64,000 bases of DNA from Thermoanaerobaculia bacterium. GTDB lineage: Bacteria; Acidobacteriota; Thermoanaerobaculia; Gp7-AA8. Under the pieces are notes generated by a model that saw nothing but the letters and a program-made list of their open reading frames with translations, was not told the origin of the DNA and did not search any database. Where the stretch lies: contig JBAZBK010000010.1 in assembly GCA_041671505.1 (NCBI GenBank), forward strand, positions 46,838 to 110,837. Direction: 5' to 3'. Each line of letters starts with the position of its first letter. Within the stretch, counting starts at the first letter, position 1. Below are positions 1-64,000 of the stretch, piece after piece. The translations under genes were made by a program, and so were the position numbers.

Positions 1-668
1 TCGTTGAGGTGCACGGTGTTGTAGTACGCCTTCAGCGAGAACGTCGAATTGATCGCCGCGGTCACCGCGGCGGAGTTGAGGAAACGCCAGTTGTCCGAAT
101 TCTCGAGATCGTGGATGTAGTTCACGTTATCGGTGAATTCCGCCGTCTTCGAGAAGACGTACTTGTACTTGGCGAACAGCGTGCCGGTCGCGAAGTCGCT
201 GTCTTCACCGATCGTCCGCGACTCCGACGTGTAGCCGACGCCCGCGCCGAGATCGAGGACGTGCTTCTCGCCGGTCAGCGCCTTCCAGGCGACACCGGTG
301 TCGCCGCTGATGTTCGAGTCGATGCCCGAAAACTCGTCGGAGAGGTAGACGATGCGCGCGTAGTAGTCGAGCCGCTCGCTGATCGGTCGACTCGCGCCGA
401 AGAGAGCTCCGAGCTTCTCGGCGCTCTTCACGCCATCGGTCTCCGCCTCGACGTAACTCACCTTGAAATCGTAGGTCCAGACGCCCGGCTTGTAGTGGAG
501 CTCGCCACCGAGGCCGAGCGAGCTTGTGTCGGTGTTGCCGCTCGTTGCGACATACGACAGCTCGGCCGAACCGGTCCACGGACTCTTCGGAGCGTCCTGG
601 GCAATCGCCGGCACGCACGCCGCCAGCACTACGACCATCACTGCGAGATAGCGTCGCACTCCGATCAT
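1..668 (-). CDS. DUF481/YdiY-like outer-membrane beta-barrel protein (partial; C-terminus lies beyond window start)
   Basis: Reverse-complement translation from ATG (rc of cat at 666-668) gives MIGVRRYLAVMVVVLAACVPAIAQ (signal peptide) followed by ...ELSYVATSGNTDTSSLGLGGELHYK...WTYDFKVSYVEAETDG..., typical of the DUF481 salt-induced OMP family. There is no in-window stop, so it is absent from the ORF track. GGAG RBS upstream. Confidence 0.5.
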   Translation of the reverse strand, partial: MIGVRRYLAVMVVVLAACVPAIAQDAPKSPWTGSAELSYVATSGNTDTSSLGLGGELHYKPGVWTYDFKVSYVEAETDGVKSAEKLGALFGASRPISERLDYYARIVYLSDEFSGIDSNISGDTGVAWKALTGEKHVLDLGAGVGYTSESRTIGEDSDFATGTLFAKYKYVFSKTAEFTDNVNYIHDLENSDNWRFLNSAAVTAAINSTFSLKAYYNTVHLN

Positions 669-713
669 TCCTCGAACTCTCCTTTGGTCGCGGAGCCGCG
701 CCCCGCGGTTCGG

Positions 714-1598
714 TCAACCGGCATAGAGCAGGTCGAGCAGTTTTTCCTCGATCTCCCGGAACCCTCTCGTCGACTTCAGCCCTGCATCGCGCTGCTCGAA
801 GAACGGGACGTCGACGCGGTGGAGCACTCTCGCGGGGCGCGCCGAAAGGACGTAAACGCTGTCAGCGAGATACACCGCCTCCGAAACGTCGTGCGTGACG
901 AAGAGCGTCGTGTTGTCTTCGTGCCTGGAGACGTCGAGCAGAAGGCTCTGCATTCCCCAGCGCGTCTGCGGATCGAGGGCCCCGAACGGCTCGTCCATCA
1001 GCACGACGCGAGGCTTGTTGATCAGCGTCCTCGCGATCGCGACGCGCTGCTTCATCCCGCCCGAGAGGTCCTTCGGATAACGCTCGGCGAAATCGGCCAG
1101 GCCGACCTCTTCGAGATACTTCTCCGACAGCCCTTTTCGCTCGCCGCGGGAGACACCATGCAGCTTGAGCCCGTACTCGACGTTCTCCCGCACGGTGAGC
1201 CAGCCGAACGACGTGTAGGCCTGGAAGACCATTCCGCGGTCGCGGCCCGGCTCGTCGATGCGCTTCCCGTCGAGGAACACCTCCCCCTGCGTCGGCGCGA
1301 TGAGACCGGCGACCGCCTTGAGGATCGTCGACTTTCCGCAACCCGATGGGCCGAGGAAGACGATCACCTCGCCGACGCCAGGCTTGTCGACCACGTCGAA
1401 CGCGATATCACGCACGGCATCGACGCCGCGTCCGGTACGGTCGAGGTAGGTGTGGGAGAGATCCTTCACGCGGAGGCGCGGCATCGGGCCCGACTGGTCG
1501 GGCTTGACCCAGGTCGCCTCACGGCGCGGGCGGTCGACGGTGACCGCCACGGTTCCCGCCTCTCCAGCGTGCGGCAGCGGCTTCGACGCGTCGCTCAC
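714..1598 (-). CDS. ABC transporter ATP-binding protein (sulfonate/nitrate/taurine SsuB/TauB-like)
   Basis: Walker A GPSGCGKST, ABC signature LSGGMKQRVAIARTL, Walker B VVLMDEPFGALD and H-loop THD. Start chosen at GTG 1598, which has an AAGGAG RBS and a GTGA overlap with the permease stop. An alternative ATG at 1484 (MPRLRVKDL) has no RBS. The 527-aa ORF in the track is over-extended. Confidence 0.85.
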   Translation of the reverse strand: MSDASKPLPHAGEAGTVAVTVDRPRREATWVKPDQSGPMPRLRVKDLSHTYLDRTGRGVDAVRDIAFDVVDKPGVGEVIVFLGPSGCGKSTILKAVAGLIAPTQGEVFLDGKRIDEPGRDRGMVFQAYTSFGWLTVRENVEYGLKLHGVSRGERKGLSEKYLEEVGLADFAERYPKDLSGGMKQRVAIARTLINKPRVVLMDEPFGALDPQTRWGMQSLLLDVSRHEDNTTLFVTHDVSEAVYLADSVYVLSARPARVLHRVDVPFFEQRDAGLKSTRGFREIEEKLLDLLYAG

Positions 1599-2395
1599 GA
1601 GCTCTTCTCCTTCCAGCGGAACAGCATCGCAGAGACGGCGCGAATGATTCCATCCGTCACCAGGCCGATGCCGCCGATCACGAGCAGCCCCGCGAACGAC
1701 CACGACGGCTTCTGGTGCGTCCGCGCGAGCTCGACCATGTAGCCGAGCCCGTACTCGGGATTCACCGCCTCGGCGAGGATCACGTAGGTCCACGAGATCG
1801 CGTTCATCACGCGAAACGAATCGAAGATCTCCGGGAGAGCCGACGGCACGAGCACGGTGCGTATCACCTGCCAACGCGACGCCCCGAGCGTCTGCGCGGT
1901 CTGCACGAGCTCGTCGGGCACGACCCGGATCGCTGAGACGACGACGGGCAGGAGGTAGACGAACACGCCGAGGAAGAGGAATGCGATCTTCTGCTTCTCG
2001 TAGATGCCGAAGTAGAGGATCAGCAGGGGGATGAAGGCCGAGATCGGCATGTAGCGCAACGGCGCGACGATCGGCTCGAAGAACCGGTTCACCGGCTCGA
2101 ACGCCCCCATGAGAATTCCGAGCGGAAGCGCAACCGCCGAGGCGAGCCCGAACGCGATGAGGATTCTCCGCGTGGAGATCCAGATCGCCGTCGCGAGGTC
2201 GTACTCGAAGAAGAGCTGCAGCGTTCCCTTCACGACGTCGGTCGGCGACGGGAGGAAGTCGGGAGGCGCGAGGCCCCCGTAGGTCGCGACACACCATGCG
2301 GCGATCACGATCACCGGCGCGACGAGGCCCACCGCGAACGCGGTCGACCTTCGCATCGGCTCGCGAAGTGCGAACAACTGGCCTCGTCTTGCCAT
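1595..2395 (-). CDS. ABC transporter permease (binding-protein-dependent inner-membrane component, SsuC/TauC-like)
   Basis: 266 aa with 6 predicted TM segments. Conserved EAA-like region (...TAQTLGASRWQVIRTVLVPSALPEI...). Operonic with the ATPase and the SBP. Confidence 0.85.
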   Translation of the reverse strand: MARRGQLFALREPMRRSTAFAVGLVAPVIVIAAWCVATYGGLAPPDFLPSPTDVVKGTLQLFFEYDLATAIWISTRRILIAFGLASAVALPLGILMGAFEPVNRFFEPIVAPLRYMPISAFIPLLILYFGIYEKQKIAFLFLGVFVYLLPVVVSAIRVVPDELVQTAQTLGASRWQVIRTVLVPSALPEIFDSFRVMNAISWTYVILAEAVNPEYGLGYMVELARTHQKPSWSFAGLLVIGGIGLVTDGIIRAVSAMLFRWKEKSS

Positions 2396-2459
2396 TGGAG
2401 CTCCCGGGGGCGCCCCGCTTCGCGGGGCGCCCGTGTCGAGGGTCAGGTCTCGAAAATCG

Positions 2460-4094
2460 TCACTCGCTGAGAACGACCTTGATGTCGGTCCGGCGGTTCA
2501 GCTGGCGCCCCGCCTCGGTCTCGTTCGTTTCGAGCGGATTCGACGAGCCACGGCCGATCGTCTGGAACCGGGACGGCTCGATGTTCGGGAAGTTCTTGAC
2601 GATGTAGTTCTTCACCGCGATCGCGCGTCTGTCCGACAGCGTGAGATTTGCCGCGACGGAGCCGGTCGAGTCGGTGTTCCCTTCGATGCGCAGGTAGGTG
2701 TTGCCGAACGACGTCATCGTGTCGCCGAGAGCGTCGAGGACGAAGTACGAGCCCGCCATGATCTCGTCCGAGCCGGGGGTGAAGTGAATCTGGATCTGCT
2801 TGTTGATGATCGCGCGGTCGTTCTTCGACGGCGGCTTCGCGGCGATCTTCGGCTCTTCGACCTTCTGTCCGGGGTACTGCGAGGCGAGCGCCGAGAGGAA
2901 GCGCGGATCGGCCCAGTCCTTCGCGTCGATCGCGCGCGTGACCAGCCCCTTCTTGCGCCAGATCACGAACGCCGTATTGAAAAGCGTGTCGTAGTGCGCC
3001 TTGCCGCCCGAGAGCCCGTAGAACTGCGCGTTGTCGGCAAAGGTCGTGAGCTTGAGCCCCGAGAGCATTCCCGAGACCGTCTCACCGTCGAGCTTGAGTG
3101 CGCGCCCGACCACGTCGTACGACGACGCCGGATCCTTCTTCATCATCTCGATCCCCTCGAGCCAGCCGTAGACGAAGTCGCGCACCGTCTCGGGGTAGCG
3201 GTCGATGAGATCCTGACGCGCGACGAGCGTGTCGGCGATGATGTTCGAAGCGGCCGTGGTCGACACGAGGACATGCGCCTCGTCACCGCGCGCGGCGACC
3301 GCGCCCGAAAGATCGGGCTCCCACGTCACGGCGGCGTCGACCTGCTTCGCCTTGAACATCGCGGCGGCGGCAGGCGCATCCTGCGTGAAGATGATGTCCT
3401 TCTCGACCTGGCCGCGATCCTCGGGCGAGAGGCCCGATTGCGCCAGCATGTAGAGAAGAAGGAAGTGCGACGGAGTGAACTGGGTGCAGGCGACCTTGTG
3501 CCCCTTGAGCTGCTCGATCGACTTGATCGACGAGAGCGAGACGATGCCGTCCCCGCCGCGCGACCAGTCCTGGAGGATGATCGACTTCGCCTTCTGGTTC
3601 TGCTCGGAGAGGATCGAGGCCTCGCGCGCCCAGTTGTCGACCGTGTCCCACATGATGTCGACGTCGCCCTTCCGGAACGCCGCGAGCTTCGCGGCCGGAT
3701 CTTCGATCAGAACGAACTTCACGTCGAGACCGAACCGCTGCCGGTACGTCGACGCCGCGCTCGGGTCCATGCCGCCGTTGAACACGATCCCGGGGGCATG
3801 GCCCGCCCAGGTATTGATCGCAACCACGAGCGGCCGGTCGAGTTTGCCGGTTCCGCCGAGCGCCGCCTGCGTCACGCCGTTCGAGCCGACGCCGCGGTCG
3901 GGGTCGGCGGGGGCGTTGTTCAGCGCGGAGAAGTCGGACTGCGAGACTCCCTCGGCGGGAGCCTTGGCTTCCTCGGCGTTCTTGCCGGTCGCCCACTTGC
4001 GGATGTCGGCTCCCTTGTAGTGCCAGGCCGTGTACCCGACGACGACCAGGATGATCAGAGTGATGAAGATCTTCGCGAACGGTGTCAGTTTCAT
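2460..4094 (-). CDS. Membrane-anchored NMT1/SsuA/TauA-like substrate-binding protein fused to a C-terminal OmpA/MotB-like peptidoglycan-binding domain
   Basis: N-terminal TM helix (IFITLIILVVVGYTAW), a central SsuA/NMT1-type SBP fold, and a C-terminal OmpA_C signature (YLRIEGNTDSTGSVAANLTLSDRRAIAVKNYIV...GRGSSNPLETNETEAGRQLNRRTDIKV). First gene of the ABC operon. Confidence 0.8.
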   Translation of the reverse strand: MKLTPFAKIFITLIILVVVGYTAWHYKGADIRKWATGKNAEEAKAPAEGVSQSDFSALNNAPADPDRGVGSNGVTQAALGGTGKLDRPLVVAINTWAGHAPGIVFNGGMDPSAASTYRQRFGLDVKFVLIEDPAAKLAAFRKGDVDIMWDTVDNWAREASILSEQNQKAKSIILQDWSRGGDGIVSLSSIKSIEQLKGHKVACTQFTPSHFLLLYMLAQSGLSPEDRGQVEKDIIFTQDAPAAAAMFKAKQVDAAVTWEPDLSGAVAARGDEAHVLVSTTAASNIIADTLVARQDLIDRYPETVRDFVYGWLEGIEMMKKDPASSYDVVGRALKLDGETVSGMLSGLKLTTFADNAQFYGLSGGKAHYDTLFNTAFVIWRKKGLVTRAIDAKDWADPRFLSALASQYPGQKVEEPKIAAKPPSKNDRAIINKQIQIHFTPGSDEIMAGSYFVLDALGDTMTSFGNTYLRIEGNTDSTGSVAANLTLSDRRAIAVKNYIVKNFPNIEPSRFQTIGRGSSNPLETNETEAGRQLNRRTDIKVVLSE

Positions 4095-4244
4095 TCTCGA
4101 GCCCTCGATTCCCGCCCTGAGGCGGCTGAATTCGTGCCTGTTTGAATCCGAAGAGTATACGTTGAATCGACTGCGGACGACTCCCGTCCAGGGCGTCCAC
4201 CGGAGGTGCGAATCGCGCTAGACTCTTCGGTGCATCGGAAGGCC

Positions 4245-5195
4245 ATGAACGAACCGACGCGCGGCAGCGCGCTCCTCGTGGGATTCATCGACGCGGGCCC
4301 GGTCGAGTTGGTGAGGCAGTGCGGCTACACCGCTCGAATGGCCCCGCCGTGGGCCGCGCTTCAGGCGGTCCGCGAACGAGAGTGCGACCTCGTGATCGTC
4401 CGCCTCACCGGCGCGTTCCGCGACGTGTTCGACCTGATCGAAGGGGCGCGAACGGAGGGAGTTCCGATTCTCGCCACCGTCACGAACGACGAGCGCGAGC
4501 GCGAGCGTGCATGGGAGGCCGGCGCCTCCGACTGCATCGTCGAGCCGTTCGGAATCGTCGAGCTCAGGCAGAGACTGCGGCTTCAGTCGACGATCGGGGA
4601 TCTGCGCACCGACGTCAGGCGGCTCGAGACCGCGCTGGACGACGCCGCGATCGCGCTCGACGAAGCGCGCGGCGCCGCCACACTGCAGTCGATGAAGGAC
4701 GACCTCACCGGCGTCGGCAACGTGAAGCGCTTCTACACGGCCCTGGAGCTCGAGTGGAAGCGCGCGGCGCGGACGGGTTCGCGTGTCTCGCTGCTGCTGG
4801 CCGACATCGACCAGTTCCGCCTCTACAACGAGCGGAGCGGCCACGCGAGCGGCGACGACTGCCTCAGGGAGATTGCAGGGACGCTCGCCTCCGGCGTGAG
4901 CCGTGCGGGCGACCTGCTTGCGCGCTTCGGCGGCGAGGAGTTCGTCGTACTCCTTCCGTCGACGTCGCACGAGGCGGCGCTCGCCGTCGCCCGGAGGCTC
5001 GCCCAAAACGTCAGGGACCTCGCCCTGCCTCACGAGGCCTCGGCTCCCGGGATCGTGACCGTGAGCTTCGGCGTCGCCACGGCGACACCGTCGGAATCGT
5101 CGGCGCCCGCGTCGCTTCTCGCAGCCGCCGAGGAAGCGCTCCTCGCCGCGAAGGCGGGGGGACGAAACCGGGTCGCCGGCCGTTTCGCCGGTTAG
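4245..5195 (+). CDS. Response-regulator-like (pseudo-receiver) GGDEF diguanylate cyclase
   Basis: GGDEF domain with an intact GGEEF motif (RFGGEEFVVLL) and an RxxD-like context. The N-terminal REC-like domain lacks the phospho-acceptor Asp (DLVIVRL rather than D-hhhh-D). Start taken at ATG 4245 (MNEPTRG). Confidence 0.8.
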   Translation: MNEPTRGSALLVGFIDAGPVELVRQCGYTARMAPPWAALQAVRERECDLVIVRLTGAFRDVFDLIEGARTEGVPILATVTNDERERERAWEAGASDCIVEPFGIVELRQRLRLQSTIGDLRTDVRRLETALDDAAIALDEARGAATLQSMKDDLTGVGNVKRFYTALELEWKRAARTGSRVSLLLADIDQFRLYNERSGHASGDDCLREIAGTLASGVSRAGDLLARFGGEEFVVLLPSTSHEAALAVARRLAQNVRDLALPHEASAPGIVTVSFGVATATPSESSAPASLLAAAEEALLAAKAGGRNRVAGRFAG

Positions 5196-5263
5196 GCTCC
5201 GCGCGGCGCCTCTCGCCCGTCTGCCGACCGATCTGCCCGCCAGTAGAAAGGCATGAACAAACG

Positions 5264-5291
5264 AAAAGGCCCGGCGATCGCCGGGCCTTTT
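5264..5291. terminator. Bidirectional Rho-independent terminator between convergent genes
   Basis: aaaaGGCCCGGCGatcGCCGGGCCtttt. A perfect 9-bp GC stem flanked by A4/T4, between the GGDEF gene (+) and the repeat protein (-). Confidence 0.6.
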
Positions 5292-5311
5292 CACGCTGGG
5301 GTCAGGTTAGG

Positions 5312-6919
5312 TTACTGCTGGATGTTGTCGACGTAGAAATCGACCGAGCCGATTTCGGCGCGCTGCCCGCCGGTGGTGCTCAACGCGGTGACCGTCAGCC
5401 GGTGCCTTCCGTCGGCGAGCTGCGTGGTGTCCATGTTGAAGCGCCAGCCGCTGCGCTGCGCGACGAGCCCGTACGACGGATACGCGGCCTGTACGTCAGT
5501 TCGGAGGAACCCGTACTCCGCGACTCCCGCGACCACGCCGTCGATCTGGATCTCGACGGTGGCAACCTGCTGGACAGCCCAGCCGAGGAACTGCACCGTC
5601 CCCTTGACGTAGTCGTAGTTGCCCGGGAAGTCGATGTATCCGACCGGGGCGAAGGTGTTGTTGCGCATACAGCTGAAGAACACCGGGATGCCGGCAGTGC
5701 CAGGGAGCTCGGCGAACGTCTGCTCCTGGTCGCCGACGCGAACCTTCAGAACGTGCGCGCCTTCGTTGACGCCCGCCTTGTAGAGGCTGCCGACGTCCAT
5801 CGCGAAGTAGTAGCCCGCACGCGGTGAATCGGGGTGCGTCGGGAAATACCTGGCCACATCGGGGCGCGGCATACCGTAGCAATCGACCAGGGCGCCGTAG
5901 GCGGTGACGAAGCGGCAGTCGTCGGTCGAGTACCAGCGCACGCCGTCGATCAGCAGCTCCGCATAGGCGACGCGCCCCGTGTCTTCACGAGTGCCGAGGT
6001 CGAGGGCCCAGCCGCGGACCGGCGTGATGCGGTTCTCGGGAGTGAATGGCGGTGAAACCACCGGGCCGGAGTTTTCGCAGTTTCCGAAGAGGACCGCGTC
6101 GCGCTGCGGCTGGTCGAGCGAGCCGAACGGCCGGAGGTTGTTCTCGCTGTTGAAGACCTGGATCGTGCGCCGTCCGATGACCCGGCTCAACCCGTTGCGG
6201 TCCGTCGCGCGGACGGTCATCGTGTGGATGCCGTCGATCAGGCGCGTCGAATCGACCTGCGACAGGAAGCCGCTGTAGAGCGATGACGGAAGGTCGGGGA
6301 AAGAGTTGTGGACGTCGGGACGAGGATCGCCGTAGTTCGCTGACTGCGTGCTCAGCCCATCGATCTGCACGTCGATGCGCGCGATGCCGTCAACGTCCGC
6401 AGCCCATCCCGAAACCGGGAACGAACCGTTGACATCGTAGACCGCGACCGAGTCGGGAGTCTCGAGGTAACCGAACGGAGGCTGGTTGATCGTATTGTCG
6501 ACGACGATCGTCCGCTGCCCCACCTCGTACACCTTGTTGTCCTCGGTGAAGATGCGAACCATCACGGTGTGCGTGCCGTTCGAGTAACGCGCCGCGGAGA
6601 ACCCCGTCTGGTAGCCAGGAAGGCGATTCTGCGTCCCGCTCCAATCGGGGTTCGACTCGACGACGTCGGTCCGCGGAATCGACAGGTTCGCCGAGTGGAC
6701 GTACAGCCCGTCGACGATCAGATCAATTCTCGAAATACCGACGGGATCGACGGCCCACCCCTGAACGAGAACCATCCCTGAGACAGTCTCGTTTGGAACC
6801 GGCTTCTCGAGGAAAGCGATGAATTCCGTCTGGGCCGACACCGAAGACACAAGGCTCATGACCAAGAGCCCGAGGACCAGCCCGCGGGTAACCATTCTCC
6901 ACATAACCCACACCTCCAA
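5312..6919 (-). CDS. Secreted protein with four ~125-150 aa tandem Ig-like repeats (unknown function)
   Basis: Signal peptide MWRMVTRGLVLGLLVMSLVSSVSAQ. Four repeats share the motif PFG.L..P......GWA.D..G..R(I/V)D..IDG....A.YG..RPDV...FP. Confidence 0.6.
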   Translation of the reverse strand: MEVWVMWRMVTRGLVLGLLVMSLVSSVSAQTEFIAFLEKPVPNETVSGMVLVQGWAVDPVGISRIDLIVDGLYVHSANLSIPRTDVVESNPDWSGTQNRLPGYQTGFSAARYSNGTHTVMVRIFTEDNKVYEVGQRTIVVDNTINQPPFGYLETPDSVAVYDVNGSFPVSGWAADVDGIARIDVQIDGLSTQSANYGDPRPDVHNSFPDLPSSLYSGFLSQVDSTRLIDGIHTMTVRATDRNGLSRVIGRRTIQVFNSENNLRPFGSLDQPQRDAVLFGNCENSGPVVSPPFTPENRITPVRGWALDLGTREDTGRVAYAELLIDGVRWYSTDDCRFVTAYGALVDCYGMPRPDVARYFPTHPDSPRAGYYFAMDVGSLYKAGVNEGAHVLKVRVGDQEQTFAELPGTAGIPVFFSCMRNNTFAPVGYIDFPGNYDYVKGTVQFLGWAVQQVATVEIQIDGVVAGVAEYGFLRTDVQAAYPSYGLVAQRSGWRFNMDTTQLADGRHRLTVTALSTTGGQRAEIGSVDFYVDNIQQ

Positions 6920-7032
6920 CCCAGCTATAGACGGTCGCGCGGAATTTGACTCGTCAACGATACTCTCCCGCGCGCCCCAGAGTCAAATCAGTGAGTTATC
7001 AGCCCCTTCCGGAGCTGAACCCGACTTGTCCT

Positions 7033-8016
7033 ATGCGGCGGAGTTTATACTACGCCGCTGTGGCACATCAATCGACGCTCACGCTCGACGACGTTCTGGC
7101 CGCCCGCGAGCGAATCGCTCCGTGGATCTCGCGAACGCCCCTTCTGAGCTCCCGCACGCTCTCGGAGATCGCCGGCATCGAGGTGCGCCTCAAGTGCGAA
7201 AACCTGCAGCGCGCCGGCGCCTTCAAGATCCGCGGCGCGATGAACGCGTTGCTCGGGATCGATCCCGAGTCGCGCAAGCGTGGCGTGGTTGCCTTCTCCT
7301 CCGGAAACCATGCCCAGGGCGTGGCCCTCGCGGCGAAGCTCCTCGGCATGCCTGCGACCATCGTCATGCCCGAAAACTCCGTGAGGGCCAAGGTCGAAGC
7401 GACGCTCGGCTACGGCGCGCGCGTCGTGCAGGCGGGAGTGACTTCTGCGACGCGCGACGCGGTCGCGCGCTCGATCGCCGACGAGACCGGCGCGACCGTC
7501 GTCCCACCGTTCGACGACCCGCGGATCATCGCGGGCGCGGGCACCGTCGGCCTCGAGATCGCCGAGGAGTGGCCGGAGGTCGGATCGATCCTCGTTCCGC
7601 TCGGCGGCGGCGGGCTCCTGGCCGGCGTCAGCCTCGCCGCGACCTCGATGCTTCCCGGCGTCGACGTCTACGGCATCGAGCCGGAGGCGGGCAACGACGG
7701 CCAGCAGTCGTTCCGCAAGGGCGAGATCGTCGAGATCGCGCCGCCCGCGACGATCGCCGACGGAGCGCGGACGCTCGCGATCGGCAGGGAAAACTTCGCG
7801 ATCATCCGCGAGAGGGTGCGCGACATCGCGACGATCGACGATGCCCGCCTTCTCCACTGGACCCGGTTTGCGATCAACCGGACGAAGCTGCTCATCGAGC
7901 CGACCGGCGCGCTCGGCCTCGCAGCGCTCCTCGAGGGGCGCGTTAGGCCGAGCGGCCCCGTCGCGGTCGTCATCTCCGGCGGCAATGCCGACTGGTCGGT
8001 GCTTTGCGGAAGCTGA
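7033..8016 (+). CDS. Threonine ammonia-lyase / serine-threonine dehydratase (PLP, catabolic-type, no ACT domain)
   Basis: PLP-binding motif S-x-GNHAQGVALAAKLLG plus a glycine-rich loop GGGGL. About 327 aa from ATG 7033. Confidence 0.8.
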   Translation: MRRSLYYAAVAHQSTLTLDDVLAARERIAPWISRTPLLSSRTLSEIAGIEVRLKCENLQRAGAFKIRGAMNALLGIDPESRKRGVVAFSSGNHAQGVALAAKLLGMPATIVMPENSVRAKVEATLGYGARVVQAGVTSATRDAVARSIADETGATVVPPFDDPRIIAGAGTVGLEIAEEWPEVGSILVPLGGGGLLAGVSLAATSMLPGVDVYGIEPEAGNDGQQSFRKGEIVEIAPPATIADGARTLAIGRENFAIIRERVRDIATIDDARLLHWTRFAINRTKLLIEPTGALGLAALLEGRVRPSGPVAVVISGGNADWSVLCGS

Positions 8017-8023
8017 GGCGCCG

Positions 8024-9361
8024 GTGACGCTCTTCGACGACTGGCCACCGCGACAGGCAGGCGCACCGGGGGCGCAATCTCCGCTCCCCGAGAGGATGCG
8101 CCCCCGCACGCTCGACGACCTCGTCGGGCTCGGCGAGCTTCTCGCTCCCGGAAAGTTCCTCCGCACGGCCATCGAGCGCGACCGCGTCCCCTCGCTCATC
8201 TTCTGGGGACCTCCCGGCTCGGGAAAGACCACGCTCGCGAAGATCATCGCGTCGACGACCGCCTCCACGTTCGTCACCTTCTCGGCGACCAGCTCGGGAA
8301 TCAAGGAGGTGAAGGCGATCATGGAGGAGTCGCGGCGCGCCCGTGAGTCGCGCGGCGTCCGCACGATCGTCTTCATCGACGAGATCCACCGGTTCAACAA
8401 GGCGCAGCAGGACGCGTTCCTCCCCTACGTCGAGCATGGCGACATCGTTCTGATCGGCGCGACGACGGAGAACCCGTCGTTCGAAGTCAACTCGGCACTC
8501 CTGTCGCGCTGCAAGGTGATCGTCATCCCCGGGCTGGAGCACGACGACATCAGGGCGATCCTCGACCGCGCGCTCGACGACGAGATCGTGAAGTCGCGGC
8601 GGGTCACGCTCTCGGGCGACGCCCTCGACTTCATCGCGTCGATCTCGGGAGGCGACGGGCGCCAGGCGCTCAACAGCCTGCAACTCGTGGTCGAGACGGC
8701 CGACTCCGACGCAGCGCCCCTCTCCCGCGAAGACGTCCGCACGATCCTCCACCGCCGCTCGCTCGCGCACGACAAGTCGGGCGAGTCGCACTACAACCTC
8801 ATCTCGGCGCTTCACAAGTCGATGCGCAACGGCGACGCCGACGCATCGATCTACTGGCTCGTGCGGATGCTCGAGGGAGGCGAAGACCCTCTCTTCGTCG
8901 CACGCCGGATCGTCCGCGCCGCCGTGGAGGACGTCGGCCTCGCCGACCCGGGCGCGCTGCGGCTCGCTCTGGGGGCGAAGGAGACGGTCGAATTCCTCGG
9001 GATGCCCGAAGCGGGGATCGCGCTCGCCGAAGCGGCGGTCTACATCGCGCAGGCGCCGAAGTCGAACGCGATCTACGTCGCCTACGGAGAGGCGAAGCGC
9101 GACGTGCACGAGGGAGACGACCCCGGAGTCCCTCTCCACCTGCGCAACGCGCCGACCTCGCTGATGAAGGACATCGGCTACGGCGACGGTTACAGCTACG
9201 CGCATGATTTCGCCGAGCAGACGGCGCCGATGGACTGCCTTCCCGAGAGCCTCGCGGGGCGCCGCTACTACCGTCCGAAGGAATCGGGGCTCGAGCGGCA
9301 GATTCGCGACCGTCTGGAGGCGCTCCGGGCCGCCCGCGAGGAAATGCGGAAGCGGCGTTAG
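8024..9361 (+). CDS. rarA: Replication-associated recombination protein A (RarA/MgsA AAA+ ATPase)
   Basis: LDDLVGLGELL...LIFWGPPGSGKTTLAKIIA Walker A, the RarA-specific MgsA C-terminal region, and a GTG start 8 nt after the upstream stop. The N-terminal part of ORF 7841..9361 overlaps the previous gene and is not coding. Confidence 0.85.
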   Translation: MTLFDDWPPRQAGAPGAQSPLPERMRPRTLDDLVGLGELLAPGKFLRTAIERDRVPSLIFWGPPGSGKTTLAKIIASTTASTFVTFSATSSGIKEVKAIMEESRRARESRGVRTIVFIDEIHRFNKAQQDAFLPYVEHGDIVLIGATTENPSFEVNSALLSRCKVIVIPGLEHDDIRAILDRALDDEIVKSRRVTLSGDALDFIASISGGDGRQALNSLQLVVETADSDAAPLSREDVRTILHRRSLAHDKSGESHYNLISALHKSMRNGDADASIYWLVRMLEGGEDPLFVARRIVRAAVEDVGLADPGALRLALGAKETVEFLGMPEAGIALAEAAVYIAQAPKSNAIYVAYGEAKRDVHEGDDPGVPLHLRNAPTSLMKDIGYGDGYSYAHDFAEQTAPMDCLPESLAGRRYYRPKESGLERQIRDRLEALRAAREEMRKRR

Positions 9362-9369
9362 GCTCGACC

Positions 9370-9450
9370 TGGAGGAAGGGAGAAAAGAACAAGGAGAAAG
9401 AAACCAGTCGCCGTGGCTCCCTGTTTCTTCTCTCCTGTGTCTTCGTCGCT
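9370..9450. terminator. Purine/pyrimidine-rich imperfect hairpin between convergent rarA and thioesterase (candidate bidirectional terminator)
   Basis: aaggagaaagaaaccag...ctccctgtttcttctctcc is an imperfect inverted repeat. Confidence 0.3.
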
Positions 9451-9508
9451 TTCTGCTGCCGGCCCAGCCGCGCGACTCCGCCTGCTATGGCCTCTGGCCG
9501 CTGGCCCG

Positions 9509-9901
9509 CTACTGGCGCCGCGGGATCGGGAGCGGCCTGCGGTCGGTACCGACGTTCACATAGACGACCTGCGCCTCGGTGACGGTGGTCTCCGGCCCGT
9601 CCATGCTCGGGCGATGCGCCTTGACGACGACCTTCACTGTGATCGAGGTCGTCCCGATTCGCATCGTCTCCGCCCAGAAGCTGACGAGGTCGCCGACCTG
9701 AACCGGTTCATGGAAGACGACCTTGTCCATCGTGACGGTCACCATGAGGACGCAGCCCTGGCGACGTGCCTCGATCGCTCCCGCCTGATCGATGTAGGAA
9801 AGGATGACGCCGCCGAAGATCGTGCCGTGCGCGTTGGTGTCGCGCGGCATCATCAGCACGCGGATCGCCGGCTCGTTCCACGGCGGCAGGATCTCGCTCA
9901 T
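9509..9901 (-). CDS. Acyl-CoA thioesterase (hotdog fold, YciA-like)
   Basis: MSEILPPW...RVLMMPRDTNAHGTIFGGVILSYIDQAGAIEA is the YciA/4HBT signature. Start at the internal ATG 9901. Confidence 0.7.
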   Translation of the reverse strand: MSEILPPWNEPAIRVLMMPRDTNAHGTIFGGVILSYIDQAGAIEARRQGCVLMVTVTMDKVVFHEPVQVGDLVSFWAETMRIGTTSITVKVVVKAHRPSMDGPETTVTEAQVVYVNVGTDRRPLPIPRRQ

Positions 9902-9977
9902 CGCCTCTCCTCCTGAAACGGCGCGGGGCGCACGTCGCCGCGCGCCCCGCAACCCGACTCGCTGATTCTCAGCCCGT

Positions 9978-11930
9978 TCAGACGCCCGCGCGGGTCGTGC
10001 CGAGGAGCTGCTCGTTGGTGACGATCTTCGCCGACTTGCGCAGCTTCTCGAGCAGCGAGGTCTGCATGCGGCGAGCCTCGCTGCTGCGGAGGCTCTGCAT
10101 GAACCTCTCCTTCTCGGTCTGCCAGACGGCGGGATCGAACTGCTTCTTCTCGACGATGCGGGCGATCACCGCCCCCTGCTCGACGGCGACGGGGCCGACG
10201 GTCTGTCCCGACGCGCCGGCAAAGACCGCGTCGACGAGCGGAGCGACGTCGCCTGCAAGCTTCTGCACGGCACCGCCGCGGGTCACGTTCGATTCCTCGA
10301 CGGTGAGGCCGAGCTTCTTGGCGACCGCTTCGAGCGGCTCGTTGCCGGCCGCCGTCCGGAGCTCCGCCGCCGCGTTGGCGGCAGCTTTCGCCTTGCGCGC
10401 CTCGGCCTCGACTCGATCCTTCACGTCGGCGAGCTCGGAGATCCCGGCCGGCCGGCTCGAATCGAACCACGCCACGATCGGACCGCGATCGGTGTCGATG
10501 ATCTCGCTGATCTCGCCCGGCTTCGCGGCGAAGGCCCAGTCCGCCAGGCCGGCGACGCGGCCGAGGCCGAAGATCGATCCGCTCTTCTCGAACCACTGCG
10601 TGTCGTTGATCGCGACGTTAGGGCTGGCCTCGGCGATGGCGCGGAGGGCCGCCTCGTCCTTCGGCTTGTCCTTGTCCATCTTCGTGCGCGCGAGCGCGAT
10701 GGCGTCGCGCGCCATCGTCCGCGAGCGCTCGTCGGTATAGCGGCCGACGAGCTCGCCTTTCACTTCCTCGAACGGACGGTATCCCTCGGCGCGCTTCTCG
10801 CTGACGCGAAGGATGTGGTAGCCGAACTGCGTCTTCACCGGGTCGCTGATCTCGCCGATCTTGAGCGAGAACGCGGCGTTCTCGAATTCCGGCACCATGC
10901 GGCCGCGCTCGAAGAAGCCGACGTCGCCGCCGCGCGTCTTCGAGCCGGGGTCCTCGGAGTTCTCCGCGGCGAGCTTGGCGAAATCGGCGCCGGCGCGCAG
11001 CTGGGCGACGAGGGACGCGGCCTTCGCCTTCGCGGCGGCATCGACCGCCGGGGCTGCGTTAGGCGCGACGGGAATCAGGATGTGAGCCGCGCGAACCGAC
11101 TCACGGCTCTTGAAGCTCTCCTTGTTGAGGTCGTAGTACGCCTTCAGGTCGGCGTCGCCGGGAGTGACCTTGGCCCGCAGCTGGGCGAGGTCGGCGATCA
11201 GGTAGCGGACGCGGCGCTGCTCGCCGTGCGCGTACTTGTTCACGTTCGCCTTGTACTGGGCCTCGATCTCCGCCGGGGTGACCTGCAAGTTCACGGCGGC
11301 ACGCTCGCTCGGGAAGAGGACGTACTGGATCTTCGCCGTCTCGCTGCGCTGGCGGTACTCCGCCTCCGCCGCGGCGGGCGAGAGCGCGACAGAGCTCATC
11401 AGCGCACTCTGCATCTTGCGGAGCGTGAGGTCGCGCTTGAGCTCGCGCTCGAAGTCGCTCACCGACGCGTAGCCCTGGCCGAGGATGTAGGTCTTGTAGA
11501 GGTCCGCGCCGACGAACTTGCCGTCGGGGCTCAGCACCGGGATCTCGAGGATCGCCTTGCGGACTTCTTCGTCGGTCGCCTCGAGGTTCAGCCGCTGCGC
11601 CTCCTCCTGGAGGAGCGCCTGATCGACGAGCTGCGCGATCACCTGCTTCTCGAGACCCATCGTCTCGCGCATCTGCGGCGTGATCTTCTGCCCGTACATC
11701 TGCTCGAAGCGCTGCTCCGAGTAGAAGAGTGCGCGACGGTATTCATCGAACGAGATCGTAGCGCCGTTCACGCGAGCCGCGGCGGCGCCGAGATCGTTCT
11801 TGCCGGAACCGCCGGTTCGTCCCGCGCCGCCCCAGTCGACGAAGATCAGAAGAATGAAGAGGGCGACGATAAATACGAGAATCCATTTCAGATGCTGGAA
11901 GCTGTCGCGCATCACCTTAAGCATGGGCAA
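9978..11930 (-). CDS. ppiD: Periplasmic chaperone PpiD (SurA-N domain + parvulin PPIase)
   Basis: N-terminal TM anchor ([15 protein letters not shown]), a SurA_N-like region, and a parvulin domain (...[14 protein letters not shown]...). 650 aa. Confidence 0.75.
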
Positions 11931-12179
11931 GACACCTCATTGAGTCCGGAGTTTGGGGACGTAGCGGAACGACAGCGGCGCGCCTCGTCGGCGCATGCCG
12001 ATCCGGCGCGGCCCGGAATGACGCCGACCGCACCCTCCCGCGGAAAGCGCTGAAGTGTAACCATTTCCCCGGCACCCTGCAATCCCGCAGCCGCAATTCC
12101 TGTCCGCGGCCACGTATGCTATAAGGACGATTCGGCCGAGCCACCCCGCTTCGGGTAAGATTCGGTACGTCAACGGATT

Positions 12180-13622
12180 ATGAGCGCGCGAAAAAGGGCC
12201 CAATCGGGCGCCGATATCGATTGGTATCTCATCTCGATCGACCGGCTGAAACAGCTGATCGCTCTGATTGTCGTCGTGCTCCTCGCCGTGGCCGGTTTCC
12301 TCTACTACCGGAGCCTGCAAACACCGAACCAGAAGGCGCAGAACGCGATCGAGGCTGCGGACGCCTCGCTCAACGAGCTCGCCACGCGCAAGGATTTCTC
12401 CAAGTTCAGAAACGACTTCGACCGCGCAAAGGCGAGGGTCGACCAGGCGAAGAAGCTGCTCGCGAAGGGGAATCCGGAAGAAGCGGAAGCCGCCGCGATC
12501 GAAGCCCAGGCGATCACCCGCACCGCGCTGGCCGGAATCGGCGAGCGTGAGTCCGACGCGCAGTTCCTCACCGTCGAGGGTCAGGTCGAGTTCCAGAAAG
12601 GCGGATCGGGCGACTGGAAGAAAGCCGACCGCAACACGCCCCTCTTCAATGGGGACTGGGTCAAGACCGGCTCGGGAGCGTCGGCGGAGCTCTTCTTCTC
12701 CAACGGCTCGATCTACACGGTCGGCGCGAACGCCCTGCTCGAGGTCTACGCCGCGGTCAACCCGACGACGAACAGGAAGGACAACGCGGTCCAGATGCGC
12801 GTTGGTCGCCTCGAGATCAACACGACCGACGAAGTCGGCACAGTCCGGACCCCCGGCACGCAGGTCATCGTCGACGCGGAATCGACCGCGCAGGTCGACG
12901 TCAACGCCCAGGAGAAGCAGACCCGCGTCGTGGCTCTCAAGGGTGCCACGGCGGTCAGCTCCGCCAAGGGCGGCACGGGAGTTTCTCTCGCCAAGGGCGA
13001 ACAGCTCTCCGCGACGGATCAGGGCGAGCTCGGAGCCAAGAGCAACTACCTGCTGCCTCCCGCCCTGCTGATCCCGAACGACAACCAGGTCTTCCAGGGT
13101 TCGCCGAGCATGACGGTGGAATTCAACTGGGCTCCGAGGCCCGAGTCGCGCGGATATCAGCTCCAGGTCTCGCGCTCGCGCCTATTCTCCGCGCTCGAGA
13201 TCGACGCGAAGCGGGTCGACACGCGGGCCAGAGTCAAGGTGACGTCGGAGGGAAGCTTCTACTGGCGCGTCGCATCGATCGACGAAGCGGGCAAGCCGGG
13301 CCCGCCGTCGCAGTTCCGGCGCTTCCGCGTGACCGGATTCGGAACGAACGCAACGCCGACGGGATCGGGTGACACGACGCCGCCGACGCTCACGATCGAA
13401 AAACCGCAGTCGCTCGGCGGCCCGCTCTACCTGATCAAAGGGAAGGCCGAGGCAGGTGCGACCGTTTTCGTCGACGACCTGGAGATCAGCGTCGATTCCG
13501 ACGGCTCGTTCCAGAAGCTCGTCAGTTTTACGAAGGTCGGGCTCAACACCGTGGTCGTGCGCGCCGTCGATCCGGCGGCAAACCAGTCGTTGCAGCGTGT
13601 GAACATATACGTCGAAGAGTAG
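12180..13622 (+). CDS. FecR-domain membrane-anchored protein (unknown function)
   Basis: Single TM helix (LIALIVVVLLAVAGFLYY) and a FecR-like beta region (GDWVKTGSGASAELFFSNGSIYTVGANALLEV). Ig-like C-terminus. Confidence 0.55.
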   Translation: MSARKRAQSGADIDWYLISIDRLKQLIALIVVVLLAVAGFLYYRSLQTPNQKAQNAIEAADASLNELATRKDFSKFRNDFDRAKARVDQAKKLLAKGNPEEAEAAAIEAQAITRTALAGIGERESDAQFLTVEGQVEFQKGGSGDWKKADRNTPLFNGDWVKTGSGASAELFFSNGSIYTVGANALLEVYAAVNPTTNRKDNAVQMRVGRLEINTTDEVGTVRTPGTQVIVDAESTAQVDVNAQEKQTRVVALKGATAVSSAKGGTGVSLAKGEQLSATDQGELGAKSNYLLPPALLIPNDNQVFQGSPSMTVEFNWAPRPESRGYQLQVSRSRLFSALEIDAKRVDTRARVKVTSEGSFYWRVASIDEAGKPGPPSQFRRFRVTGFGTNATPTGSGDTTPPTLTIEKPQSLGGPLYLIKGKAEAGATVFVDDLEISVDSDGSFQKLVSFTKVGLNTVVVRAVDPAANQSLQRVNIYVEE

Positions 13623-13717
13623 CCCCGGACGGACCGTGTGGTGCGGCGCCGTCCGGACTTTCCGCCACAAATTCTGAATGCGTGGGGCAGCGGCCAGCGC
13701 CGCGTACTCCGCTGTAA

Positions 13718-14839
<1,122 letters not shown>

Positions 14840-14861
14840 CTCCTCGCGCCGCGAACGATAA

Positions 14862-15713
14862 ATGCAGACTGCCGCCGAACGCCGGCCGACCCTCTTCCTG
14901 ATCGTCGTGCTGGCCTCGCTCTTCCTCCTGATGAGCACCAACGCACGGACCAGGAGGATCGAGGATCAGCGCACCTTCCTCGTCCGCGGAGTCGTGCGGC
15001 TCTTCGCTCCGGTCCTCGAGGCGGTCGACTGGGCCTACTCTCGTGTCTCGGACACCTGGAACGGCTACGTCGACATGCGCACCGCCGTGCGTGAGAACGT
15101 CGAGCTCCGCCGGCGGATCGCGGGACTCACCACCGAGAACGTCGGGCTTCGCAACCGGAACGTCGAGATCTCGCGCCTCCGGGCAATCCTCGGCTACTCG
15201 GAGGAGGTCGACCTTCCCGCAACGCTCGCGCGCGTCGTCATGATCGACACCGGCGGCCGGTTCAAGTCGCTCATTCTCGACCGTGGCTCCGACGAGGGGA
15301 TTCGCGTCAACGACCCGGTGCTCTCCGCCGAAGGGCTCGTGGGGCGCGTCGTGCTGACCACGCCGAGCGTCTCGAAGGTGCAGCTCATCATCGACGGCGA
15401 TTCGTCGGTCGGCGTCCACTTCGAGAGGACTCACCGCCAGGGCGTCGTGCGCGGCACCGGAAGCGACGAGCTCGCGATGGCCTTCGTTCCGTTCACTGCC
15501 GACGTCGTGGCGGGCGATCGCGTTTTCACGGCCGGAATCGACGGGACGTATCCGCGCGGGATTCTCGTCGGGAAAGTCACCTCCGTGGAAAAAGGGAAAG
15601 ACCTCTTCAAGACGGTGCGCTGCGCGCCCGCGACCGATTTCTCGAGCCTCGAGGACCTGATCGTGCTCAGCCCGAGACCGATCGACCCGGCGGCGACGGA
15701 GTTCAGGCCGTGA
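14862..15713 (+). CDS. mreC: Rod shape-determining protein MreC
   Basis: N-terminal TM, coiled coil, and C-terminal beta domain (GLVGRVVLTTPSVSKVQLIID). Follows mreB. Confidence 0.8.
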   Translation: MQTAAERRPTLFLIVVLASLFLLMSTNARTRRIEDQRTFLVRGVVRLFAPVLEAVDWAYSRVSDTWNGYVDMRTAVRENVELRRRIAGLTTENVGLRNRNVEISRLRAILGYSEEVDLPATLARVVMIDTGGRFKSLILDRGSDEGIRVNDPVLSAEGLVGRVVLTTPSVSKVQLIIDGDSSVGVHFERTHRQGVVRGTGSDELAMAFVPFTADVVAGDRVFTAGIDGTYPRGILVGKVTSVEKGKDLFKTVRCAPATDFSSLEDLIVLSPRPIDPAATEFRP

Positions 15714-16219
15714 CGATGCTCCGGTTCGCAGCAGGCCTGATCATCGCGGTCGCGGTCCATGCGATGCTCAACAAGGTCGCGCCGGGCTCGCTCGTCTACT
15801 TCAACCCGTACGTCATCCTCGTGACGTACCAGGCGATGCGCAGCGGCAGCCTCGCGCGCGTGATCGCGCTCGGAGCGCTCGCAGGGCTGGTCCAGGATTC
15901 GCTCTCGATCTCCCTGGCCGGCGCAAACGCCTTCGCGCTCACGATCTGCGGCTATGCCGTCGCGTACGTCAACGCGAAGCTCGTGCTGCAGGGGACCGCG
16001 GCGTTCGGCGCCTGCCTCGCCGCCTCGACGTTTGCCGCGGAGCTGATCGTCTGGACGCTGACGAGCGTCCTCGTCGAAACACCGATCCCGTTCGCGATCG
16101 ACACATGGCTGGCGCGCACGCTCGTGACCACGCTCTTCGGACTCCTCCTGCTCCAGTCATTGCGGCTGGTGCTCGGCTCCGACGTCGTGACGCCCGGGCA
16201 GCGACGCAAGAGCTGGTAG
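15710..16219 (+). CDS. mreD: Rod shape-determining protein MreD
   Basis: Small polytopic membrane protein overlapping the mreC stop by 4 nt. Canonical position in the operon. Confidence 0.7.
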   Translation: MTMLRFAAGLIIAVAVHAMLNKVAPGSLVYFNPYVILVTYQAMRSGSLARVIALGALAGLVQDSLSISLAGANAFALTICGYAVAYVNAKLVLQGTAAFGACLAASTFAAELIVWTLTSVLVETPIPFAIDTWLARTLVTTLFGLLLLQSLRLVLGSDVVTPGQRRKSW

Positions 16220-16267
16220 GAACGGAGACGTCCGCTCACGCGTTCAAGAAGGTAGCCCGATCGAGAA

Positions 16268-18202
16268 ATGAAGGTATATCGCGAAGACGAGAAGACGCTG
16301 CAAGGGCGGATCGACGTGCTCTTCTGGGCCGTCGTCGCCGCATTCATCGTCCTCGCCTCGTCATTCTGGTACGTCCAGGTCGTCCAGGCAGAGAAGTACC
16401 GCGACCTCTCCGACGCCAACGCCCTGCGCGACGTGACGGTGCGCGCCCAGCGCGGCCTGATTCTCGACCGGAAGGGGCGGGTGCTCGCGGAGAACCAGCC
16501 CTCGCACACGCTCGTGCTGATGCGCAACGAGCTCTCGCAATCGACGCGCCGCGACGAAACCCACCTTCCCCGCCTCGTCCGCTTCGTCTCCACCGTGCTC
16601 GGGCTGAACGAGGCGGAGGTCACGCGCCGCATCGAGAAGGGACGCGCCACGCCGGTCAACCTTCCCCTGACCATCGCGGAGGACCTGTCGATCCCCCAGG
16701 TCGCATCGATCGAGGCGGGCAAGCTCACCTTCCCCGCACTGTCGGTCGAGAGCACGGCGAGCCGCAATTATCCGAACGCAACGATCGCCGCACACGTTCT
16801 CGGGTACATGGGCGAAGCGAGCGCCGAGGAGCTGAAACGGCGGCCCGAGCTGCGGATGGGCGATCTCGTCGGACGGCGCGGCGTCGAGCTCGTCTATGAC
16901 ACGGAGCTGCGCGGCAAGGACGGCGCGAAGTTCATCGTCGTCGACAGCCACGGCCGGGTCAAAGAGGAGTACGACAAGCTCAGCCGCGAGCCGCAGCGCG
17001 GACAGAACATCTACCTGACCATCGACCTCGACCTCCAGCGCAAGGCGGAACAGTACTTCATGGAGAACGAGATGGTCGGATCGTGCGTCGTGCTCGACCC
17101 GCGCAACGGCGAAGTGCTCGCGCTCGTTTCGAGCCCCGCGTACGACCCTAACATCTACTCGAAGCGCTTCACGAGCACAGTCTGGAAGACGATCCTCTCG
17201 AACCCATTCAGGATCGAGGTCAATCGCGCGATCCAGGGGCTCTACTCTCCCGGCTCGGTGTTCAAGATCGTCATGGGGATGGCGGGGCTCGAGCTCGGAG
17301 TCATCGATGAATCGACGCAGTTCCACTGCGCGGGGAGCGAATCGTTCTACGGGCGCAGGTTCCGATGCTGGAACAAGAACGGCCACGGCTCGGTCAATCT
17401 CGAAGAAGCGATCAAGGTCTCCTGCGACGTCTTCTTCTACAACCTCGGCGCCAAGCTCGGCGTGAACCGCATCGCCGACTACTCGCACCTGCTCACCTTC
17501 GGCGAGCAGACGACGATCGACCTCGAAGGAGAGAAGCCGGGCCTCGTTCCCTCGGAGTCGTGGGCGCGGGACAAACAGAAGCGCAAGTGGTATCCGAGCG
17601 AGACGATCTCCGTCGCGATCGGCCAGGGCCCGCTCCTCGTCACCCCGCTTCAGGTGGCCAACATGATGGCCGCGATCGCCAACGGCGGCTCGGTGTACCA
17701 GCCGCACGTGCTCCACCAGCGCCAGGTGAACGATGCCGCGGGCAAGCCCCAGACCCTGACCGTCGCGCCGCGGCTGCTGCACAAGATCCATCTCGACCCG
17801 CAGGCGCTCTCCGCCGTGCGCACCGGCCTCTGGAGAGTCGTGAACGAGGCGGGAGGCACCGGCGCGAAAGCGCGCGTGGAAGGGATCGACGTGGCGGGCA
17901 AGACGGGAACGGTGCAGGTGGTCGCGCAGGAAGGATGGGTTCGGGCCGACGATCTCCCGTTCAAGTTCCGCGACCACGCATGGTTCGCATCGTATGCGCC
18001 GAAGGAGAACGCCGAGCTCGTCGTCGTGATCTTCGTCGAACATGGCGGTCACGGCGGCTCTGATGCAGCGCCGCTCGCACGCATCCTTTACGAAACTGTG
18101 TTTGCCGACAGGCTGCACGGCGGCGGCGGGCGCATCACCTCGCCACAAGCGAGAGCCACTGCGCCGCAGCCGGTCGGCCCCCCGCCGGGAACTGCGCGAT
18201 GA
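16268..18202 (+). CDS. mrdA: Penicillin-binding protein 2 (peptidoglycan D,D-transpeptidase MrdA)
   Basis: N-terminal TM, PBP dimerisation domain, and transpeptidase motifs (S-x-x-K context, SxN, KTG in ...VAGKTGT...). Confidence 0.85.
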   Translation: MKVYREDEKTLQGRIDVLFWAVVAAFIVLASSFWYVQVVQAEKYRDLSDANALRDVTVRAQRGLILDRKGRVLAENQPSHTLVLMRNELSQSTRRDETHLPRLVRFVSTVLGLNEAEVTRRIEKGRATPVNLPLTIAEDLSIPQVASIEAGKLTFPALSVESTASRNYPNATIAAHVLGYMGEASAEELKRRPELRMGDLVGRRGVELVYDTELRGKDGAKFIVVDSHGRVKEEYDKLSREPQRGQNIYLTIDLDLQRKAEQYFMENEMVGSCVVLDPRNGEVLALVSSPAYDPNIYSKRFTSTVWKTILSNPFRIEVNRAIQGLYSPGSVFKIVMGMAGLELGVIDESTQFHCAGSESFYGRRFRCWNKNGHGSVNLEEAIKVSCDVFFYNLGAKLGVNRIADYSHLLTFGEQTTIDLEGEKPGLVPSESWARDKQKRKWYPSETISVAIGQGPLLVTPLQVANMMAAIANGGSVYQPHVLHQRQVNDAAGKPQTLTVAPRLLHKIHLDPQALSAVRTGLWRVVNEAGGTGAKARVEGIDVAGKTGTVQVVAQEGWVRADDLPFKFRDHAWFASYAPKENAELVVVIFVEHGGHGGSDAAPLARILYETVFADRLHGGGGRITSPQARATAPQPVGPPPGTAR

Positions 18203-19344
18203 GCGAGCTTCGCGACACGTCATTCCAGACGGGGCCATTCTCGCGGCTCGTCAGCTCGCGCACACTCTCGCGGCTCGATCTCAACCTGCTCGGAACGGCG
18301 ATCCTCATCGCTGCCATCGGCAGCGTGCTCGTCTTCAGCGCGACCGCCGAAGGAAAGGATGCGCAGCTCTTCGGGAAGCAGCTCGTCTGGATCGCCGTCG
18401 GCATCGTCGCGATGCTGATCTTCACCTTCATCGACTACCGGTTGCTTCTCGACATCGCCCTGCCGCTCTGGATCGTCGGCATCCTGCTGCTTGGGTGGCT
18501 CCTCGTCTGGGGACAGGAAACGGCGAAGGTGAAGTCGTGGATTCACCTTGGCGCATTCCAGTTCCAACCCTCGGAGTTCGTGAAGATCTTCACCGTGTTA
18601 CTCGTGGCAAAACACTTCGACAGTCACAGCGAGCCGTATCTCACCTTGCGCTCGATGCTGACGCTCGGCGGCATCGTCGGGCTCCCCGTCGTGATGATCG
18701 TGGTCCAGCCCGACTTCGGCACCGCGGCCACCTTCGTGCCGGTCGCCTTCGCGGCCGTCTTCCTCGGCGGCATCAGGCCGCGCTTCTGGATCATCGGCAC
18801 TGTCATCGCGCTGCTCGCGGCACCGGTCATCTGGTTCGGCTTTCTCCAGCCTTACCAGAAGGAGCGGGTCATGATCTTTGTCGATCCGCAGCGCGACCCT
18901 CACGGATCGGGCTACCAGGTCATGCAGTCGAAGATCGCCATCGGTTCGGGGGGGATCACCGGCAAGGGGTTCCGCGAGGGAACGCAGGCGAAGCTGGAAT
19001 ACCTCCCCGCGCGACACACCGACTTCATTTTCGCCGTGCTCGGCGAAGAGTGGGGCTTCGTCGGCGTGCTCGTGATGCTCACGCTCTATCTCTTCTTCAT
19101 CACGAGCGCGCTGCGCATCGCGAAGTCGGCGCGCGACCGCGCGGGAACCTTTCTCGCCGTCTGTCTGACTTCGTTCTTCATCTTCCACATCCTGATCAAC
19201 GTCGGGATGCAGATTGGCCTGCTGCCGACGACCGGCATTCCGCTCCCGCTCGTCTCGTACGGCGGCTCGTCGATGCTGATGTTCTTCATCGCAACCGGGC
19301 TGATCCTCAACGTCGACTACAGAAAGTTCGTCAACGTCGGGTGA
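18199..19344 (+). CDS. mrdB: Peptidoglycan glycosyltransferase RodA (SEDS family)
   Basis: FtsW/RodA/SpoVE 10-TM protein. Overlaps the mrdA stop. Confidence 0.85.
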   Translation: MSELRDTSFQTGPFSRLVSSRTLSRLDLNLLGTAILIAAIGSVLVFSATAEGKDAQLFGKQLVWIAVGIVAMLIFTFIDYRLLLDIALPLWIVGILLLGWLLVWGQETAKVKSWIHLGAFQFQPSEFVKIFTVLLVAKHFDSHSEPYLTLRSMLTLGGIVGLPVVMIVVQPDFGTAATFVPVAFAAVFLGGIRPRFWIIGTVIALLAAPVIWFGFLQPYQKERVMIFVDPQRDPHGSGYQVMQSKIAIGSGGITGKGFREGTQAKLEYLPARHTDFIFAVLGEEWGFVGVLVMLTLYLFFITSALRIAKSARDRAGTFLAVCLTSFFIFHILINVGMQIGLLPTTGIPLPLVSYGGSSMLMFFIATGLILNVDYRKFVNVG

Positions 19345-19383
19345 GCCGGGCGCGTGGGCACTTCAGAAGGGCCAGCACCAGCT

Positions 19384-19545
19384 CTCATTCCGATCCCGCG
19401 AAGCGGGACGCAGCCGCGAGGAGGAATCTGCTGACAGATCACCTGACCGATTCCGCTCCGAAGCTCTACCCTCCGAGCGGAACCCGCCAGATGTGCTTTT
19501 GCAGATTCCTCGCTCTCCCGCTTCGCGGGATCGCTTCGGAATGAC
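19384..19545. mobile_element. MITE-like palindromic element, copy M1 (GTCATYCCGA-type termini)
   Basis: Termini are cattccgatcccgcgaagcggga ... tcccgcttcgcgggatcgcttcggaatgac (about 30-bp imperfect TIR). Internal motifs gaatctgct, ctgaccgattcc and gcagattcctcgc are shared with the copies at 33000, 40981 and 49055. Lies between convergent rodA and ihf. Confidence 0.5.
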
Positions 19546-19611
19546 ATCTGCCCACAACGCCAACGGGCGCACCGAAGTGCGCCCGTCGTCGATCGCGTTT
19601 GATGAGGTGGA

Positions 19612-19890
19612 CTACTCGTCGAGCAGGTTCCGGAGCTCCTTGCCCGGCTTGAAGCGGATCGTGTTTCCCGGCGGGATGCGCACTTCGACTCCCGTCTTCG
19701 GGTTGCGACCGATTCCTTTTTTCCGCTGCTTGACCTGAAACACGCCGAAGCCGCGAAGCTCGATCCGCTGTCCGCGCGCCAGTGCGTTTCGGAGCCCGTC
19801 GATCACCGTATCGACGGCGTGCGCGGCCTTGAAACGCGACACCTCGGGGAGCGTGTCGGCTACTCTGTTGACGATGTCAGCCTTGATCAT
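19612..19890 (-). CDS. HU/IHF-family DNA-binding protein (IHF-beta-like)
   Basis: ...GFGVFQVKQRKKGIGRNPKTGVEVRIPPGNTIRFKPGKEL is the HU/IHF arm signature. 92 aa. Confidence 0.8.
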   Translation of the reverse strand: MIKADIVNRVADTLPEVSRFKAAHAVDTVIDGLRNALARGQRIELRGFGVFQVKQRKKGIGRNPKTGVEVRIPPGNTIRFKPGKELRNLLDE

Positions 19891-19978
19891 TCGACCTCCA
19901 GGGACGACCGATTATAGAATCGCCCGACGGAATGCGTCAACGTTAACTGCTTGATAAAATTGAATTTGACCGGCAACT

Positions 19979-20341
19979 ATGGAACAGCCTCGCATCGATC
20001 TCTGGCTTAAGCACGTCTGCCTCGTCAAACACCGGGCGGAGGCGACGGAGGCGTGCCGCGGCGGCCTCGTCAAAGTCAACGGCCAGCGCGCGAAACCAGC
20101 CTCCGTCGTGCGGCTCGACGACGTCGTGGAGCTGACCGAGCCGCACTACCGGAAGGTCGTCGTCCTCGCCATCCCGTCGAAGCAGGCCTCGAAGGAAGAA
20201 TCGCGCTCGATGTTCCGTGACGAGACACCTGCGCCGGAACCCGCTGCGACGCGCCGCCTTGGGATCGAGCGCGACGACGGCGCGGGCCGCCCGACCAAGC
20301 GCGAGCGTCGCGAGATCGAAAAATGGCGCGGACGCGAATGA
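19979..20341 (+). CDS. S4-domain RNA-binding protein (Hsp15/HslR-like ribosome-associated heat-shock protein)
   Basis: RIDLWLKHVCLVKHRAEATEACRGGLVKVNGQRAKPASVV is S4/Hsp15-like. Confidence 0.7.
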   Translation: MEQPRIDLWLKHVCLVKHRAEATEACRGGLVKVNGQRAKPASVVRLDDVVELTEPHYRKVVVLAIPSKQASKEESRSMFRDETPAPEPAATRRLGIERDDGAGRPTKRERREIEKWRGRE

Positions 20342-20373
20342 CGTCGCGCCAGACATCGCAGCCAGCGCGCGCA

Positions 20374-20643
20374 TGTAGCCAGGGCGTCCCGCCCTGGCCC
20401 CCTGATCCCACAAGCGTCGAATCACCACGCTACGGGGGCAAAGGCCGGAGGCCTTTGCTACAGGGCTGACGCGGTGCTCGATGCCGAAGCTCGAGTTTGC
20501 CTCATGTAGCCAGGGCGTCCCGCCCTGGCCCCCGTTCCCGGGCGAGGCTGGATCACCTCGCAACGGGGGCAAAGGCCGGAGGCCTTTGCTACAGGGACCG
20601 CATCATCCCGCCACGCGTGCAAAGGCCGGAGGCCTTTGCTACA
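20374..20643. repeat. REP/BIME-like cluster: five GTAGC-headed GC-rich hairpins in alternating orientation
   Basis: tgtagccagggcgtcccgccctggcc occurs at 20374-20399 and 20505-20530 (a 30-bp exact repeat). The reverse-orientation unit gcaaaggccggaggcctttgctaca occurs at 20438-20462, 20569-20593 and 20619-20643. Lies between convergent hsp15-like and pheS. Confidence 0.6.
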
Positions 20644-20654
20644 AGGCCGACCGC

Positions 20655-21686
20655 TCAGAACTGGCGTAATACGCGCAGGTCGTTCTCGAAGAGCGTCCGG
20701 ATGTTAGGCATCCCGAACTTGATCATCGCCACGCGGTCGATGCCGAGCCCGAACGCGAAGCCGCTCCATTCGTTCGGATCGATGTCGCAGTTCCGGAGCA
20801 CCTGTGGGTGGATCATCCCGCAGCCGAGAATCTCCATCCATCCCGTCTTCGAGCAGGTGCCGCAGCCCGCGCCGCGACAGAAGGGACACGAGATGTCGAC
20901 CTCCGCCGAAGGCTCGGTGAAAGGAAAGTAACTCGGCCGGAACCTGATCTCCGTATCGGGGCTGAAGACGCGCCGCATGAAGTGCTCGAGCGTCCCGCGG
21001 AGATGTCCGAAGTGGACGCCTCGGTCGACGAAGAAGCCTTCCACCTGGTGGAACATCGGCGAGCGCCGGAGCGTGATCTCGTCGCGCCGGTAGACGCGGC
21101 CGGCGGAGAGAACCTTGAAGGGAGGCTGTCCCTTTTCCATCGTCCTGATCTGGACGTTCGACGTGTGCGTCCGAAGCAGCAGCTCCGGCCCGAGGTAGAA
21201 GGTGTCCTGCGTGTCGCGGGCGGGATGGTCGGGGGTGAAGTTCAGCCCCTCGAAGTTGTACCAGTCGGTCTCGATCTCCGGTCCCGGATCGATCGAATAG
21301 GCCATCTCGCGGAAGATCTGCTCGATCTCGCGGCGGACGAGCGTGATCGGGTGAAGCGAGCCGAACGCCGGCTTCCTCCCGGGGAGCGTGACGTCGATCG
21401 ACGAGCGCGCCTGCTTGCGCGCAGCCTCTTCGACCGCCGACGCTTCGAGCTTCTCGCGAAGGCGTGACTCGAGCGAGTCGCGAAGGAGATTGAGCTGCTC
21501 GCCGACTTCCTTCTTCCTCTCGGCGGGGACCGACTTGAGCTCCGCGAAGAGCGCGGGGACGACGCCCCCCTTGCGGCCGAAGAAGCGCACGCGAAGAGCT
21601 TCGAGGTCGGCGTGGGACGTCGACGCGGCGAGCGCCTCGTCGAACTCGCGTTCGGTGGTGCGGATCGAGTCGAGCATGTCGGTCAA
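20655..21686 (-). CDS. pheS: Phenylalanine--tRNA ligase alpha subunit
   Basis: Class II aaRS motifs and the conserved C-terminus ...FGLGIDRVAMIKFGMPNIRTLFENDLRVLRQF. Confidence 0.9.
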   Translation of the reverse strand: MTDMLDSIRTTEREFDEALAASTSHADLEALRVRFFGRKGGVVPALFAELKSVPAERKKEVGEQLNLLRDSLESRLREKLEASAVEEAARKQARSSIDVTLPGRKPAFGSLHPITLVRREIEQIFREMAYSIDPGPEIETDWYNFEGLNFTPDHPARDTQDTFYLGPELLLRTHTSNVQIRTMEKGQPPFKVLSAGRVYRRDEITLRRSPMFHQVEGFFVDRGVHFGHLRGTLEHFMRRVFSPDTEIRFRPSYFPFTEPSAEVDISCPFCRGAGCGTCSKTGWMEILGCGMIHPQVLRNCDIDPNEWSGFAFGLGIDRVAMIKFGMPNIRTLFENDLRVLRQF

Positions 21687-21758
21687 AAGAATCCCCCGAA
21701 AAAAAAGACGCGGGCATTGTAGCCCGCGTCCTTCGAATGTCGAGATCGTTTGCGGCGC

Positions 21759-22112
21759 TTACGCGCGGGCGCGCTTGGCCGACTCGGCGAGCGCGGCAAA
21801 TGCCTTCGGATCGTTCACGGCGATGTCGGCGAGAACCTTGCGGTCGAGCGCCGAGCCTGCGGCCTTGAGGCCCGCGATGAACGTCGAGTACGACATGCCG
21901 TTGATGCGCGCGGCAGCGTTGATGCGGGTGATCCAGAGCTTGCGGAACTCCCCCTTGCGGTCCTTGCGGCCCGTGTAGGAGAAATTCAAGGCCTTGTCCA
22001 CCGCCTGCTTCGCGTGGCGGTAGTTCTTCGACCTCATTCCCCAGAAGCCCTTTGCGGCTTTCAGGAGCTTGACGCGCTTGTTCTTGCGCTTAAATCCGCG
22101 TTTTACTCTCAT
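21759..22112 (-). CDS. rplT: 50S ribosomal protein L20
   Basis: [38 protein letters not shown]... Confidence 0.9.
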
Positions 22113-22217
22113 CTTCTCTCCTCGTTTCTGCCCTTAGGGCGATTAGGAGCGGCCAGGTCAGGAGGGGTGATCGATCACCCGGCGCGCTCTTGCGTCCCCG
22201 ATGCGGGGAAGCGGTGG

Positions 22218-22415
22218 TTACAGGTACGGAATCATGCGACGAACGGTCTTCTCGTTCGCCGGCGACACCTCGGCCTCACCAGCCAGGTGCGCTTTGCGCC
22301 CCGCCGACTTCTTCGTGAGGATATGCCCGTGGTACGCATGCGACCGGCGCAGCTTTCCCGATCCGGTCGTCTTGAAGCGCTTGGCAGCGCCACGATGAGT
22401 CTTCATCTTCGGCAT
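22218..22415 (-). CDS. rpmI: 50S ribosomal protein L35
   Basis: MPKMKTHRGAAKRFKTTGSGKLRR... Start taken at the internal ATG 22415 (65 aa) rather than the extended ORF start. Confidence 0.85.
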   Translation of the reverse strand: MPKMKTHRGAAKRFKTTGSGKLRRSHAYHGHILTKKSAGRKAHLAGEAEVSPANEKTVRRMIPYL

Positions 22416-22499
22416 GACTTTTTCCTTCCCGCCCGGGTACACGTCGACCGGGCGTTTACCGCCGCAACTTCAACGAGATGCGGCACCGATTATTCCCCG

Positions 22500-23060
22500 C
22501 TACTTCTGGCCCACGGGACCGATGATGATCGCCATCCGGTTTCCCTGGAGGGTCGGCATCCCTTCCGCCGCCCCTTTGTCCTTCACTTCCTTGAGGAGCC
22601 GGTCGAGCACCGCCCTGCCGAGCTCCTGGTGCGCCATTTCGCGCCCGCGGAACCGGACCGTTGCCTTGACCTTGTCCCCGTCCTCGAGGAAACGGAGAAC
22701 GTGGTTGCGCTTGAAGTTGAAGTCGTGCTCGTCGATGCGGGGGCGGAACTGCACCTCCTTGACGACGATCACCTTCTGCTTCTTCTTCGCTTCGTTCGCC
22801 TTCTTCTTCTGCTGGAACAGGTACTTCCCGTAGTCCATCACCTTGCAGACGGGCGGTTTGGCAGTCGGAGCGATCTCGACGAGGTCGAGCATCTTCTCCG
22901 CGGCCAGCGCGCGTGCGTCGGCGATGGTTACGACTCCGCGCTGCTCGCCGGCGTCATCGATGAGACGAACCTCGGTGGCGCGGATCTCGTCATTGATACG
23001 GGTGTCGTCGCCCGCTCTCTTCGGCGGCGCGAATCGGTCGAAACGTCGTGGCGGTCTGAT
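22500..23060 (-). CDS. infC: Translation initiation factor IF-3 (non-canonical AUC start)
   Basis: The annotated ORF begins MLDLVEIAP..., but the reading frame continues upstream as (I)RPPRRFDRFAPPKRAGDDTRINDEIRATEVRLIDDAGEQRGVVTIADARALAAEK. The frame is opened by TGA-CTG-ATC. ATC (rc at 23058-23060) lies 8 nt after an AGGAGG RBS. Confidence 0.8.
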   Translation of the reverse strand: MRPPRRFDRFAPPKRAGDDTRINDEIRATEVRLIDDAGEQRGVVTIADARALAAEKMLDLVEIAPTAKPPVCKVMDYGKYLFQQKKKANEAKKKQKVIVVKEVQFRPRIDEHDFNFKRNHVLRFLEDGDKVKATVRFRGREMAHQELGRAVLDRLLKEVKDKGAAEGMPTLQGNRMAIIIGPVGQK

Positions 23061-23189
23061 CAGTCAATCCTCCTGCTGCTTGCGGGCCCTTCCGGACCCC
23101 GAAACACGCGAGACAGACGCCTCGCGACAAAGACACTTCCGCTCATCGTACTCGTACGATCAGCGGCGCACAATCTAAGTGACCCGTCC

Positions 23190-25103
23190 TCACAATGTCA
23201 AGGAGCGGCGCCGCACCAGGTCGTTCGCCTCCGCGACGAGCTGGTCGATCGAAACCGCCCCGACGTCCCCCACCCCGCGCTTGCGCAGACTCACGGTGCC
23301 CGATTCCACTTCCTTCTCGCCCACGATCAACATGAATGGAACCTTTTCGAGCTGCGCCTGCCGGATCTTCGCCCCGAGCTTCTCGTTCGACTCGTCCGAC
23401 ACCACCCGCAGCCCCCGCGCCGCCAGCTCGGCAGTGACCTTGTGGGAGTAGTCGAGGAACTTCTCAGACACCGGAAGCACCTTCGCCTGCACCGGCGCAA
23501 GCCAGAGCGGGAAGGCCCCCGCGAAGTGCTCGATGATGATCCCGAAGAAGCGCTCGATCGACCCGAGGATCGCGCGGTGGATCATCACCGGCCTGTGCTC
23601 GGCGTTGTCGGCGCCGATGTAATTGAGATCGAACCGCTCCGGGAGGTTGTAATCGAGTTGAACGGTGCCGAGCTGCCAGGGGCGGCCAATCGCGTCGGTC
23701 ACCTGGAACTCGAGCTTCGGGCCGTAGAAGGCCCCCTCGCCCGGATTGATGTGATACGCGGTTCCGCGCGCCTTGAGCGCGCGCTCGAGCGCACCCTCGG
23801 CCTCGTCCCAGGTCTGGTCGCTACCGAGCCGCTTCTCGGGTCGAGTCGAGAGCGCGACGCGCACGTTCTCGAAGCCGAACACGCCGTACATCTCCTCGAT
23901 CAGCTTGATCTCGCGCTCCATCTCCTGGCCGAGCTGCTCCTGCATGACGAAGAGGTGCGCGTCGTCCTGAGCGAACGAGCGGACGCGCGCGAGCCCGTGG
24001 GTCACGCCCGAGCGCTCGTAGCGGTGCAGGCGCGCGAAGTCGGCGATGCGCAGCGGCAGGTCGCGGTACGACCGCCGCGCGTGCGCGAAGATCTGGGTGT
24101 GGCCGGGGCAGTTCATCGGCTTCACGCCGTACTCCCGCTCGTCGACCTCCGAGAAGAACATCGCGTCCTTGTAGTTCTCGTAGTGCCCCGAGATCTTGAA
24201 GAGCTCGGAGTCCCAGATGAGCGGGGTCACGACCTCGACGTATCCGTCGCGACGGTAGTACTCGCGGACGAAATCGATCAGCGCGTTGTAGATGATGGTG
24301 CCCTTGGGCAGGAAGATCGGCATCGCCGGAGCGAAGTGCGAGAACATCACCAGCTCGAGCTCCTTGCCGAGCTTGCGGTGGTCGCGCGCTTTCGCTTCCT
24401 CGATCCGCTTGATGTGCTCGTCGAGCTCCTTCTTGTCGGCCCACGCGGTGCCGTAGATCCGCTGTAGCATCGCGTTCTTCTCGTCGCCGCGCCAGTAGGC
24501 GCCGGCAACCGACAAAAGCTTGAACGCGCCGAGCTTGCCGGTCGACGGGACGTGCGGACCGCGGCAGAGATCCTTCCAGTCACCCTGGCCGTAGACCGAA
24601 AGCACCTCGTTCTCCGGGATCGCGCTGATGATCTCGACCTTGTACTTCTCTCCCATCCGCTCGAACTCTTTGATCGCGTCGTTGCGCGACAGCTCGGAGC
24701 GCTTCACCGGCAGATCGCGCTTGACGATCTCGTCCATCCGCTGCTCGATCGCGCGGAGGTCTTCGTCGCTGAAGGGGCGGTCGGTCGCGAAGTCGTAGAA
24801 GAAGCCGTTCTCGATCACCGGGCCGATGGTCACCTGGGTCCCGGGGAAGAGCTCCTGGACCGCCATCGCCATCAGGTGGGCGGTCGAGTGGCGGATGACG
24901 TCGCGGCCCGCTTCGCTCGCAGGAAGGACGATCTCGACCTTCGCGCCTTCGTGAACCTTCACGGAGAGGTCGACGATGCTGCCGTCGATCTTTCCAGCGA
25001 TCGCATCCTTCGCGAGCCGCCGGCCGATCGACGCTGCAACGTCGGCAACGCTCGCTCCCTCGGGGACTTCTCTCGACGAGCCGTCGGGCAGTATCACGTT
25101 CAT
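23190..25103 (-). CDS. thrS: Threonine--tRNA ligase
   Basis: TGS domain (MNVILPDGSSREV...), editing domain, and class II core with anticodon-binding domain. 637 aa. Confidence 0.9.
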   Translation of the reverse strand: MNVILPDGSSREVPEGASVADVAASIGRRLAKDAIAGKIDGSIVDLSVKVHEGAKVEIVLPASEAGRDVIRHSTAHLMAMAVQELFPGTQVTIGPVIENGFFYDFATDRPFSDEDLRAIEQRMDEIVKRDLPVKRSELSRNDAIKEFERMGEKYKVEIISAIPENEVLSVYGQGDWKDLCRGPHVPSTGKLGAFKLLSVAGAYWRGDEKNAMLQRIYGTAWADKKELDEHIKRIEEAKARDHRKLGKELELVMFSHFAPAMPIFLPKGTIIYNALIDFVREYYRRDGYVEVVTPLIWDSELFKISGHYENYKDAMFFSEVDEREYGVKPMNCPGHTQIFAHARRSYRDLPLRIADFARLHRYERSGVTHGLARVRSFAQDDAHLFVMQEQLGQEMEREIKLIEEMYGVFGFENVRVALSTRPEKRLGSDQTWDEAEGALERALKARGTAYHINPGEGAFYGPKLEFQVTDAIGRPWQLGTVQLDYNLPERFDLNYIGADNAEHRPVMIHRAILGSIERFFGIIIEHFAGAFPLWLAPVQAKVLPVSEKFLDYSHKVTAELAARGLRVVSDESNEKLGAKIRQAQLEKVPFMLIVGEKEVESGTVSLRKRGVGDVGAVSIDQLVAEANDLVRRRSLTL

Positions 25104-25152
25104 GGTCTCACTCCTCCGGGCTGCGGCCGCGAGGGCCGCGAAATCTGCTGCT

Positions 25153-25186
25153 GAAAAGAAAAAAGGACAGGGCGCCTGCCCTGTCC
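25153..25186 (-). terminator. Rho-independent terminator downstream of the tRNA-Val pair (minus strand)
   Basis: On the minus strand: GGACAGGGCaggcGCCCTGTCC followed by TTTTTTCTTTTC. Lies only about 50 nt upstream of the thrS start. Confidence 0.55.
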
Positions 25187-25309
25187 TCGCATCGTTCCTT
25201 CGATTGCTATCGACTACGCAGGACGGGGCCGTGACGACGTTCGCGTCGTCGTTCGCGTGGCCTGCGTCGTCGTTACGTTTCGCATCTTCGTTTCGATCAG
25301 AAGGTGGAA

Positions 25310-25386
<77 letters not shown>

Positions 25387-25407
25387 GTATTGTCAATCCA
25401 CGCTATT

Positions 25408-25484
25408 TGGTAGGCGCTATCGGACTCGAACCGATGACCTCTACCGTGTGAAGGTAGCGCTCTAACCAGCTGAGCTAAGCGCCT
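25408..25484 (-). tRNA. tRNA-Val (anticodon CAC)
   Basis: Near-identical scaffold to the adjacent tRNA. Acceptor stem AGGCGCT/AGCGCCT, anticodon loop TTCACAC, encoded CCA. Confidence 0.85.
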
Positions 25485-25582
25485 GCACTGCTGGAGCCCT
25501 CCGAAACTGAGCCTCCACCCTCGGTATTTCCGAGGGACGAGAAGCATAGGGAAGGCCGCGTGGGGAGTCAATAGGAGGATCG

Positions 25583-25696
25583 AAATGACAAATGAAGAAA
25601 TGACAAATGACAAGAGAGGAAGCGCGACCGCTGTCGGGACCCAGGGCCTGGTGGCGTTTTGTCATTTGTCATTTGTCATTTCTCATTTGTCATTCC
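25583..25696. repeat. Foldback hairpin with heptad-repeat arms (subtype A, AAATGAC/TGTCATT heptads)
   Basis: Left arm gaaatgacaaatgaagaaatgacaaatgacaa. Right arm ttgtcatttgtcatttgtcatttctcatttgtcatt (5 x TGTCATT). A ~45-nt loop contains ccagggcc. Lies between the tRNA-Val genes and lysS. Confidence 0.5.
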
Positions 25697-25772
25697 CCAG
25701 TCCTCCCCACCCCCTGGGCTACAATGCGCGCTTCCGGGGGCCCCGGAAAAATCAGGCAGCGGAGATCGCGAC

Positions 25773-27353
<1,581 letters not shown>

Positions 27354-27390
27354 GCCGAGCCGGCCCGCGCGTCGCGGGCCATGGAAACGC

Positions 27391-28581
27391 GTGAACTACG
27401 AGCTCGCAATCGCACTTCGCTACCTCTGGACCGCGCGGAAGCAGCTCCATACGGCGTTCCTGTCGATCATCAGCGCACTCGGGCTCGCGGTAGGAGTCGC
27501 GACCCTGCTGATCTCGCTCGCCCTGCTCTCGGGCCTCCAGGACCGGATCAAGGAGCGGCTGATCTCCTCGAGCCCGCACGTCCTCGTCGAGCCGGTTGGC
27601 GACTTCGCCATCGACGACCGGGAGAAGGCCGAGGCGGCCTGCGCGCGCGTCGCGCGTCGCGTCGACCCGTTCGTCTCGGGGCTCGCGTGGGTCTCGAATG
27701 CGCGGAGCGAGAGCGGCCGCCCGGCGCGGCTGCGCTCCATCGACCCGTCGGCCGTCGCCAGCGCCGAGGCGCTCACACCGCGCGCCGCGGGAGGGAGCGT
27801 CGCGTGGCTCACGCGCAGCGCGGCAGCGGCGCTCCGACTTCACGAAGGAGACTCGATCGTCGTCGTCGGCCCGCGCACGCGCCTGACGCCGTTCGGCCCC
27901 GCACCCGTCTTCCGGAGATTCACCGACGTGCGGATCATCGACGCGCTTCCCGACTACGACAGCGACGCCGAGGTGCTCCTCTCGTTCGACGACGCGGCGG
28001 CGATCTTCATGACGGCAGGACGTCCCACGTCGATCGCGCTCTGGGTCGACTCGGTCGAGCGCGTCGACGAGGTTCGCGCCGCGCTCGAGGCGGCGATCCC
28101 GAACGTGACCGTGAAGACCTGGAAGGAAATCAACCGGCCTCTCTTCCTAGCCCTGCGACTGGAGAAGGTCGTGATGTTCGCGACGATCTCGCTCATCGTC
28201 CTGGTCGCGGCGCTCAACCTGATCTGCTCGCTCGCGATGCTCGTCGTCGAAAAGCGGTCGCGGATCGGCATCCTCCGGACGTTAGGCGCGACCGCGTCGT
28301 CGGTCCGGCGCATCTTCCTTCTCGTCGGGCTGATGATCGGACTCTCCGGGACGATCGCGGGCAACCTCGCCGGACTCGGGATCTCGTGGGCCGCCGACCG
28401 CTGGCACCTCGTGCCGCTCCCCGGCGACGCCTTCGGCGCCTCGCACATCCCATTCGCGATCGAGATCAATGACGTCCTGATCGTCAACGCGATCGCCGTC
28501 GTCCTCTCGATCATCGCCGCCTGGTACCCCGCCTCGATCGCCGCGAAGCTCGATCCGATTACGGCGATTCGCGAGGAATGA
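27391..28581 (+). CDS. Lipoprotein-release/MacB-type ABC transporter permease (LolC/LolE/FtsX family)
   Basis: Four TM helices with a large periplasmic loop after TM1 and a C-terminal FtsX-like domain. No adjacent LolD-like ATPase. Confidence 0.75.
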   Translation: MNYELAIALRYLWTARKQLHTAFLSIISALGLAVGVATLLISLALLSGLQDRIKERLISSSPHVLVEPVGDFAIDDREKAEAACARVARRVDPFVSGLAWVSNARSESGRPARLRSIDPSAVASAEALTPRAAGGSVAWLTRSAAAALRLHEGDSIVVVGPRTRLTPFGPAPVFRRFTDVRIIDALPDYDSDAEVLLSFDDAAAIFMTAGRPTSIALWVDSVERVDEVRAALEAAIPNVTVKTWKEINRPLFLALRLEKVVMFATISLIVLVAALNLICSLAMLVVEKRSRIGILRTLGATASSVRRIFLLVGLMIGLSGTIAGNLAGLGISWAADRWHLVPLPGDAFGASHIPFAIEINDVLIVNAIAVVLSIIAAWYPASIAAKLDPITAIREE

Positions 28582-28630
28582 CGAGATTTCGGATCGCAAA
28601 GTCAGCGAGGCTCGCTGGCTCCTGCTCACG

Positions 28631-29752
28631 TCATGGCTGAAGCTCGAGCCACCTGAAACCGAGCGCGCCCTCGTGCAGGAGCACTGTAGCCTCGGGAGCT
28701 TTATCGCCGCCCCATCGCTTGCGTTGCGTCTCGTAGGTCGATCCGGGTATCTCGAAGCGCGACCAGCCGTCGAAGAGTCGGTGGTCGCTCTCGAAGGTGA
28801 CGCCGTACCTCCTCGGTCCGCGGCGCGACTTGGACGTGTACACCGATGCGTCCTTCACCACGACGGTCTCGGGCGGCGAGCTGTCCAAGTGGATGTTGTA
28901 CCCGCGCAGCAGGACGAAGGTGAGCAGCACGCATCCCGGCGCGGTCAGCAGAAGCCACTCCAACGCCCGGCGGTGGCGGGTGGACGGGCTCGAGCGAGGC
29001 CCGACCCAGAACAGAAAGAGGACGAAGGGCAGGACGCCGGCGAACGCGCTCAGATTGAACAGCGACCACGGATCGACCAGCGGCACGGTCGCGAGCAGCA
29101 TCACTCCCAGCGCGCCGATCGCACCCGCGAGGAACAGGCCTAACCCCATCTGTCGTGACTTTGCATACAGCTTGCGACGCTCTGCCGCCTCACCGGGCGC
29201 GGGTCGCAGCTCGCGCAACGCCTTGACCAGGGGCACGAACGCCTCTGCGCTGTCTCCGCGCAGCGACTCCAGGTTCGACACTCGCCAGGTCCGCAGGTGG
29301 AGCTGGAGATAGCCGGATCCGCAATCGACCGCGCTCACTCTCGCGCCTGCGGCTGCCACCTTCGCGAGGCCGTCAAGCAGCTGTTCGCGGAGCGCGTAGT
29401 TCGATCGCAACAATTGCGCAACGGCGCCGTCGTCGTCCTCAACGTAAAACGTGTTGTCGAACGTCACGTCGCCGACGAGGTGCTCCCGCGCCAGTTGCAG
29501 CCCTTTGCCGAGGGAGTCGAACCATCCCTCCGGGCGCAACACGAATGAAACTCTCGCCGGAACCTTGAAACTGATGACTACCTTGGGGACCTGCCCGAGC
29601 TTGTTCTTCTCTTCGGCATAGAAATAGTCCTCTCCCTCGAACACGAACTTCGTCCCCGCCCCTCCCGGCATCTTGAACCGGCGGCCATGCCAGATCACGG
29701 AAATGACAAGGCAGAGCTGGACGCTGAACAGCACCCACAGATACATCGCCAA
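28631..29752 (-). CDS. Hypothetical polytopic membrane protein
   Basis: 373 aa with several hydrophobic helices and no recognisable motif. Its start abuts foldback B. Confidence 0.45.
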   Translation of the reverse strand: MAMYLWVLFSVQLCLVISVIWHGRRFKMPGGAGTKFVFEGEDYFYAEEKNKLGQVPKVVISFKVPARVSFVLRPEGWFDSLGKGLQLAREHLVGDVTFDNTFYVEDDDGAVAQLLRSNYALREQLLDGLAKVAAAGARVSAVDCGSGYLQLHLRTWRVSNLESLRGDSAEAFVPLVKALRELRPAPGEAAERRKLYAKSRQMGLGLFLAGAIGALGVMLLATVPLVDPWSLFNLSAFAGVLPFVLFLFWVGPRSSPSTRHRRALEWLLLTAPGCVLLTFVLLRGYNIHLDSSPPETVVVKDASVYTSKSRRGPRRYGVTFESDHRLFDGWSRFEIPGSTYETQRKRWGGDKAPEATVLLHEGALGFRWLELQP

Positions 29753-29793
29753 TTTTCTCCCGTTGTGCCGGAAGTATACGGCGAGATCCGGAC

Positions 29794-29931
29794 GGATTTC
29801 GGATTTCGGATTTGAAAGGCAGCCCGGGTACCTTACTGGTGTGGGCGGAGAAAGCTCATCCGAAACTCAGAGATCGCGAAGCTGGCGAAGCAAATCCGAA
29901 TTCCGAATTCCGAATTCCGAAATCCGAAATC
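29794..29931. repeat. Foldback hairpin with heptad-repeat arms (subtype B, GGATTTC/GAAATCC heptads)
   Basis: Left arm ggatttcggatttcggatttg. Right arm caaatccgaattccgaattccgaattccgaaatccgaaatc. Loop about 80 nt. Confidence 0.5.
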
Positions 29932-29934
29932 ACC

Positions 29935-30400
29935 TCAAGCGACCGCTCCCCCGTGCTCGACCGCACACGTCATCACGATCGCGGCTTCGCCGTCGGGGTA
30001 GTAACGCGGGCGCCGGTAGCTCTCGGCGAAGCCTAACGAGCGGTAGAGGGCGCGCGCGCCTTCGTTCGACTCTCGGACTTCGAGCGAGATCGACGCCACT
30101 CCGTTGAGCCGCGCGAAGGCGAAGCATTCGTCCATGAGCAGCGCGGCGATCCCGCGCCGCCGCATCGACGGGTCGACCGCGATCTTGTTGACGTGCATCT
30201 CGTCGAGGAAGAACATCGAGAAGACGTACGCGGCGAGGCCGCCCGAGGGCGCCTCCACCACAAGGTTGAAGCGCCCGATCGCATCGATCTCGCTGACGAA
30301 GAACTCGCGCCGCCACGGCGCGGGAAACGAAGCCTGCTCGAGCGCGACGACCGCGTCGAGGTCGTCGCGCGTCGCGCCCCGGATCGTCAGTCCCTCAGCC
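29935..30400 (-). CDS. rimI: Ribosomal-protein-alanine N-acetyltransferase RimI (GNAT)
   Basis: GNAT motifs (...NKIAVDPSMRRRGIAALLMDECFAFARLNGVASISLEVRESNEGARALYRSLGF). The start is probably TTG overlapping the tsaB stop. The upstream part of the ORF in the track is out of frame with tsaB. Confidence 0.7.
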
Positions 30401-31009
30401 GTTCCGTGCAAGCAGACGCGCCTCCGCTTCGGCGAGCCGGACGTAGATCGGGGTCGTGTCACCGTAGGCCTCGAGCCGGCCCGCGGCCTCGACCTCCATC
30501 GCCCGCCGCGCCGCGAGCAGCGCCACGTTCCGATCCCACATCGCGTCGCGCGCGTCGACGACCAGGTCGAACTTCGCCCGCAGCGCGTCGACCTCCGCCG
30601 CCGAAGCGATCGCATGCGGCAGCGTCTCGTCCCCCGACGCGTATCCGGCAACGTAGAACTCGCCGCGCCCCGCGTCGTTGATGACGAGCACCGACCGGCC
30701 CGGAAAACCCGCGGCGATCGCCTCGTGCGTCGGCATCGCGCAGATCGGGATTCCGAGCGCGAGCGAAAGGCCTTCCGCTGAGGCGAGTCCGATCCGCACG
30801 CCGGTGAACGAGCCGGGACCGCGCGTCACCGCGATGAGCCTGAGGCTCGAGCGTTCCACCCCGCTCTCGCGGAGCAGCCACTCGATCGCCGGCAGGAGCT
30901 TCTCGTTGCGCGACTCGCGCCCCTCGAATGAGGTCGCCGCGACCGGCGACGTCGCGGAGACGAGCGCGGCCGAAAGAACCGGGAGCGATGCGTCGAACGA
31001 GAGAATCAT
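30395..31009 (-). CDS. tsaB: tRNA threonylcarbamoyladenosine biosynthesis protein TsaB (YeaZ)
   Basis: MILSFDASLPVLSAALVS... is the YeaZ/Kae1-like N-terminus. Canonical tsaB-rimI pairing. Confidence 0.8.
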   Translation of the reverse strand: MILSFDASLPVLSAALVSATSPVAATSFEGRESRNEKLLPAIEWLLRESGVERSSLRLIAVTRGPGSFTGVRIGLASAEGLSLALGIPICAMPTHEAIAAGFPGRSVLVINDAGRGEFYVAGYASGDETLPHAIASAAEVDALRAKFDLVVDARDAMWDRNVALLAARRAMEVEAAGRLEAYGDTTPIYVRLAEAEARLLARNG

Positions 31010-31443
31010 GATCGTGGGGGCGGAGGGATCTCGAGGTCGACCAGCTCGATGCCAAGCTCGGCCGCGACCCGCTTCGATCGCTCGTCACGGTAGAACTCGC
31101 CGTAGTAGATCGTCCTGATCCCGGTGTTCACGATCAGCTTGAAGCAGTTCCAGCAGGGAGATGCGGTCGTGTAGAGCTCGCTGTTCTCGAGGCTCACCCC
31201 GTTCTTCGCGGCCTGGATGATGGCGTTCGCCTCCGCGTGCACGGTGGCGACGCAGTGGCCGTCCTCCATCATGCATCCAGTATCTTCGCAGTGCGGCAGC
31301 CCGCGGATCGAGCCGTTGTAGCCGGTCGAGAGCACCGTCCTGTCGCGAACGATCACCGCGCCGACGTGCTTTCGCGGACAGGTCGCCCGCGTCGCCGCCT
31401 GGTGCGCCATTCCCATGAAGTACTCGTGCCAGCCAGCCCGCAT
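31006..31443 (-). CDS. dCMP/cytidine deaminase (ComEB-like zinc deaminase)
   Basis: HAEANAI...PCWNCFK zinc-binding motifs. 4-nt overlap with tsaB. Confidence 0.8.
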   Translation of the reverse strand: MRAGWHEYFMGMAHQAATRATCPRKHVGAVIVRDRTVLSTGYNGSIRGLPHCEDTGCMMEDGHCVATVHAEANAIIQAAKNGVSLENSELYTTASPCWNCFKLIVNTGIRTIYYGEFYRDERSKRVAAELGIELVDLEIPPPPRS

Positions 31444-31514
31444 CTCGCCTCCGAATTTAGTCAGCGGATTATAGGGCCAGTCGTGCCGGGAGCGCGCCCG
31501 GTGCGCTGCAACGG

Positions 31515-31632
31515 CCTGAAGAACCTGAAGTTAGAACGTAGAACGGTGAATTGAGAACCCAGAAAGGGGGACCGGGCGCCTCCTTCTTTCTGGGTTCTCA
31601 ATTCAACATTCTGCGTTCTAACTTCGGCCTTT
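31515..31632. repeat. Foldback hairpin, subtype E copy 1 (xxxxGAA heptads)
   Basis: cctgaagttagaacgtagaacggtgaattgagaacccagaaagg ... ccttctttctgggttctcaattcaacattctgcgttctaacttcgg. Copies also at 41018-41122 and 62415-62513. Confidence 0.55.
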
Positions 31633-31720
31633 GACCAGACGCTGTCGTCGCCACGCCCGTACCCTCAACAGTGGCCGAACCGGCCCGATTGGTCTAAACT
31701 GCATCAAAGATTGCACTTGG

Positions 31721-32974
31721 ATGGCAAAGATCTCGTTTTTTGGTGTTGACGGGGAGGAGAAGAGCTACACGCTGCATCCGCAGCTGACGCTCCGAGTAGG
31801 ACGAGATCCCGGCAACGATGTCGTACTTCGCGACCCGAAGGTTTCGCGAAGGCACGTGGAGATTGTGTTCGAGCGCGGTTTCTTCGTACTCCACGACCTC
31901 CAGAGCGCGAACGGCACCTACGTCAACGGAATCCGCGTCAACGTCGCCCCGCTCACGAACGGCGCCGAGCTCAAGCTCGGAGGCAGCCACGCTCGTTTCA
32001 TCGACGAAGCGGAGGTGCCGGCGCACCGGGCGACGGCACCCGCGGCCGAGCCCGCAGCACCAGTCCGGCGGCAGACCGCCGAGATTCCCCCGGAGCAGCT
32101 CGAAGGGACGTTTCCGCACGACAAGGCGAGCAACCGCGCGGCTGCGCCCGTGGCGGGGCCGACCTCGAAGGAGCCTCGCGTCCGGGACGACACCGCGCTC
32201 ATCGAAGAGCAGCAGGACGACACGCCGATCCCCGACAAGAAGCGCGAGTCGCTCGACGCCGACGCCCTCGCGGGCGCGAAGCTCGACGTCGAAGCCGACG
32301 TGCCGTGGGGCGAGGTCGTCTCGGTCCGCGACCAGGGCTCGGTGGCGCGCTTTCACTACCGCAGGATCTTCAACGTCGTGGCGATCGTCGCCGCGATCAT
32401 CGCGAGCCTCGTCCTCTTCGCCGGCAGCATCGTGGCGGCATTCCTCGCGGTCGAAAAGCAGTCACTGCTCGCCGCGATCGCCGTCACGCTCACGCTCCTC
32501 TTCACCGGAGGGATCCTCCTTCTCGTTCCGAAGCGCCACGTCCTCATCTTCGGCGACGAGGCGCTCTCGCAGCTCGCGCTCGCGATCAGCGAGGAGTCGA
32601 TCTTCGGCCTTCCGATCGTGACGTTTCGCGTTCGCCTCGCCGACGGCTCGACCGTCGGCTACCTGACGAAGAACGCGCTCGTCGGCATCGTGAAGCGCCG
32701 CTGGAACTTTCTCGACCCCGATCGCCGCGAGGTCGGCTTCGCGCTCGAGCAGGGCGTCGGCCGTCCGATCCTCCGGAAGCTCCTCGGTGATTTCTTCGGC
32801 CTCCTGACGACCGACTACGCGCTGCTGCTCCCCGGCGGCGTTCGCTGCGGCACGTATCGCCGTCGGCAGCCCCCCGGCACCGCGCGGCGCATCGAGCTCC
32901 CGTCGAGCCGCCCCGACCCGCGCCTCGCCCTCGCCTTCGCGCTCCTCGTCGACTCGCTCGAGAAGTCGCGTTAG
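31721..32974 (+). CDS. FHA-domain membrane protein with a C-terminal Tubby-C/scramblase-like (LURP-one-related) domain
   Basis: N-terminal FHA domain (TLRVGRDPGNDVVLRDPKVSRRHVEIVFERGFFVLHDLQSANGTYVNG), a disordered linker, 2 TM helices, then ...FRVRLADGSTVGYLTKNALVGIVKRRWNFLDPDRREVGFALEQ... Start at ATG 31721 (MAKISFFG). Confidence 0.6.
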   Translation: MAKISFFGVDGEEKSYTLHPQLTLRVGRDPGNDVVLRDPKVSRRHVEIVFERGFFVLHDLQSANGTYVNGIRVNVAPLTNGAELKLGGSHARFIDEAEVPAHRATAPAAEPAAPVRRQTAEIPPEQLEGTFPHDKASNRAAAPVAGPTSKEPRVRDDTALIEEQQDDTPIPDKKRESLDADALAGAKLDVEADVPWGEVVSVRDQGSVARFHYRRIFNVVAIVAAIIASLVLFAGSIVAAFLAVEKQSLLAAIAVTLTLLFTGGILLLVPKRHVLIFGDEALSQLALAISEESIFGLPIVTFRVRLADGSTVGYLTKNALVGIVKRRWNFLDPDRREVGFALEQGVGRPILRKLLGDFFGLLTTDYALLLPGGVRCGTYRRRQPPGTARRIELPSSRPDPRLALAFALLVDSLEKSR

Positions 32975-32999
32975 GGCGGAGCGCGCCACGTGGTGCGAT

Positions 33000-33148
33000 G
33001 TCATCCCGAGCCCGCGAAGCGGGAGAGGGATCTGCTAACGACCAAGCTGACCGATTCCTCAACCACGAGTCGTGGCATGTGGCACGATCCATCGCCGCGG
33101 AGGCCGCCATTCACCTGTCGGCAGATTCCTCGCTGCGCTCGGAATGAC
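33000..33148. mobile_element. MITE-like palindromic element, copy M2
   Basis: gtcatcccgagcccgcgaagcgggagagggatctgc...gcagattcctcgctgcgctcggaatgac, between the convergent FHA gene and the spoIID-like gene. Confidence 0.5.
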
Positions 33149-33176
33149 CTGCTCTCGCCTGCGCCCGCCCCGCCGC

Positions 33177-35417
33177 CTAACGCGCCGCCAGCGACCCCAT
33201 CGGCACGATCGCCACGCCGCTGTAGTAGTTCTTCAGTATCGCGTCCGCCTTCGCGCCGCGCAGCGCCATTCCCTGCGAGCCGTTCTGACAGAAGCCGACC
33301 CCGTGGCCCCACCCCTTCCCGAGGAATGTGTAGCGGATGACGCCGTCGGCCCCCGTCAGCCTGTCGAAGACGAAAAGGTTGTCGGGGATGCCTAACGACC
33401 AGCGGATCGGCAGCCCTTCGAGCTTGAACGTCCGCCCCCCCTCCGCCTCGATCTCCACCGCGGTCGCCCGCTGCGACGCGTCGCGGCCGAGAATGCGGAT
33501 CGCGTGGAGCTCGCTGATCGGGTTGCGCCTGCTGATCGACGCGACGAGCTCGTCCGCGGTGAACGTCCTCACCCAGCTCGAGAACGACGAGCGGTTGTCG
33601 AACGCCGCGCCGTCGAAGTTCTCCTGCAGCACCACGCCGACGACCGCGTCGCCCCGGCGGAACAGCGTCGCCCGGTCGCCCGGCTGCGCCACGAGCTCCC
33701 GCTCCTCGCGGAAGCGGTCGTTCAGCTTGCGGAAGAGCGGCGTCCCCGGCGCGAAAATCGCGTTGACCTCGCTGTCCTTGCTCTTCACGACGACGAGCCG
33801 TCCGTCGCCGCGGACGAGGTTTCCGTTGAATTCGTTGAAGATCCCCATGTTGCGAAGCCAGCCGTAGAGCAGCGAGAACAGCTCGTCGCGCGTCATCGCG
33901 GCATCGAGGTCGCGCAGGTCGAGCCCGAGCAGCGAGGACGCCTCGAACTTCACCGCGACCGCCGCGACTCGCGCCGCGCGACCATCCTCGACTCCCGGCA
34001 TCAGGTAGCGGAGATCCTCGTCGAGCAGCAGCACCCGCGCCGCCTCGTCGAGTCCCCAGACCTCGCCGAGGTATTCGAGCACGTCGCGGCGCCGGCTCGA
34101 CTTCGGCGGCTTCGAGGAGCGCGGCGTGATTCCCGCGAGCGATCCGGCGGCCGAGACCGCCCTCGCGATCTGCGACGCGCTCCAGGCGGCGTTGACGTCG
34201 TCACCCTTCATCGCCACGGCACGCATCACCGCCGCGCGCATCCCGCTCTCGTCGGTCACCGCGCCGGTCTGCCGACCTTCGAAGTTCGCCGCCTCGAGCT
34301 CCACGCAGCGCGCGCGCTTGAGGTACGGCTCGCTGCGGCCGGGAAACATCACGCCGACGTCGGAGGTCTCGCCGCCGCAGGTCGAGGTGTAGAGCGCGTC
34401 GATCGGCTTGCCGTCGTACGTGATCACGAGCCCTGCCGTTTCCTTGACGGCGCGGTCGGAGAGCGGATGCTCGGTCGACTTCCCGCCGTAGACCTGGCAG
34501 CTCGGCGTCGCGCAGATATCGAACCCTTCCGTCGCGTACTCGCCGCGCCGGCTGACGACGTAGGTGCGCGCCGCGATCGCCTGCGCCTTCAGCGCCTCGA
34601 CCTGGTCGAAGATGTTCGGCCCCATCTCGTTAGGCACGACGCCCCGGACGTAGTCCTCGAGGTTGAGCTCGTTGACGAGGTTCAGCGTGCCGCGCGTGTT
34701 GAGGAAGACGCGCGCGCCGCCGCGGTACTGCTTGCCGGCGATCGCGATCCCCTCCGCCTCGCGAGGCACGACGAGGAGCGAGCCGGTATCGAACGAATGC
34801 TCATCGCCTTCGTCGTCGACGAGGCGGAGCCGCTGCACGAAGGGCTGCGACGACGGGCGCCGCACCGCGAAGATCTCCTTCGGCCACCCCTTCGCGATGA
34901 GGTCGGAGCGCGTCGGCTGCGACGACGGCTCGTCGGCGAAGTCGCCGGCGAGAACCTTGTAGCTCGCCACCGCCGTGTCGAAGACGAGGTCGGCGCGGAG
35001 CCCGGTCTCTTTTCTCACGCGCTCGGCGAGGCGCTCGGCGCTCGCCTTGTCGGAGATCGCGCCGACCTGGATCGCGTAGACGACGCGCGACGACGCGAGC
35101 GGCGCGTGGACCGTGAAGCCGCGGACGATCGTCCAGGTCGCGGCTCCCGACCTCACCTCGTATCCGCCGTCGACTCGCGCGAACGACGCAGTCGCGAGAT
35201 CGCTCGCGAGCCCCACGCGTACGACCGGCTCGACGAGCGGCGCCGACGGTGTCGCCTCCTTCCGGAGCGCGTTAGGGTGCCGCACGTGCGGCTCCTCGCG
35301 CGCCGGTGCCGGCGCGGGAGCGGGCCTGGTCGCGACGGGAGCGGGCGCGGTCGCGCAGGAGAGCGCGAGCGTCGCGGCGAGCGCAGCGAGGGCGTTCGAG
35401 AGTCGCAGCGTGATCAT
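33177..35417 (-). CDS. SpoIID/LytB-domain protein (peptidoglycan lytic transglycosylase/amidase enhancer family), secreted/lipoprotein
   Basis: SpoIID signature ...NLEDYVRGVVPNEMGPNIFDQVEALKAQAIAARTY...CATPSCQVYGG...TSTCGG... Start at ATG 35417 (MITLRLSNALAALAATLALSC, lipobox-like). The ORF in the track is over-extended. Confidence 0.75.
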   Translation of the reverse strand: MITLRLSNALAALAATLALSCATAPAPVATRPAPAPAPAREEPHVRHPNALRKEATPSAPLVEPVVRVGLASDLATASFARVDGGYEVRSGAATWTIVRGFTVHAPLASSRVVYAIQVGAISDKASAERLAERVRKETGLRADLVFDTAVASYKVLAGDFADEPSSQPTRSDLIAKGWPKEIFAVRRPSSQPFVQRLRLVDDEGDEHSFDTGSLLVVPREAEGIAIAGKQYRGGARVFLNTRGTLNLVNELNLEDYVRGVVPNEMGPNIFDQVEALKAQAIAARTYVVSRRGEYATEGFDICATPSCQVYGGKSTEHPLSDRAVKETAGLVITYDGKPIDALYTSTCGGETSDVGVMFPGRSEPYLKRARCVELEAANFEGRQTGAVTDESGMRAAVMRAVAMKGDDVNAAWSASQIARAVSAAGSLAGITPRSSKPPKSSRRRDVLEYLGEVWGLDEAARVLLLDEDLRYLMPGVEDGRAARVAAVAVKFEASSLLGLDLRDLDAAMTRDELFSLLYGWLRNMGIFNEFNGNLVRGDGRLVVVKSKDSEVNAIFAPGTPLFRKLNDRFREERELVAQPGDRATLFRRGDAVVGVVLQENFDGAAFDNRSSFSSWVRTFTADELVASISRRNPISELHAIRILGRDASQRATAVEIEAEGGRTFKLEGLPIRWSLGIPDNLFVFDRLTGADGVIRYTFLGKGWGHGVGFCQNGSQGMALRGAKADAILKNYYSGVAIVPMGSLAAR

Positions 35418-36616
35418 GCCGGAAAGAAGAGCTCCGCGAGACGCTTGATCCCCTCGCGCATCCTGTCGTCGGTTTCCTTCGCGAACGTTAGGCGCATCGT
35501 GTTGGCGCCCGAGCCGTCGACGAAGAAGGCGCCGCCCGGGACGAACGCGACGCCGCGCTCGACCGCGCGCGGCATCAGCTCGGCCGTGTCGCGCCCGTCG
35601 TCGAGCGTCACGAAGGTGAAGAGACCTCCACTCGACTTCGTCCACGTCGCGTGTCCCGTGAAGTGCCTGTCGAGCGCGCCGAGCAGTGTGTCGCGGCGGT
35701 CGCGGTAGAACGCGCGCACCGAGGCGATCTGGCCGGGAAGCTCGCCCGCGGCGCAGAATGCCGCGATGATCGACTCGTCGAGCATCGCCGAGCAGAGATC
35801 GGCCGACTCCTTCGTCAGCTCGAATTGCCTGACGAGCTTCGGCTCGCCGACGACCCATCCCGTGCGCAGCCCGGGCGAGAGAACCTTCGAGAACGAGCCG
35901 AGGTAGATGACCCGCTGCTCGTCGTCGTGCGTCTTGATCGGCGTCGTGTCGACGCCGTCGGCGAAACAGAGCTCGCCGTACGGATCGTCCTCGACGACGA
36001 GGAAGTCGTAACGTGCGGCGATCTCGAGCACCGCGCGTCGCCGCTCTGCGGCGAGCACGCGCCCCGAGGGATTCTGAAAGTTAGGGATCGTGTAGAGGAA
36101 CTTGACCTTGCGCCCCTCAGCCTTCATCCGCTTCGCCGCCTCCTCGAGCGCGGCGGGAACGATGCCGTCGTCGTCCTGCGCCACGCCGACGAGCTCGGCG
36201 CGCCGCGCGTAGAAGGCGCCGGCGCCGCCGATGTAGGTCGGCAGCTCGACGAGCACGACGTCGCCCGGGTCGAGCAGCGTCGCCGCCACGAGATAGAGCG
36301 CCTGCTGCGATCCGGTCGTCATCAGCAGCTGCGTCGCCGGGTCGCACGCGAAGCCGCGCTCGCGGCAGATCGCGGCAACCGAATCGCGCAGTGCTGGAAG
36401 CCCCCGCGTCGGGCCGTACTGCAGCGAGACCGCCGCGTTGTCGCGGACGACCTTCTCCGCGAAGTGCGCGATCCGCGCCGCCGGGAAGGTCGCCGGGCTC
36501 GGCGCGCCTCCGGCGAACGAGATGATCGCCGGATCGTTCATCATCGCCGCGAACTTCCTGATCGCCGACGGCCGCAGATTCCGCGCGTCGGCAGAGAAGA
36601 GAGCCTCACTCTGCAC
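35414..36616 (-). CDS. PLP-dependent aminotransferase, class I/II
   Basis: ...SFSKVLSPGLRTGW... (PLP-Lys context) and an N-terminal substrate-recognition region. 400 aa. 4-nt overlap with the downstream gene. Confidence 0.75.
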   Translation of the reverse strand: MQSEALFSADARNLRPSAIRKFAAMMNDPAIISFAGGAPSPATFPAARIAHFAEKVVRDNAAVSLQYGPTRGLPALRDSVAAICRERGFACDPATQLLMTTGSQQALYLVAATLLDPGDVVLVELPTYIGGAGAFYARRAELVGVAQDDDGIVPAALEEAAKRMKAEGRKVKFLYTIPNFQNPSGRVLAAERRRAVLEIAARYDFLVVEDDPYGELCFADGVDTTPIKTHDDEQRVIYLGSFSKVLSPGLRTGWVVGEPKLVRQFELTKESADLCSAMLDESIIAAFCAAGELPGQIASVRAFYRDRRDTLLGALDRHFTGHATWTKSSGGLFTFVTLDDGRDTAELMPRAVERGVAFVPGGAFFVDGSGANTMRLTFAKETDDRMREGIKRLAELFFPA

Positions 36617-37577
36617 GCTTGCCTCCGACGGGCCGCAGAGGGCCCTCGTGAACGACGATCGCGAAGCACGATGCCAGACAGAGGCCGAGGACCGAGCTCG
36701 CGAGAGAGCTTACGAATGTGAAGGCGATGCGGAGCGGAAGGACGAGGAGGTCGCCTCCCGGCATCAGCCCCGCCGAGTCAAAGGCGAGCCCCATCGTCGA
36801 CGATACGGTCGACACGCCGATCGATGCCGCCATGAAGATGAGCATCACGATGATCACCGTCGCGAGCCGCGCGCGGATCAGGTCGCCAGCCGCCGAGCTC
36901 GACTCGACCGCGCCGCGCGGCGTCCCGACGCAGATCGTGATCGCGATCTGCGCCCACACTCCCGCGACGATGGCGATCACGATGCCGACGAAGAGCACGA
37001 CGATCAGCCCGCAGCACGCCACCACGAGCGCCGCCGCGTTCTGGCCGATCAGCAGCATGAGCGCGAGGATCAGGACGAGCGGCACCAGCAGGAAGAGCCC
37101 CGCGACGCTCCAGACGATGTTGTAGACCCAGAAGACGCGCCAGCCGCGCGAGACGGCGTGGTCGATCACCTGCTGCAGCCGGAAGCGCTCCCATCCTTCG
37201 CGCCAGCTCCACGTCTCGCCGCGCCTCTCGTGATCCACGAACACGCCGGTCACGCCCGCCTGGAAGTACGAGTGGATGAGGCCGACGATGCCGAAGAGGA
37301 CGAAGACGACGAGCCCGATCACCGCCACGGCCGCCGAGTTCGCGACGAACCACCCCGCGGCAGCCTCGGCGATCGCCTCGGGATTGCTCCCCGGCGACCC
37401 AATGTCGCGGATCGCGTCCCAGTCGACCGAGAGCCCGACCGCGGCGATCGCGGCGACCACGCCGCCTAACATCACGATCACCAGGACCACCAGCTCGGCG
37501 AACTGCACGAAAAGGAGCGGCCAGTTCGCCAGCGTGGAGGCGACCCCGCGCCTGATGATGGTGAACGGATCGGTCAC
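36606..37577 (-). CDS. Polytopic membrane protein (GP-PDE-membrane-domain-like, unknown function)
   Basis: About 7 TM helices. Start is 2 nt downstream of the dnaC-like stop. Confidence 0.45.
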   Translation of the reverse strand: MTDPFTIIRRGVASTLANWPLLFVQFAELVVLVIVMLGGVVAAIAAVGLSVDWDAIRDIGSPGSNPEAIAEAAAGWFVANSAAVAVIGLVVFVLFGIVGLIHSYFQAGVTGVFVDHERRGETWSWREGWERFRLQQVIDHAVSRGWRVFWVYNIVWSVAGLFLLVPLVLILALMLLIGQNAAALVVACCGLIVVLFVGIVIAIVAGVWAQIAITICVGTPRGAVESSSAAGDLIRARLATVIIVMLIFMAASIGVSTVSSTMGLAFDSAGLMPGGDLLVLPLRIAFTFVSSLASSVLGLCLASCFAIVVHEGPLRPVGGKRAE

Positions 37578-37578
37578 C

Positions 37579-38298
37579 CTACACCCACTTGCCCGATACG
37601 TTCCTGCGGTAGTCGTCGGCGTCGACCACGACCCGCTCCGCCATCTCGAAGAGCCTGCTACGGAGCCGCTTGCCGATCCGCGTCTCGAGCGACTCTTCCT
37701 TCGGGTCGCGCGGCTCGTCGAGGTAGTTCGTCGTGAAGATCGTCGTCCGCTGCTCGTTGTAGCGCGTGTTGATGATGTAGTAGAGCATGTCCTGCACGAA
37801 GAGCGTCGGCTTCTGCGAGCCGAGCTCGTCGAGCACGAGCAGGTCGGCCGTCAGGATCGGCTCGAGGATCTCCGAGCGGCTCGGCGCGTGGTCCGAGTCG
37901 ATCGACGCGAGAATCTCCTGGATGAGATCCTGGAAGTTCGAAAAGAGAAGCCGCCCCGGCTTCCCTTGCGCAATGATCTCGAGAAGCGCCGCCACGGCGA
38001 GGTGCGTCTTCCCCGAGCCGCACGGCCCCATGAGCAGCAGTCCCCGCTCGGCCATCGGCCACTCGTCGACGAGCCGCGCGATGCGGCGCTTCGCCGAGGC
38101 GAGGGACGGGTTGTTCCGTTCGTGAAATCCCGCGAGCGTGCAGTGCGGCTTGTAGCGCGCGGGGATCTGCGCGTTCTCCCGCTTGAGCGTCCGCCTCATG
38201 TCGGACTGGCAGTTGCAGGGACGCACGTTGAACGTCCCCGGCTCGGGAACCCATCCGGAACCGTTGCAAACCTCGCAGGTCGTCACCACCGTGTCCAC
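37579..38298 (-). CDS. DnaC/DnaI/IstB-family AAA+ ATPase with N-terminal zinc-ribbon
   Basis: N-terminus CEVCNGSGW...PCNCQ (Cys4), Walker A LLLMGPCGSGKTHLAVA, Walker B LLVLDELG, and sensor/arginine finger residues. Confidence 0.7.
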   Translation of the reverse strand: MDTVVTTCEVCNGSGWVPEPGTFNVRPCNCQSDMRRTLKRENAQIPARYKPHCTLAGFHERNNPSLASAKRRIARLVDEWPMAERGLLLMGPCGSGKTHLAVAALLEIIAQGKPGRLLFSNFQDLIQEILASIDSDHAPSRSEILEPILTADLLVLDELGSQKPTLFVQDMLYYIINTRYNEQRTTIFTTNYLDEPRDPKEESLETRIGKRLRSRLFEMAERVVVDADDYRRNVSGKWV

Positions 38299-38336
38299 GG
38301 CCGGATGATACCACCCGCGCGCGGGGCCTCGAGGGG

Positions 38337-38590
38337 GCGGGCGGGGCAGGAAATGTGGAATCCGGAATGCGGTCCGCGGAACGAAAACCGAAATGTAGAA
38401 TGTCGAATGTTGAATGGAGAATGTAGAAAGGGGATTCGAAGACTGGGACCGGAGATTGGGAACGCACGCCGATAGCCGTGGACGCTGACTATTTCAACCG
38501 CGCGAGCGCTTCTCCATTCGACATTCTTCATTCGACATTCTTCATTTCGGTTTTCGTTCGCACTCTGCATCCCGCATTCCGCACGCCGCC
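38337..38590. repeat. 254-bp foldback element with xxGAATG heptad arms (subtype C)
   Basis: Left arm ggcggggcaggaaatgtggaatccggaatgcggtccgcggaacgaaaaccgaaatgtagaatgtcgaatgttgaatggagaatgtagaaagggg. The right arm is its imperfect reverse complement (...cttctccattcgacattcttcattcgacattcttcatttcggttttcgttcgcactctgcatcccgcattccgcacgccgcc). It fills almost the whole 336-bp divergent intergenic region. Confidence 0.55.
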
Positions 38591-38634
38591 ACCCCGCCCC
38601 CCCGGCGCTATACTCCTCCCTCACCACGTCCGCC

Positions 38635-40971
38635 ATGTCACAGCACCTCATCAACTACCTGAGCCTCAAGCCCGAGCAGTCGCCGTTCCTGCTCGCCTCG
38701 GATTTGCCGCGACTCCTGCCGGCGATCTTCACCCGCCCGGAGTGGCTCCTCCCGCGCCCCTACAAGATCTTCTTCATCGACGAGGCGGCGCCCCCAGGCT
38801 TCGGCTTCCCCGTGCTCCACTCCGAAGTGCTGCGCGACCTCGACACGAAGCTCGACCGCTGGCTCGCCGACGAGGTGAAGTGGCAGCTCAAGATGGAAGA
38901 CGCGCGCGAGCGCGCGCGCCAGGCGTTCGGCCAGTACGTCTCGATGGTGGTCAAGATCGCCGAGAACGCGATGCTGTCGAACCTGCTCGCCGACTACCAT
39001 GCGGTCTTCTGGCTCTCCCACTCGCTCGACCTCTCGCGCCACTTCATCAACCTGCCGAAGAGGATCAGCCTCGTCGACACGCAGGCGGCGAAGACCCAGG
39101 CCGACGCGATCAAGTACCGGATCTACTCGAAGTGGGCCGCCGAGATGCGCGAGCAGATGACGCGGCTCGCCGCGCGGCTCGCGCCGACCCTTGACGGCGA
39201 GGAGGAGCGCGGGCTGAAGTTCTTCCGCGTGATCCAGGACAACGTCCTCATTCTCACCGAAGAGTTCATCAGCCCCGACCTCCGGGAGCTGCGTCCCTTC
39301 TTCAACGGATATCTCCATCGCGACTTCTTCGCCTTCCGCGAGATGTTCGAGCGGCTGCAGGGACAGGCGGCGGAGCTCGCAAAGAAGGACGTCACCTTCC
39401 GCGGCCTCGTCGGCCTCTTCGGCGTGAGCCCCGACCAGGGAATCCCCGTCGCGCTGATGCTCGACCAGAAGTTCCAGGACGTCCTCTTCGGACTTCCGGC
39501 AGTCGAGCTGCGGGTCTCGCGCGAGGAACGCGAGCAGCTCCGCTCGCTCTCCCGCCGCCTGCAGGAGTACTCCGTCCTCAACGCGCTGCGGCGCGGCATC
39601 ACCTGGATGGCACAGCTGCCTAACGGCGACACCGTCGCCCTCGACCGGCGCACCGGCGTCGTCTATTCGCGCGCCACCCGCCCCATCGACTTCGGCCGCC
39701 CGGGCGTCGTCGACCCGATGGTCTACCGCTTCGGCCTGATGTACGACATCAGCGCCTTCTCGCAGACCCTCGGTGACGTCGCCCGCACCGGACGCAAGGG
39801 CGAGTTCACCGCCTACCGGCAGATGCTCCTCTTCCAGAAGAAGCTCGCGACGATCACCGACCGCCACGTCCTTCAGTTCGAGAAGTTCCTCGGCGACGGC
39901 GCGTTCTACACGACGCGCCGCGCGCTTCGCCTCGTCCTGGCGTCGATCGAGATCCAGCGCTTCTACTCCGAGATGCGCCGCAAGGGCTTCGCCTTCAACA
40001 AGGGACTCAGGATCGCGCTCAACTACGGCTACTACCGCCTCCTGCCGCTCAAGGGGACGCCCGACTCGCCCGAGCACGTCATCGAGTTCTACGGCCCCGG
40101 CGTCGTCGAGCTCTCGCGCCTGACGACCGGCAAGGCGACGAAGGAAGTCGAGGAGATCCAGACCTTCCTCGTCGCGCACGGCTACGACACGAACGAAGTC
40201 TCGCGCTTCTTCGCGCCACTCGCGTCGGGCGCCGACATGGTCGACAAGGAAATGCACCAGCGCGAGTTCTTCGCCTACGTCAACCAGAACGGGCACCTCG
40301 TGAACGAAGGGCTCGTCTCGTCGATGAGCCTCGTGAGCGAGCTCTCGGGCGAGCTCGCCGCAGAGGGCCACCAGCTCTATCGCATCCAGGCTGCCTGGAG
40401 CAGCTACATCGGCTTCAGCGCCCCGATCGACGGCGTCGACTTCATCGGCGTGAAGCTGATCGGTCGCGTGCAGCTCAAGGGGCTCGGCAAGATCGAGGTG
40501 GCGGAGTTCGTCCCCTTCAATCGCGCCGACGTGACCGAGACGCGCACCGACGACGGCGAAACGCTCTTCAGCCTGCTCCGGCAGGAGTTCCACCAGTCGA
40601 CGCTGACGCGCCCCGACGACGAGTTGCTCGCCCGCTCGACCGGCGAGAGCCGGAAGCCGGTGCAGCAGATCCTCGTCTGTTTCTTCCGCGACCCCGCCAA
40701 CTCTGCTCCCGCGGTCTACCTCGGCGAGTGGGACCCGGCGATGGACTCGCTCCGCAACGCCGTGCGCCTCGCCGACGGCGACCTCGAGTCGCGCCTCGGG
40801 ATCGTGCTCCCCGTCACCGCCGAGGCGCTCGGACGGGAGCGCGAGAACGTCCTCAGCGTTTACCTCGACGAGGCGCGCGACTCCTATCTCCCGTCGATTC
40901 CGATGGACAGCGTCCGCACCCTCCCCGAGCTCCGCCTCTTCCTCGTGGGACTGTCCGTCGAAGCGCTGTAG
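38635..40971 (+). CDS. Large hypothetical protein with a divergent class III nucleotidyl cyclase (CHD)-like palm domain
   Basis: Central region ...VYRFGLMYDISAFSQTL...FLGDGAFYTTRRALRLVLASIEIQR...GLRIALNYGYYRLLPLK...EFYGPGVVELSRLTTG... parallels the cyclase motifs F-x-D-I-x-GFT / K-x-x-GD-x-x-M / R-I-G-I-H-x-G / GDTVN-x-A-SR, with both candidate metal Asp residues present. The flanking about 350-aa N- and 250-aa C-regions are unrecognised. Confidence 0.5.
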   Translation: MSQHLINYLSLKPEQSPFLLASDLPRLLPAIFTRPEWLLPRPYKIFFIDEAAPPGFGFPVLHSEVLRDLDTKLDRWLADEVKWQLKMEDARERARQAFGQYVSMVVKIAENAMLSNLLADYHAVFWLSHSLDLSRHFINLPKRISLVDTQAAKTQADAIKYRIYSKWAAEMREQMTRLAARLAPTLDGEEERGLKFFRVIQDNVLILTEEFISPDLRELRPFFNGYLHRDFFAFREMFERLQGQAAELAKKDVTFRGLVGLFGVSPDQGIPVALMLDQKFQDVLFGLPAVELRVSREEREQLRSLSRRLQEYSVLNALRRGITWMAQLPNGDTVALDRRTGVVYSRATRPIDFGRPGVVDPMVYRFGLMYDISAFSQTLGDVARTGRKGEFTAYRQMLLFQKKLATITDRHVLQFEKFLGDGAFYTTRRALRLVLASIEIQRFYSEMRRKGFAFNKGLRIALNYGYYRLLPLKGTPDSPEHVIEFYGPGVVELSRLTTGKATKEVEEIQTFLVAHGYDTNEVSRFFAPLASGADMVDKEMHQREFFAYVNQNGHLVNEGLVSSMSLVSELSGELAAEGHQLYRIQAAWSSYIGFSAPIDGVDFIGVKLIGRVQLKGLGKIEVAEFVPFNRADVTETRTDDGETLFSLLRQEFHQSTLTRPDDELLARSTGESRKPVQQILVCFFRDPANSAPAVYLGEWDPAMDSLRNAVRLADGDLESRLGIVLPVTAEALGRERENVLSVYLDEARDSYLPSIPMDSVRTLPELRLFLVGLSVEAL

Positions 40972-40980
40972 CAGCAGCGC

Positions 40981-41170
40981 CATCCCGATCCCGCGAAGCG
41001 GGAGAGGGATCTGCAGCTAATTCAAAGGCTGAAGTTAGAACGTAGAACGATGAATGTTGAACCCAGAAAGGCGGGTACCCGTTTCTGGGTTCAAAATTCA
41101 ACGTTCTACGTTCTAACTTCGGCCTCTTCTCCTCCCGCGTACACCTGTCGGCAATGCCGCCGCCTCTGCG
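40981..41170. mobile_element. Truncated MITE copy (M3) with a subtype-E foldback (41018-41122) inserted inside it
   Basis: catcccgatcccgcgaagcgggagagggatctgc matches the left end of M2 at 33/34 positions. After the inserted hairpin, M2-like sequence resumes (cacctgtcggca...). Confidence 0.5.
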
Positions 41171-41226
41171 GCCGCCCCGCACGGCCCATCTTGACACCGC
41201 CCTCCGGAACCGCACTAATTCGCCCC

Positions 41227-42117
41227 ATGAATCACCCCTCGCTCGCAACGACGTCGCTCCCGCTTCCTCTCCATCGCCGCGGCAAAGTGCGCGACGTCTA
41301 CACGCTCGACGATGCGCTCCTGCTCGTCGCGACCGACCGGATCTCGGCCTTCGACGTCGTCCTCTCTCCCGGCGTCACCGGCAAGGGCATCGTCCTCACG
41401 CAGCTCTCGAACTTCTGGTTCCGGAAGTTCGGCTTCGTGAAGAACCACCTGATCGAAACCGACCTCGACCGCTTCCCCGAAGCGCTGCGCGCGCACGGCG
41501 AGCTCCGGGGCCGCGCGGTGATCGCGAGGAAGTGCGAGGTCGTGCCGGTCGAGTGCGTCGCGCGCGGCTACCTCGCCGGATCGGGATGGAAGGAGTACCA
41601 GCAGAACGGCGAGGTCTGCGGCGTCGCGCTCCCCGCGGGGCTCCGCCAGGCGTCGAAGCTCCCCGAGCCGATCTTCACGCCGGCCACGAAGGCGGACGAA
41701 GGGCACGACGAGAACATCCCGTTCGCGCGGATGAGCGATATCGTCGGCGCGGAGCTCGCCGGAAAACTGCGAGACCTGACCCTCACGATCTACACCGAGG
41801 CCGCGGCGTATGCGCGGGAGCGCGGCGTCATCATCGCCGACACCAAGTTCGAGTTCGGAATCGCCGACGGCGAGATCGTGTGGATCGACGAGGCGCTCAC
41901 CCCCGACTCCTCGCGTTTCTGGCCCGAGGCGGAGTATCGCGAGGGGACGAATCCGCCGTCGTTCGACAAACAGTTCGTCCGCGACTGGCTCGAGTCGACC
42001 GGGTGGGACAAGACTCCCCCCGCGCCCGAGCTCCCCGCCGACGTCGTCGAGCGTACCCTCGGAAAGTACCGTGAGGCTTACACGATGCTGACCGGCGCGG
42101 ATCTAGCGCTCGGTTAG
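41227..42117 (+). CDS. purC: Phosphoribosylaminoimidazole-succinocarboxamide synthase (SAICAR synthetase)
   Basis: ...[29 protein letters not shown]... Start at ATG 41227. The upstream part of the ORF overlaps repeats. Confidence 0.9.
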
Positions 42118-42150
42118 GGCGCGCAGGCGGCGCGGAGCGCCGAAGGATCG

Positions 42151-42486
42151 GTAGCCCCCGACTTCGGTCGGGGGTGGATGGCGACGCGCCAACGACGCGC
42201 CGCGTAGCGCCGCCGGAAATCATGATTCGTCCCTCGCGCACGAGGCGAGCGTCAGCTCGCATAGGCCGCGCCAGCGGCCGAGAGATGCGTAGCCCGGCCC
42301 GTCAGGGCCGGGTTGAGGCGAGAGGAGTTTGCGCGAGCCGCGTAAGCGGCGACAGAACGGCGCGGCGTGTCTTCACACGCGATGCGCATCTGTCGCCGCT
42401 CACGCGGCTCGATGACGCGCTCGCCGTGCGAATCCGGACCCTTACGGGTCCGGCTACCCATCTCTAAGGCGGACCCTGACGGGTCC
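42151..42486. repeat. REP-like hairpin cluster (GTAGCC-headed)
   Basis: gtagcccccgacttcggtcggggg (42151-42174), gtagcccggcccgtcagggccggg (42288-42311), and the reverse-orientation ccggacccttacgggtccggctac (42434-42457). Additional hairpins ggccgcgccagcggcc and ggaccctgacgggtcc. Confidence 0.5.
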
Positions 42487-43062
42487 CCCCGCTCCCCTCA
42501 CTTCTTGTCCTCCGCCGGGATCGGCGCCCGCCGGCACCCCGATCTCGTATTCGCTCTGAACCGCACCACCGGGGAGCTCGCGCGTCGCAACGTGTTTGAG
42601 CCGGATGTCGGAGTCGACGCCGCCGAAGAGCGAAATGCCGGCGCCGACGAGGACTGGGACGCGTGTGATCACGACCCGGTCGACCAGGCCGGCGCGCAGG
42701 AACTGCTGGATCGTCACGCCTCCGTCGACGTACACATGCTCGAAGCCGCGACCCGCGAGCCGCGACAGCACCTCGGCGGGTGCGCCCGCGATCTGCTCGA
42801 CGACCGCGCCCCGAGGAGACGGAGGAAGCGGCCTGCTCGTGAGAATGAAAACGGGAGTGAGACCGTATGGCCACTCGGGGAACGGGAGAACGACCTCGTA
42901 GGTGTTGCGCCCCATCAGAACGGCGTCGACCGTCGAAAAGAACTCATTGAAGCCGTTGGAGGCGCCGTCACCGTCGCTCCCCGCGGTCAGGAAGTCGAAC
43001 GTGCCGTCGGGTCTGGCGATGAAGCCGTCGAGGCTCGCGCCGACGAAGACTGAGGTTCTCAT
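42454..43062 (-). CDS. RibD C-terminal-domain (dihydrofolate-reductase-like) family protein
   Basis: MRTSVFVGASLDGFIARPDGTFDFL...VYVDGGVTIQQFL... is the RibD_C/YwjB family. The last ~25 codons run into a REP hairpin. Confidence 0.65.
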   Translation of the reverse strand: MRTSVFVGASLDGFIARPDGTFDFLTAGSDGDGASNGFNEFFSTVDAVLMGRNTYEVVLPFPEWPYGLTPVFILTSRPLPPSPRGAVVEQIAGAPAEVLSRLAGRGFEHVYVDGGVTIQQFLRAGLVDRVVITRVPVLVGAGISLFGGVDSDIRLKHVATRELPGGAVQSEYEIGVPAGADPGGGQEVRGAGGPVRVRLRDG

Positions 43063-43110
43063 GGATCGAGAATAACTCGACTGCCGGGAAGTTCGCGGCG
43101 TTTCCCTCGG

Positions 43111-43725
43111 CTACGGTGTCGAGTCAGACGGCGCGTCGGGTGCCTCCCCGGCTGCCGCGCGAAGCAGGCCGTAGACGTGGAAGTCCCGCGCGACTCCTCG
43201 GGCGATGCGGTACTGCCGCAGCGTGCCTTCGCGCTCGAAGCCGAGCGACTCGAGGAGACGCATCGACGGGACGTTGCTGATCATGACGTACGCATGCACG
43301 CGGTTGAACCGCGCGGTCTCGAACGCCCAGGACAGCGCCTGGCGGACGGCGGCGCGCATGAGGCCGCGGCCCCAGTGAGCCGGAGCGAGGTCGTAGACCA
43401 GCTCGGCGTGAGCGTGCGGCAACGACCAGTTGGAGAAACCGCACGTGCCGATGAGGCGATCGCTGTCGTCGGCAAGCGCCCAGCGACACGTGGTGGCGGC
43501 GGCGTAGCCCTCGAGCTGGCGGGAGAGCATCGCGTCGACGAAGGAGAGGTCGATCTCGGGATAGCTCGTGTGCTCGGTGACACGCCGATCCGACAGGTAG
43601 GCCTGCCAGGCCGGCGCGTCACCGGAGCGGAGCGGACGAAGCCAGAACTCGCCCAGCTGCCAGGACGGGGGCGAAGACACGTCTGTGACTGAAGGTACGG
43701 TGACCATGATCGTTGTCCTTAACAC
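43111..43725 (-). CDS. GNAT N-acetyltransferase (RimJ/RimL-like)
   Basis: ...LVYDLAPAHWGRGLMRAAVRQALSWAFETARFNRVHAYVMISNVPSMRLLESLGFEREG... (Q/H-x-x-G-x-G/A acetyl-CoA motif). Confidence 0.7.
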   Translation of the reverse strand: MLRTTIMVTVPSVTDVSSPPSWQLGEFWLRPLRSGDAPAWQAYLSDRRVTEHTSYPEIDLSFVDAMLSRQLEGYAAATTCRWALADDSDRLIGTCGFSNWSLPHAHAELVYDLAPAHWGRGLMRAAVRQALSWAFETARFNRVHAYVMISNVPSMRLLESLGFEREGTLRQYRIARGVARDFHVYGLLRAAAGEAPDAPSDSTP

Positions 43726-43785
43726 CCGCCGCCCGCCGCTGACCGGTGGGTACGCGCACGGAATACCCCAGCACGTTTCGATCTG

Positions 43786-44274
43786 TTAGGCGCCGGGCGG
43801 AGGCCGAAGCAGTTCCGGGCGCGCCGACGCGCTGCAGTTCATCGGATAGAGCCGCTGTCCGGAGCGAGCGATGTACCACGCGAGCGACTCCGGAACGATC
43901 AGCGAATTGAACGTCGCCGTGTTCAGGGAAGCGAATCTGGGCCATGCGGTCCAGGCGGCATGCAGACTCGAGTGAACGCTGAGCCCATCCCAGCCGAGGC
44001 ACAGCGTGACCCGGGGATCGCCGAGGCCGTTCAGACACCACGAGCCCTGGGTAATCAATTCGTCCAAAGACTCGAACGCGTACGCGTGGTGCTCATCCGG
44101 AAGCAGATCCCAGAGGCGCTTTACCAATACCCGGGCAGACATCGCCCCGGCCATGTCCACGACGCTGCTCGACGGATCGATTTCACGGAGTGCTGCCAGG
44201 ATCGCGGAAACCAGCCCCTCGCTCGCGCGTCGCTGGAGCAGGAGTTCCTTTCGCAGTGAGTCTTGTGCGTGCAT
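43786..44274 (-). CDS. Hypothetical protein
   Basis: 162 aa with no recognisable motif. Confidence 0.35.
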   Translation of the reverse strand: MHAQDSLRKELLLQRRASEGLVSAILAALREIDPSSSVVDMAGAMSARVLVKRLWDLLPDEHHAYAFESLDELITQGSWCLNGLGDPRVTLCLGWDGLSVHSSLHAAWTAWPRFASLNTATFNSLIVPESLAWYIARSGQRLYPMNCSASARPELLRPPPGA

Positions 44275-44482
44275 GACGTTGGTCCAGGGTGCCTGACGGA
44301 AACGACCGAGCCGCGAGAACGCGGCTGCGCTGCACGAACGGGCTACGTCACCTTGAATGCCGCGCTCTCCTCGGCGACGCCCGCCATGTTAGCAGGCGGC
44401 TTCGCCGTTTCAGTGTGACGACCGGAAGTTCCGCCGAGGGCGGGTGGGTTCCGTAGCAGGAACGCCGGTCCCCTGTTCGGAA

Positions 44483-44983
44483 TCACGTTCGTCGAAGAAT
44501 GGCGGCCGAGATCAGCGCCACCAGCAGTCCGACGGGGAACGGCTCGATGAAGGTGAACGCGGCGTTGACGAACGGGTTCGCGTAGAGCTTCTTGAACGAC
44601 TCGACCTCCCGCGCCGTCTCGTCGATCTTCGCCTGCGGCGCCCCGGTCGCCTTCAGGTCCTCCACCTGCTTGTCGAAGATGTGGTCCGCGACCGCCGGGT
44701 TGCTGAAGTAAACCACCTCCCAGGCCGCGACGTAGCACGCGGAGGAGATGAGCGCGATCAGAATCCCCACCGCGAACCCCCGTCCGAACGAGATCTTCCC
44801 GTTACCGACGTTCTCGCGGTACGAGCGCACGCCGAAGACGATGAGAAGCGCGGACAGCACGATCCCGGCGTAGCCGACGATCAGCGACCTGTTGCTTCCG
44901 TCCATGAACGGCACCTGGGCGAGCATGAGCGCGGCGGCGATCACGCCCGAGATCAGTCCATAGGTCAGTACGGTCTTCTTCAT
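44483..44983 (-). CDS. DUF4199-like small membrane protein
   Basis: Four hydrophobic helices. 166 aa. Confidence 0.45.
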   Translation of the reverse strand: MKKTVLTYGLISGVIAAALMLAQVPFMDGSNRSLIVGYAGIVLSALLIVFGVRSYRENVGNGKISFGRGFAVGILIALISSACYVAAWEVVYFSNPAVADHIFDKQVEDLKATGAPQAKIDETAREVESFKKLYANPFVNAAFTFIEPFPVGLLVALISAAILRRT

Positions 44984-45293
44984 CGAGATTGGCCTCCTCG
45001 CGCGGGAACGTACCGATGCGCACCCTCCCGCGCCTCATACTCTCGCATGATTCCCGCCTCACGACGGCGGAATCAACTCCTCGGGCGACCGACTGACGCC
45101 GAAGTCAGCGTCGTTGATGCGTGCAGCGTGCTGCTTCGGGTGGAACCATCTTCTCCCGTCCCATGAATCCGGCTCGATGCCGGCGAGCAGCCGGCATCAA
45201 CGACGGCGCGCAGCGTGATCCGCCGCATGCCGTTGTCCGGCGGCGCGAGCATGCCACCGGCAGATCAGCACCGTGCCCTGGCACCGTCTGAAG

Positions 45294-45773
45294 TCACTTC
45301 GCTGGCTTCCGACGAGGCCGTTTCATCGCCGCGGTCGACTTGATGACGAGAGTGCCACGACCCCTGGACGGCAACGGAACGCTGGCCCGGTCGATCGTAG
45401 CGGCGATCAGCGCCTCTACATCCGGATGCGCCAGCTGTCTCGCAGCCTCCACCCGGATGAAGCGGGTCTCCTTACCCGATCCCATCAGCAGCTTCTTCGG
45501 GTCGGGCAATTGAGGTCCATGCATGAAGTAGAGACGCACACCGTCGCTGCGCGCGGCGGTTGAGACGATCGATTCCACGCCGCGATCCGTCGGTGAATAG
45601 CCGATGACGAGGGAGGTATCGTAGTCGTACACGAGCTCGTTGGCAGTCGGCAAGCGCTTGCGCAGCGCAGATCGGACCGAGCGGATGAGCCGCTGGTAAT
45701 CGGGGTCGAACTTCTCGATGAGGGATCGAAGCCGGGCCTCCGGTGTAACCGCGCTATCGGAGCTGACTGCCAT
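45294..45773 (-). CDS. DUF1801 (YdhG-like) domain protein
   Basis: 159 aa. Confidence 0.4.
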   Translation of the reverse strand: MAVSSDSAVTPEARLRSLIEKFDPDYQRLIRSVRSALRKRLPTANELVYDYDTSLVIGYSPTDRGVESIVSTAARSDGVRLYFMHGPQLPDPKKLLMGSGKETRFIRVEAARQLAHPDVEALIAATIDRASVPLPSRGRGTLVIKSTAAMKRPRRKPAK

Positions 45774-46221
45774 CTCATTCTCCAGGCTCCCGTAAGGAGT
45801 GCAGCAGGACAGCTGCCTAACGCTTGGCCGCCAACCCGCGAATCGGGCGCGTGGGAGAGCGTACCAGATTTCCGGAAACGTGGCGGCGCACGGCTTGTCG
45901 GGTCTGGCGACTTGTTAGGCGCCCGCCCGGAAGTCCGTTACCGGGGCGACGGACTTCACTTGCCCATCCTGACTCACCAGAATGTCTACGGTGACCGAAG
46001 GCCCAGGACGCCCGTTCACCATGGGACAACCTGTGCTCCCTGGCTCAAGAATGACGGATTCCAAGTCTTCCGCCCCTTGATGGGGCGCGGTGCCCGCTCG
46101 CGGGACGCGTGCGGACCTGCCGGCGAGACGAAGGGAGCGCGGGATGGACCGCGGCGGATCGGAATCCGCCGCCACCAGGCAACCACCGCGCACTCTCTCC
46201 GTAGTAGACAATGGACACGCG

Positions 46222-49008
46222 ATGACCGCAGCCATTCCAATCACCGGCGACGAGGAACGAAATCTCAGCCGCAGGAGGCTCCTCTTCCTCGCCTGCACGC
46301 TCGCGATCGTCGCCGGAAGCGTCGCCCTCCTCTCGCTCCGTATCGAGGCCTGGAACACGCGCGGCACGACGGGGGTGATGTACAACGTCTCGAGCCGTGC
46401 CACTTCGCGCGCGGGCATCCCGGAGTTCATCCGGAAGAACAGCCGCAGCCGCATCGTGATGGTGATGCCCGGCTCGACGGGCGACCGCGCAGGTCTCAAG
46501 GCGGGCGACATCGTGGTGTCGATCGCCGGCGTTCCCGTCGCAGAGCTGGCGACCCGCGATCTGCCGGCAGCGATCGGCACGACGGTCGAGTACCGCGTCA
46601 CGCGCGCGGATCGCGAGCTCGCGTTCGCCGTCCCGCTCGGCGATCCCTTCGCGATCCGCGGCCTCTCCTTCGGGCTCTGGAGCAGCGTCCTCACCGGCTT
46701 CGTCTTCCTCGCGATCAGCAGCCTCGTCTTCTGGACGAAGCCGCGCTCCGAGCGCGCGATGGTCTTCTACTTCATGTGCGCGTCGGCCGCCGTCGTCTTC
46801 GTCCTCTACGGGATCTACGAGATCGAGGCGATGGGACCCGGGCTCCGGCCGATCGGCGTGTCGCCGTCGTTCTGGATCACCTGGGTCGCCTACTCGCTCC
46901 TCGCCATGCTGATGATCTGTCTGCTCGTCCATCTCTCGCTGATCTTCCCGCGCGAGAGGCCGCTTCTCGCGCGGAACCCGAAGCTGCGCGGCTGGATTTA
47001 CGCGATCGGCTTCGGCGGCTTCCTCCTCCCCGGCTCGACGATCGCCGCCGCGATGGCGATCCGCGCCTCCTGGTCGTGGGCCGCGGGCGCAACGCTCCTC
47101 GCCTCTTCGGTCGCGCTCTTCGTCGCGGGCCGGCGCCGCGCGCGCGCCCTGCCGATGCGGCAGTTCCTCGCCAGCCATCCGCTGCTCGTCTCCTCGTCGG
47201 CCGCGCTCGCCTTCGCGTCGCTCGGCTCGGTGATCGACCATCTTCCCCGCGGCGCCGCGATGGTCGTCGGCATCGGCTTCGTCCTCGTGGTGCTCCTCGT
47301 CTTTCTCGTCGTGCTCGCCCTCTACTCGGTGGCGACCTGCGTCTTCCTCTACCGCGGCTACCGCGACGCCGACGTCGAGGAGAAGCGCCAGGTGCGCTGG
47401 CCGCTCTGGGGAACGATCCTGTCGATCGGCTCGGTCGGCCTCTTCACGCTCGCGATCGTCATCTGGAACCTTCACGCCGACGCGCCGACACCGATGTCTC
47501 ACTACGCGAGCGCGGCGGTAAAGCTCCTCTACCTGATCATCCCGCTCTCGTTCGCCTTCGGCATCCTCCGCTACCGGGTGATGGACATCGACGTCATCAT
47601 CCGGAAGACGGTCGTCTACGGCGCGGCGACGGGGATCATCGTCGCCGCCTACCTCGCGGTCGTCGGCGGCGCGGGGGCGCTCTTCGTCCAGATGTCGGGC
47701 GTGACGAGCCAGCTCGCGACGATCGCCGGCACGCTCGCGATCGCCGCGCTCTTCATCCCGCTGCGCAATCGCCTGCAGCGCTTCGTCGACCGGCGCTTCT
47801 TCCGCACGAAGTACGACTACCCGCAGGCGCTCGACGCGATCGGCGACGCGGCAGCCTCGGGAGGCGACCATGCCACGGTGCTGCGGACGATCGCGGCGAC
47901 GCTCCAGCAGGCGCTGCAGAACCGCTCGGTCACGATCTTCGCGCGCGACGAGGGCTCGCAGTCGCTCATGCCGCGGGCGTCGATCGGCGTCCCGCGCGAG
48001 ATCGTCGAGAAGACGCGCCTCGCCCCGCGGCGGAGCTACGCCGAGCCGGAGCCCCCGATCGTCCCGCTCGCCGACGCGGAGCTCTCCGAATCGGAGCGCG
48101 GAAAGTACCGGAAGTTAGGCGCGGTGATGCTCGCCCCCGTGCGCCTCGACGGCGCGACGATCGGCGTCGTGACGCTCGGCGCAAAGCTCGCCAGCGACGC
48201 GTGGGGCGAGGACGACGCGGAGTTCCTCACCGCGGCGTCGCGGCAGATCGCCTTCGCCCTCGAGGCGTCGCGCGCCCGCATCGACGACTCGGAGCTGCGC
48301 GGTGCGCGGGAGATCCAGGAGGCGCTGCTGCCGAAGTCGATCGCGCAGCTCCCCGGCTTCTCGATCTCCGGCGTCTGGCTCCCCGCGCGCACGATGGGAG
48401 GCGACTACTTCGACGTCCTTCCGCTCGGCCCGGGGCGCGCCGGCGTCTGCATCGCCGACGTCGTCGGCAAGGGAATGAGCGCGGCGATCCTGATGTCGGG
48501 GCTCCAGGCCTCGGTGCGCGCGCTCGCCCCCGAAGCGGCCTCGACCGCGGAGCTCTGCGCGAAGGTGAGGCGGCTCGTCTCGGGCAATCTCTCGGGCGGC
48601 AAGTTCATCACCTTCTTCTACGGCGAGATCGACGCGGCGCGGCGGACGTTCCGCTACTCGAACGCGGGGCACAACCCGCCGCTGCTCGTGAAGCAGGGCG
48701 CCGAGGAGGCGCGATCGCTCCACGAGGGAGGCCACGCGATCGCGCGCCTCTTCGCTGGATCGGCGATCGAGTCGGCCGAGGTGGCGCTCGGGGCGGGCGA
48801 CGCGATCGTGCTTTACACCGACGGGGTGACGGAGGCGTCGAGCGCCGAGGGGGAGCAGTTCGGCGAGGAACGGCTGACGCGCCTCGTGGCGAGGCAGCTC
48901 GAGCGCGACGCGGCGGGCATCCAGAACGCGATCCTCGAAGCGCTCGGCGCCTGGACCGACGGCGAGGCACAGGACGACATCACTCTGCTCATCGTGAAGG
49001 CGGAGTAG
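46222..49008 (+). CDS. Membrane sensor Ser/Thr phosphatase: PDZ - multi-TM - GAF - PP2C (SpoIIE/RsbU-type)
   Basis: PDZ (IVMVMPGSTGDRAGLKAGDIVVSIAGVPV), about 10 TM helices, GAF (VTLGAKLASDAWGEDDAEFL...), PP2C (GGDYFDV...CIADVVGKGMSAAILMSGL...YTDGVTEA...DDITLLIV). Start at ATG 46222. Confidence 0.75.
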   Translation: MTAAIPITGDEERNLSRRRLLFLACTLAIVAGSVALLSLRIEAWNTRGTTGVMYNVSSRATSRAGIPEFIRKNSRSRIVMVMPGSTGDRAGLKAGDIVVSIAGVPVAELATRDLPAAIGTTVEYRVTRADRELAFAVPLGDPFAIRGLSFGLWSSVLTGFVFLAISSLVFWTKPRSERAMVFYFMCASAAVVFVLYGIYEIEAMGPGLRPIGVSPSFWITWVAYSLLAMLMICLLVHLSLIFPRERPLLARNPKLRGWIYAIGFGGFLLPGSTIAAAMAIRASWSWAAGATLLASSVALFVAGRRRARALPMRQFLASHPLLVSSSAALAFASLGSVIDHLPRGAAMVVGIGFVLVVLLVFLVVLALYSVATCVFLYRGYRDADVEEKRQVRWPLWGTILSIGSVGLFTLAIVIWNLHADAPTPMSHYASAAVKLLYLIIPLSFAFGILRYRVMDIDVIIRKTVVYGAATGIIVAAYLAVVGGAGALFVQMSGVTSQLATIAGTLAIAALFIPLRNRLQRFVDRRFFRTKYDYPQALDAIGDAAASGGDHATVLRTIAATLQQALQNRSVTIFARDEGSQSLMPRASIGVPREIVEKTRLAPRRSYAEPEPPIVPLADAELSESERGKYRKLGAVMLAPVRLDGATIGVVTLGAKLASDAWGEDDAEFLTAASRQIAFALEASRARIDDSELRGAREIQEALLPKSIAQLPGFSISGVWLPARTMGGDYFDVLPLGPGRAGVCIADVVGKGMSAAILMSGLQASVRALAPEAASTAELCAKVRRLVSGNLSGGKFITFFYGEIDAARRTFRYSNAGHNPPLLVKQGAEEARSLHEGGHAIARLFAGSAIESAEVALGAGDAIVLYTDGVTEASSAEGEQFGEERLTRLVARQLERDAAGIQNAILEALGAWTDGEAQDDITLLIVKAE

Positions 49009-49054
49009 AGGCGCTTCGAGCTGCGACGCCCGAGGGGAGTGTCGTCGCCACGAC

Positions 49055-49195
49055 TGACCTCCCGAAGCGAGGGAAGGAGGAGGGATCTCGCAGGCTGGCA
49101 TTCACGGGCCGCGAGACAGAGAATCTCCGACGAACCTCAACTGTACCAGCCTGCGAGATCCCTCCTCCCTCGCGCCGCTCGGTCGTCGGGATGAC
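49055..49195. mobile_element. MITE-like palindromic element, copy M4 (diverged)
   Basis: ctgacctcccgaagcgagggaaggaggagggatctcgcaggctgg ... ccagcctgcgagatccctcctccctcgcgccgctcggtcgtcgggatgac (about 35-bp arms, ends ...gggatgac). Confidence 0.4.
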
Positions 49196-49302
49196 AATCC
49201 GCACGCTCATGGACGATGGCGCGAGCCTCGCCGTCTCATGGAGTTTGTTCCCCAGTTGGCGCGGTGGCCGCTCAGGAGGAGGACTTCGGAATGACCGCTT
49301 CG

Positions 49303-50023
49303 CTACTTCCTGTGCTTCGCCATCGCGCACTCCTTCGCCTTCGCGTCGATCGAGGAAAGGATCGACTGCTGTGCGTCGTAGAACTCGAGCTGAATCTGGT
49401 CGTCGAGGCGGGTGACGATCGCGTCGATCGCCGCTCCGCGCGCCGTCCGGTAGGCCGAACCGGCGTCGCTCTCGAGGAGCGCGGTCAGCTTCGGCGTCAT
49501 CGTTGGCTGTGACGTCGCGAGTCCGAGCCCCACGCGCCACGACTCGTACGCCTTCGTGAACGCGGCGGTTCCGATCTTCAGGTCCGGGTTCTGCTCCGCG
49601 AAGAGGACGCCGAGGTGGACCGCGTCGCAGACCGCGGGGTACGCCTTCGTCCCCGAGGCCTCGAGCGCTTCGTGCATCGTCTCCGTCTTCGCTGCGTCGA
49701 GTGTTGCGAATTTGTGGCGGACGATCTCCATCGCAGCTGCGTCGGCAACGACGGCGGCTGCCCACGCGTCGATCCTCTTCATCATCGCGTCGCGCGCCGC
49801 ATCCCAGTGCGGGTCGCTCTTCTTCCACGCCGCGCTCGGCTTCACCGAGAGCGGCGCGCTGCCCATGAGCTCGTCGACACGCGCGCTCCACGTCGCCCGC
49901 GCGACCTTCGTCGCGATCGCGGAAACCGCGGGAAGCGACTCGTCGGCCAGCGACTCCGCGTCGCCGGCGGCGCTCACCGCTCGGGTAACGAGCATCAGAG
50001 ACGCGAGCATGACGACGGCCAGT
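49303..50023 (-). CDS. Secreted hypothetical protein
   Basis: Start at ATG 50023 (MTRRLAVVMLASLMLVTRAVSAAGD, signal peptide). Alanine-rich helical protein of ~240 aa. The long ORF upstream is an artefact. Confidence 0.45.
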
Positions 50024-50105
50024 CTCCTCGTCATCGGGTCACCTCGTCGTGTCGATGCGCAAGCATACGGGGTGTCATCGCATGCGGGTCGTTCGCGCAG
50101 CGAAG

Positions 50106-50486
50106 TCACTCGACGCGGACGTGCCCGGCGCCGGCGAGCGCCTCGAGCGCGGCGTCGAGCGAGGCGCGCTTGACCAGCACGAAGTCGGTGTCGAAGGTCG
50201 ACATCGCGAAGATGCCGATTCGCGCCGCTGCGAGCGGGGCGATGAATGACGAGAGGATGCCGGTCAGCTCGAATGGAAACGGCCCTTCGAGCTCGAGCAT
50301 CGCCCAGCCGCGCTCGTGGCGAACGTCCGGCGGAACGAGCGAGGCGTCGCAGACGATCGAAAGTTCCCGCGTCGCGCGCGTCACCGAGGTGAAGGAGCCG
50401 CCGGAAGCCCACACCGGAATCGCGGCGTCGGGTTCGAGTCGCGCGATGGCGAGCTCGGTGTCGTGTACGCGGTAGCGAAGGGACAT
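50106..50486 (-). CDS. ACT-domain protein (ACT_7-like)
   Basis: 126 aa ...ASGGSFTSVTRATRELSIVCDASLVP...FDTDFVLVKRASLDAALEAL... Confidence 0.45.
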   Translation of the reverse strand: MSLRYRVHDTELAIARLEPDAAIPVWASGGSFTSVTRATRELSIVCDASLVPPDVRHERGWAMLELEGPFPFELTGILSSFIAPLAAARIGIFAMSTFDTDFVLVKRASLDAALEALAGAGHVRVE

Positions 50487-50682
50487 GCGTCGGGCTCATT
50501 CCATGTCGCGCCGCTGAAGCGGCGCCGTTCATCGTTTGCGCCGACGTTTCCCCCGGTCTTCGACCGGGGGCTAAGTTCGGCCGTCGCTACGCGACGCAAG
50601 AACAAGAAGTAGTTGGCGCTGGCTTGTCTAACAACCAACGACCAACAACTAACAACTCACCACCACCCTCGAACAACCAACC

Positions 50683-51039
50683 CTACGCCTTCCGGTGCTC
50701 CGCCCTGACGATCGTCTTGATCCCGCCGCGGACGTAGAAGTCGCCTTCGACGAGCATCCAGCGCGGGTCGGTGGCGGCGACGAGGTCGTCGAGGATGCGG
50801 TTGGTCACCGCCTCGTGGAACGCTCCCTCGTCGCGGAACGACCAGAGGTAGAGCTTGAGCGACTTGAGCTCGACGCACTTCTGGTCGGGGGTGTAGCGGA
50901 TGCGGATCGTCGCGAAGTCGGGCTGGCCGGTCTTCGGGCAGAGGCAGGTGAACTCGGGGGACTCGAACGAGATCTCGTAGTCGCGCCCGGGGCGCGGGTT
51001 GGGAAACGTCTCGATGTCTTTGGAAGGGATCGTCGTCAT
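50683..51039 (-). CDS. queF: NADPH-dependent 7-cyano-7-deazaguanine reductase QueF (type I)
   Basis: ...[21 protein letters not shown]... has the catalytic Cys and the QueF motif. 118 aa. Confidence 0.85.
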
Positions 51040-51048
51040 TCGGAAACG

Positions 51049-52503
51049 CTACTTCTTCACCTGACCCATCAGCTTCTGGTTCAGTTCCTTGATGCGTTCC
51101 TGCATCTGGTTGATCTTCTGCTGGGCCTCGGCGCGCAGCCTCTCGTTCTCGGCGCGGAGCTTGATGATCTCCTGGTCCTTCTCGGCGCCGTCGCCGCCCC
51201 CCTCGCGCGCCTGCTGGACCTTCCACTCGAGATCGTGCTTGAGGTTCTCGATCTCCTGGTCCTTCTCCATCATCCGCATCCGGAACTTGTCTTCCTGCTC
51301 CTCGTGGAGCTTCTTGATGTCCATCAGCTCCATGATCTGTGAGAAATCGGAGTAGCTCGGCACGTCTTCACCTCCCTGGCGAACGCGATCCTCGATCGCG
51401 GGAAACATCTTCCGCAGCTTGAGCGAGAGATCCTCGGGGTCGCTCGAGATCTCCATCGCGTGCTTGTACGTGACCTTCTGGTGGACCAGCAGCGCGAGGA
51501 GCGACTGGTTCATCGTCTGCATCTTGTAGTAGCCGACGGAGCCCTCCATCTCCTCGAGGATCTCCTTCGTGTTCCCCTCTTCGATCAGCTTCGCGATCTT
51601 CGGCGAGTTCCGGAGGATCTCGACGACAGCGGTCAGCTTCCCTTCGATCGTCTTCACCAGCTTCAGCGAGATGATGCCGCGAAGGACGAGCGAAAGCTGC
51701 GAGCGGATCTGCTTGTGCTGCTCCGGAGGGAACGCGTCGATGAGACGGTCGACCGTCTGCGCCGCGTTGTTCGTGTGGAGCGTGGAGAAGACGAGGTGGC
51801 CGGTCTCGGCCGCCGTGAGGACCGTCTGCATCGTGTCGCGGTCGCGCATCTCGCCGACCATCACGACGTCGGGATCCTGGCGCATCGCGTTCTTGAGCGC
51901 CTCACTGAAGCTCGGTGTGTCGGTGCCGACTTCGCGCTGCGAGATCGCGGCGATGCGGTCGGTGAAGAGGAACTCGATCGGATCCTCGACCGTGACGATG
52001 TGGAGCGGCTCGTGCGCGGCGATCTCGAAGATCATCGCCGCGAGTGTCGTCGACTTGCCCGACCCGGTCGGCCCCGTGACGAGGACGAGCCCGTCGGGCT
52101 GCGTCGAGAGGTCGCGCACCGCTTCGGGCAACTCGAGGTCGTCGATGCCGATGATCTGGATCGGGATGCGGCGGAAAACTCCCGCGACCGTTCCGCGCTG
52201 CCTGTAGATGTTTCCGCGGAAGCGCGCGACGCCGGGAACGCCGTAGCCGAGGTCGAGCGCCTGGTGGATCTCGAACTTCTCCCGCTGCGCCTGGTTGAGG
52301 AGCGGAAGGAGCATCCTCTCGAGGTCGGCGGGTTTCAGCGGATCCGACTTGACCGGCACCAGCTTGCCGCCGATACGGAGCAGCGGCGGACGCATCGGCT
52401 TGAGGTGGAGATCGGACGCCTTCTGCTGCTCCATGAAGATCAGCAGGTCGTTCAGCGTGAGCTGTGCGGCCGGCGCTGCGCCGGGCTGGCTCGTATCGGT
52501 CAA
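51049..52503 (-). CDS. PilT/PilU-family type IV pilus retraction-type ATPase with a ~120-aa C-terminal coiled-coil extension
   Basis: PilT N-terminus (LNDLLIFMEQQKASDLHL), Walker A LVLVTGPTGSGKSTTLAAM, Asp/His boxes, then ...EDKFRMRMMEKDQEIENLKHDLEWKVQQ...RLRAEAQQKINQMQERIKELNQKL. Confidence 0.8.
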   Translation of the reverse strand: MTDTSQPGAAPAAQLTLNDLLIFMEQQKASDLHLKPMRPPLLRIGGKLVPVKSDPLKPADLERMLLPLLNQAQREKFEIHQALDLGYGVPGVARFRGNIYRQRGTVAGVFRRIPIQIIGIDDLELPEAVRDLSTQPDGLVLVTGPTGSGKSTTLAAMIFEIAAHEPLHIVTVEDPIEFLFTDRIAAISQREVGTDTPSFSEALKNAMRQDPDVVMVGEMRDRDTMQTVLTAAETGHLVFSTLHTNNAAQTVDRLIDAFPPEQHKQIRSQLSLVLRGIISLKLVKTIEGKLTAVVEILRNSPKIAKLIEEGNTKEILEEMEGSVGYYKMQTMNQSLLALLVHQKVTYKHAMEISSDPEDLSLKLRKMFPAIEDRVRQGGEDVPSYSDFSQIMELMDIKKLHEEQEDKFRMRMMEKDQEIENLKHDLEWKVQQAREGGGDGAEKDQEIIKLRAENERLRAEAQQKINQMQERIKELNQKLMGQVKK

Positions 52504-52586
52504 TTTGTTCTCCAGCTGTGGCTCTCGGCGCCCGGAAGGCGGACGCCCTCCATATGTTGCACGTCAGCGAAACGACATGCAAGGAG

Positions 52587-52964
52587 TCACTTGCGCATGA
52601 TCGAGTCGAGGATCATCAGGAACGCCTCCTGCTGCTTCGGCTCGGTCTTGTTGATCACCGCGATCGTGTCGCCGATCCGGAAGCGCTCGTGGAGCTCCTT
52701 CGCGTCGTGCGACGAGGTGACGATGATCTTCTTGGCGGGGAGCCCCTTCTGGCGCGCGTAGGCGACGAACTTCTGCCCGTCCATCCCCGGCATCTCGAGG
52801 TCGACGATCAGAAGGTCGATCGTCTCGTCGATGTGCGGCAGCGCGTCGTACGGGTGCGTGTACTTCTCGACCTTCGCGGCGCCGCCGTAGCGCTCCGCGA
52901 GAATGTTCTCCCACAGATCGCAGAAGGCGCATGAATCGTCGACGATGACGACCCGTTTCGGCAT
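52587..52964 (-). CDS. Single-domain response regulator (CheY-like receiver)
   Basis: VVIVDDS...DLLIVDLEMPGMDG...KIIVTSS has the conserved phospho-acceptor and T/K residues. Confidence 0.75.
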   Translation of the reverse strand: MPKRVVIVDDSCAFCDLWENILAERYGGAAKVEKYTHPYDALPHIDETIDLLIVDLEMPGMDGQKFVAYARQKGLPAKKIIVTSSHDAKELHERFRIGDTIAVINKTEPKQQEAFLMILDSIMRK

Positions 52965-52967
52965 TCG

Positions 52968-54305
52968 CTAGCGGCGCGCGGCACGGGCCTTCGCGGCCCG
53001 CGGGCGTGCCTTCTCCCCTTCGGCCGCGGCCGCGCGGGCATCGTGGCGGACGACGCCGCCGACCACCGTCGCGACCACGCGCGTTCCGAGAGTCCGTCCG
53101 CGCCACGGAGAGTTCATCGACCGCGAGCGGAACGACGCGAACTCGGTCGAGCCGTCGAGGTCGATCACGGCGACGTCTCCCGGACTCCCCGGCTTGAGCG
53201 TCCCGCCCGGCAGGTTGAAGAGCTTCGCGGGGCGGCACGACATCAGGTCGACGAGCTGCGCGAGCTTGATCGCCTTCGATTTCACGAGCACCTCGTGGCA
53301 GACGGCAAACGCCGTCTCGAGGCCGATGATGCCGAACGGCGCGAGGTCGAACTCGACCCGCTTCTCGTCGGGATGATGCGGCGCGTGATCGGTGGCGATC
53401 GCGTCGATCGTCCCGTCCTTGATCGCCTCGATCAGCGCGAGGCGATGGTTCTCCGAGCGGAGGGGCGGGTTCATCTTGAGGTTCGTCGAGAACGACTGCA
53501 CCGACTCGTCGGTGAGCGCCAGGTGATGCGGCGTGACTTCGCAGCTCACGCCGAGCCCGCGCGCCTTCGCGCGGCGGACCGCTTCGATCGCGCCGTTGGT
53601 CGACAGGTGCGCCACGTGCAGCCTTCCACCCGTCAGCTCGACGAGATGGATGTCGCGCGAAGTGAGGATCTCCTCGCCCGCGGCGGGAACACCCTTCATG
53701 CCGAGGAGCGTCGAGAAGTAGCCCTCGTGCATGACGGCGCCTTCGGCGAGGTGGACGTCCTCCTCGTGAGCGATGACCGGGACGCCGAGCATCCGCGCGT
53801 AGTCGAGCGCCGCGCGCATCAGCTTCGAGTTCGTCACCGGCTTGCCGTCGTCGGAAAACGCGACGCATCCGGCGCCGCGGAGGTCGGCCATCTCGGCGAG
53901 CTCCAGGCCGGCGAGGCCCTTCGACACGGCGCCGATCGGATAGACGCGGCAGACGCCGTTGCGCTGCGCCTCGGCGACGACCATCTCAGTGACCGAGCGC
54001 TCGTCGTTAGGCGGCGCGGTGTTCGCCATCGCGCAGACCGACGTGTAGCCGCCGGCGACGGCCGACTGCGTCCCGGTGCGGATCGTCTCCTTGTGCTCCT
54101 GCCCCGGCTCGCGCAGGTGCGTGTGGAGGTCGACGAGGCCGGGGACGACGATGCAGCCGGAGGCGTCGATGGTGACGACGCCCCTGCCGGCCTTCAAGCC
54201 CGGCCCGATCTTCGCGACCACCCCGTCCTCGACGAGGACGTCCGACGCGCGGTCGATGTTCTGTGACGGGTCGACGACCCTTCCGTTGGCGATCAGCACG
54301 TTCAT
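52968..54305 (-). CDS. pyrC: Dihydroorotase (class I)
   Basis: ...[16 protein letters not shown]... metal-binding motifs. 445 aa with a short Ala/Arg-rich C-terminal tail. Confidence 0.85.
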
Positions 54306-54315
54306 CGGATGCCCC

Positions 54316-55263
54316 TCACGATTCCTGCAGGTGCCCGCCCGCGAGCAGGTAGAGAACCGCCATGCGGACGGCGACGCCGTTGGTGACCTGGTCGAGGATC
54401 ACCGACGCCGGGCCGTCGGCGACGTCGGAGGAGATCTCGACGCCGCGGTTCATCGGCCCGGGGTGCATGACGATCGCGCCATCGTTCGCGCGGCGCAGCC
54501 GCTCGGGGGTGAGCCCGAAGGTGTTGAAGTATTCGCGCAGTGACGGGAAGGTCGTCTTGCTCTGACGCTCGAGCTGGATCCGGAGCATCATCACGACGTC
54601 GGCTCCCTCGAGCGCCTCGTCGAGCGAGTGGACGACGCGGACACCCATCTTCTCGATCTCGGCCGGCATGAGCGTCGGCGGCGAGGCGAGCGTGACGTTC
54701 GCCTTCATCTTCGTCAGCAGGTGGATGTTCGAGCGGACCACGCGCGAGTGCGCGATGTCGCCGATGATCGAGACGTTTACGCCCGAGAGGCGGCCGAGTC
54801 GCTCCCGTATCGTGAACGCGTCGAGCAGCGCCTGCGTCGGGTGCTCGTGCGCCCCGTCTCCCGCGTTGATGATCGACGCGGGCAGGAGGTCGGCGAGCAT
54901 CTTCGGCGAGCCGGGATGCTTGTGCCGGATGACGATCATGTCGGGCTGCATCGCCATCAGGTTCTCGGCCGTATCGAGCAGCGTCTCGCCCTTCTCGACG
55001 GAAGAGCCGGAGGCGGAGAAGTTGAGCGTGTCGGCGGAGAGGCGCTTCTCGGCGATCTCGAACGACACGCGGGTGCGCGTCGATGCCTCCATGAAGAGGT
55101 TGATCACCAGTTGCCCGCGAAGCGTCGGGACCTTCTTGATCGGACGCTCGCTGACTTCGCGAAAGCCTTCTGCCGTGTCCAGGATCAGCGAGATCTCTTC
55201 GGGTGTGAGCGGCTCGATGCCGAGAAGATCCTTCGAGCGGAGCGCTGTGGCCTGCGATCTCAT
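54316..55263 (-). CDS. pyrB: Aspartate carbamoyltransferase catalytic subunit
   Basis: ...[13 protein letters not shown]... (STRT carbamoyl-phosphate motif) plus HPxQ-type motifs. Confidence 0.9.
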
Positions 55264-55269
55264 GGGCGG

Positions 55270-55806
55270 CTACTTCTCCATCAGGAGGACTTCGTCCTCC
55301 CCGTCGGTCTCCTGCAGCTTGACCTTGATGACCTCGGAGGCGTCGGTCGGGATGACCTGCCCGGTGTAGTCGGCGTGGATCGGAAGCTCGCGGTGCCCGC
55401 GGTCGATCAGCACGGCGAGCTGGACCGCGCGAGGCCGGCCGTAGTCGATGAGCGCGTCGAACGCCGCGCGAACCGTGCGGCCCGTGTAGAGCACGTCGTC
55501 GATCAGAACGATCGTCTTCCCCTCGATCGCGCAGGGAAAGTGGCTCGGCTTGACGAGCGGCTGCGGTGCGACCGTCGTCAGGTCGTCGCGGTAGAGCGTG
55601 ATGTCGAGAATGCCGAGCGGCACTTCGACGCCTTCCGCATCCTTGATGTGCTTGACGATCCGCTCTGCGATCGGGACGCCGCGGCTCCGGATACCGGTGA
55701 TGACGAGGTTGTCGGTCCCCTTGTTGCGCTCGACGATCTCGATCGCGAGCCGGTGGATGGTACGGTTCAGCCGCGCCCCGTCGAGGAGTCGCTTCTTCAT
55801 CTTCAT
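55270..55806 (-). CDS. pyrR: Bifunctional pyrimidine operon regulator / uracil phosphoribosyltransferase PyrR
   Basis: [30 protein letters not shown]...[16 protein letters not shown] (PRPP motif). Start at ATG 55806. The upstream part of the ORF is the leader. Confidence 0.85.
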
Positions 55807-56166
55807 GATTGTCTTCTCCGGATGGTGATCGGGCGGGATCGCACGACGGCCGCGAGAATAACAGATGAGATGCGCCAGACAAAGACGTCGGCTGCGTCTC
55901 GCCTCGCGTCGCTCGGTCGCGTCGCCCGACAGGCTCCTGAGCCCCTTCGGAAAGTCACTCTGAACCGTGATTCTCGTCATGGCCGATACGGAAATCCGGA
56001 ACGACGATACGCGAAACAAAGCACTGAGCCAGCACCACTTATGGCGTTATAGCATATTTTTCCGAATCGAGTGTTCAGCTATTTGAACGAGTTCGCAAAG
56101 CATTGACAAACCAACTACTTAAGCCTCGAATATTCCAATACTCTAGGATTTCCTACCAACTTTTGA

Positions 56167-56194
56167 TTGACAGCCCCGGGTCGTTACATAGAAT
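56167..56194 (+). promoter_or_regulatory. Candidate sigma70-type promoter for the M23 peptidase gene, inside an unusually AT-rich divergent region
   Basis: TTGACA (56167-56172), a 16-nt spacer, then TAGAAT (56189-56194). GGGAG RBS before ATG 56232. The 56020-56231 region is much less GC-rich than the rest of the window. Confidence 0.35.
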
Positions 56195-56231
56195 AGCGCG
56201 GTCCTGAGGGGTTTTTCGGGAGCACAACCGA

Positions 56232-57107
56232 ATGAAGTCAAAGTACGCAACGCTCATCTTCGTGCCGCATGCGCGGGCGAAGTTCAGAAAGATGGTGGTT
56301 TCTCACCGTCTGCTGTGGGGCGCTGTCGGACTCGCGGGCCTCTCCCTCATCCTCTCGAGCTTCTTCGCCATCCAGTACTTCACCTCGATCTCCCACGCAC
56401 GCGAGCTCTCGCGGCTCAAGGCGGAGAATCGCGATCTCCAGGTCGCGAACGAGGACTTCAGCAAGTCGGTCGACACGCTTCGCTCGCAGCTGAAGTCAGT
56501 CGAGGAGAAGACGCGCAAACTCGCGATCATCGCGGGCGTGAACGCGATCGACGAAGGCGCGACGGGTGGTGTTGGCGGCCTTCGCGACGGCGCGGCGCCC
56601 GGCAGTCCTTACAGCGATGAAGTCGACACGATGCGCTTCCGTTCGCGCCGCCTCGCGAGCGAGCTCTCGCTCCTCGAGGACAAGCTGACCGAGCGCTCGC
56701 AGATGCTCTCCTCCACGCCTTCGATCGCACCGGTCCACGGCGTCCTGACCGACGGCTTCGGCGGACGGTCCGATCCGTTCACCGGCGAGAAGGGGATTCA
56801 CACCGCGGTCGACATCTCCTCCGCGCCCGGACAGCCGGTCCGCGCTCCCGCCGACGGCATCGTCGTCAAGGCGGAGTGGGCGAACGGCTACGGCAACGTC
56901 GTCTACATCTCGCACGGCTTCGGCTACTCGACCCGCTACGGCCACCTTCAGAGCTTCGCGGTCAAGCCGGGCCAGAAGGTCAAGCGCGGCGACCTGATCG
57001 GCGCCGTCGGAACGACCGGCCGCTCCACCGGCCCCCACCTCCACTACGAGGTCCGCCTCAACGACCAGCCGGTCAATCCGCTCGCTTACATCCTGAACGC
57101 TTATTAA
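56232..57107 (+). CDS. M23-family metallopeptidase (EnvC/NlpD-like, coiled-coil + LytM domain)
   Basis: N-terminal TM plus coiled coil. LytM domain H-x-x-x-D (GIHTAVD), ...SHGFGYSTRYGHL..., HLHYEV. Confidence 0.8.
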   Translation: MKSKYATLIFVPHARAKFRKMVVSHRLLWGAVGLAGLSLILSSFFAIQYFTSISHARELSRLKAENRDLQVANEDFSKSVDTLRSQLKSVEEKTRKLAIIAGVNAIDEGATGGVGGLRDGAAPGSPYSDEVDTMRFRSRRLASELSLLEDKLTERSQMLSSTPSIAPVHGVLTDGFGGRSDPFTGEKGIHTAVDISSAPGQPVRAPADGIVVKAEWANGYGNVVYISHGFGYSTRYGHLQSFAVKPGQKVKRGDLIGAVGTTGRSTGPHLHYEVRLNDQPVNPLAYILNAY

Positions 57108-57212
57108 GACTTTTCGAGGCCCCGCGATGCTGAGTTGCGGGGCCTTGGTGTATTCGGGCGATTTCGTGCGGCGGATGGAACTCGTTCCGCGAGATCTTCG
57201 CTGGATCGACGT

Positions 57213-57581
57213 CAGCGTTCGTCCGCGAAAACCGAAATGTCGAATGTCGAATGAGGAATGAAGAATGGAGAAACAAGGCCCGTCGCATTGACCCTTTCTT
57301 CATTCTTCATTCGACATTCGACATTCGACATTTCGAATTCTCGACCCCCTGCACCGACCTCGCCGATCGCCGAACGCACGCACGGCCCGCCTGAACAAAA
57401 CTCAGCGTTCGTCCGCGAAAACCGAAATGTCGAATGTCGAATGAGGAATGAAGAATGGAGAAACGAGGCCCGCCGCATTGCCCCTTTCTTCATTCTTCAT
57501 TCGACATTCGACATTCGACATTTCGAATTCTCGACCCCCTGCACCGACCTCGCCGATCGCCGAACGCACGCACGGCCCGCC
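57213..57581. repeat. Tandem 190-bp duplication, each unit containing a subtype C/D foldback hairpin (xxGAATG heptads)
   Basis: Unit 1 is 57213-57402 and unit 2 is 57403-~57581, near-identical. Each unit has cgaaaaccgaaatgtcgaatgtcgaatgaggaatgaagaatggagaaa ... tttcttcattcttcattcgacattcgacattcgacatttcgaattctcg. Hairpins at 57226-57343 and 57416-57533. Lies between convergent genes. Confidence 0.6.
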
Positions 57582-57645
57582 ATCAAAGAACAAAGGCCCC
57601 TTTCCGCTCACGCAGAAAGGGGCCGGGATTCAAGACTGACTTCGG

Positions 57646-59454
57646 TCAGAACAGCCGGTTCCCTACCATCCCGGCGGAATCTGCCTCGTTCGCCAATAGC
57701 CATCCCACGACTTCGCCGGGGATGAAGTCGTCGGGCATGTAGCTCGGGCGGTCGAAGGCGGAGGAGCCGCCGGTGGCGATGTCGGCCTTCGACTGCAGCA
57801 GCCTGGTGATCCGCTCCGACCAAGAGACGAAGTTCGCCGGCCGAAGGTCGACCCAGCCCTGGAAGGCGTACTTCTCGATCGCCGCGCCGTCGACCTCGTT
57901 AGGCAGGCCGTCGGGCCGCGGGACCGGGATGTTGAGCCGCGGGCCGCGCGTGATCTTCGCCCCCTTGCCGTCGGCGCGCAGCAGAGGGATGCCGATCGTC
58001 GTGACGAGGCTCGTGACCTTCGGGTTCGCGGCGAGAAACGTCTCGACCGCTGCCCGAAGCCTCTCGGCCGGAACCTTGGCCAGCTCTGCCGCCGACGAGG
58101 TTCCCGTCGCGGCACGGATCAGGTACGCCTCAAAGAGCAGCTTCGAGAGGCGCGGCGGCCCGAGCTGGCCGATCGCGACCGACGGCAGGAAGTCCTTCTC
58201 CGCCGACAGGGCGTTCTCGAGCACCGCGAGCTGGCGGCACGCATGGTCGCGCAGCACGCCGGCCCGGTAGCTCGGCTCGGTGATCGCGCCGTCGATCGCG
58301 GCGAGCACGTCGCGTCCGGTCGACGCGCCGAGGATCTCGAGGATCACCGTGCGGGCGACTTCCTCCGGCGTCACGTACTCCATCTGCCGCGGATAGGTGA
58401 TCGCGTGGAACTCGCCGATGCAGAAGAAGCCGTTCTCGCCCGTGTCGGCGCCGACGATCGTCACCGGCACGTCGCGGTTCTCGAACTTCGAATAGCTCGC
58501 GAAGTCGGCGCGCGGCTGGAGCGCCGCCCCGATCGCCTCGTCCTTCGACTCGACGAGGAAGCCCGGCTCGCGCGCGTTCGTCGCGCCGGCGAGCTTCACG
58601 TGGCTCGAGCGGAGCTTGCGGAAGCCGATCATCGCCCCCGGCTTCACTTCCTTGATCAGCGTCCCCATGTTCTCGCTCCCCTCGGTCGCGACTCCGGGAG
58701 TGCGGGCGAGAAGGAAAAGGAGTCCGGTGTGCGCGAAGCCGATCGCCGACTTCGAGATCAGCGTCGCGCTCGGCTTGTCCTCGCTGTGCGTGTAGGGGAT
58801 GTTGAGCCCCATGCCGCCGGTTCCCGTCGTCCCGACCTTCACGTAGATCCGGACGCCGGTGTCCTTGAGCGTGTTGTGCAGGTAGAGGATGTGGCGCGTG
58901 ATCTGCGGCACTCCCTGCGCGATCATCAGCTCGCGCACGCCGAGGATGAACTTGTCGAGGTCGGCCTTGTCGAGCGAGCCGGCATCCTCGAGACGGTCGA
59001 GCATCACCTTCACGCGGCGCGAGGTCGTGTAGACGTCCTGGTAGCTGATCGCCGTCGCGGTGTTGATGCAGTCGACGACGACGTCGGGCCGGTGGCTGTC
59101 GATCAGCTTGAAGAGCTTCGACGCCTTGTAGGCCTCGGGGTTCGACGAGAAGATGTCGTCGAAGAGCTCGTCGAAGAGCTTCCGCTCCGCGACGAGACGC
59201 CCGCGACCGTGGCCCTGGAGTGAAGCGGGGATGAAGATGTCGCCCGGCTCCGGGGTGAACTTCGTCTTCCAGCCGAGCCGCGCCGCGTCGGCGCGAAGCT
59301 CCGCGACCGCCTCGTCGACTTCCGCCGAGGTAAGAGCAGAAATGATGATCTCGTCAGGCTGGAGCTCGCGTACGGCCTCGCGCGCGACCTCCACGCCGAC
59401 CATGCCGCCACCGCCGAGAATAAGAACCCGTTGCGCCGCCCTATGACGCGTCAT
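57646..59454 (-). CDS. Hypothetical NAD(P)-binding Rossmann-fold protein (saccharopine-dehydrogenase-like N-terminus?)
   Basis: N-terminus VLILGGGGMVGVEVAREAV (GxGxxG). The 602-aa remainder is unrecognised. Confidence 0.4.
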   Translation of the reverse strand: MTRHRAAQRVLILGGGGMVGVEVAREAVRELQPDEIIISALTSAEVDEAVAELRADAARLGWKTKFTPEPGDIFIPASLQGHGRGRLVAERKLFDELFDDIFSSNPEAYKASKLFKLIDSHRPDVVVDCINTATAISYQDVYTTSRRVKVMLDRLEDAGSLDKADLDKFILGVRELMIAQGVPQITRHILYLHNTLKDTGVRIYVKVGTTGTGGMGLNIPYTHSEDKPSATLISKSAIGFAHTGLLFLLARTPGVATEGSENMGTLIKEVKPGAMIGFRKLRSSHVKLAGATNAREPGFLVESKDEAIGAALQPRADFASYSKFENRDVPVTIVGADTGENGFFCIGEFHAITYPRQMEYVTPEEVARTVILEILGASTGRDVLAAIDGAITEPSYRAGVLRDHACRQLAVLENALSAEKDFLPSVAIGQLGPPRLSKLLFEAYLIRAATGTSSAAELAKVPAERLRAAVETFLAANPKVTSLVTTIGIPLLRADGKGAKITRGPRLNIPVPRPDGLPNEVDGAAIEKYAFQGWVDLRPANFVSWSERITRLLQSKADIATGGSSAFDRPSYMPDDFIPGEVVGWLLANEADSAGMVGNRLF

Positions 59455-59487
59455 TGAATCCTCCTCCGTGCGGCCCGGCAGGTCAGG

Positions 59488-60426
59488 CTATTCGTGCCCG
59501 CTCAGCCAGCGCTCGCAATCGAGCGCCGCCATGCAGCCCGTTCCAGCCGCCGTGACCGCCTGCCTGTAGACGTGGTCTGCCACGTCTCCGCAGGCAAAAA
59601 TGCCTTCGATGTTGGTGTAGGTCGAGCCCGTCTTCGTCGTGAGGTAGCCCTTGTCGTCCATGTCGAGCAGCCCACGGAACGCCTGGGTGTTCGGGGTGTG
59701 TCCGATCGCGACGAAGAGCCCCTGCGTCGGAAACTCGCGCGTCTCGCCGGTGACGACGTTGCGCAGCGTGAGCGCCGTAACGCCCTTGTCCTTGCTGCCA
59801 ACGACGTCGTCGACGACGCTGTCGAAGATGAACTCGATTTTCGGGTTCTCCTGCGCGCGCCTCACCATGATCTTCGACGCGCGCATCTCCTTGCGGCGGT
59901 GGACGATCGTCACCTTGCTCGCGAACTTGGTGAGGAAGGTCGCCTCCTCCATCGCCGAGTCTCCGCCGCCGACCACGACGATCTCCTTCCCCTTGAAGAA
60001 GAAGCCGTCACAGGTCGCGCAGTACGACACGCCGAAGCCCTGGAGCTGCTTTTCCGACTCGAGGCCGATCTGCATCGCCGTCGCGCCCGACGCCACGATC
60101 ACCGCGTCGCACTCGTACTCGCGATCCTCGGTGACGACGACGTACGGGCGGGTGCCCGTCTCGACGTTCACCACCTGCTCCATCTTGAATTCGGCGCCGA
60201 ATTTCTCCGCCTGCTTCCGCATCAGGTCCATCAGCTGCGGTCCGAGAATCCCCTCGGGAAACCCGGGGAAGTTCTCGACCTCGGTCGTGATCGTCAGCTG
60301 CCCGCCCGGCTGAAGTCCCTCGAGCACGACAGCCTTGATGTTGGCTCGCGACAGGTAGAGCGCCGCGGTGCAGCCGGCAGGCCCGGAGCCGATGATCACG
60401 ACGCGATAATCTCTGATTCTTTCCAT
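59488..60426 (-). CDS. trxB: Thioredoxin-disulfide reductase
   Basis: MERIRDYRVVIIGSGPAG (FAD), redox-active CATCDG, and NADPH motif VVGGGDSAMEEA. Start at ATG 60426. The 645-aa ORF in the track is over-extended. Confidence 0.9.
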   Translation of the reverse strand: MERIRDYRVVIIGSGPAGCTAALYLSRANIKAVVLEGLQPGGQLTITTEVENFPGFPEGILGPQLMDLMRKQAEKFGAEFKMEQVVNVETGTRPYVVVTEDREYECDAVIVASGATAMQIGLESEKQLQGFGVSYCATCDGFFFKGKEIVVVGGGDSAMEEATFLTKFASKVTIVHRRKEMRASKIMVRRAQENPKIEFIFDSVVDDVVGSKDKGVTALTLRNVVTGETREFPTQGLFVAIGHTPNTQAFRGLLDMDDKGYLTTKTGSTYTNIEGIFACGDVADHVYRQAVTAAGTGCMAALDCERWLSGHE

Positions 60427-60605
60427 GGAGCGGTGGTTCCTTTCTCGAATGCCCTGGGCCCGCTTCGGGCCTCCTCGGACACGCTCAGAACCGTTTCGTG
60501 ATTGCGGCTCTTCCGGGGGCCGATCCCCGGGGCGACCGGGATTGTATGCGATGGGACTCGCAGCGCAAGGATGGCAGCCACGCCCTTGGGGTGCGCTGCG
60601 CCACG

Positions 60606-61735
60606 TCAGAGTGTGGGCTGGATCGCAGCGACGAGGCGTTCGCCGGCGACCTCGATCTGCCAGCGCCGCATCGCCGGGATCGAGGCGAGTGCGGCAGCCT
60701 CGGTCGGCGGGTCGGTCGCGATCGCCGCGAGCACGTGGCGCGGCGCCAGGACCCCGGGCTCGATCGCCAGATCGCGCGCCAGTTCGTCGCGCACGGAGCG
60801 AAGCAGGTCGATGCGCTGCTCGAGCAGCTTGTCGCGGATCCACTGCTTCTTCGCGACGAGCTCGGGGAGTTCGGTCTCCGGAAGCGCGAGCGCCTCGGCG
60901 ACGGCGGCCAGGATTCCCTGCCCATGGCGTCCGGCCTGTCCGGCGGTCATCCCCCGGATCTGCTTGAGCTCGCGGGGCGACTGCGGGAGCGCCTCGGCGA
61001 TCGCGACCAGCGTTTCGTTGCCGGCGACCTTGAACGGCGGACGATCGACGGTGCGGGCGACGCCGTCGCGCCAGGCGTGAAGCCTCGCGAGCGCGGCGAG
61101 CTGCCGGCGGCTGAAGCGTCCGATGTTCTTCAGCTTCCGGAAGGTCTCCGGATCGGGAACGCTCTCGGTGTGGCGGATCTGCGCGAGGCGGGAGAACTCC
61201 TCCATCGCCCACTCCCAGCGCCCCTTCTCGCGCAGTTCGACCTCGAGCTTCGCGACGAGCTCCTCGAGATAGTGTGTGTCGGTTGCCGCGTAGCGGAGCA
61301 TCTCGGGAGTCAGCGGGCGCTGCGACCAGTCGGCCCGCTGATGCGTCTTGTCGAGCTTGAGGCCGAAGTGGCGGTCGAGCAGCGCCGCGAGGCCGATCGC
61401 TTCGTAACCGAGCAACTGGGCGCAAATCATCGTGTCGCGCAGGTTCTCGATCTCGAAGCCGAAGTCGCGGTTGAGTATCCGGAGGTCGTAGTCGGCTCCG
61501 TGGAACACCTTCACGACCTTCTCGTCGCGCAGAACCGCGCCGAGGGGATCGATCGGAAACCCCGCGAGCGGGTCGACGATCCAGTCTTCACCGCCGACGG
61601 TGAACTGCATCAGGCAGACCTTGTCGAAGTAGCTGTGAAGCGAATCGGCCTCCGTGTCGATCGCGACGCGGTCGAGCCGCGCGATCGCGTCGAGCAGCCG
61701 GGTGAGCCCTTCCGAGGTGTCGACCCAGATCATCG
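60606..61735 (-). CDS. rnd: Ribonuclease D (DEDDy 3'-5' exonuclease + HRDC)
   Basis: MIWVDTSEGL...VAIDTEADSLHSY...FHGADYDLRIL...YAATDTHYL... exonuclease motifs I-III, then an HRDC-like C-terminus. Start at ATG 61735. Confidence 0.8.
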
Positions 61736-62308
61736 AGCAACTGCCTTTCCTGCGAGACCGATCGAGCGGAGCGTCTCGTCGAAGTGCGCGCGGTCGAATG
61801 CGTCGCCGGCCGCTGTTGCGAGATCGTCGACGGTAACGTCTTCGCGCTCCGAAAGTATGAGCATGAGTGCAAGGTCCTCCGCGTGGACGACCGGAACGGG
61901 CGAACCTGCGAGGAGCGCTTCGACCGTGCGATTGAGCATTTTCGCGTAGAGCGCGTTCGTCGCCATGAGCACATGAACGCGCGGCGACCCGTCGCCACTG
62001 CCCCACCGCATCGGGACGAGGTCGAGCTCGCGCGCCGCCTCGACCTCGGCCGGGTCGACCGTGAAGCCGCGGTGGCTCGCCATCATCGGAATCTGCTGGG
62101 AGCGGTCGGGGGAGACCAGGGCGAGCACGTCGACCGCGCCTGACTCGACGCGGCGGCCGGTCCAGGCTCCGATCGCGATTTCACCGACGAACGCGTGCGC
62201 GACCTGTTGCCGCGCCAGGATGTCGTCGATCGCTCGCGCCGCCGCGAGCCTCGGATCCACGATGTCGAGAGTGAGCTGTCCCATGCCGCCGACGGTGGAG
62301 CGTAGCAT
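61730..62308 (-). CDS. Hypothetical protein
   Basis: 192 aa with no motif. Its stop overlaps the rnd start. Confidence 0.35.
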   Translation of the reverse strand: MLRSTVGGMGQLTLDIVDPRLAAARAIDDILARQQVAHAFVGEIAIGAWTGRRVESGAVDVLALVSPDRSQQIPMMASHRGFTVDPAEVEAARELDLVPMRWGSGDGSPRVHVLMATNALYAKMLNRTVEALLAGSPVPVVHAEDLALMLILSEREDVTVDDLATAAGDAFDRAHFDETLRSIGLAGKAVAR

Positions 62309-62414
62309 GGTGGGGTCACACCGAAAGATGAAAGTTTGCGGCGGGACCCCACTTCTTCATCTTCTTTTCGGTCTGACTCCAATGGCTTTCTGCTTCGAGT
62401 TAACGGAAGAGAAG

Positions 62415-62513
62415 CCGAAGTTAGAAGTTAGAACGTTGAATGTTGAATCCAGAAAGGCCTGAGCGGCTTCTTTTCTGGGTTCAAAACTCAACGTTCTAAC
62501 TTCTAACTTCAGG
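62415..62513. repeat. Foldback hairpin, subtype E copy 3
   Basis: ccgaagttagaagttagaacgttgaatgttgaatccagaaagg cctgagcggcttc ttttctgggttcaaaactcaacgttctaacttctaacttcagg. Confidence 0.55.
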
Positions 62514-62577
62514 TTTTCCTGCGTGAACTCACCGCCGTTGAGTCTGACCCAGCGGCGGAGGCGGGACGCCTCCGCCA

Positions 62578-64000
62578 CTACCTGATGAACTCCTTGAGCC
62601 GGTCGACGTGCTCCTGTGTCGTCGCGCCGTTGCCGATTGCGACGCGAAGCACGTAGTGCCCCCTCAGCCTCGTCTGCGACACGAAAGCCTTCCCCGACTC
62701 GTTGATCGCCGTCATCAGCGCCTCGTTCGCCCGCTCCGAGGCCTCCTCGTCGACGCTGCCGTCGGCGCGCCTCACAACCCTGCGGAAGACGACGACGGAG
62801 AACGACTGCGGCGCGGCGAGCTCGTACCCCGGCGTCGACTCGATGAATCTCGCGAGTCCCTCCGCGAGCTCGACGTGCGACGCGATCACTTCGCCGAGCT
62901 TCGCCGTGCCGTAGTGCGAGAGGACGAGCCAGAGCTTCAGCGCGCGGAAGCGACGGCCGAGTTGCAGGCCGTAGTCCATGTAGTTGATGACCTCGCTCTC
63001 GGCCGTCTTCAGGTAGTCGGGAACGAGCGAGAAGGTCTCCTTGAGCATGTCGGGCCGCCTGGTCCAGAGCACGCTGCAGTCGACCGGCGTGAAGAGCCAC
63101 TTGTGCGGGTTCACGACGATCGAGTCGGCGTCCTCGATGCCGTTCCAGATCCAGCGGAAGCGCGGATGGATCGTCGCGGAGCCGCCGTAGGCACCGTCGA
63201 CGTGCAGCCAGATGCCGTGACGCTTCGTGATCGCCGCGATCTCCGCCACCGAGTCGACCGCCGCGGTCGAGGTCGTGCCGACCGTGCACGAAACCGCCAC
63301 CGGCTTCACTCCCGCCGCGATGTCTTCCTCGATCGCGTGCGACAGCGCCCGCACGTCCATGCGGAACGCCTCGTCGGCGAGGATCTTGCGCACCCCGCGC
63401 GCGCCGAACCCGAGGGCCAGCGCCGCCTTCTCGATCGAGGAGTGCGACTGGTCGCTGCAGTAGACCCGCATCTGCGGCAGCTCGCGCCCGGTCATGCCGA
63501 GCTCGCGGATGTTGAGCCCGGTCGCCTCGCGTGCCGCCGCGAGCGCGAGGTACGAGTTGATCGACGCCGTGTCGTTGATGATTCCGAAGAGCCCGTCGGG
63601 AAGCCCGAGCGCCTTGCGCAGCCAATCGAGCACCGTCGTCTCGAGCTCGGTCACCGACGGCGATGTCTTCCAGAGCATGCCGTTGAGGTTGAGCGCCGCG
63701 GAGAGCATTTCGCCCAGCACGCCTGCGCGCGAGCCGGTGATCGCGAAGTAGGCGAAGAAGGCGGGGTGGTTCCAGTGCGTCACGCCGGGGAGGACCTTCT
63801 CCTCGAACTCGACGAGGAGATCCTCGAGCGGGCGGCCTTCGCGCGGCGCTTCACCGTCGAACGCCGCGGCGATCTCGCCCGGCTTCGACCGCGAGAGCAC
63901 CGGGTACTTGCCGACGTTGTCGAGATAGTCGGCCATCCAGTCGACTGCTCGATGCGCCGTCGCGCGGAATTCGCTGCTGTCGACCTCGAGAACCTTGTCA
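62578..64000 (-). CDS. PLP-dependent group II decarboxylase (aromatic-L-amino-acid/tyrosine decarboxylase family), 5' end beyond window
   Basis: ...HVDGAYGGSA..., NPHKWLFTPVDCSVLW (PLP-Lys region), and the conserved N-terminal ...EFRATAHRAVDWMADYLDNV continuing past position 64000. Confidence 0.8.
   Translation of the reverse strand, partial: DKVLEVDSSEFRATAHRAVDWMADYLDNVGKYPVLSRSKPGEIAAAFDGEAPREGRPLEDLLVEFEEKVLPGVTHWNHPAFFAYFAITGSRAGVLGEMLSAALNLNGMLWKTSPSVTELETTVLDWLRKALGLPDGLFGIINDTASINSYLALAAAREATGLNIRELGMTGRELPQMRVYCSDQSHSSIEKAALALGFGARGVRKILADEAFRMDVRALSHAIEEDIAAGVKPVAVSCTVGTTSTAAVDSVAEIAAITKRHGIWLHVDGAYGGSATIHPRFRWIWNGIEDADSIVVNPHKWLFTPVDCSVLWTRRPDMLKETFSLVPDYLKTAESEVINYMDYGLQLGRRFRALKLWLVLSHYGTAKLGEVIASHVELAEGLARFIESTPGYELAAPQSFSVVVFRRVVRRADGSVDEEASERANEALMTAINESGKAFVSQTRLRGHYVLRVAIGNGATTQEHVDRLKEFIR

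Follow-up and report, generated by a model that had tools for sequence, protein, structure and literature searches.

The window, that is, the whole stretch of 64,000 nucleotides analyzed here, derives from a Thermoanaerobaculia bacterium, a soil acidobacterium. Between an M23 peptidase gene and a gene for a 602-aa protein, which were confirmed to be convergent as stated in a preliminary description of this DNA, the spacer contains a tandem array of two units with a heptad foldback in each (Table 1). Terminator-like hairpins form both edges of this spacer; the one on the M23 side was found by reading the sequence, because its loop (>8 nt) caused it to be missed by the terminator scan. This hairpin is kept in a relative with 92% identity (L123), with divergence beginning at ~57160. 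As judged from the sequence, the array appears to lie between the terminator hairpins of the two genes and outside both transcription units.

Table 1. Features of the array locus and other heptad foldbacks in the window.
Feature	Position	Strand	Remarks
M23 peptidase gene	56232-57107	+	Pfam E = 1e-37
Terminator-like GC-rich hairpin 3' of the M23 stop	57113-57149	+	GGCCCCGC...GCGGGGCC, then T-rich tail; left spacer edge
Copy 1, repeated segment	57212-57391		180 nt
Copy 1, 5' arm	57233-57273		CGAAATG TCGAATG TCGAATG AGGAATG AAGAATG GAGAAA (xxGAATG heptads)
Copy 1, loop	57274-57294		caaggcccgtcgcattgaccc; all three inter-copy differences; includes decayed heptad cgCATTG
Copy 1, 3' arm	57295-57335		TTTCTT CATTCTT CATTCGA CATTCGA CATTCGA CATTTCG
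Copy 1, non-element part	57336-57391		GC-rich; unique in window except for its twin in copy 2
Junction spacer	57392-57401		tgaacaaaac, 10 nt; no repeat after copy 2
Copy 2, repeated segment	57402-57581		180 nt; arms 57423-57463 / 57485-57525, loop 57464-57484
Intrinsic terminator of 602-aa gene	57595-57624	-	13-bp stem, 9 GC pairs, tail TTTGTTCTTT; right spacer edge
602-aa ORF	57646-59454	-	GC3 0.91; precomputed PF27054 hit
Second GAATG-subfamily member	38379-38559 (element 38337-38590)		50-nt arms, 88% complementary, 81-nt loop; between divergent genes
Family B foldback	31527-31625		GAAGTTA GAACGTA GAACGGT GAATTGA GAACCCA GAAAGG; related heptad superfamily
Family B foldback	41026-41125		44-nt arms, 93% complementary
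Family B foldback	62397-62530		59-nt arms, 85% complementary
AAATGAC-heptad foldback	25582-25694		Spacer just upstream of two minus-strand tRNA-Val genes (25310-25484), before neighbouring plus-strand gene
CGGATTT / AAATCCG heptad foldback	29793-29931		Divergent spacer

The tandem duplication of a ~190-nt unit was recovered by two repeat searches. Tandem Repeats Finder assigned 57212-57581 a period of 190 with 1.9 copies, 98% matches, 0 indels, and a score of 719, and the other search delimited two 180-nt copies with 98% identity at 190-nt spacing; therefore, the repeated part consists of 180 nt plus a 10-nt spacer. Reading by eye, this junction spacer resembles the sequence 3' of copy 2 (atcaaaGAACAAAgg) with an indel. 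The two copies differ by exactly three substitutions (A/G, T/C, and A/C), namely, the loop-position differences already listed in the preliminary description, and all of them are within the 21-nt loop: a probability of (21/180)^3 = 0.0016 by our own calculation under uniform mutation. This distribution suggests that loop positions may be hypermutable; it could also reflect selection or gene conversion acting on the remainder of the unit. With three substitutions and one spacer indel between the copies, the proposed recency of the duplication was borne out (fairly recent). On the other hand, an "active expansion" of the foldback was not supported as stated: there are two copies only, the dispersed element in each unit is flanked by ~87 nt of other DNA that is unique to the array within the window (21 nt to its left, 66 nt to its right), and the array was the sole long-period tandem repeat overlapping a foldback in the 2.77 Mb of fetched loci, which contain 102 heptad foldbacks. 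In blastn of the right flank against the window, matches were limited to 57336-57411 and 57526-57581. Since the similarity to the element at 38337 is confined to the arms and the flanks within the unit are unique, the array arose by a local segmental duplication, not by two transpositions. No convincing microhomology was found at the duplication boundaries by reading the sequence. The duplication itself is of minor weight, as one local event in dispensable spacer DNA.

The xxGAATG foldback described for each unit was also verified: 41-nt heptad arms with 93% complementarity enclose a 21-nt loop in each copy, and fold far better than shuffled sequences. DNA folds gave -40 to -43.5 kcal/mol (z of about -10 to -11); for RNA, z was -8.7 for one strand and -5.8 for the other. 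The pattern GAATGNNGAATGNNGAATGNNGAATG (≤2 mismatches) had 20 matches across the window where 0.00 were expected, and all of these matches were confined to 57235-57530 and 38391-38547. Period-7 repeats were detected by Tandem Repeats Finder at 57236-57272, 57296-57332, and their twin positions, together with period-7 autocorrelation runs. Two pairing registers 7 nt apart are nearly equal in quality. The ends of the element are CGAAAACCGAAATG and CATTTCGAATTCTCG, and the arms contain 57-69% A+T (~62% in the 41-nt arms) in a genome of roughly 65% G+C.

An assembly artefact, in which a single copy was expanded by the assembler, had been named as the finding that would overturn the duplication. 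Short-read assemblies do break here, such repeats are error-prone, and the window may come from the same sample (SRR18595301) as Logan contigs L001 and L122, which end inside the array at window positions 57241 and 57552 (the position for L122 was converted from the coordinates of its own locus). However, both ends are located 30 nt inside the repeat boundaries (57212 on the left and 57581 on the right), as expected of a branching k=31 graph, and this position, exactly one k-mer inside both boundaries, argues against an artefact: it requires two left and two right contexts in the reads, as in X-spacer-X. Furthermore, naive expansion would yield neither the three inter-copy differences nor a distinct junction spacer. 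An artefact is therefore disfavoured, and we regard it as extremely unlikely. The copy number of the array may exceed two. The termination of short-read contigs in this array is a warning for assemblers.

A promoter scan of 56900-57800 found no promoter-like site, and an independent small-RNA gene in the array is not supported on this basis. Overlapping ORFs (e.g., 57258-57725 on the plus strand and 57212-57493 on the minus strand) failed the GC3 filter that recovers real genes, and a 7-nt period is unable to encode a repeat peptide in a single frame. The heptad hairpins were not identified as intrinsic terminators: their 41-bp stems are AT-rich and followed by GC-rich sequence, and the terminator scan of the region gave only 57595-57624. 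With two 180-nt units 10 nt apart, the array does not have the spacer structure of CRISPR, which would call for at least three identical direct repeats of 23-50 nt with unique spacers of similar length between them. When the entire window was compared with Rfam, only two tRNAs passed the gathering threshold; for 57050-57700, searched at E ≤ 10, the best matches were plant miRNA precursors (37 bits versus thresholds of 73-196). No match to the unit was found by blastn among annotated plasmids and phages. The array is probably without a function specific to this locus.

Foldbacks of this type recur in the window. All seven foldback loci are intergenic, outside GC3-supported ORFs, and AT-rich heptad hairpins occur in this GC-rich acidobacterial lineage at a density of approximately one per 8 kb. 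The assignment of the element at 38337-38590 to the same subfamily applies to the arms, which are 89-91% identical to those of the unit over 44-48 nt, a stretch that takes in the stem base CGAAAACCGAAATG, but not to the loops or flanks, which are unrelated. The family-B copies share 74-90% identity over ~100 nt, with compensatory double changes at 4 of 42 pairs and unrelated loops. The elements at 38337 and 41026 lie outside boxes shared by the relatives (gctatact; cttgaca..actaat) that were read as promoter-like. Several unrelated heptads (AAATGAC, CGGATTT, GAAGTTA, and AACAACC) are found in this one genome. Canonical GTAG-tagged, GC-rich palindromes of the REP-like kind are also present in the window, but at a separate place (20370-20650).

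The gene order M23(+)/PF27054(-) is shared by L124 (76% identity), in which the spacer is 72 nt long with neither inverted repeat nor array, and by L125 (74%), in which a 117-aa gene is inserted where the array would be. L123 lacks the array as well: beyond the conserved terminator its sequence is unrelated and passes into a CGCCGT repeat. The closest relative (P0002) was uninformative on the spacer because its contig ends 14 nt past the gene. The array is lineage-specific. At the same time, L148, from another metagenome and organism, carries in different flanks an element that matches the unit almost exactly, down to the asymmetry of its right end. In a 93% relative (L367), a family-B copy close to that at window 31527 occupies the spacer that holds the GAATG element 38337 in the window. 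The spacer after the 778-aa gene has different contents in the three sequences: the window has a family-B foldback there, L367 has GC-rich palindromes, and L369 has a single array of CGGATTT heptads. In the L369 orthologues of the 38337 and 31527 elements, heptads are altered and decay is partial. Heptad number and variants differ between orthologous copies, including those of L205 and L237. Therefore, evidence for activity exists at the level of the family, and of another kind than tandem expansion: dispersal to new loci and quick turnover, between relatives just 7-13% diverged in protein sequence. Some copies at orthologous sites diverge about as much as their flanking genes (L205/L237; L369 versus window 31527), and such persistence would also fit a weak function. 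Elements occur within likely transcripts of relatives, between rplK and rplA (L161) and directly 3' of stop codons (L169 and L231), and also 3-30 nt upstream of start codons (L205, L237, L191, and L149), in either orientation to the neighbouring genes. In L045, the GAATG core is present in both arms even with two variable positions unpaired, which may point to a constraint on the sequence in addition to the need to form a hairpin.

Heptads dominated the tandem arrays in general. In 954 kb, 266 arrays had a period of 7, compared with ≤10 for any other period between 4 and 12. The fetched loci contained 912 heptad arrays, approximately three quarters of them single-armed, and 108 distinct heptads. 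In a metagenome scan with GAAAACCGAAATGNNGAATG, the 120 matches listed were mostly chance or coding, with ~20 true foldbacks. GAATG heptads were found in Acidobacteriota, Verrucomicrobiota, Planctomycetota, Chloroflexota, Bacteroidota, Cyanobacteria, and Gemmatimonadota, and in viral contigs. An excess of heptameric repeats in bacteria is documented (PMC4692102, PMC4679880), and their slippage hypothesis, as far as it is conveyed by a citing article, is that of Mrazek 2007 (cited in PMC4692102). Full-text literature searches found no description of GAATG heptad foldbacks, the GAATG core, or this cross-phylum and viral distribution. Papers on heptamer repeats and on REP/MITE elements were returned by these searches.

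We consider it somewhat better than an even chance that the array consists of a REP/MITE-like, AT-rich heptad palindromic element of non-transcribed spacers together with one duplication by slippage or unequal exchange. The hairpin in each unit would be one copy of a dispersed, non-coding palindromic element with tandem heptads in its arms (consensus GAAyGnn; xxGAATG in this case) and defined ends (CGAAAACCGAAATG ... CATTTCGAAxTCT), behaving as selfish DNA of the REP/REPIN or MITE type; copies are found at loci unrelated to one another as well as in other organisms. Complementarity would be kept in the stems, leaving the loops free to change, and copies would settle in spacers tolerant of insertion, such as those between convergent terminators, between divergent promoters, and upstream of promoters. 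Within the arrays, slipped-strand events would shift the number and variants of heptads. A single duplication of the element with ~87 nt of neighbouring spacer, likely by replication slippage, template switching, or unequal exchange, would then have produced two units 190 nt apart, followed by the three loop substitutions, at positions that are single-stranded if the hairpin extrudes, and a small junction indel. The anatomy of the units, their duplication, and its lineage specificity are shown by the data, as are dispersal, turnover, and compensation in the stems, whereas we infer the mobilising activity, the route of duplication, and the lack of function. No transposase or mobilising gene was found among 24 window proteins searched in Pfam, 23 of which matched a family, or in the gene tables of annotated relatives. 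The flanks of the unit, 38337, L148, and the three family-B copies share no direct repeat, and offer no clean empty site to fix the insertion boundaries.

A role at the RNA level is an unlikely alternative, in which hairpins transcribed by read-through or within UTRs would stabilise 3' ends, be cut by RNase III, modulate translation, or act as small RNAs, like the roles proposed for REP, ERIC, and BIME elements; the duplication would double the signal. The very stable RNA folds on either strand, the compensatory changes in family-B stems, and the related copies within probable transcripts or shortly before start codons are all consistent with such a role. In contrast, the array itself lies between the terminators of both genes without a promoter-like site, relatives possess the same genes without it, elements face neighbouring genes either way, Rfam returned plant miRNA hairpins below threshold only, and the 41-bp duplex, with an AT-rich stem and no U-tract, is not an intrinsic terminator. 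The G-U counts per strand were over-dispersed among the 102 foldbacks (chi2 181, df 83), but this asymmetry was rejected as evidence for an RNA role, since arm-specific heptad variants are amplified within arms (L293 and L090) and the over-dispersion is not independent evidence. In co-directional contexts, single GAATG arrays were on the sense strand more often than not (46 versus 28), a bias of little weight because the ORF calls are crude (110 of 281 arrays were inside "ORFs"). We hold it to be similarly doubtful that the element is a protein-binding platform, with GAATG presented every 7 bp in two inverted blocks to an oligomerising protein, or an AT-rich cruciform taking up supercoils that arise between transcription units. 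The RHH omega repressor of inc18 plasmids binds contiguous 7-bp heptads, and HutP binds UAG repeats with a 7-nt period. Cold-shock proteins bind one heptamer each, and heptamer binding by CspB is reviewed in PMC4679880. These proteins are possible analogues, and omega and CspB would provide a precedent for heptad-array binders. The core retained in both arms of L045 in spite of mismatched variable positions, its recurrence across many phyla and viral contigs, the A+T-rich arms, and the location of elements at divergent promoters and convergent terminators, where supercoiling builds up, are in favour of this platform or cruciform. However, the many unrelated heptads of this one genome and the 108 distinct heptads of all loci together fit poorly with one sequence-specific protein; moreover, presence at orthologous spacers varies between close relatives, the 7-bp spacing is out of phase with the DNA helix, and the binding protein itself is hypothetical.

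It is very unlikely that the elements are purely a mutational by-product, growing in place by slippage and by arm-to-arm template switching in quasi-palindromes, with similar elements at different loci being convergent. The dominance of heptads among tandem arrays, the variation in heptad number and variants between orthologous copies, the excess of single-armed arrays over foldbacks, the nearly equal pairing registers, and the published slippage hypothesis all agree with such growth. Nevertheless, the non-heptad ends and their asymmetry are common to unrelated loci in different organisms, family-B copies are 74-90% identical over ~100 nt, and one appears at a new locus in the 93% relative; these three observations indicate copying rather than convergence.

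A broader reading, which we consider quite unlikely, is that GAATG-core arrays and foldbacks constitute a coherent cross-phylum class acted on by a conserved candidate factor, rather than slippage debris. This factor may be a protein that recognises GAATG motifs spaced 7 nt apart, on nucleic acid in single-stranded or hairpin form, or else an enzyme by which heptad arrays are synthesised or mobilised. If so, the foldback families of Thermoanaerobaculia, including the duplicated unit, would be its substrates, and the 35-year-old puzzle of heptameric prevalence in bacterial repeats would become experimentally tractable. Repeats of this class are widespread but have been little described, and the defined ends, matched arms, and presence or absence between close relatives make these elements a workable entry point to the questions of whether heptad arrays are mobilised, templated, or merely slipping, and whether they are bound by anything.

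ERIC/IRU and BIME are enterobacterial imperfect palindromes of ~100-130 nt, intergenic and varying in presence by species, and their function is debated (RNA stability, or gyrase or IHF binding); ERIC is not known to have a heptad substructure, and its copies are in transcribed regions. The present elements are also intergenic imperfect palindromes of similar size, but are probably unrelated to them in sequence, and the array lies between terminators. Acidobacteria are reported to possess a distinct group of TIR-associated Y1 transposases (TIRYT) and moderately abundant TIR families (PMC3733652). The heptad elements resemble MITEs and long-TIR families of the TIRYT type in their small size, AT-richness, intergenic location, and inverted repeats, the latter seen in the unit as its inverted arms, and in being non-autonomous. 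However, MITEs have a conserved internal sequence and a parent insertion sequence, whereas the loops here are unrelated within a family, and neither target-site duplication, parent insertion sequence, nor transposase was seen at the loci examined. REP/REPIN elements, mobilised by RAYT tyrosine transposases (PMC3116915, PMC2817692, PMC3733652), resemble the heptad elements as intergenic non-coding hairpins of ~100 nt in dispersed families, with compensatory stems, a patchy distribution between strains, and occasional tandem or clustered arrangement. They differ in that the arms here are heptad arrays instead of two 20-40 nt GC-rich REPs, the ends (CGAAAACCGAAATG and CATTTCGAATTCTCG) do not have the GTAG/CGTC tag on a 20-40 nt GC-rich palindrome, and no RAYT was found among the window proteins with Pfam matches. 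Omega-type operator arrays (inc18), in which 7-bp sites in direct or inverted orientation are bound cooperatively by a dedicated repressor from a nearby gene, have in common with the unit, at the level of sequence alone, contiguous 7-bp units; a single omega-like binder is hard to reconcile with so many different heptads per genome.

The GAATG heptad arrays fit a known, still unexplained class of bacterial heptanucleotide repeats, which includes cyanobacterial STRR, the "long simple sequence repeats" (LSSR) of Mrazek 2007, TAACTGA in Beggiatoaceae (PMC4679880), and GGGAATC/GGGGATT in Xanthomonas and Nostoc (PMC4692102). The array comprises at least three contiguous 7-nt units with one dominant consensus, is intergenic, and belongs to elements varying rapidly in length and sequence between close relatives, as indicated by the different heptad numbers and types in L367 and L369, with many heptads per genome. 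The Xanthomonas arrays are sometimes inverted repeats able to form stem-loops (PMC4692102). The present arrays differ from the STRR/LSSR class in that they are AT-rich within a GC-rich acidobacterial genome, and in their matched inverted arms, which form hairpins of 40-60 bp with conserved non-heptad ends in dispersed families.

Tandem Repeats Finder detected a single long-period array in the window, at 57212-57581 (period 190, 1.9 copies, 98% matches, no indels), which resolved into two near-identical 180-nt copies parted by a 10-nt spacer (table). Each copy contained an inverted repeat with arms of 41 nt (93% complementary) and a loop of 21 nt, and the arms were formed by consecutive xxGAATG heptads. 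Exactly three positions differed between the copies, all within the loop: by our own calculation, assuming uniform mutation, the chance of this is (21/180)^3 = 0.0016. These results agree with the preliminary description of a 190-bp tandem duplication, with a heptad hairpin in each unit and differences at a few loop positions, and confirm that observation as a whole. As RNA, the hairpins surpassed shuffled controls in stability by a wide margin (z = -8.7 and -5.8), and as single-stranded DNA they reached -40 to -43.5 kcal/mol (z about -10 versus shuffles). A four-heptad GAATG pattern (up to 2 mismatches) matched 20 times in the window versus 0.00 expected, and these matches were confined to the array and 38391-38547.

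Features of the array locus and of related loci in the window
Feature	Position	Strand	Remark
Two adjacent tRNA-Val genes	25310-25484	-	anticodons gac and cac
AAATGAC-heptad foldback	25582-25694		divergent spacer, about 100 nt upstream of tRNA-Val pair
CGGATTT-heptad foldback	29793-29931
Family B (second heptad hairpin family), three copies	31527, 41026, 62397		heptads GAAGTTA GAACGTA GAACGnT GAATGTT GAACCCA GAAAGG
GAATG-subfamily hairpin	38379-38559		same subfamily as array
M23 peptidase gene	56232-57107	+	Pfam E = 1e-37
Terminator-like hairpin of M23 peptidase gene	57113-57149		next to stop codon
Array copy 1 (180 nt)	57212-57391		98% identical to copy 2 (repeat search)
Array copy 2 (180 nt)	57402-57581		98% identical to copy 1 (repeat search)
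Terminator-like hairpin of 602-aa gene, then TTTGTTCTTT	57595-57624	-	next to stop codon
602-aa gene	57646-59454	-	GC3 0.91; PF27054 in precomputed table

When the unit was compared with the window by blastn, recurrence elsewhere was limited to the arms, including the stem base CGAAAACCGAAATG; these matched the 38379-38559 element at 89-91% identity, so that the proposed common subfamily is borne out for the arms. On the other hand, the in-unit flanks of the hairpin (21 nt on its left side, 66 nt on its right) occurred in the window only in the twin copy; the event was thus a local segmental duplication of one element with its neighboring spacer, not two insertions. The preliminary interpretation is supported in part: the recent-looking tandem duplication is real, while the active foldback expansion read from it was not upheld. 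The junction spacer tGAACAAAac was, in our reading, similar to the sequence past copy 2 (atcaaaGAACAAAgg), suggesting that the original block extended slightly further and an indel followed. The duplication itself is ordinary, and no convincing microhomology was found at it.

An assembly artefact had been named as the refutation of this array. In an independent short-read assembly (Logan, SRR18595301), two contigs carrying the flanking genes at 100% identity terminated at 57241 (L001) and 57552 (L122; coordinate converted by us), exactly 30 nt inside the 57212 (left) and 57581 (right) repeat boundaries. A k=31 graph must break at these ends if the repeat has two different left and two different right neighbors (X-spacer-X). 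The copies also carry three copy-specific substitutions, and the spacer at their junction is a distinct sequence; on all these counts an assembler-generated duplication is unlikely, and we give an artefact hardly any credence; the contig ends do not pin the copy number to precisely two.

The flanking genes were convergent, as previously described, and since each has its own terminator-like hairpin, the array sits between two terminators. Homologues of the peptidase carry the names Thermoanaerobaculia or Acidobacteriota, and the gene pair was syntenic in relatives. In L123 (92% identity), the hairpin at 57113-57149 was kept and sequence past about 57160 was not: divergence began right past the terminator, into a CGCCGT hexamer repeat (2700-2824) at which the contig ends. 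The spacer of L124 (76%) was 72 nt with one terminator and no inverted repeat, and that of L125 (74%) held an inserted 117-aa gene (1584-1937) of the 23S_rRNA_IVP family (PF05635). By this comparison the array is lineage-specific. The convergent spacer seems to draw differing repeat types across strains (CGCCGT in L123 versus the array).

AT-rich heptad hairpins numbered eight in the window, at seven loci, all outside GC3-supported ORFs (four divergent, two co-directional and one convergent spacers). An alignment of five family-B copies had compensatory double changes in 4 of 42 stem pairs, with unrelated loops. An AACAACC-like single-armed array of about 7 units without inverted partner (50628-50682) stopped right at the stop-codon end of a minus-strand QueF-like gene (50683-51039). 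GC-rich GTAG-tagged REP-like palindromes clustered at 20370-20650 (GTAGCCAGGGCGTCCCGCCCTGGC twice; GGGGGCAAAGGCCGGAGGCCTTTGCTAC, whose reverse complement begins GTAG, three times), and similar ones were found in L367, a relative of the 778-aa gene locus (405-590, 8700-8893 and 10204-10387); canonical REPs thus coexist with AT-rich heptad foldbacks.

A metagenome scan with the stem base gave about 20 true foldbacks among the matches listed, in GC-rich soil contigs. One (L148) was almost identical to the array unit, yet had unrelated flanks, and both shared an asymmetric right end, CATTTCGAAxTCT, versus the perfect complement CATTTCGGTTTTC. The sharing of such derived features between separate loci of separate organisms indicates copying, not convergence. 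Turnover was compared in relatives of the 778-aa gene (38635-40971), L367 (93% identity) and L369 (87%). Its upstream spacer, occupied in the window by the 38337 GAATG element (hairpin 38379-38559), held in L367 a family-B foldback close to the 31527 copy and in L369 an orthologous GAATG/GAACG foldback (9756-9925), in which the start of the loop was conserved (GGGATTCGGAG) but the heptads differed and a further, decayed arm was present. The latter foldback combined a single left arm with two candidates for the right one (decayed, 9814-9848; better, 9884-9925), which suggests an older partial duplication within the element. The downstream spacer held family-B 41026 in the window, GC-rich palindromes in L367 and a single CGGATTT array in L369, in which the ortholog of the 31527 element was partly decayed. 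Boxes conserved between relatives (gctatact; cttgaca...actaat), promoter-like in our reading, lay outside the elements in all compared spacers. Between orthologous copies in soil contigs L205 and L237, the differences amounted to a single heptad and a small number of substitutions without compensation, a divergence about equal to that of the adjacent gene. No long inverted repeats were found in 20 kb of more distant relatives (about 75% identity).

The best-supported reading, which we favor by a modest degree, is that the array hairpins are selfish or neutral repeat DNA. Each would be a REP/REPIN- or MITE-like palindromic element with heptad arrays as arms, tolerated in non-transcribed spacers, dispersed by a putative mobilizing activity, remodeled by heptad slippage and, at the array locus, swept into one segmental tandem duplication. 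TIR-associated Y1 transposases of Acidobacteria (PMC3733652) are a candidate mobilizer class; none of the 23 window proteins with Pfam hits was a transposase. A role of the hairpins at the RNA level is doubtful, and one in protein binding or as a cruciform equally so. Three facts nevertheless speak in favor of such functional readings: some related elements are located inside probable transcripts, the GAATG core is retained where variable positions are unpaired, and the copies differ in the loop only. At the array, a promoter scan found no promoter-like site and Rfam gave no match at threshold. Pure in-place slippage, by which heptads would arise where they stand, is less probable still, set beside the derived right end common to L148 and the array.

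The significance of the element is moderate, and its source is the repeat class, not the array locus. The four-heptad GAATG pattern occurred at at least 120 loci in one-genome-per-species contigs from many phyla (among them Verrucomicrobiota, Acidobacteriota, Chloroflexota, Planctomycetota, Bacteroidota, Cyanobacteria, Gemmatimonadota, Nitrospirota and Lentisphaerota), and likewise at at least 120 in viral contigs. Among the matches listed, about a quarter to a third were foldbacks, whose 5' arm invariably carried GAATG, and the remainder single arrays. A long-period tandem repeat over a strict foldback was found only in the window's array among 102 foldbacks in 2.77 Mb. In a Lentisphaeria MAG (L067, 675-966), an 85-92 nt unit made of partly complementary (GAATGCT)4 and (TAATTCA)n arrays was itself repeated in tandem (3.3 copies), a higher-order arrangement, and L309 had 1.9 copies of a 153-nt unit containing a heptad array. 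In L190 (505-615), the arm order was reversed (CATTC arm, 11-nt gap, then GAAAACCGAAATG...GAATG arm) with no partner arms beyond, as though two adjoining elements had lost all but their junction. In L161 (about 410-520), a GAATGTT/CAATGTT foldback started directly after a TAA stop codon, and our reading of the neighboring coding sequences would place it between rplK and rplA; if so, it lies inside a normally co-transcribed operon, where an RNA-level effect would be testable.

A full-text literature search found no description of GAATG heptad foldbacks. Heptameric repeats are known to be over-represented in bacteria, as exemplified by TAACTGA repeats, cyanobacterial STRR sequences, and the G-rich heptads of Xanthomonas and Nostoc, the last of which at times form inverted pairs (PMC4679880, PMC4692102). 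The dominance of period 7 among tandem arrays in the fetched DNA (n=266, versus at most 10 for each other period from 4 to 12) and the many distinct heptads (108) agree with this excess. GC-rich viral contigs (L262, L287 and L310) carried many adjacent heptad arrays of several types, (GAATGCT)n beside (CCCTGAC)n and (GAATGAC)n to 14 units (L262 6319-9572 is IMGVR_UViG_3300028840_003139), a layout reminiscent of cyanobacterial STRR clusters. The element is a variant within two known groups, heptanucleotide repeats and intergenic palindromic repeat families.
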